DNA from: Octopus vulgaris
Lineage: Eukaryota
Direction: 5' to 3'
NCBI GenBank assembly: GCA_951406725.2
Contig: OX597821.1
Span: forward strand, 114,576,001 to 114,640,000
Length of the DNA stretch: 64,000 nucleotides
Shown: positions 1-64,000 of the stretch, in pieces
Numbering within the stretch: position 1 is the stretch's first letter
Layout of the letters: each line of letters starts with the position of its first letter
Translations under genes and position numbers: made by a program
Notes under the pieces: model-generated
What the model was told of the DNA's origin: nothing
Databases searched by the model: none
What the model saw: only the letters and a program-made list of their open reading frames with translations

Positions 1-100
1 TCTCTCTAATGCCAAAGTTTGGAACATAACCCTTCAGGATTTTCCATACATATATAACATATCTTAGCATTCAAGAGAGTACCAAAGCTTGAGTATCTCA
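1..100 (-). mobile_element. CR1/L2-like LINE 3' remnant
   Basis: Frameshifted LKL.YSLE...IYVWKIL.G.VPNFG on the minus strand. Confidence 0.5.
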
Positions 101-3100
101 TACAAGATCACCAATTCTCAAATCATGACCAAATTTCCTAAAGTGAACCAGATGCAACCCAGAATAATGTATGAGCAAAGAAAGAAAGAAAAAATCCTGG
201 GGCCAAAGTCTCCTTGAACTAAGAGAGGAATGAGAAAAAGAAAAGAGATGAAAAAAAAGACGAAGTTGAAAAGGAATATTAGTGTGAAGTTTAGAAATAT
301 CAGTGTGTCACCTGTTACTTGGTTTTATTTTACCCCCTCAGTCCTTTAATTTCTCACTCCCTCTCTCATACACACCAACATAGAGAGAGAGAGAGAGAGA
401 AGACAGAAAGTCTATGAGGAATGTGGTCATTAAAGTTCCATACAGTGGTGGATTGATAGAATTATTAGAGTCGGACAAAATTCCTTGCCCTATTTCTTCT
501 AGTTTTTTTATCTTCTGAGTTCAAATCCTGCTGAGGTCAACTTTACCTTGTATCACTCTGAGGTCAATGAAATAAAGCGCTTGTCAGGACTGGGGCCGAT
601 GTAACCAACTGACCTCCTCACCCTGCACCCAAAATAGCTGGCCACATGCTTTAATTAGAAACAATTCCACATTTAAGTCAAATCTTCAAAAACTTGATAC
701 ATGGTTTCAAATTACAGTGGAAAACAATTTATTGTTTCACCATTTTTTGTTTAAATTTGTCCAAATTTCTAAAATATTAAGGTTTTAAACTGTTAAGTAA
801 TTTTTGGGGGGACTTTTTTAATGCTTTTACCCTGAGAAGAATTTTATAGTTCAATAAAATTATATAAAAGCATTTTAATCTCATATTGTGAACTGCATGA
901 GAGAAGAGAGAGTTGTGTGTGTGTGTGAAGGGGAGTGACAAGTGTGTCAGAGATGTGTGTATGTGACAGGGAGGTGTGTCTGTGTGACAAGGGTGTGTGT
1001 GTGTGTGACGGGTGTGTGCGTGTGTGACGGATGTGTGCATGTGCGACAGTGGGGGGGGATGACGGGTGTGTGTGTGTGTGACAGGTGTATGTGTGTGCAC
1101 GTGATGGTCTGTGATGTTTACAGGCTGAAACACCAGCTTTTAGATTTAACATAAATATCATACACACACACAGTGGTAAAAAAAGGCTGAGACCACAGGA
1201 GCAGTTGATCCAGGTGGGATTTGAACTCTAAAATAAAAATGGATCCGTCAGAATTTCCAAGCATCAAGTTCAATTGATTTATCAGTTAAACTACCAGGTT
1301 CATTCAATAAACATGACTGAATATTCCACAGACAAGTGATGTACCATTGTTGTAATTCCCAGAAAGCACCAGCATGACTGGGTGCGGGGCAATTTGGTCA
1401 GCCCAAGGCTATAGAAGACCCTTGCCTAAGGTGCCATGCTGGGGGACTGAACCTGGAAGCATGGTTAGGAAGGATGCTTCTTACCACACAGCCACATCTG
1501 CACCTATGTATACACATACATATATACACACATATGTACATACATACATAGATATTCTTTTACTGATTTCAGTCATTTGACTGTGGCCATGCTGGAGCAA
1601 TGCCTTTAGTCAAACAAATTGATCCCAGGACATATTCTTAGTAAGCCTAGTACTTATTATATTGGTCTCTTTTGCCGAACTGCTAAGTTACAGGGATGTA
1701 AACACACCAATATTACTAACACGAGATTCTACATAACCTCATTCACAAGTTATGGGTCGACACAAGGTTATACTAAATAAACATACATCCAGGACACCAC
1801 ACAACAGAATCGAAACCAGAGCCTTGTGGCTGCAAAGCAAATTTTTTTTTTATTTAACCATTCAGTCATCGAGCGCCTATGAAGTAAAATGTTAAACACA
1901 GCGAAACATTTTGTCCTGCCAACCAACCAACCAACCAACCAACCAGCCATCCTGTAAAGCAATTATGTAATTATAGAAAATTATATAAAAAGGAATAAGA
2001 AAGTAACATGATGAAGAGTAAGGGAAGAAGAAAAAAGAATGATGCTGAGTGCAGAATAGAAGAGACAGAATGGTGGTGGTGGTGGTGGTGGGGTTCGAAT
2101 GGGGATAGAGGTGATGTAAGTGAATGACGAATTTACGATTAATATAGAGGGGTGGTGGTATATGGTAAATGAGTGATGTTAAGAGGAGTGTGTGTATATA
2201 ATATACAAACGTGTATACACACACACACACATATAGATTCTTTTATTTGTGTCAGTCATTTTACTGCGGTCATGCTGTAACACCATCTTTAGTCAAACAA
2301 ATCGACCCCAGGGCTTATTCTTTGTAAGCCTAGTACTTATTCTATCGGCCTCTTTTGCTGAACCGCTAAGTTACATAAACACACTAACATTAGTTGTCAA
2401 GCAAATTATATATACACATACACACGATGGGTTTCTTTAAGTTTCCATCTACCAAATTCACTCACAAGGCTTTGGTCGACCCGAGGCTATAGTAGAAGAC
2501 ACCTGCTCAAGGTGCCACGCAGTGGGACTGAACCCAGAACCATGTGGTTGGGAAGCAAGCTGGTAACCACACAGCCACCCATGTGCCTATCTATATACAT
2601 ATACGACAGGCTTCTTTCAGTTTCCATCTATCAAATCCACTCACAAGGATTTGGTCGGCCCGAGGCTATAGTAGAAGACACTTGCCCAAGGTGCCACGGA
2701 GTTGGACAGAACCCAGAACCATGTGGTTGGGAAGCAGGCTGCTTACCACACAACCACTCCTGTGTTTTATTTATATATATATATAACACAAATAAGAGAG
2801 AGAAAGAGAGAGAGACGGGCTTCTTTCAGTTTTCGTTTACCAAATCCACTCACAAGGGTTTGGCTGGCTCAAGGCTATAGCAGAAGACACCTGCCCGAGG
2901 CGTCACCATGTGGTTGGTAAGCAAATTTATATGTATTTGGAGGTGAGGTTGAGTGGTAATAAGTTTGCTTTCCAACTACATGGTTCCTGGTTCAGTCCCA
3001 CTGCATGGCACCATGGGCAAGTGTCTGCTACTATAGCCTCGGGCCGACCAAATCCTTGTGAGTGGATTTGATACATGGAAACTGAAAGAAGCCTGTCAAT

Positions 3101-3132
3101 ATATATATATATAGATATATATATATACACAC

Positions 3133-3237
3133 ACAGGTTGATTCAAAAGTCACCATACATAGGAAAGATAAATTTTTTTATAAGAAACGGTTAAATAAAA
3201 AAAAAAAATTATGTATGGTGACTTTTTAATCACCCTG
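3133..3237. mobile_element. Mini Tc1/mariner-type MITE
   Basis: TIRs CAGGTTGATTCAAAAGTCACCATACATA / TATGTATGGTGACTTTTTAATCACCCTG. Confidence 0.7.
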
Positions 3238-4655
3238 TGTGTGTGTGTGTATATATATATATATTTTTGATTTTGATTTGATTTTATATATAAATATATA
3301 TATATATATATAAAATCAATGGTCCACCACGAATCATAAGCGTATAATGCCGGTCTTCGCAGATTCGGTGGCGTATACCCACTTCATTAGGACTTAGCAG
3401 CTGAGTGGAATCAAGCAAAGTAAAATAAAGTATTTTGCTCAAAAACACAACACATCGTCCAGCCCGAGAATCGAAACCACAACCTTACAACCATGAGAGC
3501 AACACCCTTACCATGAAATCACGTGCCTCCACACAAACTTTTATTTTTGTGATGTATCATTTTTCACACACAAAATTGTCGAAGCAAGGAATAAACTACC
3601 AGCTTCAGTTGTTAGAGGTCAGGACACTGCATCCTTCAAAAATTTTGGCTACTTAAAATCCTCCAACACTACTCCTGGCTTGTCAATGCATCCTTTCCTC
3701 TTTATCACCATTTTCTGTGCGTTTTTGTTTTAATCTGTGTCGCGTGCATCATGTACATTTCATTGCCGTGTTTCTTTACTTGGCTTATGGCTGCTTTTTT
3801 TTGCTCCCTCTTTTCCAGGGTGTTTTAGTGCCCCTGAACACTGTATACAATAAGCTCATTATTATTAAAAATTCTGGCCGTAGGTGCACAATAACGAAGT
3901 GTTTCAATATGGAGACTGAATCAGTAATGCCTGTCTCGTCTCCACAATTGTTTAAACGTTGGCTTCTCTGCGAGTTCTCTAGTCTTTTGACAGGTTTTAT
4001 TTTAAATTCTCATTTATCCTCACACACCCTCCTCATCCAGTAAAGTAAGAGATGGGCAGCTTAATCACTGAACCCCTGACCACGAAACAGAATTTCTGGG
4101 TTCCAGGTACCATTAACAGGTACAACATGACCTGGCCAAATTACTATGTAATAAATATACTCATAACAAAAGAGGAAACTTTGATGAAAACACTTTTTGT
4201 TGGTTTCCAGCCTGGTTCGGGGGTCAAATTGCAACCCTCGGCCAAGTAAATCTACTCCAGCATATAACCAGGCAAGAATTTCCAAGAATACCATATATGT
4301 TAAAACATTTAACTGAAAGATATTGTAATAAATTTGTGAGACAAGAGAAAACTTTCAAACAATCTCCAAACATGAACAAAATAAGCGCGAGGTACTAATA
4401 CATGTATAAAACATAGGAATTTAGTTATAAACTTTCGCCATCAAAAACTTCTTCCAAAAGTGTCATGCAATTAATTAGAAAAGCAACTAAGTTCGATAAA
4501 TATATTTTCATTAAGATACAAGTAAGTATTTGCAATGACATTGTAATTCATTTAGAAACATTCAGCTTTGGAACGGAATGTATTTGTGCAGGATATATAT
4601 ATATATTGCGTTTCAATTTCTTCGTAACATGCTGGCGGGGATAGAACTCACTCAC

Positions 4656-4740
4656 CTGTTGCAACATCCAGCAAGTAAATGATGGCAGACAGAACAACAA
4701 TTGCCACATCTTGGCTGTGAAAATCTCTTCCAGTTGACAT
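4656..4740 (-). CDS. Possible first coding exon of an XK-related (Xkr) membrane protein; downstream exons not recovered, may be a pseudogene
   Basis: MSTGRDFHSQDVAIVVLSAIIYLLDVAT ends at a perfect CAG|GTGAGT donor (phase 1, next codon begins with G); resembles XK-family TM1 D...YxxDVxTD. Confidence 0.4.
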
Positions 4741-7419
4741 ATTCTGCGGTACATTATCCTGAATTCCCTTCCGGAGACCAGGTACACAGTAAAACCATCG
4801 CCATCAAATAAATTCCATGAAAAATCCACAGAATTTTTATTTCTTTTATCTTATCTCATTCTCCCGTAAAAAAACAATAAAAATGTAACTCTTTCCTGGA
4901 TCCACCCTGTCGTGTACACCTCTCACTTTTTCTTCGATTCATTCATTCATTCATTCTATATAAGTAAGAATCCCAGATTGCGTCCGCGCTTGGCTGTCGT
5001 CCGCTAAACAAACTGGTCGCATCTCTAATGAGGGTTTGTTTGAATTTGGCGGATAGATAAAATGTTATCATGTGACAATAGTTTTATCTAATTACAGGGA
5101 TTTGCCTGTCTTCAAGCCTTACTGCTCACTTGTTGCATGTGTCAACTAATCATCGCCAGGACGGATTGCTTTTAAGCCGTGAACGGGGCTCATTGTTGCA
5201 GTAATTATATTAATACTTATGTTTATGGAAGAGCTTTGGGGACATAATAACACAGCAGGGTTTCTTTCTTTCTTTTCGATGACTGCTGTGAAGAAGCAAC
5301 TATAATATAATTGCTGCCAAAAACACATTCATTTACATAACGTAACACAACACGACGGAAGCATGTTGTGGAAAATATTCATGCTAGACATAGCAGTCAA
5401 CTCCCCCTCGAATTACATTACACGTTGGATAACGGAATATTGGGTTCTCTGCATGGAAGAAAATCATGGCATAGACAGGGCTGGAATATTTTAGATAATA
5501 GGTCTGCTACACCAAGACTGGCCTTGGTTAAACAACAACACCTTTAACCAGTTTATATAATTCTTTTACTCTCGCGATGAAATGAAAATCATAAAAAATA
5601 CTTATACATTACGTTTGTTTCTTCTTCTTGTCTCTACTCTTTTTGTCACATAGTTTGATCTAACGATGTTTCCTTTACTTCAAATAATAAAATCTGTTTG
5701 TTGTCATGTTATTTAATATGTATTATCCACAGACAAAAGCGAGTTACAGTGTTTTCAAACGTAAATTAATGGCAGATTTGCTGATGAAATTTAAATAAAG
5801 AATTTAGGACGACAAAGAATTAAAAAAAACAAAAAAAACTCAATTTAAATCGAAGAAACACGGCAACTGACTATCAACAACTGAAATTCAAACTTGCCGG
5901 TACCTTGTTCACGTGATTGTTGATTCAATCAATATTTTCCCCTCACCGGCAATTAACCGTTTCTTCAGTGACTGCCTGCAGTTGCAGGTGAGTCATTCGT
6001 GAACAGGTAACGTTGATTATTAGAAAACTTTATACAACACCTGGCGCTTTAACTTTTATCAGCCAAGTGGGTAACGGCGAATTAGGGCAGGGTAAGATAT
6101 TGGTGAGATAAAAAGGAAAGAAAGGAGACGAAGATCAGATAAAAAAAAAACACTTATACTTTTAAAACATATTAAATTAAAGGAGAAACACAGAGAAAAG
6201 TGGGTGGCTTGTGTGAGTGTGAGGGGGTAATAGCTTGTGGGGAGGGAGAAAGACGTTAAGTACAATATTTGCTTCTAATTTAGGCATATGGCTAACAATT
6301 TTGAAGAGATGCGTCGGGGTCAGCCGATTACATCGACACCAGTACTTGACTGGTATTTTATATTTATCAACCCAGGAGGGATGAAAAGCAAAGTTAACTT
6401 CGAAAGGATTTAAATTCACAACTTAAAATAATCGGGACAAATAGTGTGACGTAATTTTTTCTTCGTCGACCCTCAACCCATTTTGCAAAAATTGCGTGTT
6501 CATCATTTTACCTTTCTGTCTTTTGGTGACAACGAGGAAAGAATTTAAAAAAATAAAGAGACACAGAAAAGCAGATAGACATAAAGAGAGAGAGGAGTGA
6601 GATCAAATGTATAATGTGTTAATTCTTTTATTCTCTAGGCACAAGGCCCGAAAATTTGTGGGGAGTGGGGAAGTTGATTAGATCGATGCCAGTACGCAAC
6701 TAGTGCTTAATTTATCGACCCTGAAAAAATGAAAGGCAAATTCGACCTCGGCGGAATTTGAGCTCAGAACATAAAGGCAGACAAAGTACCTATTTCTTTA
6801 CTACCCACAAGATGCTAAACACAGAGAGGACAAACAAGGACAGACAAACGGATTAAGTCGATTACATCGACCCCAGTGCGTAACTGGTACTTAATTTATC
6901 GACCCCGAAAAAATGAAAGGCAAAGTCGACCTCAACGGAATTTGAACTCAGAACATAACGGCGGACGAAATACCACAAAGCATTTCGCCCGGCGTGCTAA
7001 CGTTTCTGCCAGCTTGCAGCCTTAAAACAATGTTTTAATTCGACAGAGCGCAAATCGAGCTTTTGTAGAGAGAAGTTTATAAGTTACGAATAATAAACAT
7101 TTTACAAACTCTTTTCGGAAAGTATATTACTGGTACTTACATTATGGACATTTGAGAGAAAAACACCAAAGAGACACTGTAAACACTACTTCAAATGAGG
7201 GACCTCACCTACTGACGATCTCTCCTGGCAAAAGCACGTCTTAACATAGCTAGAACCACATTCCAGAAACTAGCCTTTCTCTTTAAGACCCCAAGGTATT
7301 TGAACTGCCAACAGTTATTGACATTCTACTCCACAATGGAGTACTACTCTCTCACCTAAGATGGTGTTGCTGCTACTAAGTACAAAGACATCCTGAATTA
7401 GCCATTAAACAAAATAAGC

Positions 7420-7751
7420 ACAGGTTTTTTTGGAGGGGGGGCGCATCAGGGGAAGTGGGGCACCTAAAAAATGGTAAATAGTTTACGGCACAAAAGAAAT
7501 CACTTTAAACTTACTAAAATAATATCCGGGACGCCGCATCTCTACTAAGTATAGAAACAAATGTATCATGTAAGATTAACTTTGAGGATCTGATCAAAGA
7601 CTTTGCAATTAAAAATAGTAGAAAAATTTTCAAACATAAATAAAGTGGAAATATATAAAAATAAACATTATTTTTCATGTTACCGTTAATTTTAATTTTG
7701 TTTATATATATTTAAGTGCTTAGGGCTTCTGCGGGTCTTAATCCGGCTCTG
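7420..7751 (+). mobile_element. hAT transposon remnant
   Basis: hAT dimerisation-domain fragment LLSIETNVSCKINFEDLIKDFAIKNSRK (about 7545-7630) and hAT-type end CTTAATCCGGCTCTG. Confidence 0.65.
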
Positions 7752-8072
7752 AGTACACAGATATCCTGAATCGCATTCAGAGAAGGACCACCCGGATGAT
7801 TGGCAATCCATCACTAAAAGATATGCTCAAGCCCACGAGTAGCTTTGCTAGGATGGACGGGTGGAGATGGGAGATGGGAGGGAGAAGCAGGCCATCCCAG
7901 GGACGCTTTTATAAAGGTGACACTTTTGGGTCAACTGTATAAGCTTGTATAGCGGCGGCCAATTCGCAGACTACCACGGGCGGCACACACTCTAGCCCAG
8001 TCACTGTGACCCACAAACGTACTATCTCCTCACCCTGTCTTTTCTATTATTACTATCATGGCCTTTGCTCCT

Positions 8073-8680
8073 TGTAGCTAACTGGTCTCATACAATCACT
8101 ACTCAGGTAACTCTGATCTACTTGCGGAGATCATGCATCATGACCAAACTACAATAGTTTCACATGATCGGCCCATTAAGCAAGCAATCAGCGTCAAGCT
8201 ATCACGTGATTCAATTTTTTAGAATCTTCTGATCGTACCCTTTATAAGCCGCTTTTGGTACCTGAACTCTTTGCAGAGCTTTGAGAGAGGCTGACTCATT
8301 CACACGTCTCACCTCTTGCTAGGAAGAATGTTGATGCAGCTGGGCAACGTGTTTCCATTCTTGTCACAGCCAGACGATCCAGGAAGACGATTAAAACAAA
8401 AAGCAAATAGATGACAGGAATGTCCGTCACCACGAATATAGCACAATTGTTTCCAGTTATGCTGGGCCAGCCACATATTACTATATCAATAAACCCGTCC
8501 AAAACTCCAAGCGTCATGTCTCTCCCAGTATGTAATTATTGCTGCTGTTATCTGTAAAAGAGTTAAAACTCTATGTGCAATAATAAAATCTTTTGTTAAT
8601 TGTTCGCGGATGTTGTTGGGTTACTTCTTCGCGCAGCCCAAGAAACACATTTTCATTCACCAACTCAACCAGTGACCACA
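8073..8680 (+). mobile_element. Solo LTR-like segment (about 600 bp)
   Basis: TGT...ACA ends with an imperfect terminal IR (TGTAGCTAACTGGT / ACCAGTGACCACA), TATA-like TTTATAAG at about 8241, AATAAA at about 8582; TSD not conserved. Confidence 0.45.
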
Positions 8681-8753
8681 TCAGATCAGCCGACAACATC
8701 CCTCACGACACACTCGTCACTCCACTTACTGTCACCCTTGCATCAAACACCCA

Positions 8754-8809
<56 letters not shown>

Positions 8810-9739
8810 CACTATGCCAATCCTTCTTTATCCAGCCCTTTCTCCCCTCTGGAATCTCTTCTTTGCTAATGTCTCTCCCAGATGTTGATCTGTAACAGTT
8901 TAAATAGAATATTAACAGCATCCATCTCCCCAGTCTCAGAGGCCCTGTAAGGGTCATCAGCTCGGTTATTTCCTTCAAACCCCTAAAGAAAAAAGAAAAA
9001 AAAATACAATTTGAGTCTCAACTAACTCTGCCAATCAAAGAAGAATTCACGTCAATAGATATTTCGGTAACATTTGTAAATGAATTAACCGAAATATCTT
9101 GGAATAAACAAAATGTCTTTTGTGTAATTTTGAAAAGCTGGCGAGAAATAATTGTATGGGAAAGAGAGAAAAAAAATATCAGTCAATAATTGAGATTAGA
9201 GGAATTTGTGTGTGTGTGTGGGGGGGGGGGTGTTCTGATAACATGGGAGTCAACTTCAGACATATTTCGATATTATTCTGATCATATTAGCGAATAGATT
9301 TCACCGTAATCAATCAAGTAAGATACAGAAGAATCATTCTTATCTGAATGTACATGACGTAGGAACTGTGACGAGGCGTGAGGTTTGGCCGTTCTTTGAG
9401 GTTAACCAAACTGTCTGTCATGCTTTCTTAAACATAACATTCTTTCGATCCTCTTTTTGAACTTTACCCAATGAGTTAAATGCACCTGGGTACTGCATTG
9501 TTATTGTCACTATTGACGGCCGAGTGGCATATAAGGCAGCGGGAAGGCAGAACCGTTAGCACACCGGGCAAGTATTTCGTCCGTCTTCACGCTCTGTGTT
9601 CAGATTCCGTCGAAGTCGACTTTACCGTTCATCCTTTCGAGGTCGATAAATTAAGTACAAGTTTAGTACTATTGGGGTCGATGTAATCGACTATCCACCT
9701 CCCCACAAATTTCAGGCCCATGTGCCTATAGTAGAAAGG

Positions 9740-9799
<60 letters not shown>

Positions 9800-9953
9800 T
9801 ATATTTTTCCTTCTTTCTTTAAATTTTCTTCCGTTTCTCGCCGAGTGTTTTCCACACACCTAGGGCAGAGAAGCCCATTGTATGCATTCCCAGATTATAC
9901 GCGCAAAATTATAATTAGTATTATTATTAGTAGTATTAGTATTATTATTATTG

Positions 9954-10245
9954 GTGCCACTTTGGCCTGTGATTTACAAGGGAGATTACTGTAGGGCATG
10001 CTTAGCATTGTAAATGTATTTTGCAAAATTCATACTATTTTAATTATAAGAAAACCATGTTTCATCTATGTCTTAGTAAATAATAATAAGAAGAAACCAA
10101 AAATAAACAATATAATAATTAAAACAAGCTCATAGATCACCCACCAAAGAAAATTTGCTCACGTAGATCACACGGAAAGTAGCACTAACACAAACTAACC
10201 TAAAGTAATCTCCCTTTAAATTGTAGATCACACGCCAAAGTGGCC
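9954..10245. mobile_element. MITE
   Basis: TIRs GCCACTTTGGCCTGTGATTTACAA / TTGTAGATCACACGCCAAAGTGGC; internal TAGATCAC repeats. Confidence 0.65.
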
Positions 10246-10849
10246 CCATTATTATCGTTATTAAGGCAGAGAGCTGGTAGAATCGTTAGCACGCTGGACG
10301 AAATGCTTAACTGTATTTCGTCTGCCGCTACGTTCTGAGTTCAAATTCCGCTGTGGACGACTTTGCTTTTCATCCTTTCGGATTCGATAAAATAAGTACC
10401 AGTTGAATATTGGGGAGTCGATGTAATCGACTCATCCCCTCCCCACAAATTGCTGCCCTTGTGGAAAAATTCGAAACCATTATTATTATTATTATTATTA
10501 TTATTAGTAGTAGTAGTAGTAGTAGTAGTATGGTGAGGATGCATGGCCTAGTGGCTAGAATGTTGCACTCACGATCGCGGTTTCAATTCCTAGACCGGGT
10601 GGTGCGTTGTTTTTGAGCGAAACGGCTCATCTCACGATGTTTTGTGATCACTCCAACACCTGGTGCGTAGTATACCGTTCACCTGTTCAGACAGCGTCGA
10701 TTTGATGGAGAGAATGAGCTAATATTGTGCAAGATTTGATCACTAGAAACAAACCATTTGTGCAGGTCGTTCGGCAAAACGGCTGAACACTCATACGTCA
10801 CGTTCGACGGGAAAGTCCTACCACCCCACCCCCACCACCGTCATCAAGT

Positions 10850-11215
10850 GGAGGTGCAATGGCCCAGTGGTTAGGGCAGCGGAATCGCGGTCGGAGGATC
10901 GCAGTTTCGATTCCCAGACCGGGCGTTGTGTGTGTTTATTGAGCGAAAACACCTAAAGTTCCACGATGCTCCGGCAGGGGCTGGTGGCGACCCCTGTTGT
11001 ACTCTTTCACCACAACTTTCTCTCACTCTTTCTTCCTGTTTCTTGTCTCCGACTTCCTACGCAACCGCTGAGCCTGGATGCGCATTCATCCATCCGTCGA
11101 TGCTCTCGGTGTCGGGGGGTTGACCTGCTTTCTCTTCTGCGGGTCTTACGAATAGCAAAGGACCACGTTTCGGACTTCTCCCATCTTGCGAGCACTGGGA
11201 CGAAGACCGTTCGCT
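10850..11215 (+). mobile_element. tRNA-derived SINE, CpG-rich (young) copy
   Basis: A box TGGCCCAGTGG and B box GTTTCGATTCC, then a SINE core (TTGAGCGAAAACAC) and a unique tail. Confidence 0.7.
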
Positions 11216-12534
11216 CAACAGCAACAGTAACCACCATCAACATCATCCAAACTACATGTTACAACAGACAACCTCCTCTGTGTCCGTTTATTCTCATTGG
11301 CAAACTTAACACTGTAGTGGTCAACAGCAGAGTTTCTCATGAGAAAGGGCTGTATGGATTGCCAAAAACGGAGAGATAAATATAGCAATCACTGAGCATG
11401 ACTGGGGCGAAGTCTATGGCTTTAGCTCTTTGCTGCAAGAGGTTTGAAAATGTTACATCCAATTTTGGGTAAACACCGGAACGAAAATCATTGATGAACG
11501 AATGCAACTTAAGGAGACAAACTAACAAAATAAAAGCAAGGGATTGAGCTGTCTTAAGCCCATCGGAGTTATATCCCTTAGATTGGTCTCTTTCTAATTA
11601 GTGAGTTGCTTGCCAGAATTGAGATGGCAAACGTCGGTCCATTTTTGTGTGATAGATGACTATAGGGTGAAGAGGAAGTAAGGAGGAAGATGAAGTAAGG
11701 GTGAAGTGGGGCTAGAGAGACAGGGGTGCAGGCAGAGGTGGAGGAGCGTAAAGGAACAAAAGAGGGTATTTTAAAAAACGTCTGCTCGTGTATATGCATG
11801 TGTGTGCGTATAAGTATATAAGTGCCGTGTAAGTGCTTAGTGGTTAAGGGCGTTGGACTCATGATCGTAAAAATGTGGTTTCGATTCCTGGACCGGGCAA
11901 TACATTGTGTTCTTGAGCAAAACCCTTCATTTCAATTTGTTCCAGACCATTTAGTTGGCAAGCATGAGTAATCCTGCGATGGACCGGTGTCCCGTCCAGG
12001 AAGTAGGAGGGTGAGGAATATATGTGTCACAGAATCTAGGAAACGACCTCATGAGCCTAAGGCTCAAGAAAGACTCCTTCTCTCTCTCATCTATCTATCT
12101 ATCTATCTATCTATTTGATATAAAGGTTGGAGGAGGGAACATAATAACTTCTCATTTATTGTGTAAGATGCAACAATGTGGAAGGAACCAACCATTATAA
12201 TGGGTGGCGCATGAAAAAGTAAGCCGGGTGGCGTAGCATAGTCCTTATCCCTGTAATAAATTTGCAAGTGCTGGAATGGTTGTAGCTCGCCATTAGCAAC
12301 GCTATTCAGAAGCCCTGTATGGTTATTGCCTCTTTTGCTTTTGCCATCCATTTTTAATTGCTGTACATATGTGAAATGATATGAGTTCAACTTTAGACTT
12401 TTCAACACCCACTGGCATGAATTCCTGCTTAAGTGAGACTGCAGCGCCAATTTACATGTTGACTTCCTTGGACTTCGAGTAATCCTTTGCCAAATGTCCT
12501 GAATAACATTCAGGGTTCGAACTGTAGAATCTCT

Positions 12535-13385
12535 GGATCTTTTCGGTTTGACCGGCAGTTTTTTAAAATGAGTTCCACGTAACTAAACACTTTTAAACTT
12601 CGTATACTGGTAGAATGTGCTTATAAAACATCTTTTTCTCTTGGCTTTATTGAGAAAATTCTGTAGTTTGTAAGATATTTGTTATTTTTTCTTCTTCAGC
12701 ATATTAGTTGATTGCAAGATTGAATTAAGTGAACGTCTCTAACCTTTTTCTGCAAGATGGCGTTCTCATTAGCGGAAAGAGTGCAGGTTGTGGAAGTATG
12801 GGAGAAGGTGTTCTGCTAAGAAAATGCATAAAATTTTTGAAGCTGAGTTTCCAAGTAAAGGCTTAGCGGCAAAAGAATGCTACAAATGTTGCTTAAGAAA
12901 TGATACACTTCAGGACCGGAGCACAACACCCCAAAACAAAGAGATTCGGATTTTTTCGGTTTGACCGGCAGTTTTTTCTAGCGGTGTCATATGAAATTGT
13001 CGCCCACAATTATGACCCTAACATCGATCTATTGCATTTCAATCTGTTTTAGGGTTAGGGTTAGTTAGGGTTAGGGTTAGGGGTGGGGGGAAGGGTATAT
13101 TTTTTTTCCTCAGAAATGTAAATAAACCCAATCTGTTTCTTAAACGAGGGACATATTCATACGGCACAGAATGTTTTCACCTCAATAGACGTCATTGATT
13201 GGTTGAAATTGCAGAAATTGAAGAAGAAAAAAAAACAACAAATATCTTACAAACTATAAAATTTTCTCAATAAAGCCAAGAGAAAAAGATGTTTTATAAA
13301 TACATTCTACCAGTATACGAAGTTTAGAAGTGTTTAGTTACGTGGAACTTATTTTAAAAAACTGCCGGTCAAACCGAAAATATCC
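12535..13385. mobile_element. MITE complex with about 165-bp inverted arms, internal TTAGGG repeats and a transposase HTH remnant
   Basis: GGATCTTTTCGGTTTGACCGGCAG at 12535, a near-identical end at 12948 and the reverse complement ending at 13385; MAFSLAERVQVVEV...FEAEFP (Tc1/mariner-like HTH) at about 12757-12930. Confidence 0.75.
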
Positions 13386-13473
13386 CCAAAACGAAGTCAA
13401 ATTATATGTTCTATATAAAAGTACATCGAAAAATCTGTTGAGCTAAGTTTATTGTTCACTGCATACTTCTGCA

Positions 13474-14186
13474 ACTTCTTTCTTTTGCTGCTGGTTCTGG
13501 AACCATGGCCATATCCATTGTTGTTCCTTTAACTTTGGGGTGTTTAATGCTGTTAATGTTCTGTTTGAATAGTTTCAGGTTTCTTCTAATTAGAACCTGA
13601 CAACGCCTCTGCATTGACAACAGGGTGTCAGTCCTCCCTCCCCAGAACGTCATAATCTTCACCAACCCCTAAACATTACAGTCTCAAGTCCTACGACTCA
13701 TAGGGCCAGTTATTCGGTTTCCATGGTGCGTAAGAGGATAAAGAATACGCACACCATCCGTTTTCGGCGTAACAAAAACCCCAACCCTAAACACCGGGTG
13801 TGCATATTCTTTACTTTCGCCGCGTAAGTGACCGAGATCGCATCATCATCCCCAAACAAGTCGCCAGTCTGTTGCAGAATTACTCATTTACAGCTGAGTG
13901 AAACCGACTAACGTGAAATGAAGTATTTTGCTCAAGAATACACCGCACCGCCCGGTCCAGGAACCGAAATCGCGATCTTGAGATTGTAAGTACAACAGCC
14001 TAACCACTAGGCCACACGCCTTCACTCTTAGAATCCCCCTGGAATTTACTCCCAGCTGATGTCTTTCGCATAGGTGTTAACCTGAAACTATTCAAACAGA
14101 ACATTAACAGCATTAAACTCCCCAAAGTTAAAGGAACAACAATGGGCATGGTCATGGTTCCAGAACCAGCAGCAAAAGAAAGAAGT
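13474..14186. repeat. 108-bp inverted repeat pair (13474-13581 / 14079-14186)
   Basis: Direct comparison shows 4 mismatches in 108 bp. Confidence 0.9.
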
Positions 14187-14879
14187 CGTCCCTTCCTCCA
14201 GACCAATCCTATAGAATATCAACTGCAACGACAACGCAAGCAAATTAAGTCATCTAAAGATCAATAGTCGTCGGTTTTCTTTCACTGATTTTCTAAGAAA
14301 GAAATTATTAAGCGGAGCCGAACTTCTTTTACTCAGAAAATACTGGGTTGTCGCATAAATTCATTCTATTTTTTTTTTTTTTACCATTTTAATCCTTTCT
14401 AATACTACTTGAATTAACACGAAAATGACTTTTATGGGAATGTTTATGGTTTCTTGTAGTTCTATTCTTCCTCTACAACTTTTGTTTATCATTTTTGAAA
14501 TTTGTATAAATTTAAGCCCCCCCCCCCCCGACAAATAACAGTACTAAGCAAAAAGTCACGACAAAACAAGACAAAAACGAACGAATTTATCTGACAACCT
14601 AATGTCTGTATTGGATCCTACAGTTTCTTGATGTAAGGGAAGTAACCTTCTTACCTTAAACACATCTTTCACTATTTCTAGAGCACTTACATTAAATGTT
14701 GGTCTAATCAATAATAATTTCATAATTAATTATATTAATTACAATTAAATTTAAATATATCATGATATAATGATTATAGGTAGGTGAAGTAGCATAATGT
14801 TCTTTATAAATATTTCGAATTGTATTTCGTTAACAAGACACCGGTTTACATTCTGAGTTTTATAGAAACTGTTTTTAAG

Positions 14880-15020
14880 ATGGCGAGCAAATCTGAATCA
14901 GATTGGAAACCGATCGAGATCGACCCACAATTTTTTTCTGACAAGGAATTTAGGAACCTTGTCTGCATAGAAGAAGTTACTGACTATAAAATTGTGAATG
15001 GACAGATTATTTTAGGCTCT
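14880..15020 (+). CDS. DDX24: DDX24 exon 1 ([19 protein letters not shown]...IILGS)
   Basis: aagATGG start context; WK.I.IDP..F...LVCIEE.TDY resembles the DDX24 N-terminus; donor GTAAGT at 15021, phase 0. Confidence 0.85.
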
Positions 15021-18000
15021 GTAAGTATATATATGTTGATTGTTATGTGTGAATGTCCTGTCTATATCCACCAACCCACGTGTGCGTCGTGTCTACGTCC
15101 GTCCTGTTTGCTGTGTTTTCTTTAATTTCTCGTCTGTTTCAACTCTTTTCGGTATTATTTTAGGATAACACCAGCTCATGAGATGAGTGTAAGAGTAAAT
15201 ATTTACGCGGAAGGGGCATGAAATGGAGAGTCGGGGTACAAAATTTAAAAAAGAATTATATTTGTGTATGTAACCAGTGCTACATTCGATTGTAATCGTT
15301 CGTCCTAAAACCCTAACGCTGCAATGATAAGTCCTGGGAGAAAATTCTCCACCTAGACTTGTGTCAAACACATTTTGTTTGGGGCCCTGATTAACGTCAT
15401 TTGGACAAAACCTTTTCTTCCTTGTTTTTTTTTCTTCACCATGAGGTAATGATTGCTATTCTGAAAGTTCGCTGTTCTTTCTTTGTCTGATCGCTTAGTA
15501 ATTAACTAATTAATGATTAAGGTGCCACTGTACTCCATCACCATAAAAACAAATTGTCGTGTAATACAGAATTTATTTAAATATTGACGATGTGATTTAC
15601 ATGTGATACTTTATTTTCTCATATCTCGATCAAGTGTCAGATCGAACTGCCACTGGAATTAATGGTTTCATATGGCACAAGGCCAGCAATTTAGTGGGGA
15701 GGGTAATTAGATTTCATCAACCCCTATACTCAACTGATATTTATTTATCGAACCTGAAAGGCTGAAAAGCAAAGTCAACCCCGATGGAATTTGAACTCAG
15801 GTCGTAAAGTTTAGCGAAATGCTGCTAAGCATTTTTGTCCGGCGTGCTCACAATTCTGCCACCCTTGCCAATGGAATTTATAACCATTTGAAATATATTT
15901 AATCAGGGGCAAACACTCAAAAAGCATGAACTGTTATTTACATATTAAAGACATATTCATCATCATCGTTTAACGTCCGGTTTCCATGCTAGCATGGGTT
16001 GGACGATTTGACTGAGGTCTGGCGAACCAGATGGCTGCACCAGACTCCAATCTGATCTGGCAGAGTTTCTACAGCTGGATGCCTTTCCTAACGCCAACTG
16101 CTCCGAGAGTGTAGTGGGTGCTCTTAATTGCCATCGGCACGAGGGCCAGTCAGGTGGTACTGGCAACGGCCACACTCAAGTGGTGCTGTTTATGTGCCAC
16201 CTGCACAAGAGCCAGTCCAGCGGCACTGGCAACGACCTCGCTCGAATTTTTTTTCATGTGCCAACAAGTGCCAGTAAGGCGACACAGGTAACAATCATGC
16301 TTGAATGGTGTTTTTTACGTGCCACCGGAACGGAGGCCAGCTTCTTGCTCTGGCAATGATCATGCTTGTATAGTACTCTTAGCACTCCACTAGCACAGAT
16401 GCCAGTCATCGAATGAAAGAAAGTGGGCTGGTTACACCCCTGGCATAGGCCACAAGGTTATATAAAATATTCACAAAATACTAAACTCATAGTACGGTTT
16501 CACTTCTCACTGAAACACTCGACATTTCCACGTCTTGAAATATTATTAGGACTTCATAACTGAAGCCAGCCTAGTACTCGTCTTAAAGATTTCTTGTTTT
16601 CTTTGTTGAGCCATGTCATCATGACAAGTGCTTTTTATACCACTGCTCAAGCCAAAATCACATTCATTATAAAGGTAGTAGTGTTATTTCCTGCTTGCAT
16701 CATTGTTTACCATTCTGGTGTTGAATCATTATTCTTTTTATGCAACACCTGTGAAAGTGGATATACTTGAAGTGCAACAGGAAAGGCAATTGGCCATAGA
16801 AAATTCTGATCCATGCAACCATGGAACAGTGACCTTTAAAATGATTTGATGTGTGTATATTCTACCTATATGTCTGTGCACACCCTTGAATGCAGTGTAT
16901 GCCAGATGGTTTGCAAATGTAACGGAGGCCTCAAAAGACATTTTAAGATCCACAAAAATCAGAACTTAACTGCAGCTCTTGGTGGTCCAAATCGGACGTG
17001 CAATCTATGTGGGTGTCTTTTCGATACACTGTCTGGTTTAAAAAGCCACATCAGATACCATAAGGTGTAGGTACAGGAAGTGGTCAAACTCTGCATAAGG
17101 TTGAAAACAACCACTATATATGTGTATGTGTGTGTATTTTTATGACAGGCTTCTTTCAGTTTCTGTATAGCAGTTCCACTTACAAGGCTTTGGTCAGGCC
17201 AGGACTATAGTAGAAGACACTTGACAAGGTGCCAAGCTGGGGGACTGAATCCAAAACGATGTGGTTGGGAAGCAAACTTCTTACCATACTTCTGGTGCCA
17301 TGTAAAATATTTTCCACTGATATACTGCCAACTGAATTGTAGTTATTATAAATATTTTCTCATTGTAGGAATCAATAGAACAAGCACCAAAGAGAAAATT
17401 GACTCAAAATTCTTCACAGAAGAAAAAAAGGAAAAGGGCCAAACTTCGTAAGTTTTAAAATTTAAAAAATTCTATTTGTTTATTTCATGATATTTGTTAA
17501 ACTGTTGACTGTAATCAAGTATGTAGAAGTTGGGACGCTGCGGTCCTGGGTAACATGTTTAATGCAACAGGAGTTCAAATTCAGGTGTAGGCTATCCAAG
17601 AAGGGAGCTTCCGTGAGATCGCTCAGTCTGTTAGAAATAGTGGCTAAATTTTCTTCAAATTGACATCCTAGAAAAAGAGGAAGGACACTGTAGATATTAT
17701 AGTAGTTGATGGAATGGTCGTGACTGGAATGTCAGGTCTGTTGGTCTGAGGTTAAGCAACAGTAACAACTCTGTTGCAGATATTGTGACTTTATTTCAGA
17801 CATTCGAGCTAGGTCGCTGCCAGTACTGCCTGACTGGCCCCCGTGCTGGTGGCACGTACAAAGCACCCACTACACTCTCGGAGTGGTTGGCATTAGGAAG
17901 GGCATCCAGCTGTAGAAACTCTGCCAGATCAAGATTGGAGCCTGGTGCAGCCATCTGGTTCGCCAGCCCTCAGTCAAAATCGTCCAACCCATGCCAGCAT

Positions 18001-21000
18001 GGAAAACGGACGTTAAACGATGATGAACGACGAGGTTCTTTTATTGTTTTTGAAAAAAAGTAATAGAATTCTTAACCCTTTCAAAGCGTGTGTCTGCTTT
18101 TAACAAATTTCATTTGTCTCTATTATTCCTGGAAGATGCAAGAATGGACAGCCACATGGGTTCATGTTTACAACTGGAAATATCAATGTTTCTTTCAATT
18201 AGCAAACCATAAGCACAAAACAATGTGGCTGCCTGTTTTTGTGTCCCCCAGGAGCAGAGTGAAGCATAATCACACCTGCTGGTCCTTACTTGTGAAGTCA
18301 AAGAGTTAAGAGATGTTCTGTGAGAAGCATTTCATTAAAATGTCTGTTTCAAACACTTAAGTGCTGAAAAAATTGTTAAACATGATCAGCTTTATCATTT
18401 TACATCTTTTTTCCTTGCTGATATGAGTCAGAGAGACCACCGCAGTCCAAGTTGGTTCTTATTTAGCGATACAGACTTTCTAGACAGATGGGAAAACCAA
18501 ACTTCATTTGTCTTCTTCAATTTTGCTCAGGTTTCTACAGCTGGATGCCCTTCTTAATGCACTTGGTGCAGTTTGTTGTAGCACCAGCATTAGAGAGGTT
18601 GCCATTCTTGGGACGTAACAATCTCTTGTTGCTTTCCCAGCTCTAACCACTTTATGATTAAATGCTTTTTTATCATTGCACCAGCACCAGTGAGGTTTAC
18701 ATGTTTTGGAATTAAATAAGATATACATTCAGACTGTATTAGGTATTAATATTTTTCCATTTTATTTTTATTTTCAGGTAAAAATGCGGATGTTTCTGAA
18801 AAGAAGCTATTGTCTGGTAAGTTGATCTTTTACACATTTGTACCTATAAACCTTGAAATGGCCTTCTCGTTTAGTATTTCTTCTATCTTTTCTTTAAAAA
18901 CAGAAAGTTGGCTGAGTTGTTAGTGTCAGATAGAATTCATTGTGCTGGTTCTTTCAGCTCTAAATTCTGATTTCAAATCCTGCTGAGGTCAACTTTGTCT
19001 TTTGGGTGGAGAGGCAGTAAAAAATGATGCACCAGTCCAGAGTAGTGAATTGTTGATGTTTTGTAAACCAGTGCAGTACCCTTTATGTAACCAAATCACT
19101 GCTGTCTTAAAAAATGATGGACTCATTGGATAATGTACTCAAGGATGCATTATTTCTAAATGAGAGAGTGGCCATGGCTAGAATGTCCTTGGTCATAGAA
19201 CTGCTTGATCAGGATTGACTTCCAACCAAAAACCACATCTCCTGATTTATTCAGAGCTTTTATAAGTTACTAAAGTCTACACCTCATCAAATTCACTGCT
19301 GAAAGCACCTGTTTGAAATGGAGCTTTCTAATTAGTCACATGACCTTGTTTAACCCATTTTCATTATGTTTCTCTTCAAATACACTGCTTTTGTCTCACC
19401 AGATTTTGAAATCAATGGATGATTCAGTAAAATAATGTTGTCGTTAATAAGTTAGGTGTTTAGAACATTAATTAACATTCAACTTTGATGGAAGGTTTTA
19501 ATTAAGATCCCGTTAACCCTTTGTTGCCATATTTCTGTTGAAATACATTTCCTTGGTTTCAATCAATTTTGAAACTAATAAAGAATTTAGTGAAATAATT
19601 TTGGCATTATTAGGTGGGCGTTTAGTATATAAGGAGTGAAGGCACATGGCTCAGTGGTTAGAGCGTCAGACTCACAATCATGAGTTAGTGAGTTCGATTC
19701 TCAGACCAGGCTCTGTATTGTGTTCTTGAGCAAGACACTTTATTTCACGCTACCCTAGTTCACTCAGCTGTAGAATTGAGTTGCTGCATCACTGGTGCCA
19801 AGCTTTGTCTTTCCCTTGGATAACATTGGTGGCGTGGAGAGGAGAGGCTGGTATGCATAGGCAATTAATAGTTTTCCACAAAAACAACCTTGCTTGGACT
19901 TATCTTTTTAGTATATAAAATGGTATGAAATTTTAATGGAAAGTTTTAATTTAGACCATAACCGTGGCCTTTACCAGCCCACTTATGAATACCTTTCCGT
20001 CTTTGGACACTAAACTCTGCTTGCGAAGACCTGTTGTGGCAAGTGAAATCGAAATTGAATCAAATTCGATGACTGGCTCCCGTGCCAGTGAAGCGCTAAC
20101 AGCTCCATCCGAGCAGGATCACTGCCTCAGCAGCTGTCTGGCTTCCGTGCCAGTGGCATGTAAAAAGCACCATTTGAGCATGATTGTTACCAGCGTCGCT
20201 TTACAGGCACTTGTGCCAGTGGCATGTGAACTAAACATTCGAGCGAGGTCAAATGGAAAATGTAGTTGTGATATTTGTGCCGGTGGCATGTAAAAAGCAC
20301 CATCCAAACGTGACTGGTTTCTGTGCTGGTGGCATGTAAAAAGTACCCACTACACTCACGGAGTGGTCGGCGTTAGGAAGGGCATCCAGCTGTAGAAACA
20401 CTGCCAGATCAGACTGGGCCTGGTGCGACCTCCTGGCTTCCCAGACCCCGGTCGAACCGTCCAACCCATGCGAGCATGGAAAGTGAACGTTAAACGACGA
20501 CGATGATGATGATGATGATCAATTTGAAACAGTTTATATCATAGAACTGCGGGTGGTCTCTAGTGGGTGGGTACCAAAAGGGTTAACAGGTACAAATATT
20601 TCTGTCATTAATGAAATTTACAATATAGAAACGTTGGAAAGCATTTATTTCAGTTTCATGTTTTTGTTACCCTCACCAGATAAAAACAGCACAGAACCAT
20701 CAAAGACAAAAGGCCAAGCACATTCCACTACAGCATCTTTACCAGGTAAGGATTAAATTGTTTTGCAATTGTTATTTTTATAAATATTTTGGCTCATTAT
20801 TCTTCATGTGAAGATTTAGGACTTATAAGATGGCTTGTAAAAGGCACTATTCGAGCATGATCTTTGCCAATGCTGGCTACGTAAAAAGCACTATTTGAGT
20901 GTGGTCATTGCCTGTGCCGTCTGACTGGCTCCTGTGCCGGTGGCATGGAAAAAGCACCATTCGAGCGTGGCTGATGCCAGTATCACCTTACTGGCCCTCA

Positions 21001-24000
21001 TGCCAGTGGCATATAAAAAGCACCCACTACATTCACGGCACAAGTGCCAGGCGAGGCTGGCAATGGCCACGATTGGTTGGTGCTTTTTATGTGCCACCGG
21101 CACGGAGGCCAGTCGAGGTGGCGCTGGCAACGGCCACATTCGGATGGTTCTTTTACATGCCACCGGCACTGGTATCACAACTACAATTTCCATTGATTTT
21201 TGAAAAGCACCATTCAAGCGTTGGGCCTCATGGAGGCAAAGTGGCTGATGCCAGTGGCAAGTGAAAAGCTCCTTTCAAGTGTTGGGCCTCATAGAGGCAA
21301 TGACTGAGACCTTTGGTATTATGTTGTACTTGAGAAGACCCATCAAACCAAGCAAAATCACAGTCATGGCAGATACTGGTGTCATGCAAATGGCACGTAA
21401 AAGCACCCATGACACTCTCAGAGTGGTTGGCGTTAAGAAGGGCATCCAGCTGTAGAAAGCCATGCCAAATCAGACTGGAGTCTGATGCAGCCTTCCAGCG
21501 TGCCAGCCCTGGTCAAACCCTCCAACCCATACCAACATGGACAATGGACGATAAATGATGATATATATATATATACTCACTTTTGCGTTTCAGTCATTTG
21601 ACTGTGGCCATGCTGGAGCACCACCTTTAGTCAAAGAAATCGACCCCAGGACTTATTCTTTATAAGCCTAGTACTTATTCTGTCAGTTTCTTTTGCCGAA
21701 CTGCTAAGTTTCAGCGACCTAAACACACCAAGATCAGTTGTCAAGCAATGGTGGGTGGACAAACACAGAAACAAACACACACATAAATATATATATATAT
21801 GACAGGCTTCTTTCAGTTTCCATCTACCAAATCCATTCACAAGGTTTTGGTCAGCCTGGGACTATGGTAAAAGACACTTGCTCAAGGTGCCATGCAGTGG
21901 GACTGAACCCAGAACCTTGTGGTTGGGAAGAAAGCTTCTTACCACACAGCCACGCAGCAGGTTTCTTTCAGTTTCCATCTATCAAATCCACTCACAAGGC
22001 TTTGGTCAGCCTGAGGTTATAGTAGAAAACATTCAAGGTGCCATGCAGTGGGACTGAACCCAGAACCACATGGTTGGGAAACAAGCTTCTTACTGCATAG
22101 CCACCATAACCAGAAGTAATACAAAGAATACAGTAACGGTTGTTGTTCTTTGAAGCTGTTATATTTTTGTCTTTTTCTTCCTTAGATATGGGTGCTTGGG
22201 CTCATCTCCCGGTGCCTGAACCTGTCCTCCAAGCAATTGCTGAGCAAGGTTTTACTCAACCAACTCCAATACAGAACGAATGTCTGATTCCTGCTATTGA
22301 GTACAAGCAAGACATTGTTGGTGCTGCTGCAACTGTAAGAGACCTGCATATCTTATCTGTTTATTAACTAAATGTTTTAGCATTAGTTGCCTTTGGGGTT
22401 TTTGTTACAGAGTCTCTCTTGAGAGTAAAAACATGTAAACTATTTTTTTAAATAATGTAATTACACTTAATCAAGATATGGACTTTATAAGACTTGTTTT
22501 AATATTTTTCTTATGTAAAGTGGCAAGCTGGCCGAATCATTAGCACACTGGGCAAAGATGCTGAGCAGCACTTCATCCAACTTTATGTTCTGAGTTCAAA
22601 TTACACTGAGGTTACCTTTCGTCCTTCAGGATCTGTAAAATAATTACCAGTTGAACTTTGGGGGTTCCATGTAAATAGACTTACCTGCTCCTCTAAAATT
22701 GCTGGTCTTGTGCCAAAATTTGAATCTAATATTTTCCTATGTCTTTGTTGTAGGGAAGTGGTAAAACTTTAGCCTTTGGAATCCCTATTTTATACAATAT
22801 CATGGAAGATGAAAAGATTAAGGCATCTAAAAGCAAAAAGCTTGAAACCGATAATGAGAACAATGAAAGCAGCCTGGCTCCAGAGAATGAAGATGAAGGA
22901 AAGTCTAATGATGAGAACGAGACACTGAAAAAAGACAATGATAACCAAAATGTTGAAATTAATGTCATGGCTACAGATCGTGAACTTTTAGAAGATGAAG
23001 TTGATGATGAAGATGGTGTATTTAAAAATTTTGAAGATTCTCAGATTTCAGATGAGGATGGTTTAAAAGCTTTAATTCTCACTCCAACACGTGAACTGGC
23101 AGTACAAGTGAAAAACCATTTAGTTGCTGTAGCTAAATACACAAAAATAAAGGTCAGTTACTTTTGTGTTTGTTTTTGTTGTGTTTAATAGCACAAGTTA
23201 TTCTTTGTTGTTATCAGTTTCTAGATTGTTCTCTTATCAGAATCAAAATCACTCAAAAATCAATGAAAATTGTAGTTGTGACACCAGTGCTGGTGGCACG
23301 TAAAAGAACCATCCGAACGTGGCCATTGCCAGCGCTGCCCTGACTGGCCTCCGTGCCAGTGGCACGTAAAAAGCACCAACCGATCGTGGCCATTACCAGC
23401 CTCGCCTGGCACATAAAAAGCACCCACTACACTCACAGAGTGGTTGGCGTTAGGAAGGGCATCCAGCTGTAGAAACACTGCCAGATCAGACTGGGCCTGG
23501 TGCAGCCTCCTGGCTTCCCAGACCCCAGTTGAACCGTCCAACCCATGCCAGCATGGAAAATGGACGTTAAACGATGATGATGATCCTTCCTGGAATTCTT
23601 ATTATTTTCATATTGTTTGATTCTTCTAAAGTTAATTGCAATTTTCATATTTCCACGGTGATTGTGTTGTGTGTTGAATGAATAATGTATAGTTAGCAAA
23701 TGCTTTGAGCAATCTAATCTATGAAACAAAATCAAAGATGCTCTATTATCATCATTATTGTCTTAACATCTACTTTTCCATGCTTGCATGGGTCATATAG
23801 AATCTATTGAGGCAGATTTTCTCTGCAGATGCCCTTCCTGTCATCAACCTTCACCTGATTTAGAGTTAGGAACTTAAAATCACAACCATTCTAAAACAAG
23901 GTTCTGACATTCTCTTTTTGAATATTTCAATAAATCTTGAGTCTGCGTTGTTACACTCTGTTTTGTATTTTGTTTTCCAGGTGGTTGCTATTATTGGTGG

Positions 24001-25460
24001 GATGTCAGAACAGAGACAAGAACGCATCTTGAAGAGACGACCACATATTATTGTTGCCACACCAGGACGGCTTTGGGAACTCTATAATAAAGTATGTATA
24101 ATATATGTATGTGTGTGTGTGTGAGTATGTATATATGTATGAGTGTGTGTGTATGTATATATTTATGTGTTTGCATGTTTGTTTACATATACTCTTAATA
24201 TCAAAAGTTGCAAACAGTGAAGCTGTTTTCATTTCTGCAGTCAACAAATCAAAAACAAGTAAAGGTTAGTGACAGAAACAATGCCTTCAATCATATATAT
24301 TTGTCTAACCCTTGCTGGTATGGAAAACAGATCTAAAAGCAAAGAGAGCATTCACTTAAAAAATGTTAATACTAAAAAAAGTCTATTTGGTTTAATAACA
24401 ATTTCCCTATTGACTAAATGCAACATATTAAGCATTGGTGTGGGTGCTGGTGCCACATGAAAAAACTCTGTTAAGTGATTGGCATTATGAAGGGCATCCA
24501 GCTGTAGAAACCAAGCCACCTGGTGTGGCCCCTGGCCTTGCCAGTTCCTGCCAAGCTGTCCAACACATGTCAGCATGGAAAACGGACATTAAATCATCAT
24601 CATTTAACATTCGTTGTCCATGCTGGCACGGGTTGGACGGTTTGACTGAGCTGGCACACTGGAAGGCTGCACCAGGCTCCAGCCTAATTTGGCATGGTTT
24701 TTCTATAGCTGGGTGCCCTTCCTAACACCAACCACTCCAAGAGTGTAATGGGTGCTTTTACTTGCCACAAACATAGGTGCCATTTGCATGACACCAGTAT
24801 CTGCCACAACTGCAATTTTGCTCAGCTTGATGGGTCTTCTTCTCAAGCACAACATAATGCCAAAGATCTCAGTCATTGCCTCTGTGAGGCCCAACACTCG
24901 AAAGGAACTCAGTCACTTTGCCTCCCTGAGGCTCAATGCTCAAGATGATGATTAAAACTATGAGATTCTGGTTACAGTATAGTCTTCAGAGCAACCAGAC
25001 TTTGCTTGTTTTAAATGCCAAATGATAAAAATACAATAGAAGTTTATTTCCTTTTATATTTACACATTTCTGCTTTCTTCTTTCATCAGAGAAATCCTTA
25101 CATCTTAACTGTGAAAAGCATCCAATATCTTGTCATTGATGAAGCTGATCGTATGGTAGAGAAAGGACATTTTGAGGAACTCCAGAAACTGCTCAGCATA
25201 TTACGCCAGTTAGTACGGTTTTTATTTTAATAATCAACAAAATGTTTAGAGATGGGCTTAAATAAGTTGCAAAATTTTAGAACATTACCCATGCTGGTGC
25301 CGCATAAACACCCACTACACTCTGGAAAGTGGTTGGTGTTAAGAAGGGTATCCAGCCATAGAAACCATACAAAACTGACAATGCAACCTAGTATAGCTCT
25401 CCGGTTCATCATCTCTTATCGAACCTTCCAACCCATGCCAGCATGGAAAATGGCTGTTAA

Positions 25461-25492
<32 letters not shown>

Positions 25493-28400
25493 CAGCAATT
25501 CGTTGCTTTTGTATTTTGCTCTTTCTCTTTTCTTTTTCCTTTGCATTTTTCTTGCATCTTTAAATACCATTTTTTAATTGTTAAGACTGAAGAAAATGAA
25601 TATAAGTCACAAAAGCAATAAGCTAGTAGTCTAGATTGTAAACATGTGAAAAGACATAGATACAATGGCGGTGCCCCAGCATGGCCACAGCTCGTGAGCT
25701 GAAACTAGATAAAATGATTAAAAAATGATAAAATGATACACACATATACATATACGTACTATACATTTCTGACTCCTACAACTCCACTGATTGCCAAGCA
25801 CCTATCGGACATCTGCCTCCAAAACCAAACCCTTGTTTCTTGGCATTTCTGCTCAACAGACCACTCTTCTCAACACCTTGCCAAGTGTAAGTCCAAGTGT
25901 TTGTCTTGGCCTTACACAATGGATCCTCAAACTCTGGACTCCACAGAAAACAATGATTCTTTTTTTTCCCTCCCAACTTCCACTCTCTTTGGTCTCAACT
26001 CATCACCCACCTTCCTTCAACTTCTCCCTCACCCTACATGCACAAACACACAAACTGCCACACTCTCACCAACCAAACCGACATACACATACACACTGCT
26101 CATACCTTCCAGATACACACATACTTATTGCCTCAGAGCTGAAGCCATGTGAGTGAATTTGATAGATGGAAACCGAAAAATGTCCGTCATGTATTGTGTG
26201 TGTGTATATAGATATGCATGTATAAAAATATTTGCCTAGCATTCATTAAGATTTGTTATTTCTCAGTTTTAATCCAATGCTATTTTCCTTTGCAGTTTCA
26301 CTAAAATGACTCAGAAGAGGCGTCAGACATTTTTATTCTCTGCCACTTTGACATTAGCTCACATGGGTCCTCAACGAAAATTGTCGAAAAAGTTTCAAGC
26401 TAACCTGTTGACAACTGAAGGAAAAATCCGTAAGTTCTTTTCAACCATGTCTTGTTTTTGTCCAACTCCTCATCAACATCATCATTTATTATCCATCTTC
26501 CATGTTTGCATGAGCTGGACAGTTTCAACAGAATTCAATTGGCCCAGTAAATACATCAAGCTCCCTTGCTTGCTTTGGCATGGTTTCTACAGCTGCATGT
26601 CCTTCCTGATGCCCACCACTTTACAGAGTGTACTGGATGCGCCTGCCGTGGCACCAGCACTAATGAGGTCACTGTGTGGCTAACATGATGAAGTGCCCCT
26701 TCAACTGAGTGAAGCTAGATTTGAAGGGAAGCAGGCTTTTACTTGATAATAAGGAATCAAAACTTGTTGTGGAGGAGATACATGGCTGCTCATATTTTAC
26801 ATGAGTTGGTGAGAGTAATCAGGGTGGAACCGGAAAAAGTGACAAAGGTGGTGTTTATAAATGGTTAATGCTTTGAGAGGTGATAAGCACCATGAAAATG
26901 AATCTGTGACCCACTTGTGTTTTGCATACACTGTAGCAGTGTTTTTCAGAAAGACTTCTCAAATCTCATTTATTCTTCATCCATGAATTACTTAACTTCA
27001 TGTCTAACAAGAGGAAATAATAGAGAATCTACCAATGGACAGGGTGACAAAAAAAAAAAAAAAACGAACCCCCAAATCTTTGAATAAAACGATGCAGAGG
27101 GATAGATTGAGATGAACAGTGGTTCCAGCAAGACAGCACTACCCCCCCCACACACACACACACATCAAATGACTCCCTAAACTGGGGTTGAGAGAGTGAT
27201 TTCAGGAGAGACTGATCAGGAAGTGTGACGTTGAGTGGGCACCACATTCACCAGACTTGAACCCCTCAGATTTTTATATGTGGGGGTTATCTCAAGGATG
27301 ATATTTACCAGAACAACACTCAAACGATTGGTGAACTGAAGGCAGCAATCACAACAGAAATCAGGGAAATCCCCAAAGAGGAATGTGTTCGAGTAATTGA
27401 CAATTTTGTGCAACGTATGCCATTTGGAGCATATTTTGAAAAGAACATGACTTTTATGCAATGGGAATGATTGTACACAGACCATAGTTTAAGTCCAGCA
27501 AATTTCAAGAAATCTGCTGGACCTTTGTAGGATTTAACTACCGACTGGTTTCCCTTACATCAATAATCAGCAAGATGTTCGAAACCATCCTTAAGAAAAG
27601 TATGATGCTCCACCTCCAAAACACAACCTCTATCTCTGATTCCCAACACGGCTTCGTGCCGAAGAGATCATGCTTGACCAACTTACTGGTAATGGAAGAA
27701 TTGGTGACGCGCATCCTCGATGATAGTGATGCTGTTGACATCGTTTTATTGGACTTTGCCAAAGCTTTTGACTCGGTAAACCACCGCCTATTACTTGTCA
27801 AGCTTCAAGCATATAGTTTCAATCCGGATATTGTACGATGGGTTGGTGCCTTCCTCTCAGATCGCTCCTTCCAAGTCCAAGTTAATGGTTCGCGGTCCGA
27901 CGTCTCCAGTGCGAGCAGTGGCGTGCCTCAAGGTTCAGTGTTTGGGCCCTTATTGTTCTTAGTCTTCATAAATGACTTGCCCGACGACCTCACGCAACAC
28001 ACCCTTCTATTTGCCAACGATATCAAACTGGTCGCTCCTCGCGGTGATATAGAGGATCTTCGTCGATGCCTCCACCAAATTTGGAAGTGGTCTAACGAAT
28101 GGGACCTGTGTCTGAACGTGTCAAAGTGCTGTCATCTGCCTGTCGGCTCTACTCCTGCAACTCAACTTGATTTCGAGCCGGGTCGTCTGCTGCTGGAGAG
28201 GACCGATCAGGTAAAGGACCTGGGTATCTTGGTGGATTCCTCCTTTTCGCCTTCGGCCCAGTGCGTCCATGCTGCCAACAAAGCACGTGGAATTCTGTTC
28301 TTGATTCGACGGTCATTCGGAATGCTCACAGCAGCCATATTCCTACCACTCTATGTCACGCTGGTGAGACCCATATTGGAGTACGGGATTCAAGCCTCTT

Positions 28401-31400
28401 CTCCTTATCTCCTCAAAGACATACAGCATCTCGAAAGAGTCCAGAAGCTGGCTACCCGCATGGTTCATGGTCTCAAAAATTTGTCCTATGAAGAAAGGCT
28501 GAGGACGCTCGACCTTTATTCTCTTGAAAAACGCCGCCGCCGTGGTGATCTCATTCTCGCCCACAACATCATAAGAGGAAAGTGTAACCTCTCAAAAGAG
28601 CTGTTCTTCACTCCTGCTCCAGAGCGTCGGCTGCGGGGTCATTCCGAAAAGCTCTACCTGCGACGATTTCATCTCAATCGAAGGAGAGGAGCTTTCTCCG
28701 TCCGGGTTGCGGATCCGTGGAACAAGCTGCCAGACGAGATGGTGAAGATGCCGACGACCGCTTTGTTCAAAGCCTCCCTTGACCTCAAGTGGCCTGAACT
28801 CTTTACATGAACACCACCCTGTACTTAACTCCATGTCCCCCTACATGGCCTTGCTATTTGCTTTTGAGCCAAATTAACTAACTAACTAACTAACTAACTA
28901 ACATTTAATAAAATTTTTATGGGTTCTGTTTTTTTTCTGGGTTACCCTGTACTTTCATTAATCATAATGATGATATTTTCCAGATTTACCATTCTATCAG
29001 GTGAAGATCACATTAACTTTATGAAATAAGTCAATTTCTTGTGTGATATGAGGAGGGGGTGGGATCTGGTGTTTAAGTTAAGGTCTTCTTTGGTAAAATG
29101 TAATTGATGGAATTTTATCAATGTTTATCCTCACTAGTTTCTTTAGATTGTAGTTTTTTGTTTGATTATTAACTTTAAATGGTGAAGGTCTTTTCAACCA
29201 GGTTTTCATGTCTTTACATTTTGTATATACAGGTATGTTGATGTCATCAATATACCTGTATCTCCATCCTCCTCATTTAACATTTGTTTTCCATGCTGGC
29301 ATGGTTGGTTCGACAGGATCCAGCAAGTTCCAGGGCCATGTTGAACTCCAGCATCAGCTTTGGCATGGTTTCTATGGCTAGATGCTCTTTCAAATGCCAA
29401 CTGTTTTTTAGTGTGTACTGGGTGTTTTTATTTCATGCCGCTGGCACTAGTGAAATTGCCAAGTAACTTGCTAGACAAGAAAAAGTAAGAGAAAAAAAAA
29501 ACTCCCTTGACTAAGAAAGGGGTAATATTTGAAGAGGGCAGTGGTTTTATGTTGGGTTTTGGAGGTTAAAGTATGATAGAGGGACAAATACAGATGGCTT
29601 GATGTATAGGAGATTTATAGCTAAGATGTCTATGCTGCATATAGATATGTTGATGTATATGTTGTATATATATATATATACATATAGGTATGATGATGTA
29701 TAAGATGGGTCTGAAAAAAGGAGCCAAAATGGTTGATTTGACTGAAAAAACAAGAACGGCAGAGAAACTGTCTGAAGCCAAAGTTCTTTGTGAACGTGAA
29801 AAAAAGGTATGTTTATTTAGCCCTTTAATTGCTTTATTTCTAACCAAAATGTTTCAATTGAATTCTAAAACAATTATAACTTTTTTATTTATTAGAATAT
29901 TAGTGTTTCAAACCCAACTTCAAAGGTTCTTCCATAGATGTGCTTGATGATTTTTGTCTCAAAACTGTTCTAATTAGAAGAATAGGTTAAACCTGAAATA
30001 TGATGTTATTTAAATTTCATTTAAATATCACTTTATAAAATAAGATCAGCCAATTATCAACATCATCGTTTTTATATTCTCTTCTCCATGTTTGGGTGAG
30101 TTAGAAGGAATTCATTGAGGCAGATTTTCTATAGCTGGATGCCCTTCTTGTCACCAACCCTCACCTGTTTCCAAGCAAGGTTTTTACCTCTCCATGGCTG
30201 GATAGGTTTTCAGGGAAGACTAGATACAAGGGATATATCACTTGTATGATGGTGACGCTTATTTATGACTATCACATGATGTCATGACAAGGAAACAAGA
30301 ACATTTACTCACATGTACGTACACACACACATGAGTATGTGATGGGTTTCTTTCAGTTTTTGTCTACTAAATCCATTTACAAATATTTGGTCTGCCAAGA
30401 GCTATAAACAGGAGACACTTGCCCAAGGTGTCACACATCAGGATTGAACCGAAAACTATGTGGATGGAAAAGAAACTTCTTAATCACACAGCCTTGTCTG
30501 CACCTTTATTGCATTCTATGAGGGTGAATCAAAAAGTAATGCCATTTTCTTTAGGATAGGTATATTTACCAACACAGGAACATCTATCATACATCAAAAT
30601 AAAGCTGGTCTGCTGTGGATCACATCCCTACTTCTCGACATAGTCACCGTTTCTCTCAATAGCAATGTTGCACCTTCGAATGAGAGCATGTATCCCTACC
30701 CCGCAAAATTCTGTTGACTGTTCTTTGAGCCACTTCTTCACTACAGTTTTCACTTCCTCATCACTGGAATAATGTTTGCCTCTCAAACCCTCTTTTGTGG
30801 TGCCGAAGAGATGATAGTCTAAAGGCGCTAAATCTGGTTAGTGTGGAGGTAGTGAAGAAGTGGCTCAAAGAACAGTCAACAGAATTTTACGGGGTAGGGA
30901 TACATGCTCTCATTCGAAGGTGGAACATTACTATTGAGAGAAACGGTGACTATGTTGAGAAGTAGGGATGTGATCCACCGAGGACCAGCTTCATTTTGAT
31001 GTATGATACATGTTCCTATTTCTTTACTACCCACATGGGGCTAAACACAGAGGGGACAAACAAGGACAGACACACGGATTAAGTCAATTATATCGACCTC
31101 AGTGCGTAACTGGTACTTAATTTATCGACCCTGAAAGGATGAAAAGCAAAGTCGACCTCGGTGGAAATTTGAACTCAGAACGTAACAGCAGATGAAATAC
31201 TGCAAAGCATTTCGCCCGGCATGCTAACATTTCTGCCAGCTCGCTGCCTTTTGATGTATGATACATGTTCCTGTGCTGGTAATTATACCTGTCCTAAACA
31301 AAATGGCATTACTTTTTGACTCACGCTCATATCTACTCCTGACTGGACATCTGGTTTGCGATCTTCAGTTCTGCATTGATATATCTTGTGTCTCAACATT

Positions 31401-34400
31401 GTTTGTTTTCATTGATTCTTTTTCCAGACAAAGCAAATACTTCTACTTTGATTTTATTTTCCCCAAATTGTAAGAATTTTTTTTACATTTTTGTCTTTGC
31501 AGGATGTTTATTTATATTACTTTTTAAAACAGCATCCTGGCCGAACGTTAGTATTTTGCAACAGCAAAGACTCTATTCGACGTTTAGTGTCCATTTTCAC
31601 ATTGCTCGAGTGCCACCCGTTACCTTTACACTCTGACATGCATCAAAAACAGAGACTAAGAAACTTGGAGCGGTTTTCCTGTAAGTAAATCTGGTGCCAA
31701 TCCTTTGATTTGGTTTGATTATTTTTCAGACTTCTGATTAATTTTTTTATTAATCCTTTTGATACCAACTAATCAGAGACAGCCTCTTGTTCTGTAAAAA
31801 ACTTCCTGGTTTAAAATGATCTACTTTAAAACCTTCCATCAAAATTTCTTGTTAATTTGTTCTAGACACCAGAACATTTGTTCGACTAAAGACAGTGCAC
31901 CAGCATGGCCGCAGTGAAATGGCTTTCAAAGTTATTTCAGTCCATTGTATCAATCTCAATACTTTGCTGCTTATTTTTACCAATCTTGCAAACCAGTAAT
32001 TACTTCCGTCTCTGATTCCATCTGACTGATTCCAGCAGCACAATAGTTGCTTCTGATTCCATGACTTTGAACTTCTGACACTACAACTCTACAAGGGACA
32101 CAATGCAATTACTATAACAACAAAGTTTTAAAGTCAAGACAAAACCTGAATCCTACCACTACTTTGTTTATTCTATATGTTTCTATAATAATAATAATCA
32201 TCATCATCATCATCATTATAATAATCTGTGTTGTGATTATTTCATTTTTAGCCAGTCCTAATGCCTTGCTACTGGCTACAGACATTGCTGCTCGAGGTTT
32301 GGATATTCCCAAAATAGATCATGTTATTCACTTCCAAGTGCCCCATACAATGGAGGTTAGTATTGTTTTAATAACCGAATAAGCTTTACAATTAACTGTG
32401 AACTAGTTACTAAATAAAGTTTATAGTATGTATCTGCACCAAGATTTAATTTCTGCTTTAACATTGATCTGTGTTCTGTGCCTTGCTCAGGAGCACAGTG
32501 GCTCAAGTAAAGTTTGAACTGATCACGGTGTGGCTAGTATTTTAGCTTTGCAACCAGTCTCCCTCTTTGTACAAATATTTAAAATATATTTCATTGTGAT
32601 GTGTTATTTTATGTTGTTGTATATTATTTTGTGCTATTAATAAAATACCAGTCAAATACTGGGGTCAGATTATGTCTAATACTAGTATTACACAAGGTTC
32701 TTTCACTGAAAATCTTGAGCAATATGTGGTGTGTCTGTCATTGTACCTGACAAAGCAGCTATTGGTATTTAATTACTATTAACTTTAACGAGCTTAGACA
32801 TGCTATAACCTATTCCAAAGACTGCCAGAGTTTTTACTGTGCTGGTCTGTTATATATGCCTCTATATATATTGCTTGGTCGATGCCAGTACCACATGACT
32901 GGTCCCGTGCAAGTGGCATGTAAAAAGCACCATTCAAGCATGGTCGATGCCAGTACCGCCTGACTGACCCTCATGCCAATAGCACAGAAAAAGCACCCAC
33001 TACACTCTTGGAGTGGTTGCATTAGGAAGAGCATCCAGATATTGAAACACTGCCAGATCAGACTGGAACCTGGTACAACCTTCTGTCTTGTTAGTCCTCA
33101 GTCAAATCGTCCAACTCATGCCAGCATGGAAAGTGGACGTTAAACGACGACAATGATGATTATATATATATATATGTATGTTTAGGGCAGTGGTGGTTCA
33201 TCCTTAGGAAGGTCTTGTGCATGTGAACCTTCTCTAGTACTCCCTATGTGACCTGGGAGGCCCTGTACCCTCCCCTGTGGCTGTTGGGTAGTTTACTGGA
33301 ACTTTGGCTACAATGACTAGACTTGGAAGGAATACTGGCGTGGCTGTCTGTTGCTGTCTCCTGGTAGGGTGGGGGTCAGTGGGGTTGGGGTTGGAAGTTA
33401 AAACTCAGAATGGAGAGAGCTGCAAGATATACGGTAAAACATCTCTACAGATGCACCAATGATTCTGCTGCTCTGCCAGCCACAGGGCAAAACATGAAAT
33501 GAAGTGTTTTGCTGAAGAACCCAACATTGCCACCTGATTCAGGAATGGAACCCATGATCTAGGGATGGTGAGGCTATGTGCCTTCATTATATACTATGTA
33601 TACTTCTGTATAAGTTCCATCCCTGATTTAGGGTTAAGTCAGAGTACAAAGTTTTTCCCTTTACAGTTTTAGCTTTGCCCATGTTTAAATCACACCCTAG
33701 TTTTTTTTTTTTTTCTTTTTTAAAATTATCATCATTAAACATTCATCATCCATGCTGGCATAGGTTGGATGGTTTGATCATGGCTGGCAAGCTGGAAGGC
33801 TGCACCAGACTCCAGTCTGATTTGGAATGGTTTCCACAGCTGGATGCCCTTCCTTACGTCAACCACTCCAAGAGTGCAATGGTTGCTTTTGCGTGACACC
33901 AGTATCTGCCATGACTGTGATTTTGATTGGTTTGATGGCTCTTCTTCTCAAGCACAACATAATGCTAAAGGTCTCGGCTGTTAACTCCGTGAGGCCCTAT
34001 GCTCAAAAGAGTCTCAGCCACTTTGCTTCCATGAGGCCCAACACTCAGAAGGAAATCCAGTGCAAAACAGTGCGCTTTATATGCAAGTAAATTCAGTAGA
34101 TTCTGACATAAAAGGCTTATTTAGTTTCCAGTGTTTTATTTCAAACTTCCTTCTTTTTATTGCAACTCTTCAGAGAAAATTATTTCTTACTTTAAACTGT
34201 TGTCCTTTTTCGTCTTCTCTTCCTCCTCCTCCTTAGAACTACATACACCGTAGTGGTCGTACAGCTCGAGCCTCCGAAGAAGGTTTAACAGTGTTGCTTA
34301 TCTCCCCAGAAGAACAGAAAGGTTACAGAAAGATTCTTTTTAGTTTGGACAGAAGTAAGTGAATTTAACAATTTTTACTTGTGAGTTATTGTGCCTGGCA

Positions 34401-37400
34401 TGTCTTAAAAGTAAGGAAAAATCCAAGCAGGTTTTATATTAAAGAACCTGATAAGCATATCAGAAACAATATTGGTTTCTCATATACACAGAAGGTCACA
34501 ACTTCTAGAGATGGGTGCAGTTGATTATTTTTTCATTTGTTTTTTTCCATCAATCCTGGGAGGCCGAAGGCCAAAGTTCATTGAATGGAAAGCACTGCTG
34601 CTGGTGCCATGTGTAAAGCACCTTGTGTGCTCTGTAAAGTGGTTGACATGAGAAAGTGCATCCTGCTGTAGAAGTCATGCCAAAACAGGCAAATAGAGGT
34701 GCAGCCCCTGGTGATGCCAGCTTCTGTCAAACCATCCAGCCCTTGCCTGCATGGAAAACAGACATATAATGATAATGGTCATTAAGACCAACTTTAGCAT
34801 CTTTTACTGTCAAACTATCCTCTTCTTGTTTATTGCTGCTACATGGTCTGTGCTCTTCAAGTTGTTCAGACTGTATACCACTTCCACATAAATGTAATCA
34901 TTTCATTTACTGTCCATTTTCCTATCACATCCTATATTTTAACCCTTAACTGCTAATCTTCAGAAACTCAAACTGATTTTACATAAATGACTTTCTCCAG
35001 CAGTGCTGGAGGACCTTTAAATCAAGGGTTCTTAAACTTTTTAATATCTGGGCCAGATCCAAAACCTGAATGTTTTTCAGGGGCTGCACCAAAAAAATTA
35101 AACCACAAGTCAATTTTTTAAAAATGTATTATATTTATAGAAGAAAGACTGTTGGGGGCTGCTGGAAGGATGCATGAGGGCCGTATGTAGCCCTGAGATC
35201 TACAGTTGAGAACTGCTCTTCTAAATTAGTTAAAATAAAGAGATAAGAGCCTTAACCTGATCTGGCTCTTGCTTAACCTGATCTGCACTTCTTTCAGAGG
35301 TGATTGAAAAATTGATCAGTTGGTTGTCTAATTGTGGTTGATCTGACTTCATTGAGGACATGGAATATAGTCCAAATCCCAACAATACATTTTCTTTTAA
35401 TGGTCTCATGAAAAGAGGAATGGCAACATTTCTGAAACTAATGGGGGACAAGTGAACAAATGGAATCAGGTCTCTAAGGTTATCCTCAGACCAGGGACCT
35501 GGTTCCAGTGTTACCATCAGAGTGAACTCTGCTAAAATTACCCAAAGGACAAGCAATGGTTGTTAAACAGAGTCACACTCAATCACAAATGCAACCAATC
35601 CAAGGAGGGGTGGTAGGCTTTGGTATAGTTGCTGTCTGCCCAATTTTATTTACAAACCTTGGGTTGGCCCAAGGAAAAGACTCTTGACAGTTTGCTATGC
35701 CATGTAGGAGGATTGAACCCTAGTTAACACAATAATGAAGTGAATTTCTTAACCACTTTACCTCATGGACATCTTCATAACATTTCTGTGCTAAATCAAC
35801 ATTCCAATCCAACCTAATTCAGTCTGTTTCTATTCAATTTTCAGCCAAAGACTTTGACCAGTTTCCTGTTGACAATAGTTACATACCAGCAATAAATGTC
35901 AGGATGCAGTTGGCACTGAAAATTGATTCTGAAGAACACAGGTTAGTATGGCAGTGTTGCATAATCCTTTCATATTCCTCATGTTTCTTGAAGTCAATCC
36001 TATAACATTTAAACATAAGGGTTCAGTTTTAGTGTTTATTCATAAAGTTATCGCTTCTGTACCTGCTAATTAACTTCAATTGTCTGTAGATGTCATATTT
36101 AATAATAATAAAAAATAATTGTAAATCATGTGTAGAAAATTGCTGAATAGACTTCAAAGAATAAATCCATGGTAATTAAGAGGCTCAATTAGTAATGGGT
36201 CATTAAACTTCAACAAATCATCATCATCATCATTAAAAATGTGTTTTCCAAACTGGCATGGGTTGGACAGGTTGACTAGCTGGCAAGCCTGAGAGCTGCA
36301 CCAGGTTCCATTATCTCTTTTTGACAAAGTTTCTATGATTGGATTCCCTTCATAATGCCAACCACTTTGCAGAGTGTATTGGCTGCTTTTTGCATGGCAC
36401 CGGCACAAGTGCTCTATAGGCAGTACCAGCACGAGTGTTCTGTATGCAGTACCAGCACGAGTGTTCTGTATGCAGTACCAGCATGGGTTCTTTTTATGTG
36501 ACACCAGTGCAGGTGATTTTTTATGCAGCACACTAAGTAAATCCAAATGGGACTGACTTGCTAAAGCAATCTTATAAAGCTACATATTTAGCATAGAACT
36601 AGAAAAGCATAAATTTCACATATAGTTCATATTTTGTTTTCAACAGCTGTTTCATTAAGATAATCAATACGGAATGTATAATTACATAATTGTGATACAT
36701 AATTTAAATTAAGTCAAATTAATTTAAAAACAGAATGCCACATTACTGGTTTAATTGGTATTTAAACAGTAATTGATGAAATTTGAGATCTGCATGTAAA
36801 AATTTTAACAAAGTTTCAAACAAATATTGTTGATAAATTTCTCTTGAGCATCATTAATTCAAACAATGCATTTGAATTAATGTTGTCTCTTGTCCCTATT
36901 TGGGACCATCGATATTAAACTGATTAATTCAAAGAACATGGGCATGTAAAAAGCACCCACTACACTCTCGCATTGAAGGGTGAATATTAAAACAACAATG
37001 ATAGTGTACGTCTGTCCTTATGTACATCTCCTTGTTATTGTGTCAGAGTTATAAATGAAAAGATGTCCAGCCATGGGGAAATACATCATCATCATCGTTT
37101 ATCATCCATTTTCTATGCTAGCATGGGTTGGATGGTTCGACCAGGGTCTGAGAAGCCAGGAGGCTGTGCCAGGCTCCAGTCTGATCTGGCAGTGTTTCTA
37201 CAGCTAGATGCCCTTCCTAATGCCAACCACTCTGCGGGTGTAGTGGATGCTTTTTACATGCCACTAGCACGGGCCAGAGGAAGCTGGCAATGGCCATGAT
37301 CGGTTGGTGCTTTTTATGTGCCACTGGCACAGAAGCCAGTCAAGTTGGCGCTGGCATCAGCCACGTTCGGATGGTGCTTTCTACATGCCACCGGCAAGGG

Positions 37401-38174
37401 TATCACAACTACAATTTCCATTTGATTTTTATTTTGATGTTGATGTACTTGACTCAGTAGGTCTCCTCAAGCACAGCAGGTTGCCCTACAATCCAAGGTA
37501 AGCACAGCAGGTCGTCCTGCGATCCAAGGTACTTTTGAATAGGTTGGGGCTGGTTATGTGAAGCTGGTGTAGGATACGCCATGAACGCACTTTATTTGTC
37601 AGGTCTTCACAGTCACAGCATATCTCCAGAGGTCTCTGTCTTTCATCATTGCCTCTGTGAGGCCTTACATTCGAAGGTCATGCTTGACCACCTCATCCCA
37701 TGTCTTCCTGGGTCTACCTCTACCCTGGATTCCTTCAACTGTTTTGGAGTGGCACTCCTTCACACATGTCTCCTCATCCATACGTTGCACATGACCATAC
37801 ACATCCAGCGGATCATGCTAGCTTCATTTCTTTCGAGTCTACACATGTCCTCAGTCTATGTTTCACTGTCGTGTAGCATGGCAGTTCACACACATGCATT
37901 GTACAATCTACCTTTTACTCTGAGCGAGAGACCCTTTGTCACCGGTAGGGGTAGAAGGTTTCTAAACTTTGCCCAGGCTATTCTTATTCTAGTGGTAACA
38001 CTCTTTGAGTATCCAAATGAGGCTGGGTGATTGGAAGAGCATCCAGTTGTGTTGTAAAACAAATCTACCTCGGGAAATTCCATTTGATTCATGCAAGTAT
38101 GGAAAGCAGGACATTAAAATTATGGTGATGATGATCTTCAAATCTTTTGTTCAAGTGATCTTATCTTGAGCTCG

Positions 38175-38206
<32 letters not shown>

Positions 38207-41086
38207 ATTCTTTATAAAACACTACTTTGTTTCAGTGGCTCAGTGCTTAACCCTTTAGTGTTTAAACCGGCCATATCCGGCCAAAATATTCTACCTATTT
38301 TATATTCAAACTAGTCAGATATGGTCATTCATAGCTATCTTATTGTGTCATTTTAAAAATAAAGAATCACATCATTGAAATCTCAAAGCCATGAAATGAT
38401 GCAAGATTAATTTTACATGGTGTGAATACATAAGCTTTACATTTTACAGAATAATCTGAATGCTAAAGGGTTAAGAAGGGCCTCAAGTTCAAGTAATGGT
38501 GAGATTGTTACACAAACTAATTTCCCCATACCCAGTTTGATTTCATGTAAATCTTCATTAAATGGTGGCTTTAGCAAATTTCTTTTCTAATGTATATTTG
38601 TAGGTTTGACAAGAAAAAACATGAAAATAACTGGTTCCGGAAGACAGCAGAAGAGATGGACATCGAACTGGATGAAGATAACCTGTATCCTTTTTGTCTG
38701 CAGCTCCACCATCACAACTTTTATTTAGAAAATACTCTGTTCTATCTCCTTGAAAAATATTTCATGGCTGTATGATCTGAGTTTATTTCCCAAACATGTG
38801 GTTCCAGGTTCAGTTCCACTGTGTGATAGCTTAGGCATGTGTCTTTTACCACAGCCTTGGCTTGACCAAAGTCTTGCGAGTGGATTTGGTGGGTAAAAAC
38901 TACAAGCTTTTTGTTGTATGTTTGGTGCTCAGCTCACAAATTATCACAAGACTTTGATGTAAGGTTTTAATTTAGATCACTTTAATCTTTTTGTTACTAT
39001 ATTTCTTTTGAAATAGACTGCTTTTGTCTCAATTAATTTTGAAAATAATGAAGAATTTAGTAAAATAATTTTCTCATTATGAAGATGGTGTTTGGAACAA
39101 AACATAAAATTTTGATGGAAAGTTTTAATTTAGGTAACTTTAAACAAGAAGTTCATGTCACAAAACAAAGGGACAGTCTCAGTTGGGGTGGTACCCAGAG
39201 GGTTAATTTTAATAATCTAAAGAGTGAATGACTTGTTAGGCGCAATGTAGAGTGTTTACTGAGATTGTTTTATTGTGTAGTTATTACATTATTTACAATG
39301 GATGGATAGGTGTCCTCATCTTGTTTGTTATTACCGCAACATTTCAGCTGATGTATTCTCCAGCCTTCATCAGGTGTTCTGGTGGAATTTCAAACCCAAC
39401 CCTTTATTTCACTGATGGGGTATTCTTTTCTCATTCCTAAGGTATTCTTTTTGCTGATGTTATTTTTTCTGTAGATGTTATTTCCCAAGTCTCTGCCTGG
39501 GACTGAACTCAGAATCTGAGGGTTAGTAGCCCAGGCTCTTATCCACTACCCTATATGCCCGTAGACCTACAGACATATATCATAGTGGGTAAGAATGTAG
39601 GCTATGCTATATGCTTGTAGGCCTACGCGCATATAGCATAGTGGATAAGAGTGCAGGCTACTAACCCTCGGTTTCTGAGTTCAACCCCAGGCAGGGACTT
39701 CATCATCATCGTTTAACACCCGTTTTCCGTGCTAGCATAGGTTGGACAGTTCGACTGGGGTCTGGGAAGCCAGGAGGCTGCACCAGGCTCCAGTCTGATC
39801 TGGCAGTGTTTCTACAGCTGGATGCCCTTTCTAACGCCAATCATTCCGTGAGTGTAATGGGTGCTTTTTACGTGCCACAGGCACAGGTGCCAGAGGAGGC
39901 TGGCATCAGCCACGATCGGTTGGTGCTTTTTACATGCCACCGGCACAGAAGCCAGTCAAGGCATCGGCCACGGTGCTGGCATAATATCAACAGAAAAAGT
40001 AACATCAGCAAAAAAAAAAAATGAATATCTTAAGAATGAGAACAGAGTACCCCATTAGTGAAATTAAGGGTTGGGTTTGAAATGCTACCAGAACACCTGA
40101 TGAAGGCTGGAGAGTACATCAGCTGAAACAAGGTGAGGACACATATCTGTCCATTGTAAATAATGTACATAATTCCTCGTCTCAAAAATATAGAATAGTA
40201 GTTATTACTTGATTTGCATTGATATTGTTGTAACCTTGACCCAATGTTCACAGATATGACCTTGGGGACTCAAGAGACCAAGCAAACCTACGACATAAAA
40301 TCGCTTCCATGAAAATGCAGTTACAGACGATGTTGAAAACGAAACTAGTTTCTAAGAAACTAGTCACCAAGTACCCTACCAAAATGGGAAAACTTCGTGA
40401 TCCCATGGAAATTAGTAAGTTGAAGATTTATGTTTTTTTGAGGGAAGGCTTAAATATTGAAAGCGTTGACTCTCCCTTGTGGTACCTTCAGATTTATTTA
40501 ATCAACCCTGTGATTATAACTGAACATAGCCACTGATTGTTGCTGTGATGGTTTCACATTGTCCAGTAGACACTTGGAACCCTGTCAGGTCAAAACAACG
40601 TAGACATAAGTGTGAAAGGGTGGAGGTTTATGTATTTTAGATTGATGAATTGCCAAAAATGTTTATTGTTGAGAGAAAAACACAAAAATAGATGCAGATA
40701 TCTTATTTGAATTTGGACACAGGAATTCTAGATTTGTCTTACTTTGTGGTGTTGGTGATGGCATAGGTAGCAGCTGGTGCTGTGGAGATGGTTATGCATC
40801 TTCTATTTGAATTTCTGTGTTTAAAGACCCAACAGAAAGAATTCTTCAATGGCTTTAGATTTTAATATGTGTTTTTTTTTTATCTTTAGGCAATTCTTCT
40901 TCAAGTGCAATTAGTGAATTACAAAATCAGAGGTTGTTGATGAAGGACAAGAAGAAACAGAAAAAGAAGATTGTTATAAAAGATGTGAATGAATTAAAGA
41001 AAAATAATTTAATTGAAAAGAAACGTCAGAAGGCAATGAGACGGAAGAAAAGAAAAGAACTGTTGATGAAACAATTCAGTGAATAA
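14880..41086 (+). CDS. DDX24: ATP-dependent RNA helicase DDX24/MAK5-like, whole spliced gene (17 coding exons, about 763 aa)
   Basis: Hand-joined exons give one open frame of 2292 nt with matching intron phases. Motifs: Q (GFTQPTPIQ), I (ATGSGKT), Ia (PTRELAVQV), GG, Ib (TPGRL), II (DEAD), III (SAT), IV (LVFCN), QxxR ([12 protein letters not shown]), V ([11 protein letters not shown]), VI (HRSGRTAR). The acidic insert between motifs I and Ia and the C-terminal KYPT are typical of DDX24/MAK5. Confidence 0.93.
15960..16455 (-). mobile_element. RTE-derived 3'-UTR element / SINE-like repeat with (GAT)n tail
   Basis: Shared body gagtggttggcgttaggaagggcatccagctgtagaaa...catggaaa..ggacgttaaacgatgatg. 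Other copies: about 17810-18030(+), 19960-20520(+), 20830-21560(+), 23250-23585(+), 24595-24950(-), 32880-33160(+), 33730-34060(-), 39700-39980(-). Confidence 0.8.
16850..17112 (+). mobile_element. RTE LINE 3' end with C2H2-like zinc fingers
   Basis: [21 protein letters not shown]...[21 protein letters not shown]; same type as 49230-50207. Confidence 0.65.
17369..17447 (+). CDS. DDX24: DDX24 exon 2 ([26 protein letters not shown]; basic, NLS-like)
   Basis: ttttctcattgtag acceptor, gtaagt donor, phase 0 to 1, open frame. Confidence 0.7.
18076..18305. mobile_element. TTAA-flanked MITE (piggyBac/Kolobok-like)
   Basis: TTAA-CCCTTT...AAAGAG-TTAA. Confidence 0.5.
18778..18816 (+). CDS. DDX24: DDX24 exon 3 (39 nt, [13 protein letters not shown])
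   Basis: strong ttttatttttattttcag acceptor and gtaagt donor, phase 1 to 1; supported by splice signals only. Confidence 0.6.
19518..20582. mobile_element. TTAA-flanked MITE interrupted by a SINE (about 19630-19900) and an RTE tail (about 19960-20520)
   Basis: TTAA-CCCTTTGTTGCCA...GGTACCAAAAGGG-TTAA; a related copy at about 38980-39206. Confidence 0.65.
20680..20745 (+). CDS. DDX24: DDX24 exon 4 (66 nt, [22 protein letters not shown])
   Basis: ccctcaccag acceptor, CAG|GTAAGG donor, phase 1 to 1; supported by splice signals only. Confidence 0.6.
22186..22334 (+). CDS. DDX24: DDX24 exon 5 (Q motif)
   Basis: [30 protein letters not shown]...DIVGAAAT; cttccttag / gtaaga. Confidence 0.93.
22754..23152 (+). 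CDS. DDX24: DDX24 exon 6 (motif I, acidic insert, motif Ia)
   Basis: [13 protein letters not shown]...[20 protein letters not shown]; ttgtag / gtcagt; 399 nt, phase 0 to 0. Confidence 0.95.
23981..24091 (+). CDS. DDX24: DDX24 exon 7 (GG, motif Ib)
   Basis: [37 protein letters not shown]; ttttccag / gtatgt. Confidence 0.95.
25090..25208 (+). CDS. DDX24: DDX24 exon 8 (DEAD motif)
   Basis: [23 protein letters not shown]; tttcatcag / gttagt; phase 0 to 2. Confidence 0.95.
26296..26429 (+). CDS. DDX24: DDX24 exon 9 (motif III)
   Basis: [13 protein letters not shown]; cctttgcag / gtaagt; phase 2 to 1. Confidence 0.93.
27538..28902 (+). mobile_element. 5'-truncated CR1-clade LINE in DDX24 intron 9
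   Basis: Unbroken RT ORF ([49 protein letters not shown]), short 3' UTR, (TAAC)n tail, candidate TSD ATTTAA at 27532-27537 and 28903-28908. Confidence 0.92.
27575..28810 (+). pseudogene. LINE ORF2 reverse-transcriptase fragment (411 aa); no endonuclease, catalytic site FAND
   Basis: ORF track; the RT YxDD motif reads FAND. Confidence 0.85.
29688..29806 (+). CDS. DDX24: DDX24 exon 10
   Basis: [34 protein letters not shown] fits the DDX24 inter-domain linker; phase 1 to 0 fits its neighbours; the acceptor is atypical (TA repeat). Confidence 0.85.
30519..31329. mobile_element. mariner-derived MITE (TA TSD) with a nested SINE at 31018-31248
   Basis: TIRs TGAGGGTGAATCAAAAAGTAATGCCATTTT / AAAATGGCATTACTTTTTGACTCACGCTCA; mariner C-terminal remnant ([27 protein letters not shown]); SINE flanked by a 24-bp TSD. 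Confidence 0.85.
31503..31680 (+). CDS. DDX24: DDX24 exon 11 (motif IV, QxxR)
   Basis: [21 protein letters not shown]...[17 protein letters not shown]; ctttgcag / gtaagt. Confidence 0.95.
32252..32355 (+). CDS. DDX24: DDX24 exon 12 (motif V)
   Basis: [30 protein letters not shown]; tttttag / gttagt; phase 1 to 0. Confidence 0.95.
34237..34354 (+). CDS. DDX24: DDX24 exon 13 (motif VI)
   Basis: [26 protein letters not shown]; long pyrimidine tract, cttag / gtaagt. Confidence 0.95.
35845..35941 (+). CDS. DDX24: DDX24 exon 14
   Basis: [31 protein letters not shown]; ttttcag / gttagt; phase 1 to 2. Confidence 0.9.
37085..38020 (-). mobile_element. RTE LINE 3' portion (ORF end plus long 3' UTR)
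   Basis: [15 protein letters not shown]...[12 protein letters not shown] and [16 protein letters not shown] on the minus strand; (GAT)n tail. Confidence 0.8.
38251..38470. mobile_element. TTAA-flanked MITE (piggyBac-like)
   Basis: TTAA-CCCTTTAG...CTAAAGGG-TTAA. Confidence 0.75.
38604..38684 (+). CDS. DDX24: DDX24 exon 15
   Basis: [26 protein letters not shown]; ttgtag acceptor; followed by U12-type donor GTATCCTTT. Confidence 0.9.
38685..40253 (+). other. U12-type (minor spliceosome) GT-AG intron of DDX24
   Basis: 5' site GTATCCTTT; CCTTGAC branch point at 40234-40240, with the branch A 14 nt from the 3' end; no polypyrimidine tract; the join restores the DDX24 frame. Confidence 0.9.
39281..40170. 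mobile_element. Head-to-head fold-back of two tRNA-headed retroelement copies with hammerhead-like cores
   Basis: 39281-39560 is the reverse complement of 39620-39698 plus 39981-40170; pol III-like A/B boxes; CTGATGA-stem-GAAA at 39333-39378(-) and 40092-40135(+). Confidence 0.75.
40254..40414 (+). CDS. DDX24: DDX24 exon 16
   Basis: [27 protein letters not shown]...KYPTKMG; U12-type branch point plus cag acceptor; gtaagt donor. Confidence 0.88.
40890..41086 (+). CDS. DDX24: DDX24 exon 17 (last coding exon, K/R-rich tail, TAA stop)
   Basis: tttttatctttag acceptor, phase 1; [26 protein letters not shown]...KQFSE*. Confidence 0.85.
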
Positions 41087-41097
41087 ATTTCAATAAA
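41082..41097 (+). terminator. Two AATAAA polyadenylation signals, one overlapping the stop codon
   Basis: gAATAAAtttcAATAAA followed by a GT-rich stretch (tgtggatgtttgtatatttgggtt). Confidence 0.55.
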
Positions 41098-44036
41098 AAG
41101 ATCTGTGGATGTTTGTATATTTGGGTTCATGGCTCTGTTTTGCGTCTGTTTTATTATGTTTGCAAGGTTTGGACAAATATGTTATTTGAAGCATTGTTTT
41201 ACAGCCAGATGCTCTTTTTGATACTAATCGTTGCCTGGTTTTCTAGTAAGGAATCACAGCTGCAAAGGCATGAAATGCCCCAGGCAGGAGAAACTGACAA
41301 TACACTGCCTGCTGCACTTCTGAACAAGCGATTGAAGACGTAAACAAACACAGACACACATGCAAGCTCTCTCTCTCACACACACACACCATCATCATCA
41401 TCATTTTAACGTCCAATTTTCCATGCTTGCATGGGTCAGATGGAATTTTGCCAGGGCAGATTTTCCACAGCTGGATGCCCTTCCTGTCACCATTCCTTAC
41501 ATTTTTCCAACCAAGTTAATATTTTCCTTTGGCCAGAATTGTTTTTCACAGGGAAACTGGAAATGTATGATGGTGATACTTTGTCTGTGATCATCATATG
41601 ATGTCTAAACAAGGGTACAAACATACAAACACCATGTCTACTATCATTTTACTTGTTTCTGTCATTATACTGTGGCCATGTTGGAGCCCCCCCCCCCTTG
41701 AAGAAGTTTTTGTTGAATAAATTACCCCAGGACTTACTCTTTTAAAGCCAGGTACTTATTCTATCGGTCTTTTTTGCTGTACTACTAAGTTAAGGGAGCT
41801 TAAACACACCAGCACCAATTGTTAAATAGTGATGGAGGTCAAGTACAGACACAAAAACACACACGCACATCGCTATATATATATATACACAATGGCTTTC
41901 TTTCAGTTTCCGTCTACCAAATCCATTCACAAGGCCTTGGTCAGCCTGAGGCTATAGTAGAAGACACCCAAGGTGCCATGCAATGGGACTGAACTTGAAA
42001 CCACATGGCTGGGAAGCCAACATGTTAACCACACAGCCATACTTGTGTCTGTTGTAACTTGATTAAAACAGTGTTGGAAGGTAGAACTTGGAAAACAAGA
42101 TTAATAGTTCAGTAGTGTTATACAAGTGATATCGTCATCATCATTATTTAATGTCTGCTTTCAATGCTGGCATGGGTTGGACAGATTGACAGGATCTGCA
42201 CCAGGTTACATTCTCATGTTTGGCATGGTTTCTATGGCTGGATGCCTTTCCAGTACAGCACTCTGTACTGGAAGCCTTTTTTGTAGTATGAGCACCAATG
42301 CTTTTTACGTGGCACCATCACCAGTGCTTTTTGGACAAGCATTACCATAATGAAATGCTATATGTGACAAACTATCTGATGTGGCATACTGGCTAGTCTT
42401 TGTTTTCCAATTTGCCAGGGACCAGTAATATTAATTTATACAGGAAACAATGTATATAATGAATATAATAAAAGTTGACAATTTTTTAAATATTTATTTT
42501 GTAAGCAAAAAATACAATATTACATAAGCATTTTATAATATTTCTTTCTTTTCTGGAAACTCGCTGCATACTGGCAGCTGATGGTCCATGGACCATCACT
42601 TTGAATAGCACTGATCTACCTAACTGTCATTCTTAATAGGCATCACATCTCCATGCCAGTGCAGTCTTCTCTCTTGCATATTATTTCTGATTGCTGTTAT
42701 ATCCAGTTTTCCTCTCTGCTCATTTGTGTGCCACTGTTGATGTATATTAGTATTAGACATCCTGTGAGGCATGTTTGCCTCATTATTTTACAACTTTCAC
42801 ACAATGTACACATTCAGTGTCCATGTTTCACCACTATATAATATATCTGAGGAGCAATCAATAAACTGTAAAGCTGTCTGTCCGGTGACTACCTCTTCAT
42901 TTTTTTATTTTTTTCCCCGACACATCAGTAGTATAGAAATAATATATTTACATTCTTATTTAACCTACAATGAGGTTTTGTAATATTTAAATATATTCCA
43001 GTTCTGATTAATTCTATGTTTTGCATAAAGTAGATATTGTCTAATTGATAACAAAATTGTCTCAGACAAAATTATCGAAATTTAATAATAAATGAAAATA
43101 GAAGATAGGACTGTTAAGAGCAATGACACCTTAGTTTAGGCCTAAATAAAATAGGCCAGATTGATAATGGCAAGATACATTCACTTTAGAGATTTCAAAC
43201 TGCAAATATTGCAAATTTTTGTAAGTATTAAAAATGCATTTGTGATAAGTTCAAGATTATTTGATTCTTAACTGAACTGAGATAGGCCATATGGTAGCAT
43301 GTGAGAAGTTATTTTCAGGGCTTAAGATGCAGTGGCCTCAAACAGATAAGTATATGGTTAATTCTTATCAACTATAGCATGTTCATGCTGGTTCCACATG
43401 AAAAGCACTCATACTGGTGCCACTTGAAAAGCACCTAGCTCACACTGCAAAGTGGTTGGCATTAGGAATGGCATCCAGCTGTAGAAACCAAGCTCTCTGG
43501 CTTGCCAGCTCTGGTCAAACTGTCCAACCCATGGTAAATGGACATTAAAGGATAATGAATGAATGATAAGCCATTCAAAAGCATGAATATGCAGATTAGG
43601 CTATCCACCACAGTGCTAGCCTAATTTATGACTATTTAACATCTGGTTTATGGTGTTGTTTGGGGAAAAGATGTGGGGTATGTTTTCTCTGGAGTGGTCA
43701 GCAAAGCATGAAATCATTCATCAGGAGACTCCCACTCATCTTTCTCTGTCCATCAATACTATAGGAAGAATGTATTTGCTTTTGAATATTTAAATTTATT
43801 TCTGGTCTTCTGATTCACCCTGTGTTGTGCATTTTACATATAGAAGGTGGCCCAAAAGTCAGGCACAAAATAGGTCCAATATGCTCCAGAATTGCCTAAG
43901 ACATACTTCAGTTTTTCTAGAATTGCCAAAACTAAATAACGGTGAATACACATGTACATGAACAAAATGAATTATAGCATAAAATAAATAAAATGTCAAA
44001 TGTTTTGATAGATGTTTGGCCCATCCTGTATTTATG

Positions 44037-44080
<44 letters not shown>

Positions 44081-44689
44081 AATAATTTTAAATTTGGGTA
44101 TACACCTTGTAGTACATCGTTTAAAGCCTGTTTATTGTGTTTGGCTACCTGGTGCTATCAACATTATGAATATAAGTGCCACTAGATTTACTTCAGGAAT
44201 TCCTTCATATCTACAGAGTATATATAATTGTCTACTTGTTTCAGTCATTAGACTGCGACCATGCTAGAGCACTGCCTTGAAGAAATTTTTACTCAAATGA
44301 ATTGACCTCAGTACTTCCATATTTTTTCGCGGCTGGTACTTTTTGTCAGACCGCTAATTACAGGGACATAAACAAACCAACATTGGTGGTGAGAGGTAAA
44401 GCCATGCACTCATAGATATATTTACATCAAGCTTCTTCCAGATTCTGTCTACCAAATCCACTCACAAAACTTTGTTCAGACTGAAGCTATAGTAGAAAGC
44501 ACATACCCAAGGTGCTATGCAGTAGGACTGAAACTGGAACCATGTGGTTGGGAAGCAAGCTTCTTATCACACAGCCATGTCTGCGCCTATACACACACAC
44601 ACATATATATATATGAACTTTAGATATATTTATATATGTATATATATATATATACATATATATAGTTATGTAGTGTGCACACACAACAG

Positions 44690-45577
44690 AGTGTAAGTGC
44701 CCTGAGAGAAATGCTGGACATAAGAAGCATCAGATGTGGTATGCAAGAGAGACGTTTGCGCTGGTATGGTCATGTACTATGGATGGATGAGGAGAGATGT
44801 GTGAAGAAATGCCACTCCCAAGCAGTTGAAGGTATCCGGAGAGAGAGGTAGACCCAGGAAGACATGGGATGAGGTAGTCAAGCATGACCTTCGAACGTTG
44901 GGCATTACAGGCAATGACGAAAGACTGAGATCTGTGAAGATATGCTGTGACTGCAAAGACCCGACAAATAATGTGAGTTCATGGCTGCTTCCTGCACCAG
45001 TTTCGCATAGCCCCAGCCCATCCAGAACTGGATTGCAGAACGACCTGCTGTGCTTACCTTGGATCATAGGGTGACCTACTGTGCTTGAGGAGACCTATTG
45101 AGTCAAGTACATCAACATCAAAACAAAAATCAAATGGAAATTGTAGTTGAGATACCTGTGCTGGCAGCACATAAAAAGCACCATCCAAACATGACCGATG
45201 CCAGCGCCGCCTTGACTGGCTTCTGTGCCGGTGGCACATGAACTGCTGTGCTTGAGGAGACCTATTGAGTCAAGTACATCAACATCAAAAAAAAAAATCA
45301 AATGGAAATAGTAGTTGTGATACTTGTGCCGGTGGCACATAGAAAGCACCATCTGAACGTGGCCGATGCCAGCGCCGCCTTGACTGGCTTCTGTGCCGGT
45401 GACACGTAAAAAGCACCCACTACACTCATGGAGTGGTTGGTGTTAGGAAAGGCATTCAGCTGTAGAAACACTGCCAGATCAGATTGGAGCCTAGTACAGC
45501 CTCCTGGCTTCCCAGACCCCGGTTGAACTGTCCAACCCGTACTAGTATGGAAAATGGACATTAAACGATGATGATGA

Positions 45578-45580
<3 letters not shown>
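44690..45580 (+). mobile_element. RTE LINE 3' portion with an internal ~165-bp tandem duplication
   Basis: LRWYGHVLWMDEERCVKK...[21 protein letters not shown]; duplicated block at about 45077-45239 / 45243-45405; (GAT)n tail. Confidence 0.8.
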
Positions 45581-45614
<34 letters not shown>

Positions 45615-45693
45615 CTTAGGGTAGCAAAAAAAATTATAAAAATGTCTTTGCTACCAGTGCTCTAGCGAGAAGGAAAAAAATTAGTCAATGGAC

Positions 45694-45935
45694 TATATAT
45701 TATTCATATAAAAATACATTTAAACACATAAGAGATGACCATAATAGCCTGACTCACTAGAAAGAGCAGTAAGCCACTAATGCAATTCTGAAAGGAAATG
45801 AAAAGTTTTTGTTTTTCACTCCCTTTCAGAATTGCAACTATTAGTGGCTTGGAATTTAACTGCTCTTTCTAGTGAGTCAGATGTCCTATTATGGTCATCT
45901 CTTATGTGTTTAAATGTACAATGTATTTTTCTATG

Positions 45936-45945
<10 letters not shown>
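45694..45945. repeat. Fold-back palindrome (~100-bp arms) between (TA)n tracts
   Basis: TAAACACATAAGAGATGACCATAATAG..CTGACTCACTAGAAAGAGCAGT versus its reverse complement at 45859-45913. Confidence 0.8.
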
Positions 45946-45996
<51 letters not shown>

Positions 45997-48404
45997 CTTA
46001 AGATATATTTTAAATGCAAGTAACTGGGACTGCAATGAGCACATTCATTAAACCTCAATTTTGTACTTTGCCAATTAAAATTGTCCCAACATTATGAGTC
46101 GCCCTGTATTTGTAATTAATTGATGTTACCCCTTGGTATGGAACTCTTAGAAAAACTATATAAATTAATCCACTGAAAACACTTCAATTCCATGCAGAAA
46201 AACGTTTGAAAATTCAGAACATTTGCATTTTTAGCAAACCGACTCACTTAATAAAAAGATGAAATGGTAGGATTTCTATTTTGTTAAGTAATAACAAACC
46301 AATGGCATTGAAATTGTATAAATGTTCTTGTAATCATTAGAGAAGGATTTATTCATATGCATTCAGGAGTTGAATTCAGAAATAGAGGTAATCCATTCTA
46401 AAGGGTTTAGAATAACAGACCAAGAAACACCTAGGCACTGGCATGGCTGTATAGTAGGATGTAAAGTAGGGTTCAGTCCCACTGCCTGGAACCTTGAGCA
46501 AGTGTCTTCTACTATAGCCTTGGGACAACCAAAGGCTTGTGAGTAGATTTGGTAGATGGAAACTGAAGGAAGCCCGTCGTATATGTGTGTGTGTGTGTAT
46601 ACATATACATATATATATGTTACAATTGATGGCTACGTGTTAATTCATTACAGCTGTTTCAAATGAATTTTTTAGTTGATCAATGAGTACATTAAAAGGT
46701 TTGTTAGAAATGGCTGTAATGAATTGACACCTATCCTTAAGCGTCTACTTGATAATAATATTAGATTGAGCAACCCCTACTATGTGAGATAAAGGTACAT
46801 TTAGTAAGAGAGTACTATATACCTAAGATTTTAGATGTGCCCCCTTTAGCTTTGTTGCAGTAAAAGCTGGTTAAAGAGAACCTCTAATAAGGGCCGAAAT
46901 AAATCTCTTCAATTTGACGTCTATGCATATGAATTGATGGTGTATGGCTTAGTGGTTAGGGTATTTAACTCACAACCTCACGGTTCTTAGTTCAATTCCA
47001 GGAAGTGTGTTGTCTTTGAGCAAAATATTTCATTTCATGTTGTTCCAGTCCACTCAGCTGGCAAAAACGAGTAGTACCTGTATTTCAAAGGGCCAGCCTT
47101 GTTACATTTTATATTACACTGAATCTCCTTAAGGGCTATGTGAAGGGTACACCTCTCTGTAGAGTGCTCAGCCACTTGCATATTAATTTTTCGCACAGGT
47201 TGTTCCATTGATCGGATCAACTGGAACGCTTGTCATCAAAACCAACAGAGTGCCAATGTCTATTGATGTATAATCAGTTCTTCCAGACTCAAATATTAAT
47301 ATGGATTATCTAAAGCCTTAAATCAAATGTTCTCAAACTGTTTGTTCAAGTGCATCCTTTCACCACCTTAGTAAATGTGGAGATACTTCATGTGAAGAAT
47401 AAAGTGTGAAATGTTTAAATATCATAAAATGAATAATAAGCATGTTTGTTATTAATTAAAATTAATGAGTTACTAATTGTTCTTATTTTTTGTAAAACAA
47501 TATCGAAGATTAAAGGTTATCAAAGACATATATGACTATTTATAACTCATTAGTACTAAAAAAATCTGCAGGTGTTCTATATAATTATGAGTGCTGGTGT
47601 GAGCGATTCGGCCAAGGTCACTGATCTTACCGGTCTCCTGTTCCAACTTAGGGAAGAACTCACTAATTTAGGATGAAATCTGCACCGAAATAAATGATCA
47701 TGACTAAGTGCAGGCTTTGATGTATAAATGGGTTTAGAAAAGGATCTAATTATCCTTAGATTTGAACATAAAAATCTTAGTTATATCAATAAATTTTCTA
47801 ACCATCACAGGCGCAGATGTGCTGGAGTGGTAAGAATTTTGTTTCCAAGCCATGTGTTTCCGAGTTCAGTCCCACTTTGTGGCACCTCAGGCAAGTGTTT
47901 TCAGCTGTAGCTTCAAGCCAACCAATGCCTTGTGAATGGATTTGGTAAGAGGAAACTGAAAGAAGTCCATTGTATATATATATTTATATAGATAGATAGA
48001 TATATGTGTGTGTGTATTTGTCCACCTCCACTGTTTGTCAACCGGTATTGGTCCGTTCACATCCTGTGACTTAGCAGTCTGGTAAAAGGGACCAATAGAA
48101 TAAGTACTAGGCTTAGAAGAAAAGCATATTGGCATTGGTTTGTTCTAATAAAAGTTCTTCGCGGCAGTGCCCCAGCATGGCTGCGATCTAATAACTGAAA
48201 CAAGTAAAAGATAAAAGATCCTATTAATATTTTTAAAAAATGGATTCGAAAAATCTCATTTAGATTATCTCGCTTTTCAGTTAACGAATAAAGATTTTGC
48301 TCGAATTATGAGGTATGGATCTAAAGTGGATATAAAGATGAGGTGTATTTTTACCAACAACCAGTATAGAATTAGGAAGAACATTCATAATGAGCATAAT
48401 TGCA

Positions 48405-48638
48405 TTATAATTGGTATAATCCACCATGTAATACTGGTATGACCCCACCTATTGCTAACGCTTTCATTTCTTTCTTTTTTTTCCTTTTTTGTTTGCATTA
48501 CTTGCGAAACGTCTGCCTTTGAAAATAAGTATTTTAAGATCTTTAACGGAAATATCACTAAATTATATTATTCTGCCACAACTTATCTTCAGCAAAACAT
48601 AACCACTTCAAATGTAACTATGTTAACAAGTAATAACG

Positions 48639-48689
<51 letters not shown>

Positions 48690-48815
48690 TGGCCAATTAT
48701 AATTATAGCAATAATGCAGACTACAATTGTATAAATAGATATAATTGTCCTTTGAATGAGAATTGTCTAATTAACGATGCTGGATATAAATGTAGAGTTA
48801 GAAGCACTGCCACTA
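48405..48815 (+). mobile_element. Penelope-like element remnant (RT to GIY-YIG linker)
   Basis: WYNPP, KIFNGNITKLYYS and NCINRYNCPLNENCL....YKCRV match PLE linker motifs (WFNPP, KIFN..KxSYS, CNC...CPL..xCL...Y); interrupted by (AAT)n. Confidence 0.65.
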
Positions 48816-49237
48816 GGTAGGCTTATATAGGTTTAACAGTATGTGTGTGTGTAAGTATATATACATACACATACACACATATATATTGTATATAATGTGT
48901 GCATATAATTGTTTTTGTATGTATACGTGCAAATATGCATATATATCTGTGTGTATGTGTGTGTGTGTGTGTGTGTTATTGTTGCACTCACGATCGCAAG
49001 ATCGTGGTTTCGATTTATGGATGGGGCAGTGTATTGTGTACCGGCAATGCCGATAGGATGGAGGAGGCAAGTTGATGCGCTGCACAAACATATGATCACT
49101 GTAAACAAATCATCTTTGCTGGTTGTTCAGCAAAACTTTTCAGAACCCTTGTTTGTTCATAGAAATGTCCACCACATACATACATACATACACACACATA
49201 CATACATACTCACACACACATACATACACACACACAC

Positions 49238-50207
49238 ATGATGGCTGCCCCCTCGTTATCGAGTATGGCCATTGCACGAAGCTTAACTGCTATTGGTACT
49301 GTGATCGAATGTGACTCTAGCCCAGCTAAAAATCTACAATGTCTTATACAGAATTGGTAGCTAAAAACCTTTACCGGTAATAGCCGGCTGTAGTTGCAAC
49401 TGGGCTTCATGTACCTTTGCATGCCGTTTAAGTCCTCCCGCCGAATTATACTCTCTTCCACATGCCCGACAGATATGATTAGTATGGTGTGTAACACCAC
49501 CACCAGTGGTCATGTTGTCACTCATCTGTCTCGCTTTATGACTACGAAGATGACTCTTGAGTCCAGCTTTACTGAGGCAGGGTCTTGCACAGACACTGCA
49601 TGTCAGCATCATAGGAAGACCCTTCCCACCTGGAAGTGTAACAGCGATGCCCTTCCTGACATCCCTCCTTACTTTCTCAACTCGAGATTTCTCAAAAGTA
49701 GCTGTCCCCTCGTGTACAATCCTTCTCCACCTGCTACGATCAATAGCTATGCCCCCCCTCATGTGTCAGGAGAGATGCAAGCATCTTTTAAGGAAGCCTT
49801 CAGCAAGTCCTTATACCTCTTTTTTGGTTTATGTGGAGGTCGTTCTCCTTTAGCTAACTCTCCATAAAAGAGTTGTTTTGGCATCCTTGAATCCTTCATC
49901 CTGACCAGATACCACTCCATCTGAGCCTTTGCTTTAACACAAGAGCTTCTATACATTCGCACCGAGAGCCTTCCAATATTTCAAGATCACTGATGCGGTT
50001 CTCCCACTTAATGCCATAGATCCGCCTGAGACACATCTGATGGAAATGTTCCAGTTGTTTATGGTGGTATTGATATGTGACCCACGTCTCGCAGGCATAG
50101 AGAAAGGAAGGGAGCACACATGCCTTGTATACCTTTATCTTTGTCTTTCTGCATATGTCTCGCCGACTCCAGAGGCGCCTTTGTAGCCTTCCGAAAGCAA
50201 CACTTGC
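49238..50207 (-). mobile_element. RTE-clade LINE, 5'-truncated, with C-terminal zinc fingers
   Basis: LYACETW, RMPKQLFYGEL..GER...PKKRYKD.LK.SLK, CSVCARPCLSKAGLKSHLRSH, CRACGREYNSAGGLKRHAKVH; frameshifted. Confidence 0.88.
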
Positions 50208-50836
50208 TGGTGGAATGTACCCGTGAAGACCTTAATAAAATGTAAGTACAACAGATCTGATATAAGGATTTGAGATAGAGAAGAGAAACTGCGCACAGTT
50301 GTGGAAATTAGCTGCCCAGTGGATGTTAACATAAAGTTGAAGATCAGTGAAAAAGAGAACACCTACGCTTAACTATTGAGAAATCTGCAGTTATTCTATC
50401 CGGATAATAAGTTCAGGTTTATACCTGTAATTATGGGGTCTCTGGGATGTGTAACACACTGCCTAAATACTAATCTTGAGAAATTTGACTTCTCAAAACG
50501 AGAAAGGAGAAAGTTAATTTTAAGACTACAGATCGAATCCATCACTGGAACTGCAATAATCTACAAAACTTTCCAGAAGTTTATCATTTAAATATATATG
50601 AGCATGTCTAGATAGGCAACTGTATGCATGAGAGAACATACATAAAACATACAAATCTGCACATACATGCATGCATACAAACGTTGATGTTGAAATTCCA
50701 ATGAAGGAGCCTTGGATCTAGGTTAGAAACCGGTTCTTTCTCTATTGACAAGAAATCTGAAAATAAACTGAATAATGACATACATACATACATACATACA
50801 TACATACATACATACATACATACATACATACATACA
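50208..50836 (+). mobile_element. R4/Dong-like RLE-type non-LTR retrotransposon 3' end with (TACA)n tail
   Basis: WWNVPVKT..KCKYNR.DI...REEK...VVEISCP.D.NI...EKENTY, FIPVIMGSLG (restriction-like endonuclease); in-frame stops. Confidence 0.8.
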
Positions 50837-51580
50837 ATGGAGAATAAATGATAGCTGGCCTAGGTTACTGTTTCACAATTTGAGAATGTCTTTTTCATTA
50901 CTTTGTTCTAGAAGTAAAACAAAAAAGGTGAAGACAAAAATAAAATTCCATTCCATTCCAGGCGTTACTAGTCGTAGGTAATGTACCTTATCGTCCTCAG
51001 ACCCTACAACATCAGCATCCAAATGTTAGATTAATGTTTAAATTGCCAAATATAACGTCTCTTTTGAAAATCATTGACCAAGGTATAATTACAATATTTA
51101 AAGAGTATTGTCTTCAATAAACGTTTGGTCAGTTAATAAATGTTATTTGATAAGGAAGGAGGCCCAACATTAAAAGAATTTAGGGAAATCCTTCGATATT
51201 TTGTCTGCAGTAAAAACAATAAAGGACCTAGAAACAATAGCCACAGCGAAAAATATGGGAGAAATTCCGACCATATTCTGGTCTTAATTCATGGAGTATC
51301 TTGAGGGATTTGAAGAACAAGTCGAAATTGTTCGGAGTGAAAGAAGAAACACAGATCTAAAAAACGAACACTACAATGGGAGAATATCAGGAAGTTGTGG
51401 AAGATATAACAATAGGCTATAGGCGCAGGCCTGGTTGTGTATTTAAGAAGGTCGTATTGCAACCTCGTGATTTCAAGTTCAGTCCTATTGTGATCAAATG
51501 TCATCTAATACCTTGTGAGTAAATGTGGTAGACGGAAACTACAGAAACTCGTCGTACACACACACACACATACATGTACC

Positions 51581-51744
51581 TACGTATGTATGTATGTATG
51601 TATGTATGTATGTATGTATGTATGTATGTATGTATGTATTTATGTATTTATGTATGTATGTATGTATGTATGTATGTATGTATGTATGTATGTATGTATG
51701 TATGTATGTATGTATGTATGTATGTATGTATGTATGCATGTATG

Positions 51745-51773
<29 letters not shown>
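51581..51773. repeat. (TATG)n microsatellite
   Basis: Directly visible; others at 50779-50836, 59650-59724 and 61800-61905. Confidence 0.95.
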
Positions 51774-51778
<5 letters not shown>

Positions 51779-52595
51779 TGTGTTTGTGTGTATTTGTGTA
51801 TGGCTGTCTCAGTGTGTCAGTTTGTCCCCACCGCCACCTCTTGACAACCGATGCTGGTTTGTTTACGTCCTCGTAACTTGACAGTTTGGCGAAAGTGACC
51901 GATAAAATTAGTACCAAATTAAAGAAAAAAAACATGACTACTGGGGCGATTTATTCTCCTAAACGTTTTAAGGTGGTGCCCCAGCATGGTCGCAGTCCAG
52001 TGACTGAAACAAGTAAAAGAAGAAATGGTAACTCGAGTTCCAAGATTCAACATTCCAAGCAAAGAAGAAAAGTTGCTGCCTAAATGTTATCTGTGCTGTC
52101 GTGAAATTTGTGAAGAAAGCTCTGCCGTAGAAGCAAGGAATTACAGATGCGTTTATAAAGAAATATTATAATGAATCATGTATTTCATTTTATTACTCCA
52201 CTGACACTGGCTCGAGAACGAAATTTGGTTAGGAGATGCAAACTCAGCTCCAAAACCTTTTACAAACAAGGTCTTATTGTATTTTTATTTATTTATTTAT
52301 TTATTTTTGTTCTTTGTTCTTTGAGAAGAAATCTAACTTCGAGCTACTTTTTACAGATCACTTTTTATTCACTGTTTTCTAATCCCGAGAAAAGTAAATA
52401 GGGGTGAAAACTTTGATTTTATACCCCACATAAATTTCTAGGGGGTGCCCTTTCACCCCCTGTTCCCGGGCCCATGTCCATTGGAATCAGTTCTGTAGCA
52501 ATATCGTTCCCTCATTGCTATCTTCACTGTTTGAGAAGAGTATTAAGAATGATCTCGTTCGAGATTACAAACATCTTCGGCTAGTCTAACATTGT

Positions 52596-53596
52596 TGTAA
52601 ACACTAATTCGATTGGCTGACACGTGGTCTCTACTACGTTCGCACCGCTGGTTGTCACGTGACGCGATTTGCCTCCGCTTATTTTCGCGCCATTGTTCCA
52701 AGCAGCCAATCACAGCTTTTCATTTCTGAAGTGCGTTTTGAGCCCAATAAACCTTATATAAAGAAGGGTTCTCAGATAAATATTCGTCTTAGGGTTTTAG
52801 TCCTTCTCAGGGCGAACCTCTGACCACACAGAGTTCGTCTTTGGTTCTAGTTCTTCTCAGAACGGACCTCTGACCACACAGAGCATACTCGACCATGTTC
52901 CAGTTCGAAAGGCAGGCGACCACCATTATATCAAGAGAAAAATAACCAAGCAGAATATATGATGAAGACGCAGCAAAAACCAAGCGACAAACACAACTCA
53001 TCGCCAAACATCGTCTCTATCTACTAAGATTTAATTTGTACACAAGACAACCACAGATTCAACTCTAGCGGTTAGGTGAACATCTCACCACGGGAAAAAA
53101 ACGGCTACAGTTAACACATCTGGAAGTATATTCATATCAAGAGAAAGATAAACACAAGTGATTCAATTAATCTCAACTACGAGACGCAACATCTTGATAT
53201 GGAACTCTTACACTCCGTGTACCTCATAAACGGTAAATCAATTATCTGTCTTGAGTTCTAGTTCTTCTAAGAACTACCTTAAGCCATCTGCTACTACCTG
53301 TTGCTAGGCTGATACCAACAACATGAATTGTGAACCAAATTCCATTGTTATTCCTCTGGTCAGTACCTTTTTATGCCTCACGAACACACAGACACAAAAA
53401 CATGCTAACACTTACAAACTTCCAACCAACAGGATTGTAAAATATGTAAAATGAATAATGTATATATCTCAAAGAGAAATCTTGTTGTCATTCCACTTGT
53501 ATTAGTTGGTCAGTAATAAATCTTTAAGAATATGACCACGTGCGACCGTGTTTCTTATACTCGAACGTATGAGTTCCTATTTTTATAGTTCTTACA
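52596..53596 (+). mobile_element. Solo LTR-like segment (about 1 kb)
   Basis: TGTAA...TTACA ends, CCAAT and TATATAAA at about 52705-52762, internal direct repeats (ACCTCTGACCACACAGAG x2), AATAAA at about 53515; TSD unclear. Confidence 0.5.
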
Positions 53597-53599
53597 AGT

Positions 53600-53850
53600 T
53601 TGCTCTAAATACTAAGAACAGTTCGGTGATTTAGTCTTCCATGTGTCATTATGTTCCTTAAGAAGTTCTTGTTGAGCTTTAATCTTCTGAAAGATCTCTC
53701 GGTAGATACTATCATAACGGATAATGTACAGAACACTGGCAATACGTTTGGTAAATGCCATTTGTGCATTGTTATCTTATTGAAAAGCTGATTTCGTCCG
53801 ATGTCTTTACAAAAATTTGAAGCATGTATTGTCTTGAAGTGTCTCATTTA
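53600..53850 (-). mobile_element. hAT transposase C-terminal remnant
   Basis: PNV...FCTL....STERSFRRLKLNKNFLRNIMTHGRLN...LSI. Confidence 0.8.
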
Positions 53851-54130
53851 ATCTTGTATAGATTCCGAGAGATTGTCTACGAATTATACAAAGCCGAGTT
53901 CATTTGCGTGTGCAAAGCCGAGTTCATTTTTACCTCCGCTAAGGAAGGAGGTTATGTTTTCATCGGCTATGGTTTGTCCGTCTGTGTGAAAAATAACTCA
54001 AAAAGTTGTGAACGGTATTTGATGAAATTTGCAGGAAAACTTGGTAATGACACAAGGAACAGATGATGATCCGGGAATTTTTATGGATTCTTGAAGGATT
54101 TTTCATTTGTTATATTTACTTTACATGAAA

Positions 54131-54642
54131 CTAGCAGTATCGCCCGGCGTTGCTTGGGTTTGTAAGGGAAATAACTATATAAGCATTTTTAGAGAGTTAC
54201 TTCCTTATAGATGCCAATTCGGGCTTTCTTAGCCATTTGTGTTTTAGTGTCTTCAAGCCATGAAGTCGTTGTTCTAAAAGAACGCTGGTCTCCTTGACAA
54301 CGCTTTACGACGTTGATTTCCTTACACTCCCTTCCCCACAGCTTCACGAGGGAGGGAAGAAGGGGGAGAAGCAAACAGGTGCAGGTGTGACCATGGACGC
54401 CAACTCCGCCGCCATCGACACACGAAAAATTATGCATTAAAATGGAATAAAAAATGATGTTAAATTATTTTTAAAATCATAGACTCATCGTAGACGCGCG
54501 CTAATACCCAGACGGGCTCGACATGAATCACGACTATAAGATACCCGAATTTGGTTAAACTGCACCGCAAAATGTGGGAGTAGTTAGGAATCTAAATCGA
54601 AGGGGACAGACACTCACACAACTACAGTTTTATATATATAGA
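54131..54642 (-). mobile_element. Non-autonomous Helitron
   Basis: On the minus strand: A|TCTATATATA...CTAG|T with a subterminal hairpin (GCCCGGCGTTGCTTGGGT), no TSD. Confidence 0.75.
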
Positions 54643-54799
54643 TATTACAATGTTACGTTCTTTTATTGTCTCCCTTGAAAACACGTTCATTTCCACGTAA
54701 CCTATGGTGGCGTTGCTGATTCCAAAGTTTATTTTCGTTTCTCTATTAGTAATTTTACTTGCGAATCTAACTTAAAAGGAACTGCTTGGCAGAGGTCAG

Positions 54800-55285
54800 C
54801 GGAGGGTGATATGACAAGCCTTGACTATTGGGATCGACTCAAAAAGCTCAGGCTTTGCTCCCTCCACCGTCGCTGTGAGCTCTATATCATCTGTAAGATG
54901 TAGAAAATATTCCAACAACATTGCCCATCTTTAAAATTCGGCCGCGGCTTGGCCCCCCCCCCCCCCCCGTGCCATCCATCCACTACAGAAATGTTCGTGT
55001 GGTATCACAACACTATGACAAAACTATTTCACCTCAATTGGCCCTGCTCTCTTCAACATCGTGCCAGACACACAAAAAGGAGGAAAATGACTTCACGGCA
55101 TTCAAACGATCCCTAGATGATTACCCCCAACAAATGCCAGATATGTCTCTGAAAACAATAACCCTCTGCTTGAATGGGCTACGGTTCCCCAGAGCTGACT
55201 GTGTATCTCTTCCAGGTGGTGCTATTAAATTAGACATGGCCAGAGTCAACGTCGGCCGAAACTTATCTCAGTAATCTAATCTATG
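54800..55285 (+). mobile_element. CR1/L2-like LINE 3' remnant
   Basis: LDYWDRLKKLRL.SL.RR.E.YII, GP.LFN, AFKRSLD; short (TAATC)-type tail. Confidence 0.7.
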
Positions 55286-56779
55286 CTGTAACATTTTTAA
55301 TCAAAGCGTAACAACGTGGGTAGAGGCTGATATCTTAACATTTCTGATGGTCTTAAGTATAAAAAAAAATATAGAACTACATTCAGAGTATGTCTATAAG
55401 CTATTGTGTTTAGACCTGGTTTTAATAAAGCAATCCGAAAGTAGAAAAATAAAAAATCTGCAACAATCTCGGTCCCACGAATATCGGATAATGGATTTTC
55501 AACTGTGTAAAGAAACTGATTGTGGTGATCGTAGTTTTGACGGTAATTGTGGTGAAAGCAGAGACAGCGTTGATGATGACGATGGTCGAGATAAGTATGG
55601 GTTAAAATAGGGTCTCTGTTATGTTTTTGCCGGCGTTGGTTTGGGAAATTGGGCAATTTTCAGCATGCGTGTATATGAGTGGAAATGAGCAGCTTGGTGG
55701 AGGTCTGCGCTCTCCGAGTGCTTTTATAGTTAATATTGATTTCAAGTTCAGGGGAGGGGCTAAGCCGATTACATCGACTCCCAGTACTTAACTGATACTT
55801 ATTTTATCGACTCTGAAAGGATTAAAGGCAAAGTCGACCTCAGCGGAATTATAATTCAGAGCATAACAACGGACGAAATGCCGCTAAGCATTTTGTCCGG
55901 CATGCTAACGATTCTGCCAGCTCGCCACCTTTAGTTCATTTTTAATATTGCCACGGAATGCAACAGAATTTATTAATTGTGTTCGAACACTGAAACTGCT
56001 TTGGCACTTCTGCAGTCACTTTGAAAATTCTTCAGTATTTTAATTTTTAAAGTTTCCGGGGTTAATTTCTATCAGCTCAACGTTTCCAAACCAAATTGCT
56101 CAAAGAAGGTATTAAAAACTTAGTGTATGATAAGAAGCTTGATTCCCAACCACATGATTCCGGGTTCAATCCAACTGCGTGGCACCTCGAGCAAGTGGCT
56201 TCTACTATAATCTCGGGCCGACCAAAGCTTTGTGAGTGGATTTGGTAGACGGAAACTGAAAGAAGCGCGTCGTATATATGTATGTGTCCATGTATGTATA
56301 TGTATATGTGTCTGTGTTTGTCCTCCCACGATCACTTGACAACCGATGCTGGTGTGTTTACGTCCCAGTAACTTACCGGTTCGGCATAATAGACCGATAG
56401 AATAAGTACTACACTTACAAAGAATAAGTCCTGGGGTCGATTCGTTCGACTAAAGGTGGTGCTCCAGCATGGCCACAGTCAAATGACTAAAACCAATAAA
56501 ATAGTATTCATTCGGCGTCATATTTTTATAGGAAAATGACTTTCCTGCTTTAACAAGAATAAAAAACGATTTAGAGGAGTCGTGTGCCGGTAGAAGATGA
56601 TATGTAAGTTGCCTCGGAAAATATTCGACCCAGGATTGATGAGCTTGTTAATAAACATAATTAACAATGTCTTACATTTTTATTTCTGTGCGTGTATTAC
56701 TTCTGGTTAATTTATGTATTATTGTATTTTCAGCTTTTTAAGCATGTTTACAACCATCGAAATATTGGTATTAAATTTT

Positions 56780-57162
56780 GGCTCAGGCCAGTAATTTGGG
56801 AATGGAGGGTAAATCGATTGCATCGATCCCAGTGCTCAAGTGGAACTTGTTTTATCAACTCCGAAGGATTGAAAGGCGAAGTCGACCTCGGTGGAATTTG
56901 AACTCAGAATGTAGCGATAGACGAAATACAAATTTCTTTACTACCCCAAAGGGGCTAAATACAGAGAGGACAAACAAGGACAGACAAACGGATTAAGTCG
57001 ATTATATCGACCTAGTGCGCAACTGGTACTTATTTTATCGACCCCGAAAGGATGAAAGGCAAAGTCGACCTCGGCGGAATTTGAACTCAAAGCGTAGCGG
57101 CAGACGAAATACCGCTAAGCATTTCGCCCGCCATGCTAACGTTTCTGCTAGCCCGCCGCCTT
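56780..57162 (-). mobile_element. Dimeric tRNA-derived SINE (family B)
   Basis: Body GAGTTCAAATTCCGCCGAGGTCGACTTTGCCTTTCATCC present twice around a shared linker; same structure at 6630-7023. Monomers at about 9533-9740(+), 10263-10475(+), 31018-31248(-), 55745-55930(-). Confidence 0.8.
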
Positions 57163-57442
57163 GTAAAACAACCGAAGTAATACTAAATGGAGTTAATAAA
57201 TATTAATAAATGGAGTTTAAAATGATATCAGTACTGAAGGGACAATAAATATTTTAATAAGTTACCGAATTAACTGAAAAATTAAAAATATAATTTTGTT
57301 TTACCTTCGGTGGGCCATTGCACCAGTGATAAGCACACTCTATCTCTATTATCATTATTACGGTGTCAGGTGTAATAATAATAACAGGATTTTATGATTC
57401 AGTGTGACCATGTCATGAGATAGAGAATAGGAAGCCTGATAC

Positions 57443-57605
57443 AGGCGCAGGAGTGGCCGTGTGGTAAGTAACTTGCTTACCAACACATGGTTCCGGGTTC
57501 AGTCCCACTGCGTGGCACCTTGGGCAAGTGTCTTCTACTATAGCCTCGGGCCGACCAAAGCCTTGTGAGTGGATTTGGTAGACAGAAACTGAAAAGAAGC
57601 CCGTC

Positions 57606-57661
<56 letters not shown>

Positions 57662-57882
57662 CTGTGTCTGTGTGTGTGTGTGTGTGTGTCTGTCCCCCAA
57701 CATCGCTTGACAACCGATGCTGGTGTGTTTACGCCCACTTAACTTAGCGGTTCGGCAAAGGAGAACGATAGAATAAGAACTAGGCTTCCAAAGAATAAGT
57801 CCTGGGGTCGATTTGCTCGACTAAAGGCGGTGCTCCAGCATGGCCGCAGTCAAGTGACTGAAACAGGTAAAAGAGTAAAAGA
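57443..57882 (+). mobile_element. Full-length tRNA-derived SINE (family A) with an internal microsatellite
   Basis: GGCGCAGGAGTGGCCGTGTGG...GGTTCAGTCCC head, core, (TA)/(TG)n, tail ending GTAAAAGA. Other copies: about 2240-2920(-), 21580-22105(-), 41645-42045(-), 44230-44588(-), 47810-48218(+), 51421-52022(+), 56125-56500(+). Confidence 0.85.
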
Positions 57883-57884
57883 GT

Positions 57885-58195
57885 ATATAGTGTTAATTGA
57901 GAAAGAAAACAAACTATGCTGGATCATAGACATAGCATGCCCAGCCGACAACAAGATATGCGATAAGGAAGAAAGAAAAGTTGAGAGATATGACAGGTTA
58001 GCTTGGGAAGTTAAGCAGTTGTGGTCGATGAAAAAGGTAGCAGTAGTACCAATAATTGTCGGAGCCCTGGGAACAGTGAGTAAAAATCTCGAGAGGTACG
58101 TGGAACAAATAGGGGCTGCAATAAGGGTGGAACACTTGCAGAAAACTGCACTGCTTGGAACCGCTTGAATACTCCGGATGGTGCTCGAAAAATAA
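57885..58195 (+). mobile_element. R4/Dong-like RLE domain fragment
   Basis: IVLIEKENKLCWIIDIACPAD..I.DKEERKVERY..L..EV..LW....VVPIIVGALG...LQKTALLGTA. Confidence 0.85.
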
Positions 58196-59168
58196 GCTGA
58201 CACTGTTGAACATCTCCAGCGTTAGAAGCCGTGGGTAGTAAAGAAATAGGTATTACAACAGACAAATTCTGTGACATTCATGAAATCTGAGGATTCGATC
58301 AGCTATAACTAAGATTTTTCTGGTGAAAATCTTAGATTTTCGCACAGTCTGTACATACATATCTTAAACGGAGAAGTGCGCATACCAAAAGAGATTTAAC
58401 TAGCAAAGTGTTGGGGTATGAGATCCTCACATTGTTTTCTGATGAAGGTTTTTCATTTTGTCCACAAGAAACTTTCTCGGCATTTTAATTTATTGTAGTA
58501 CTTGTTTTCTTGCAGCAGTTACTTTGTTGATATCTTCATCTTTAAAGAAACTTTTCACGTTGATCTCAGTGCATGTATCTGGAATTTCATACCAGATGAA
58601 AATGTGGAACATGAAATAAAATCAAGAATTATTCTTGAGAGTTTACGTCAAAATGTACAAGTTGGTAGGGTGTAGAGGTAAACAGTCTCGAGCCATTTCC
58701 TTGAGCTGAACACTTCATTTTTGTCATAGTTCCAGTTCACTCAGCTGTAAAATGAGTAACCCTGCGACGGACTGGCGTCTTCTACTACAACTGGGACACG
58801 TGTACCAATGTTGCGGTTTCATGGATAATTCGCGAATATTTTTTCAAAAAAATTTACTTGAGATATGTAAGTATGTATGTGTATATATAGACAGTTAAAT
58901 CAACATTTTTTTTTTCATTCTCTCTCTGATAATTTTCTCTTATTCCTTTCTGTTAAAGAGCGTAAGCTCGAAACGTAAAAGACTTTTTCATTTTCTCGAG
59001 AGCAATACACTTTCTTGTTGTACACACACCTATCTTCATATTTTGGTTTTCTATAAATCTCAACAGATGCGTACTTGTAGTGATAAATTACATGGTTATT
59101 GACGTTATGTCTATTTTCGGCATATTTTGGCATTAGAAAAATTTTTCTTCTGCCCTTACTTATAAATT

Positions 59169-59218
<50 letters not shown>

Positions 59219-60174
59219 GTATTTATAATATGTATATATATGTGTGTATGTGTGTCTGCATATATATATGTATATATGTATGTATATATTTCTTCGAGAT
59301 ATATATATCTGCTGAGACCACCTTCGGTCATGACTTAGCATGATATTGCACCTAGAAAGTTACCCTCCCAGGCACAAGTCCGGACAAGGTTGTTTATGGA
59401 AGACCAGCAGTCACCCATGCATACCAGCCTCCCCTCTCCACGCCACCTGTGTTATCCAAGGGAAAGGCAACGGCCGATACAGCTTGGCACCTGTGACGTC
59501 GCAACTCATTTATACAGCTGAGTGAGCTGGAGCAACGTGAAATAAAGTGTCTTGCTCAAGAACACAACTCGCAGCCCGGTCCGAGATTCGAACTCACAAC
59601 CTCACAATCGTAAGCTCGACGCTCTAACCAATGAGCCGTGCGTCTTCACATACATACATACATACATACATACATACATACATACATACATACATACATA
59701 CATACATACATACATACATACATACGTATGTATGGGCGCATCACCTAGTGGTCAGGGTGTTGCGCTCTTGATCGCGAAGCTGAATTCAATTCCTAGGCCG
59801 GATGATGCATTCTGTTCTTGAGCCAAAACACTTTATCTCATGTTGCTTCGCTTTCGTTTCGACACCTGACGCGTGTTATACCGTGCACCTGTTCAGACAA
59901 CGTCCATTTGATGGCGAGAGTGAGTTAATGTGCGGCACGAACGTTTGATCACTATAAACAAGACATTTGTGCAGGGCGTTCGGCAAAAACTGAACGCTCA
60001 TATGTTGCCTTCGACGGGAGTATCCATCACACACACACACACACGCACACACACACAGTGAAAATCTTCGTTAGAAAGATTCCGCCCCCCCCACGTGGTT
60101 AGTTCTAGTGAAAAATATAAAAAGAAGGAAAATGAATAGAATATATATATATTTTATGAGATAAAATATTTATA

Positions 60175-60700
60175 CAGTTGCGGCCAAAATGTTCAGAACG
60201 GCATTGTTTTCGTCAGAAAAGTAGGTATAAGTTTTTATCAAAGTTGTTTTATATTCTATAATTTTCACAGAAAATAAATAGGATATTAATTGTTATTGTC
60301 GGAGATTTTGGTGTAATTTGAGAGGACAATACAAAAGTTATTACCAGCAAGAAATTGAAAATTTAATTTCCTCATGCAGTCGAAGATGTCAAAGTGTGAT
60401 TGAAGCTAAAGGGCTTCACACTAAATATTAAATAATTCCAGTATTCTCTGTCATTTTTGATTATTTTGTTATTTTTCAACCGTTCTGATAATTTTGGCCG
60501 CTATGGGTTTTGTAGTAAATCACTAAATCATCCATAACTTTTGTATTATCCTCTCAAATTACACCAACATCTCAGACAATAACAAATAATATCGTATTTA
60601 TTGTCTGTGAAATATATAGAATATAAAACAACTTTGATAAAGAATTATACCTACTTTTCTGACAAAAACAATGCCGTTCTGAACATTTTGGCCGCAACTG
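60175..60700. mobile_element. Tc1-derived MITE with ~165-bp TIRs and TA TSD
   Basis: TA-CAGTTGCGGCCAAAATGTTCAGAACGG...CCGTTCTGAACATTTTGGCCGCAACTG-TA; internal Tc1 C-terminus NLISSCSRRCQSVIEAKGLHTKY*. Confidence 0.9.
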
Positions 60701-60909
60701 TATAGTCAACCGGTTTTGCTTTTGCTAATCATGATTAAGAAATTAGTGAAAATATTGCAATTTCATGGTATCATAAGAAGTTTTTAGTCTATATTAGTAG
60801 CGGAAAAGTTGTTTCGTAAATGAATAAGTAGCTAAATAAATCTAAGAGGAGGTAATCATTGATTGCTATTATTCGAGGCGGGGGAGGTATTCACTCTTTT
60901 TTTGGAGGG

Positions 60910-60947
<38 letters not shown>

Positions 60948-61189
60948 TCATATTTGATAAGTTGATTTAGCTGCATACCACATATATGCGTCGTCATCAC
61001 AGATATGCGTAATCACAGGTATGTACTAAGTCTGGTGATGTAGACGCATATCTACACCTACAAAATACCGACTGACAGACAACTGAATAAACTTATAAAA
61101 TCTTTTGCTGCGGAAATTGTTTCCGAAGAAAAAATGCTCCTCACAGTCAGCGTATGCGGAATGTCCTTTCATGTCCGAGCCAAGTATAA

Positions 61190-61192
<3 letters not shown>

Positions 61193-61275
<83 letters not shown>

Positions 61276-61302
61276 CACACACAAACACACACACACACAC
61301 AC
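61193..61302. repeat. (CA)n microsatellite
   Basis: Directly visible. Confidence 0.95.
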
Positions 61303-61595
61303 TTCCCCACTCTCTCTCTTTCTCACATACACACATACCCTCACACTAAAATACATATTGCAAGTTACATGAAGACCTCACAAGTGCCGGTTCCATTCTT
61401 TAAAGTGGTTGGCATTAGGAGTGGCATCCAGCTGTAGAAACACGCCAAAGCAGCCATTGGAGCGTGACGTGGTCCTCGTGACCCGTCGGGTCCTGTCAAA
61501 CCGCCCAACTCATGCCAACATGGAAGATAAGTGATAATGATGATGATGTTGATACATACAGACATACATACATAAATATATATATATATATATAA

Positions 61596-61628
<33 letters not shown>

Positions 61629-61630
61629 AA

Positions 61631-61661
<31 letters not shown>

Positions 61662-61676
61662 CACACACATATATAT

Positions 61677-61726
<50 letters not shown>

Positions 61727-62636
61727 CATCATCATCATCATCAGTCGTCCGTAGACAAAACTATAACCTTTTACTCTCTGCATTGAAGTGTCTTTGTACG
61801 TATGTATGTATGTATGTATGTATGTATGTATGTATGTATGTATGTATGTATGTATGTATGTATGTATGCATGTATGTATGTATGTATGTATGTATGGATG
61901 TATGTATGCGCGAATGCGCGTGTGTATGTATATATGGAATAAGACTATTATTTTGGATATAAGATTATTAACGACACCTTTGTATGAGCTAATTTGATAC
62001 GTGTCGTGTTTTTATTGGTTCGTGTGTAATGAACTCAAAGATTACCCAGTTATAAAATGTGTTAAACGGTTAAAGAAATGCTAATCACAGTGAAAAACCT
62101 TTTCAAAGTCCATTGTGAGATTTTCTGATTTTCTGCAGCTGTAACCAATATTACAGTCCACCTCTGAGAATTGTGCTGTTTGCTGTAAGTACGTTTGTTA
62201 TTTGAACGGAATTCATTCCATTTCATTGTTAAAAGAAATTGAATATTTTTGTATGCAAATAAGAAAACTAACACATACGCGCACATATACCCATAGACGC
62301 ATAAAGCACACTCGCATACAGATACACTAACCACACATATATTTACACCCCCCACACATATAAACAAACACATACGCACAAACATACACACATGTACCCA
62401 TAGACGCACACGGATACACTAATCGCACATATATTTACACCCCATCTGCACACACAAATATACAGGGACATAAAAAGGTCTTTGTCGGAATAATATTGTA
62501 TTGCCTTTTCTTTGAGATGTATTCAAGTTTTTCGCCAGAATTTAAGCTGTTGACAAGATTTTATTGCTTGAGTAAAGACAATTCTTGAGATCTGTCAATA
62601 TGTGAATGGCTACATACATGTATGTATGTATATATA

Positions 62637-64000
<1,364 letters not shown>

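Follow-up and report, generated by a model that had tools for sequence, protein, structure and literature searches.

A decayed, inverted Penelope-type insertion in an octopus intron and its family, whose pseudo-LTR carries a tRNA-Arg-derived, likely Pol III promoter

The insertion and its host intron

A predicted U12-type intron of Octopus vulgaris holds a fold-back of two arms, each with a tRNA-like head and a hammerhead ribozyme core. We asked what kind of element produced it, and whether the loss of the cleavage site from the sense-strand ribozyme reflects selection. Coordinates refer to the window, the whole 64,000-nt stretch analyzed. The intron (38685..40253, plus strand, 1569 nt) lies in a DEAD-box helicase gene, presumably DDX24, whose upstream exons are on the plus strand; a PDB search with one host exon gave no match. 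The intron fits U12 criteria (RTATCCTT 5′ site and CCTTRAY branch point 10–20 nt from the 3′ site), with GTATCCTTT at 38685, a branch-point-like CCTTGAC at 40234–40240 and a 3′ AG at 40253, and the flanking exons join in frame; the GTATCCTTT motif by itself is not rare (1 match in the window vs 1.58 expected by chance).

The fold-back is a single insertion (39288–40197) between 11-bp target-site duplications (39277..39287 and 40198..40208), whose final 3 nt on the left and initial 3 nt on the right also match the element end. The single target duplication rules out two independent insertions, and a MITE or DNA foldback transposon was dismissed, since both arms are 3′ ends of a retroelement and their tails are unequal; that the insertion is of Penelope type is close to certain. 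The minus arm (39288..39566, minus strand) is a pseudo-LTR spanning about −6 to +275, with the short tail, and is 90% identical to the subfamily B majority; in its tRNA-Arg-like head (39487..39560, minus strand), the A box and the B box each carry a single mismatch. It meets the plus arm at a nested junction (39566..39621) containing two short extra head-start pieces, one per strand, and all pieces there have their boundary at about −6. The plus arm begins with a tRNA-Arg-like head (39622..39699, plus strand) whose A box (39634–39644) and B box (39679–39687) are both intact, and resumes at 39981..40197 (plus strand; 92% to the majority) with the remaining pseudo-LTR, the ORF start codon (40036), the hammerhead and the long tail, to +302. 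In between, an unrelated high-copy repeat (39700..39980, minus strand, 281 bp) inserted later; it has an (ATG)n-type tail, is possibly MetaSINE-like, has 12 further alignments of at least 170 nt within the window and loops out of the hairpin. Both head-to-head copies proposed in the original prediction were thus confirmed, but not its palindrome of about 900 bp: apart from the unrelated 281 bp, only 177 + 88 bp (about 265 bp in total) are predicted to pair. The predicted hairpin extends as far as 40167, which leaves about 67 nt to CCTTGAC at 40234, in good agreement with the roughly 65 nt suggested beforehand. Rfam matches to mir-3149 and mir-1277 were far under the gathering scores and merely reflect the hairpin.

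A Penelope/Poseidon-type family

In the family that supplied both arms, the ORF stop is followed after 29 nt by the tRNA-like head, then by the start codon, the hammerhead and the tail. The head lies 29 nt downstream of the stop codon of the RT–endonuclease ORF in 23 of 30 ORF-anchored loci, and therefore doubles as the 5′ leader of the following tandem unit. The majority ORF (787 codons, 2395 nt) is open and contains the motifs DKG, MGSP, YVDD, CxC and GET. Pfam recognized the RT (PF00078, above cut-off) in 2 of 5 ORF pieces but gave no endonuclease match in the ORF, the GIY-YIG domain being assigned from motifs and alignment; short ORF pieces returned nothing from Pfam. The protein can be aligned with Penelope-type relatives, and its RT–endonuclease linker lacks the additional zinc-finger motif that marks Neptune/Nematis (PMC8557442). 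Judged from these sequence features, the family belongs to the Penelope/Poseidon-type elements, and it also shows a pseudo-LTR with a hammerhead, partial tandems, an inverted partner and a tail at one end. The sections on anole Poseidon and its clade considered here (PMC11167929; PMC8557442) describe the same traits: one ORF with RT followed by a GIY-YIG-type endonuclease, a hammerhead over the ORF start, a 30–40 nt tail at one end only, partial tandems and an inverted 5′-truncated partner, the last therefore already in print for such elements. Relative to those sections, an A/B-box tRNA head in the pseudo-LTR with a sharp 5′ boundary there, and a TTTT-free ORF, occur in the octopus family only. 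In our search of the accessible literature, a tRNA-derived pseudo-LTR did not turn up in any Penelope element; repeat libraries, among them that of PMC13282606, and supplementary files may already contain the family.

Exact matches numbered 4815 for one subfamily A 26-mer and 76 for one subfamily B 24-mer, and the locus is one among thousands of decayed inverted insertions. An inverted partner accompanied 45 of 62 sampled subfamily B insertions (one partner spurious), 39 of 65 sampled subfamily A insertions and 25 of 30 in a further sample; 31 of the 45 inverted pairs combine a long and a short tail, as at the window locus. Fold-back is the usual insertion product of this Penelope-type family, and the locus is an ordinary example of it, an inverted insertion that has decayed. 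The sampled ORF copies contain stops and frameshifts. A first metagenome scan found no relative.

The original prediction had read the unit as a free-standing SINE/retrozyme chimera. Many copies are indeed short units starting at the head, but head and hammerhead together make up the pseudo-LTR of an element that is autonomous and encodes RT + GIY-YIG. A SINE is a non-autonomous unit with only its 3′ tail in common with its mobilizer; here, the whole unit, head included, lies within the autonomous element. Retrozymes consist of head-to-tail units with intact hammerheads, whereas the window copies are head to head and both cores are degenerate. A separate SINE family with the same head was also rejected: 24 of 30 head-anchored loci carry the hammerhead part downstream, and of the remaining six, four still have the (TAA)n that comes after the head, whereas the other two break off inside it.

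The tRNA-derived head and a likely Pol III start

The tRNA likeness of the head is detectable only by alignment to tRNA-Arg(TCT) of the same genome, which gave z scores of 7–10, exceeding all 300 shuffles; ARAGORN and Rfam found no cloverleaf in the window, in 56 loci (ARAGORN), in 20 loci (Rfam) or in either subfamily majority. The A box at +7 and the B box at +52 of the head occupy positions identical to those in the tRNA-Arg. Both boxes are intact in the plus arm and in both majorities and degenerate in the minus arm. The tRNA-derived head foreseen in the original prediction was recovered.

Copies end at this head. Of 30 copy 5′ ends, 27 fall within −8..+8. Among arms reaching +20, 48/59 in subfamily A (rate ratio 14–20×, p<1e-10) and 25/41 in subfamily B (3–7×, p<3e-4) end in −20..+20, and non-inverted copies likewise end at −7 to +3. 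Additionally, the 2395-nt majority ORF contains no TTTT, against 2.7–4.4 expected from shuffles (P 0.034 and 0.012; one master sequence), although with a 445-codon piece the initial test had not reached significance (P 0.15). The relatives from other species are TTTT-rich (137 runs in 52 sequences vs 96 expected), and none of 43 carries A + B boxes after the ORF. We consider it somewhat more likely than not, on these sequence patterns, that the tRNA-derived segment works as a Pol III promoter and that transcripts start there, and we likewise lean toward the combined reading of the locus as one decayed inverted Penelope/Poseidon-type insertion whose pseudo-LTR holds a tRNA-Arg-derived, likely Pol III promoter.

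Several observations count against a Pol III start. TTTT is also absent over about 860 nt in 5 of the 52 relatives, and another RT family of the same genome is TTTT-poor as well (2 runs in 4 stretches). Penelope itself uses a Pol II promoter. The known Penelope promoter is internal and overlaps a spliced intron (PMC8557442), and translation of an uncapped Pol III RNA is unexplained. Among the sequencing runs listed as holding the sequence, none is recorded as RNA, which counts neither for nor against transcription. The stronger scenario, in which a captured tRNA-Arg promoter was followed by purging of Pol III terminators from the 2.4-kb ORF, with Pol III making the full-length RNA and the same start yielding thousands of SINE-like short copies, in effect a SINE arising within its mobilizer, is less likely than not.

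Under the favored mechanism, Pol III would initiate on a tandem unit about 6 nt upstream of the head. The element protein would nick both target strands, with reverse transcription beginning at two tail sites; such nicking and priming have been demonstrated in vitro for anole Poseidon (PMC11167929). Both cDNAs would then extend to the 5′ end of the RNA, run out of template and be joined head to head through microhomology to form the fold-back, which would later degrade by CpG decay, AAAC-mediated deletion and unrelated insertion.

The alternative that survives best treats the tRNA-like head of the Penelope-type insertion as an inert captured fragment, the 5′ ends piling up at a hairpin spanning −14..+9 through cDNA snap-back or annealing of two cDNA ends. 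This hairpin is predicted at the same boundary in both subfamilies (−9.6 kcal/mol in A), and many subfamily A junctions are perfect palindromes there, centered on −2/−1. Furthermore, 4 of 6 upstream pseudo-LTRs that reach the head in ORF-bearing copies extend past it, so longer templates exist as well. However, non-inverted copies share this end point, with unique flanking sequence beyond it, B junctions, including that at the window locus, retain templated bases to −3..−6, and an inert head would leave the intact A and B boxes of both subfamilies and the TTTT absence unexplained. We therefore regard it as possible but doubtful.

A shade less probable is a division of labor: Pol III would make a short SINE-like RNA and nothing longer, Pol II read-through of tandems would supply the full-length mRNA, and the short copies would be a Penelope-dependent SINE or retrozyme born within its own mobilizer. 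This overlaps our preferred explanation and differs solely in RNA length. It accommodates the two template classes, in that most solo copies begin at the head whereas, among 6 ORF-bearing tandem units, 4 continue beyond it, and animal non-LTR retrozymes do descend from Penelope pseudo-LTRs (bioRxiv 10.64898/2026.07.22.740005). Conversely, the ORF has no terminator to shorten the RNA, and ORF-bearing copies are kept in both subfamilies, with the 27 extra nt of B in frame.

The family matters more than the window locus: it bears on Penelope-like transcription and on the origin of hammerhead SINEs and retrozymes. Schistosome Sm-alpha and Sj-alpha are also dispersed repeats in which a hammerhead comes after a Pol III-type promoter, but they are described as non-coding and their hammerheads as cleaving (PMC6765202), whereas the octopus unit serves a coding element as its pseudo-LTR, and its minimal hammerhead overlaps the ORF. 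Like the short octopus copies, animal non-LTR retrozymes (PMC7761336; bioRxiv 10.64898/2026.07.22.740005) are small type I hammerhead units without coding capacity that are kin to Penelope pseudo-LTRs; they form head-to-tail tandems, reportedly without promoters, in contrast to the mostly head-to-head octopus copies with their promoter-like head. Among protein-coding transposons, a Pol III promoter would be out of the ordinary. If the preferred reading is true, a coding element whose promoter is tRNA-derived and whose ORF is free of terminators would connect Penelope to the schistosome-type Pol III/hammerhead SINEs and offer a testable case of translation from Pol III RNA.

Hammerhead decay and the intronic hairpin

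Minimal Penelope hammerheads have an extra base between A9 and G10.1, a G10.1–C11.1 pair and a palindromic 15.2–16.2 but no helix III, and are expected to cleave weakly, as dimers only (PMC4209133). Such a core was located in each copy, as anticipated. The minus-arm core (39333..39379, minus strand; start at 39373) carries C11.1>U and C15.2>U and a broken stem I. The plus-arm remnant (40091..40135, plus strand; core start at 40097) carries C11.1>U and the foreseen 18-nt deletion between two AAAC repeats, right after GAAA, which takes out stem III together with the cleavage triplet and the pairing partner of stem I. Compared with the published minimal form (PMC4209133), both copies have lost G10.1–C11.1; one is siteless and the other has stem I broken. 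Their presumed inactivity, also proposed before, agrees with these defects. Scored for CUGANGA, G10.1–C11.1, GAAA, palindromic 15.2–16.2, UH and stem I, neither window copy is intact, while both subfamily majorities are complete, although stem I of the B majority is only 3 bp plus one mismatch. Rfam gave no hammerhead at the window locus or among 20 loci, and plain MFE folding did not produce the hammerhead fold.

Across the family, where the hammerhead sits within the first codons of the ORF, 32 of 179 sampled cores are fully intact and 147 are degenerate, with the cleavage site gone in 11. The same 18-nt deletion, exact, recurs in the other subfamily at no fewer than 5 loci (targeted search) and in 1 of 88 unbiased subfamily A cores. 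Cleavage-site loss in the plus arm is, by all appearances, a recurrent microhomology deletion between AAAC repeats, so selection need not be invoked, and since the antisense core is likewise dead, the sense/antisense asymmetry gives no sign of it. The deletion was very probably free of selection; the original prediction had allowed for either selection or chance.

Long intronic duplexes are typical ADAR substrates. A functional hairpin, serving as an editing substrate or minor-intron splicing modulator with its sense hammerhead removed by selection, could draw on the approximately 265 predicted bp in the pre-mRNA, on the presence of the insertion in a diverged related organism and on the under-representation of retrozymes in Xenopus introns (bioRxiv preprint), but it is improbable given the recurrent deletion, the dead antisense core and a U12 branch point outside the predicted hairpin. 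The intronic hairpin is most likely neutral: the two arms, 8–10% diverged from the family majority, are 89% alike and no closer to each other than each is to that majority, and comparison with the diverged related organism shows differences at 17 of 175 positions in the hairpin centre and at 10 of 228 across the left junction.

Results and Discussion

We searched the 2.8-Gb genome G000 with one arm of the fold-back insertion (2520 first-look candidates, 40 scored), and some copies extended upstream into a reading frame. When the frame itself served as query, 150 matches were scored; 30 of these loci were retrieved, and in 23 the ORF was followed by a tRNA-like head, usually with the hammerhead behind it. 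The stop codon of the ORF ends 29 nt before the head. The tRNA-like head and hammerhead of the SINE/retrozyme-like chimera named in the original prediction are real, but both belong to an RT-bearing ORF element. At L188, a near-complete copy, the RT piece scored above the PF00078 cut-off (two of five pieces matched), and the domain search of these five pieces gave no endonuclease match. We found 51 longer relatives, and alignment showed a Penelope/Poseidon layout in which the linker zinc finger is absent. Counted from the head start, a start codon follows after ~120 nt, ahead of the hammerhead, and at L297 its frame runs through the hammerhead into the ORF; subfamily B has an extra 27 nt that keep the frame. 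This arrangement matches that of the anole Poseidon, in which, by the accessible text of PMC11167929, the ORF begins within the hammerhead and the tail is flanked by two RT start sites. At L297:1338-1640 the hammerhead sits inside the first ORF codons, so that its cleavage would remove the start codon; the related protein P0003 (53% identical) has the same N-terminal peptide. In G000, one 26-mer of subfamily A had 4815 exact matches and one 24-mer of subfamily B, which includes the window locus, had 76. A tandem array of three partial pseudo-LTR units occurs at L135.

The head was not detected as a tRNA gene and was rejected as one. When compared with 12 tRNA genes of eight anticodon types from the same genome, however, it scored best against tRNA-Arg (z 9-10 for the subfamily majority sequences, 7-9 for the window arms), and both majorities and the window plus arm carry the A box at +7 and the B box at +52, counted from the head start, as in tRNA-Arg(TCT). 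The predicted tRNA-type head is borne out. Our searches of published papers turned up no Penelope element that is autonomous and has a pseudo-LTR of tRNA origin. As far as the accessible portions of these sources go, the combination of Pol III promoter and hammerhead is already known from schistosome SINE-like repeats (PMC6765202), animal retrozymes are argued to originate from pseudo-LTRs (bioRxiv 10.64898/2026.07.22.740005, where the words 'tRNA' and 'promoter' do not appear), retrozymes are said to be without promoters (PMC7761336), the annotation of Octopus vulgaris lists Penelope-like elements with no mention of hammerheads (PMC13282606), and PMC6685494 and PMC4824008 hold nothing decisive on the element. 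What sets the element apart, at the family level, is the tRNA-derived head in its pseudo-LTR. Separately, seven tRNA calls cluster within 3 kb at L100:138-2854; most are tRNA-Cys, and two of the seven, Ser(ACT) and Cys(ACA), resemble decayed copies.

Copies stop at the head. Among arms reaching +20, 48 of 59 in subfamily A (arms ending in a (TAA)n tract being counted as ended there) and 25 of 41 in subfamily B end within -20..+20; when sampling was anchored on the head, 27 of 30 copies began within -8..+8, although two of these have more of the element farther upstream, across a gap. Non-inverted copies show the same stop. We lean slightly towards a Pol III start near -6, whereas a full-length Pol III RNA seems less likely than not. 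Two observations count against it: a predicted hairpin spans -14..+9, which leaves the A boundary ambiguous between -2 and -7, and among 30 copies with an ORF start, six have an upstream pseudo-LTR reaching the head, four of which pass it. The last ORF codons and stop (-35..-29) form a TATA-like word ~25-30 nt before the putative start.

The ORF appears to avoid runs of four T, which would act as Pol III terminators. None occurs in the 2395-nt majority ORF (787 open codons), compared with 2.7 expected from synonymous shuffling (P 0.034) and 4.4 from base shuffling (P 0.012); single copies, which descend from one master, have 4 runs versus 51.5 expected. Of 80 metagenome loci with related elements, the 52 whose matches were long had 137 runs in the same segment versus 96 expected, and five of them had none. 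Scaling by the relatives' rate gives P(0) <=0.002 for the majority ORF, a rough figure because the relatives differ in host and composition. Downstream sequence was long enough in 43 of these relatives: 26 show a hammerhead-like motif, and none has an A and B box pair after the ORF. A second RT-type family in G000 is also TTTT-poor, with two runs in four stretches (coding strand; L198, L211, L221, L273).

Fold-back is the norm for the element family. Insertions were sampled by exact motifs downstream of the head: 62 of subfamily B from 66 motif sites (four second views of one locus dropped), covering most, not all, of the 76 matches, and 65 of subfamily A within the leading 43 Mb of contig C1, after removal of five second arms and with one pair that looks duplicated. 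An inverted partner adjoined 45 of the 62 B insertions (one spurious) and 39 of the 65 A insertions, and in 31 of the 45 B pairs a long tail is matched with a short one, as at the window locus (+302, +275). Inverted 5'-truncated partners and one-sided tails have already been described for Penelope-like elements in the accessible part of PMC8557442. According to the accessible text of PMC11167929, Poseidon nicks and extends both strands, with internal RT starts. With a Pol III start near -6, two cDNAs would run off at the 5' end and might then be joined head to head; in the window, each long arm extends to about -6, and a 10-nt palindrome (39617-39626) marks their contact with the short centre pieces. 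In one fold-back (G000:C9:102530656-102532167; L003/L009), ~950 nt separate the arms. Of the sampled A copies, about a fifth start within long tracts of (TAA)n or (CAA)n (e.g. L211, L236, L246, L271); the element may thus seed microsatellites or anneal to them.

At the window locus, both predicted arms are present, as sequence comparison shows: a minus arm from 39566 to 39288, and a plus arm in two parts (39622-39699 and 39981-40197) split by an unrelated 281-bp repeat (39700-39980). They are not two separate copies, as first proposed, but a single insertion, because one 11-bp target duplication (39277-39287/40198-40208) flanks the whole unit. The centre holds two extra short pieces of the head start, all bounded ~6 nt before the head. 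In organism E, a diverged relative, contigs of single-copy depth span the left junction (10 differences/228 nt) and the nested centre (17 differences/175 nt); the insertion is thus older than the split from that organism, and its centre is not conserved. The locus itself, and the selection story, are ordinary.

Both subfamily majorities fit the minimal hammerhead as given in the accessible part of PMC4209133, in line with the hammerhead assignment. Cores were fully intact in 9 of 91 B and 23 of 88 A loci, the cleavage site was deleted in 4 and 7, respectively, and any gap within the site occurred in 22 of 91 and 16 of 88. Both window cores are degenerate and, as suspected, probably inactive. 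The 18-nt deletion in the sense copy, for which selection or chance had been proposed, joins two AAAC repeats and recurs in at least five A loci in a search aimed at it, and in one of 88 unbiased A cores; selection may underlie it, though the explanation needs none.

The putative intron (38685-40253) has U12-type signals and an in-frame exon junction; DEAD-box motifs are carried by the upstream exons of the helicase gene, which we take to be DDX24. Folding of the pre-mRNA is predicted to give 177 outer and 88 inner pairs, and the long hairpin does not include the branch-point motif at 40234. RTATCCTTT occurs in the 64-kb window only at the 5' site of this intron (38685-38693), and the helicase donors examined near 23152, 24095, 25215, 32360 and 34359 are without it. 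Another high-copy repeat in the same intron (38953-39143), with two 41-nt copies 158 nt apart, has very high contig depth. The 39700-39980 repeat, possibly MetaSINE-like, has 12 other alignments of at least 170 nt in the window (e.g. 23333-23583, 37083-37344, 45325-45577). Repeats of its type are very abundant, carry a tail of the (ATG)n type and contain tandem units of ~62 nt; within the helicase gene they occur in both orientations, which gives the pre-mRNA many other possible duplexes.
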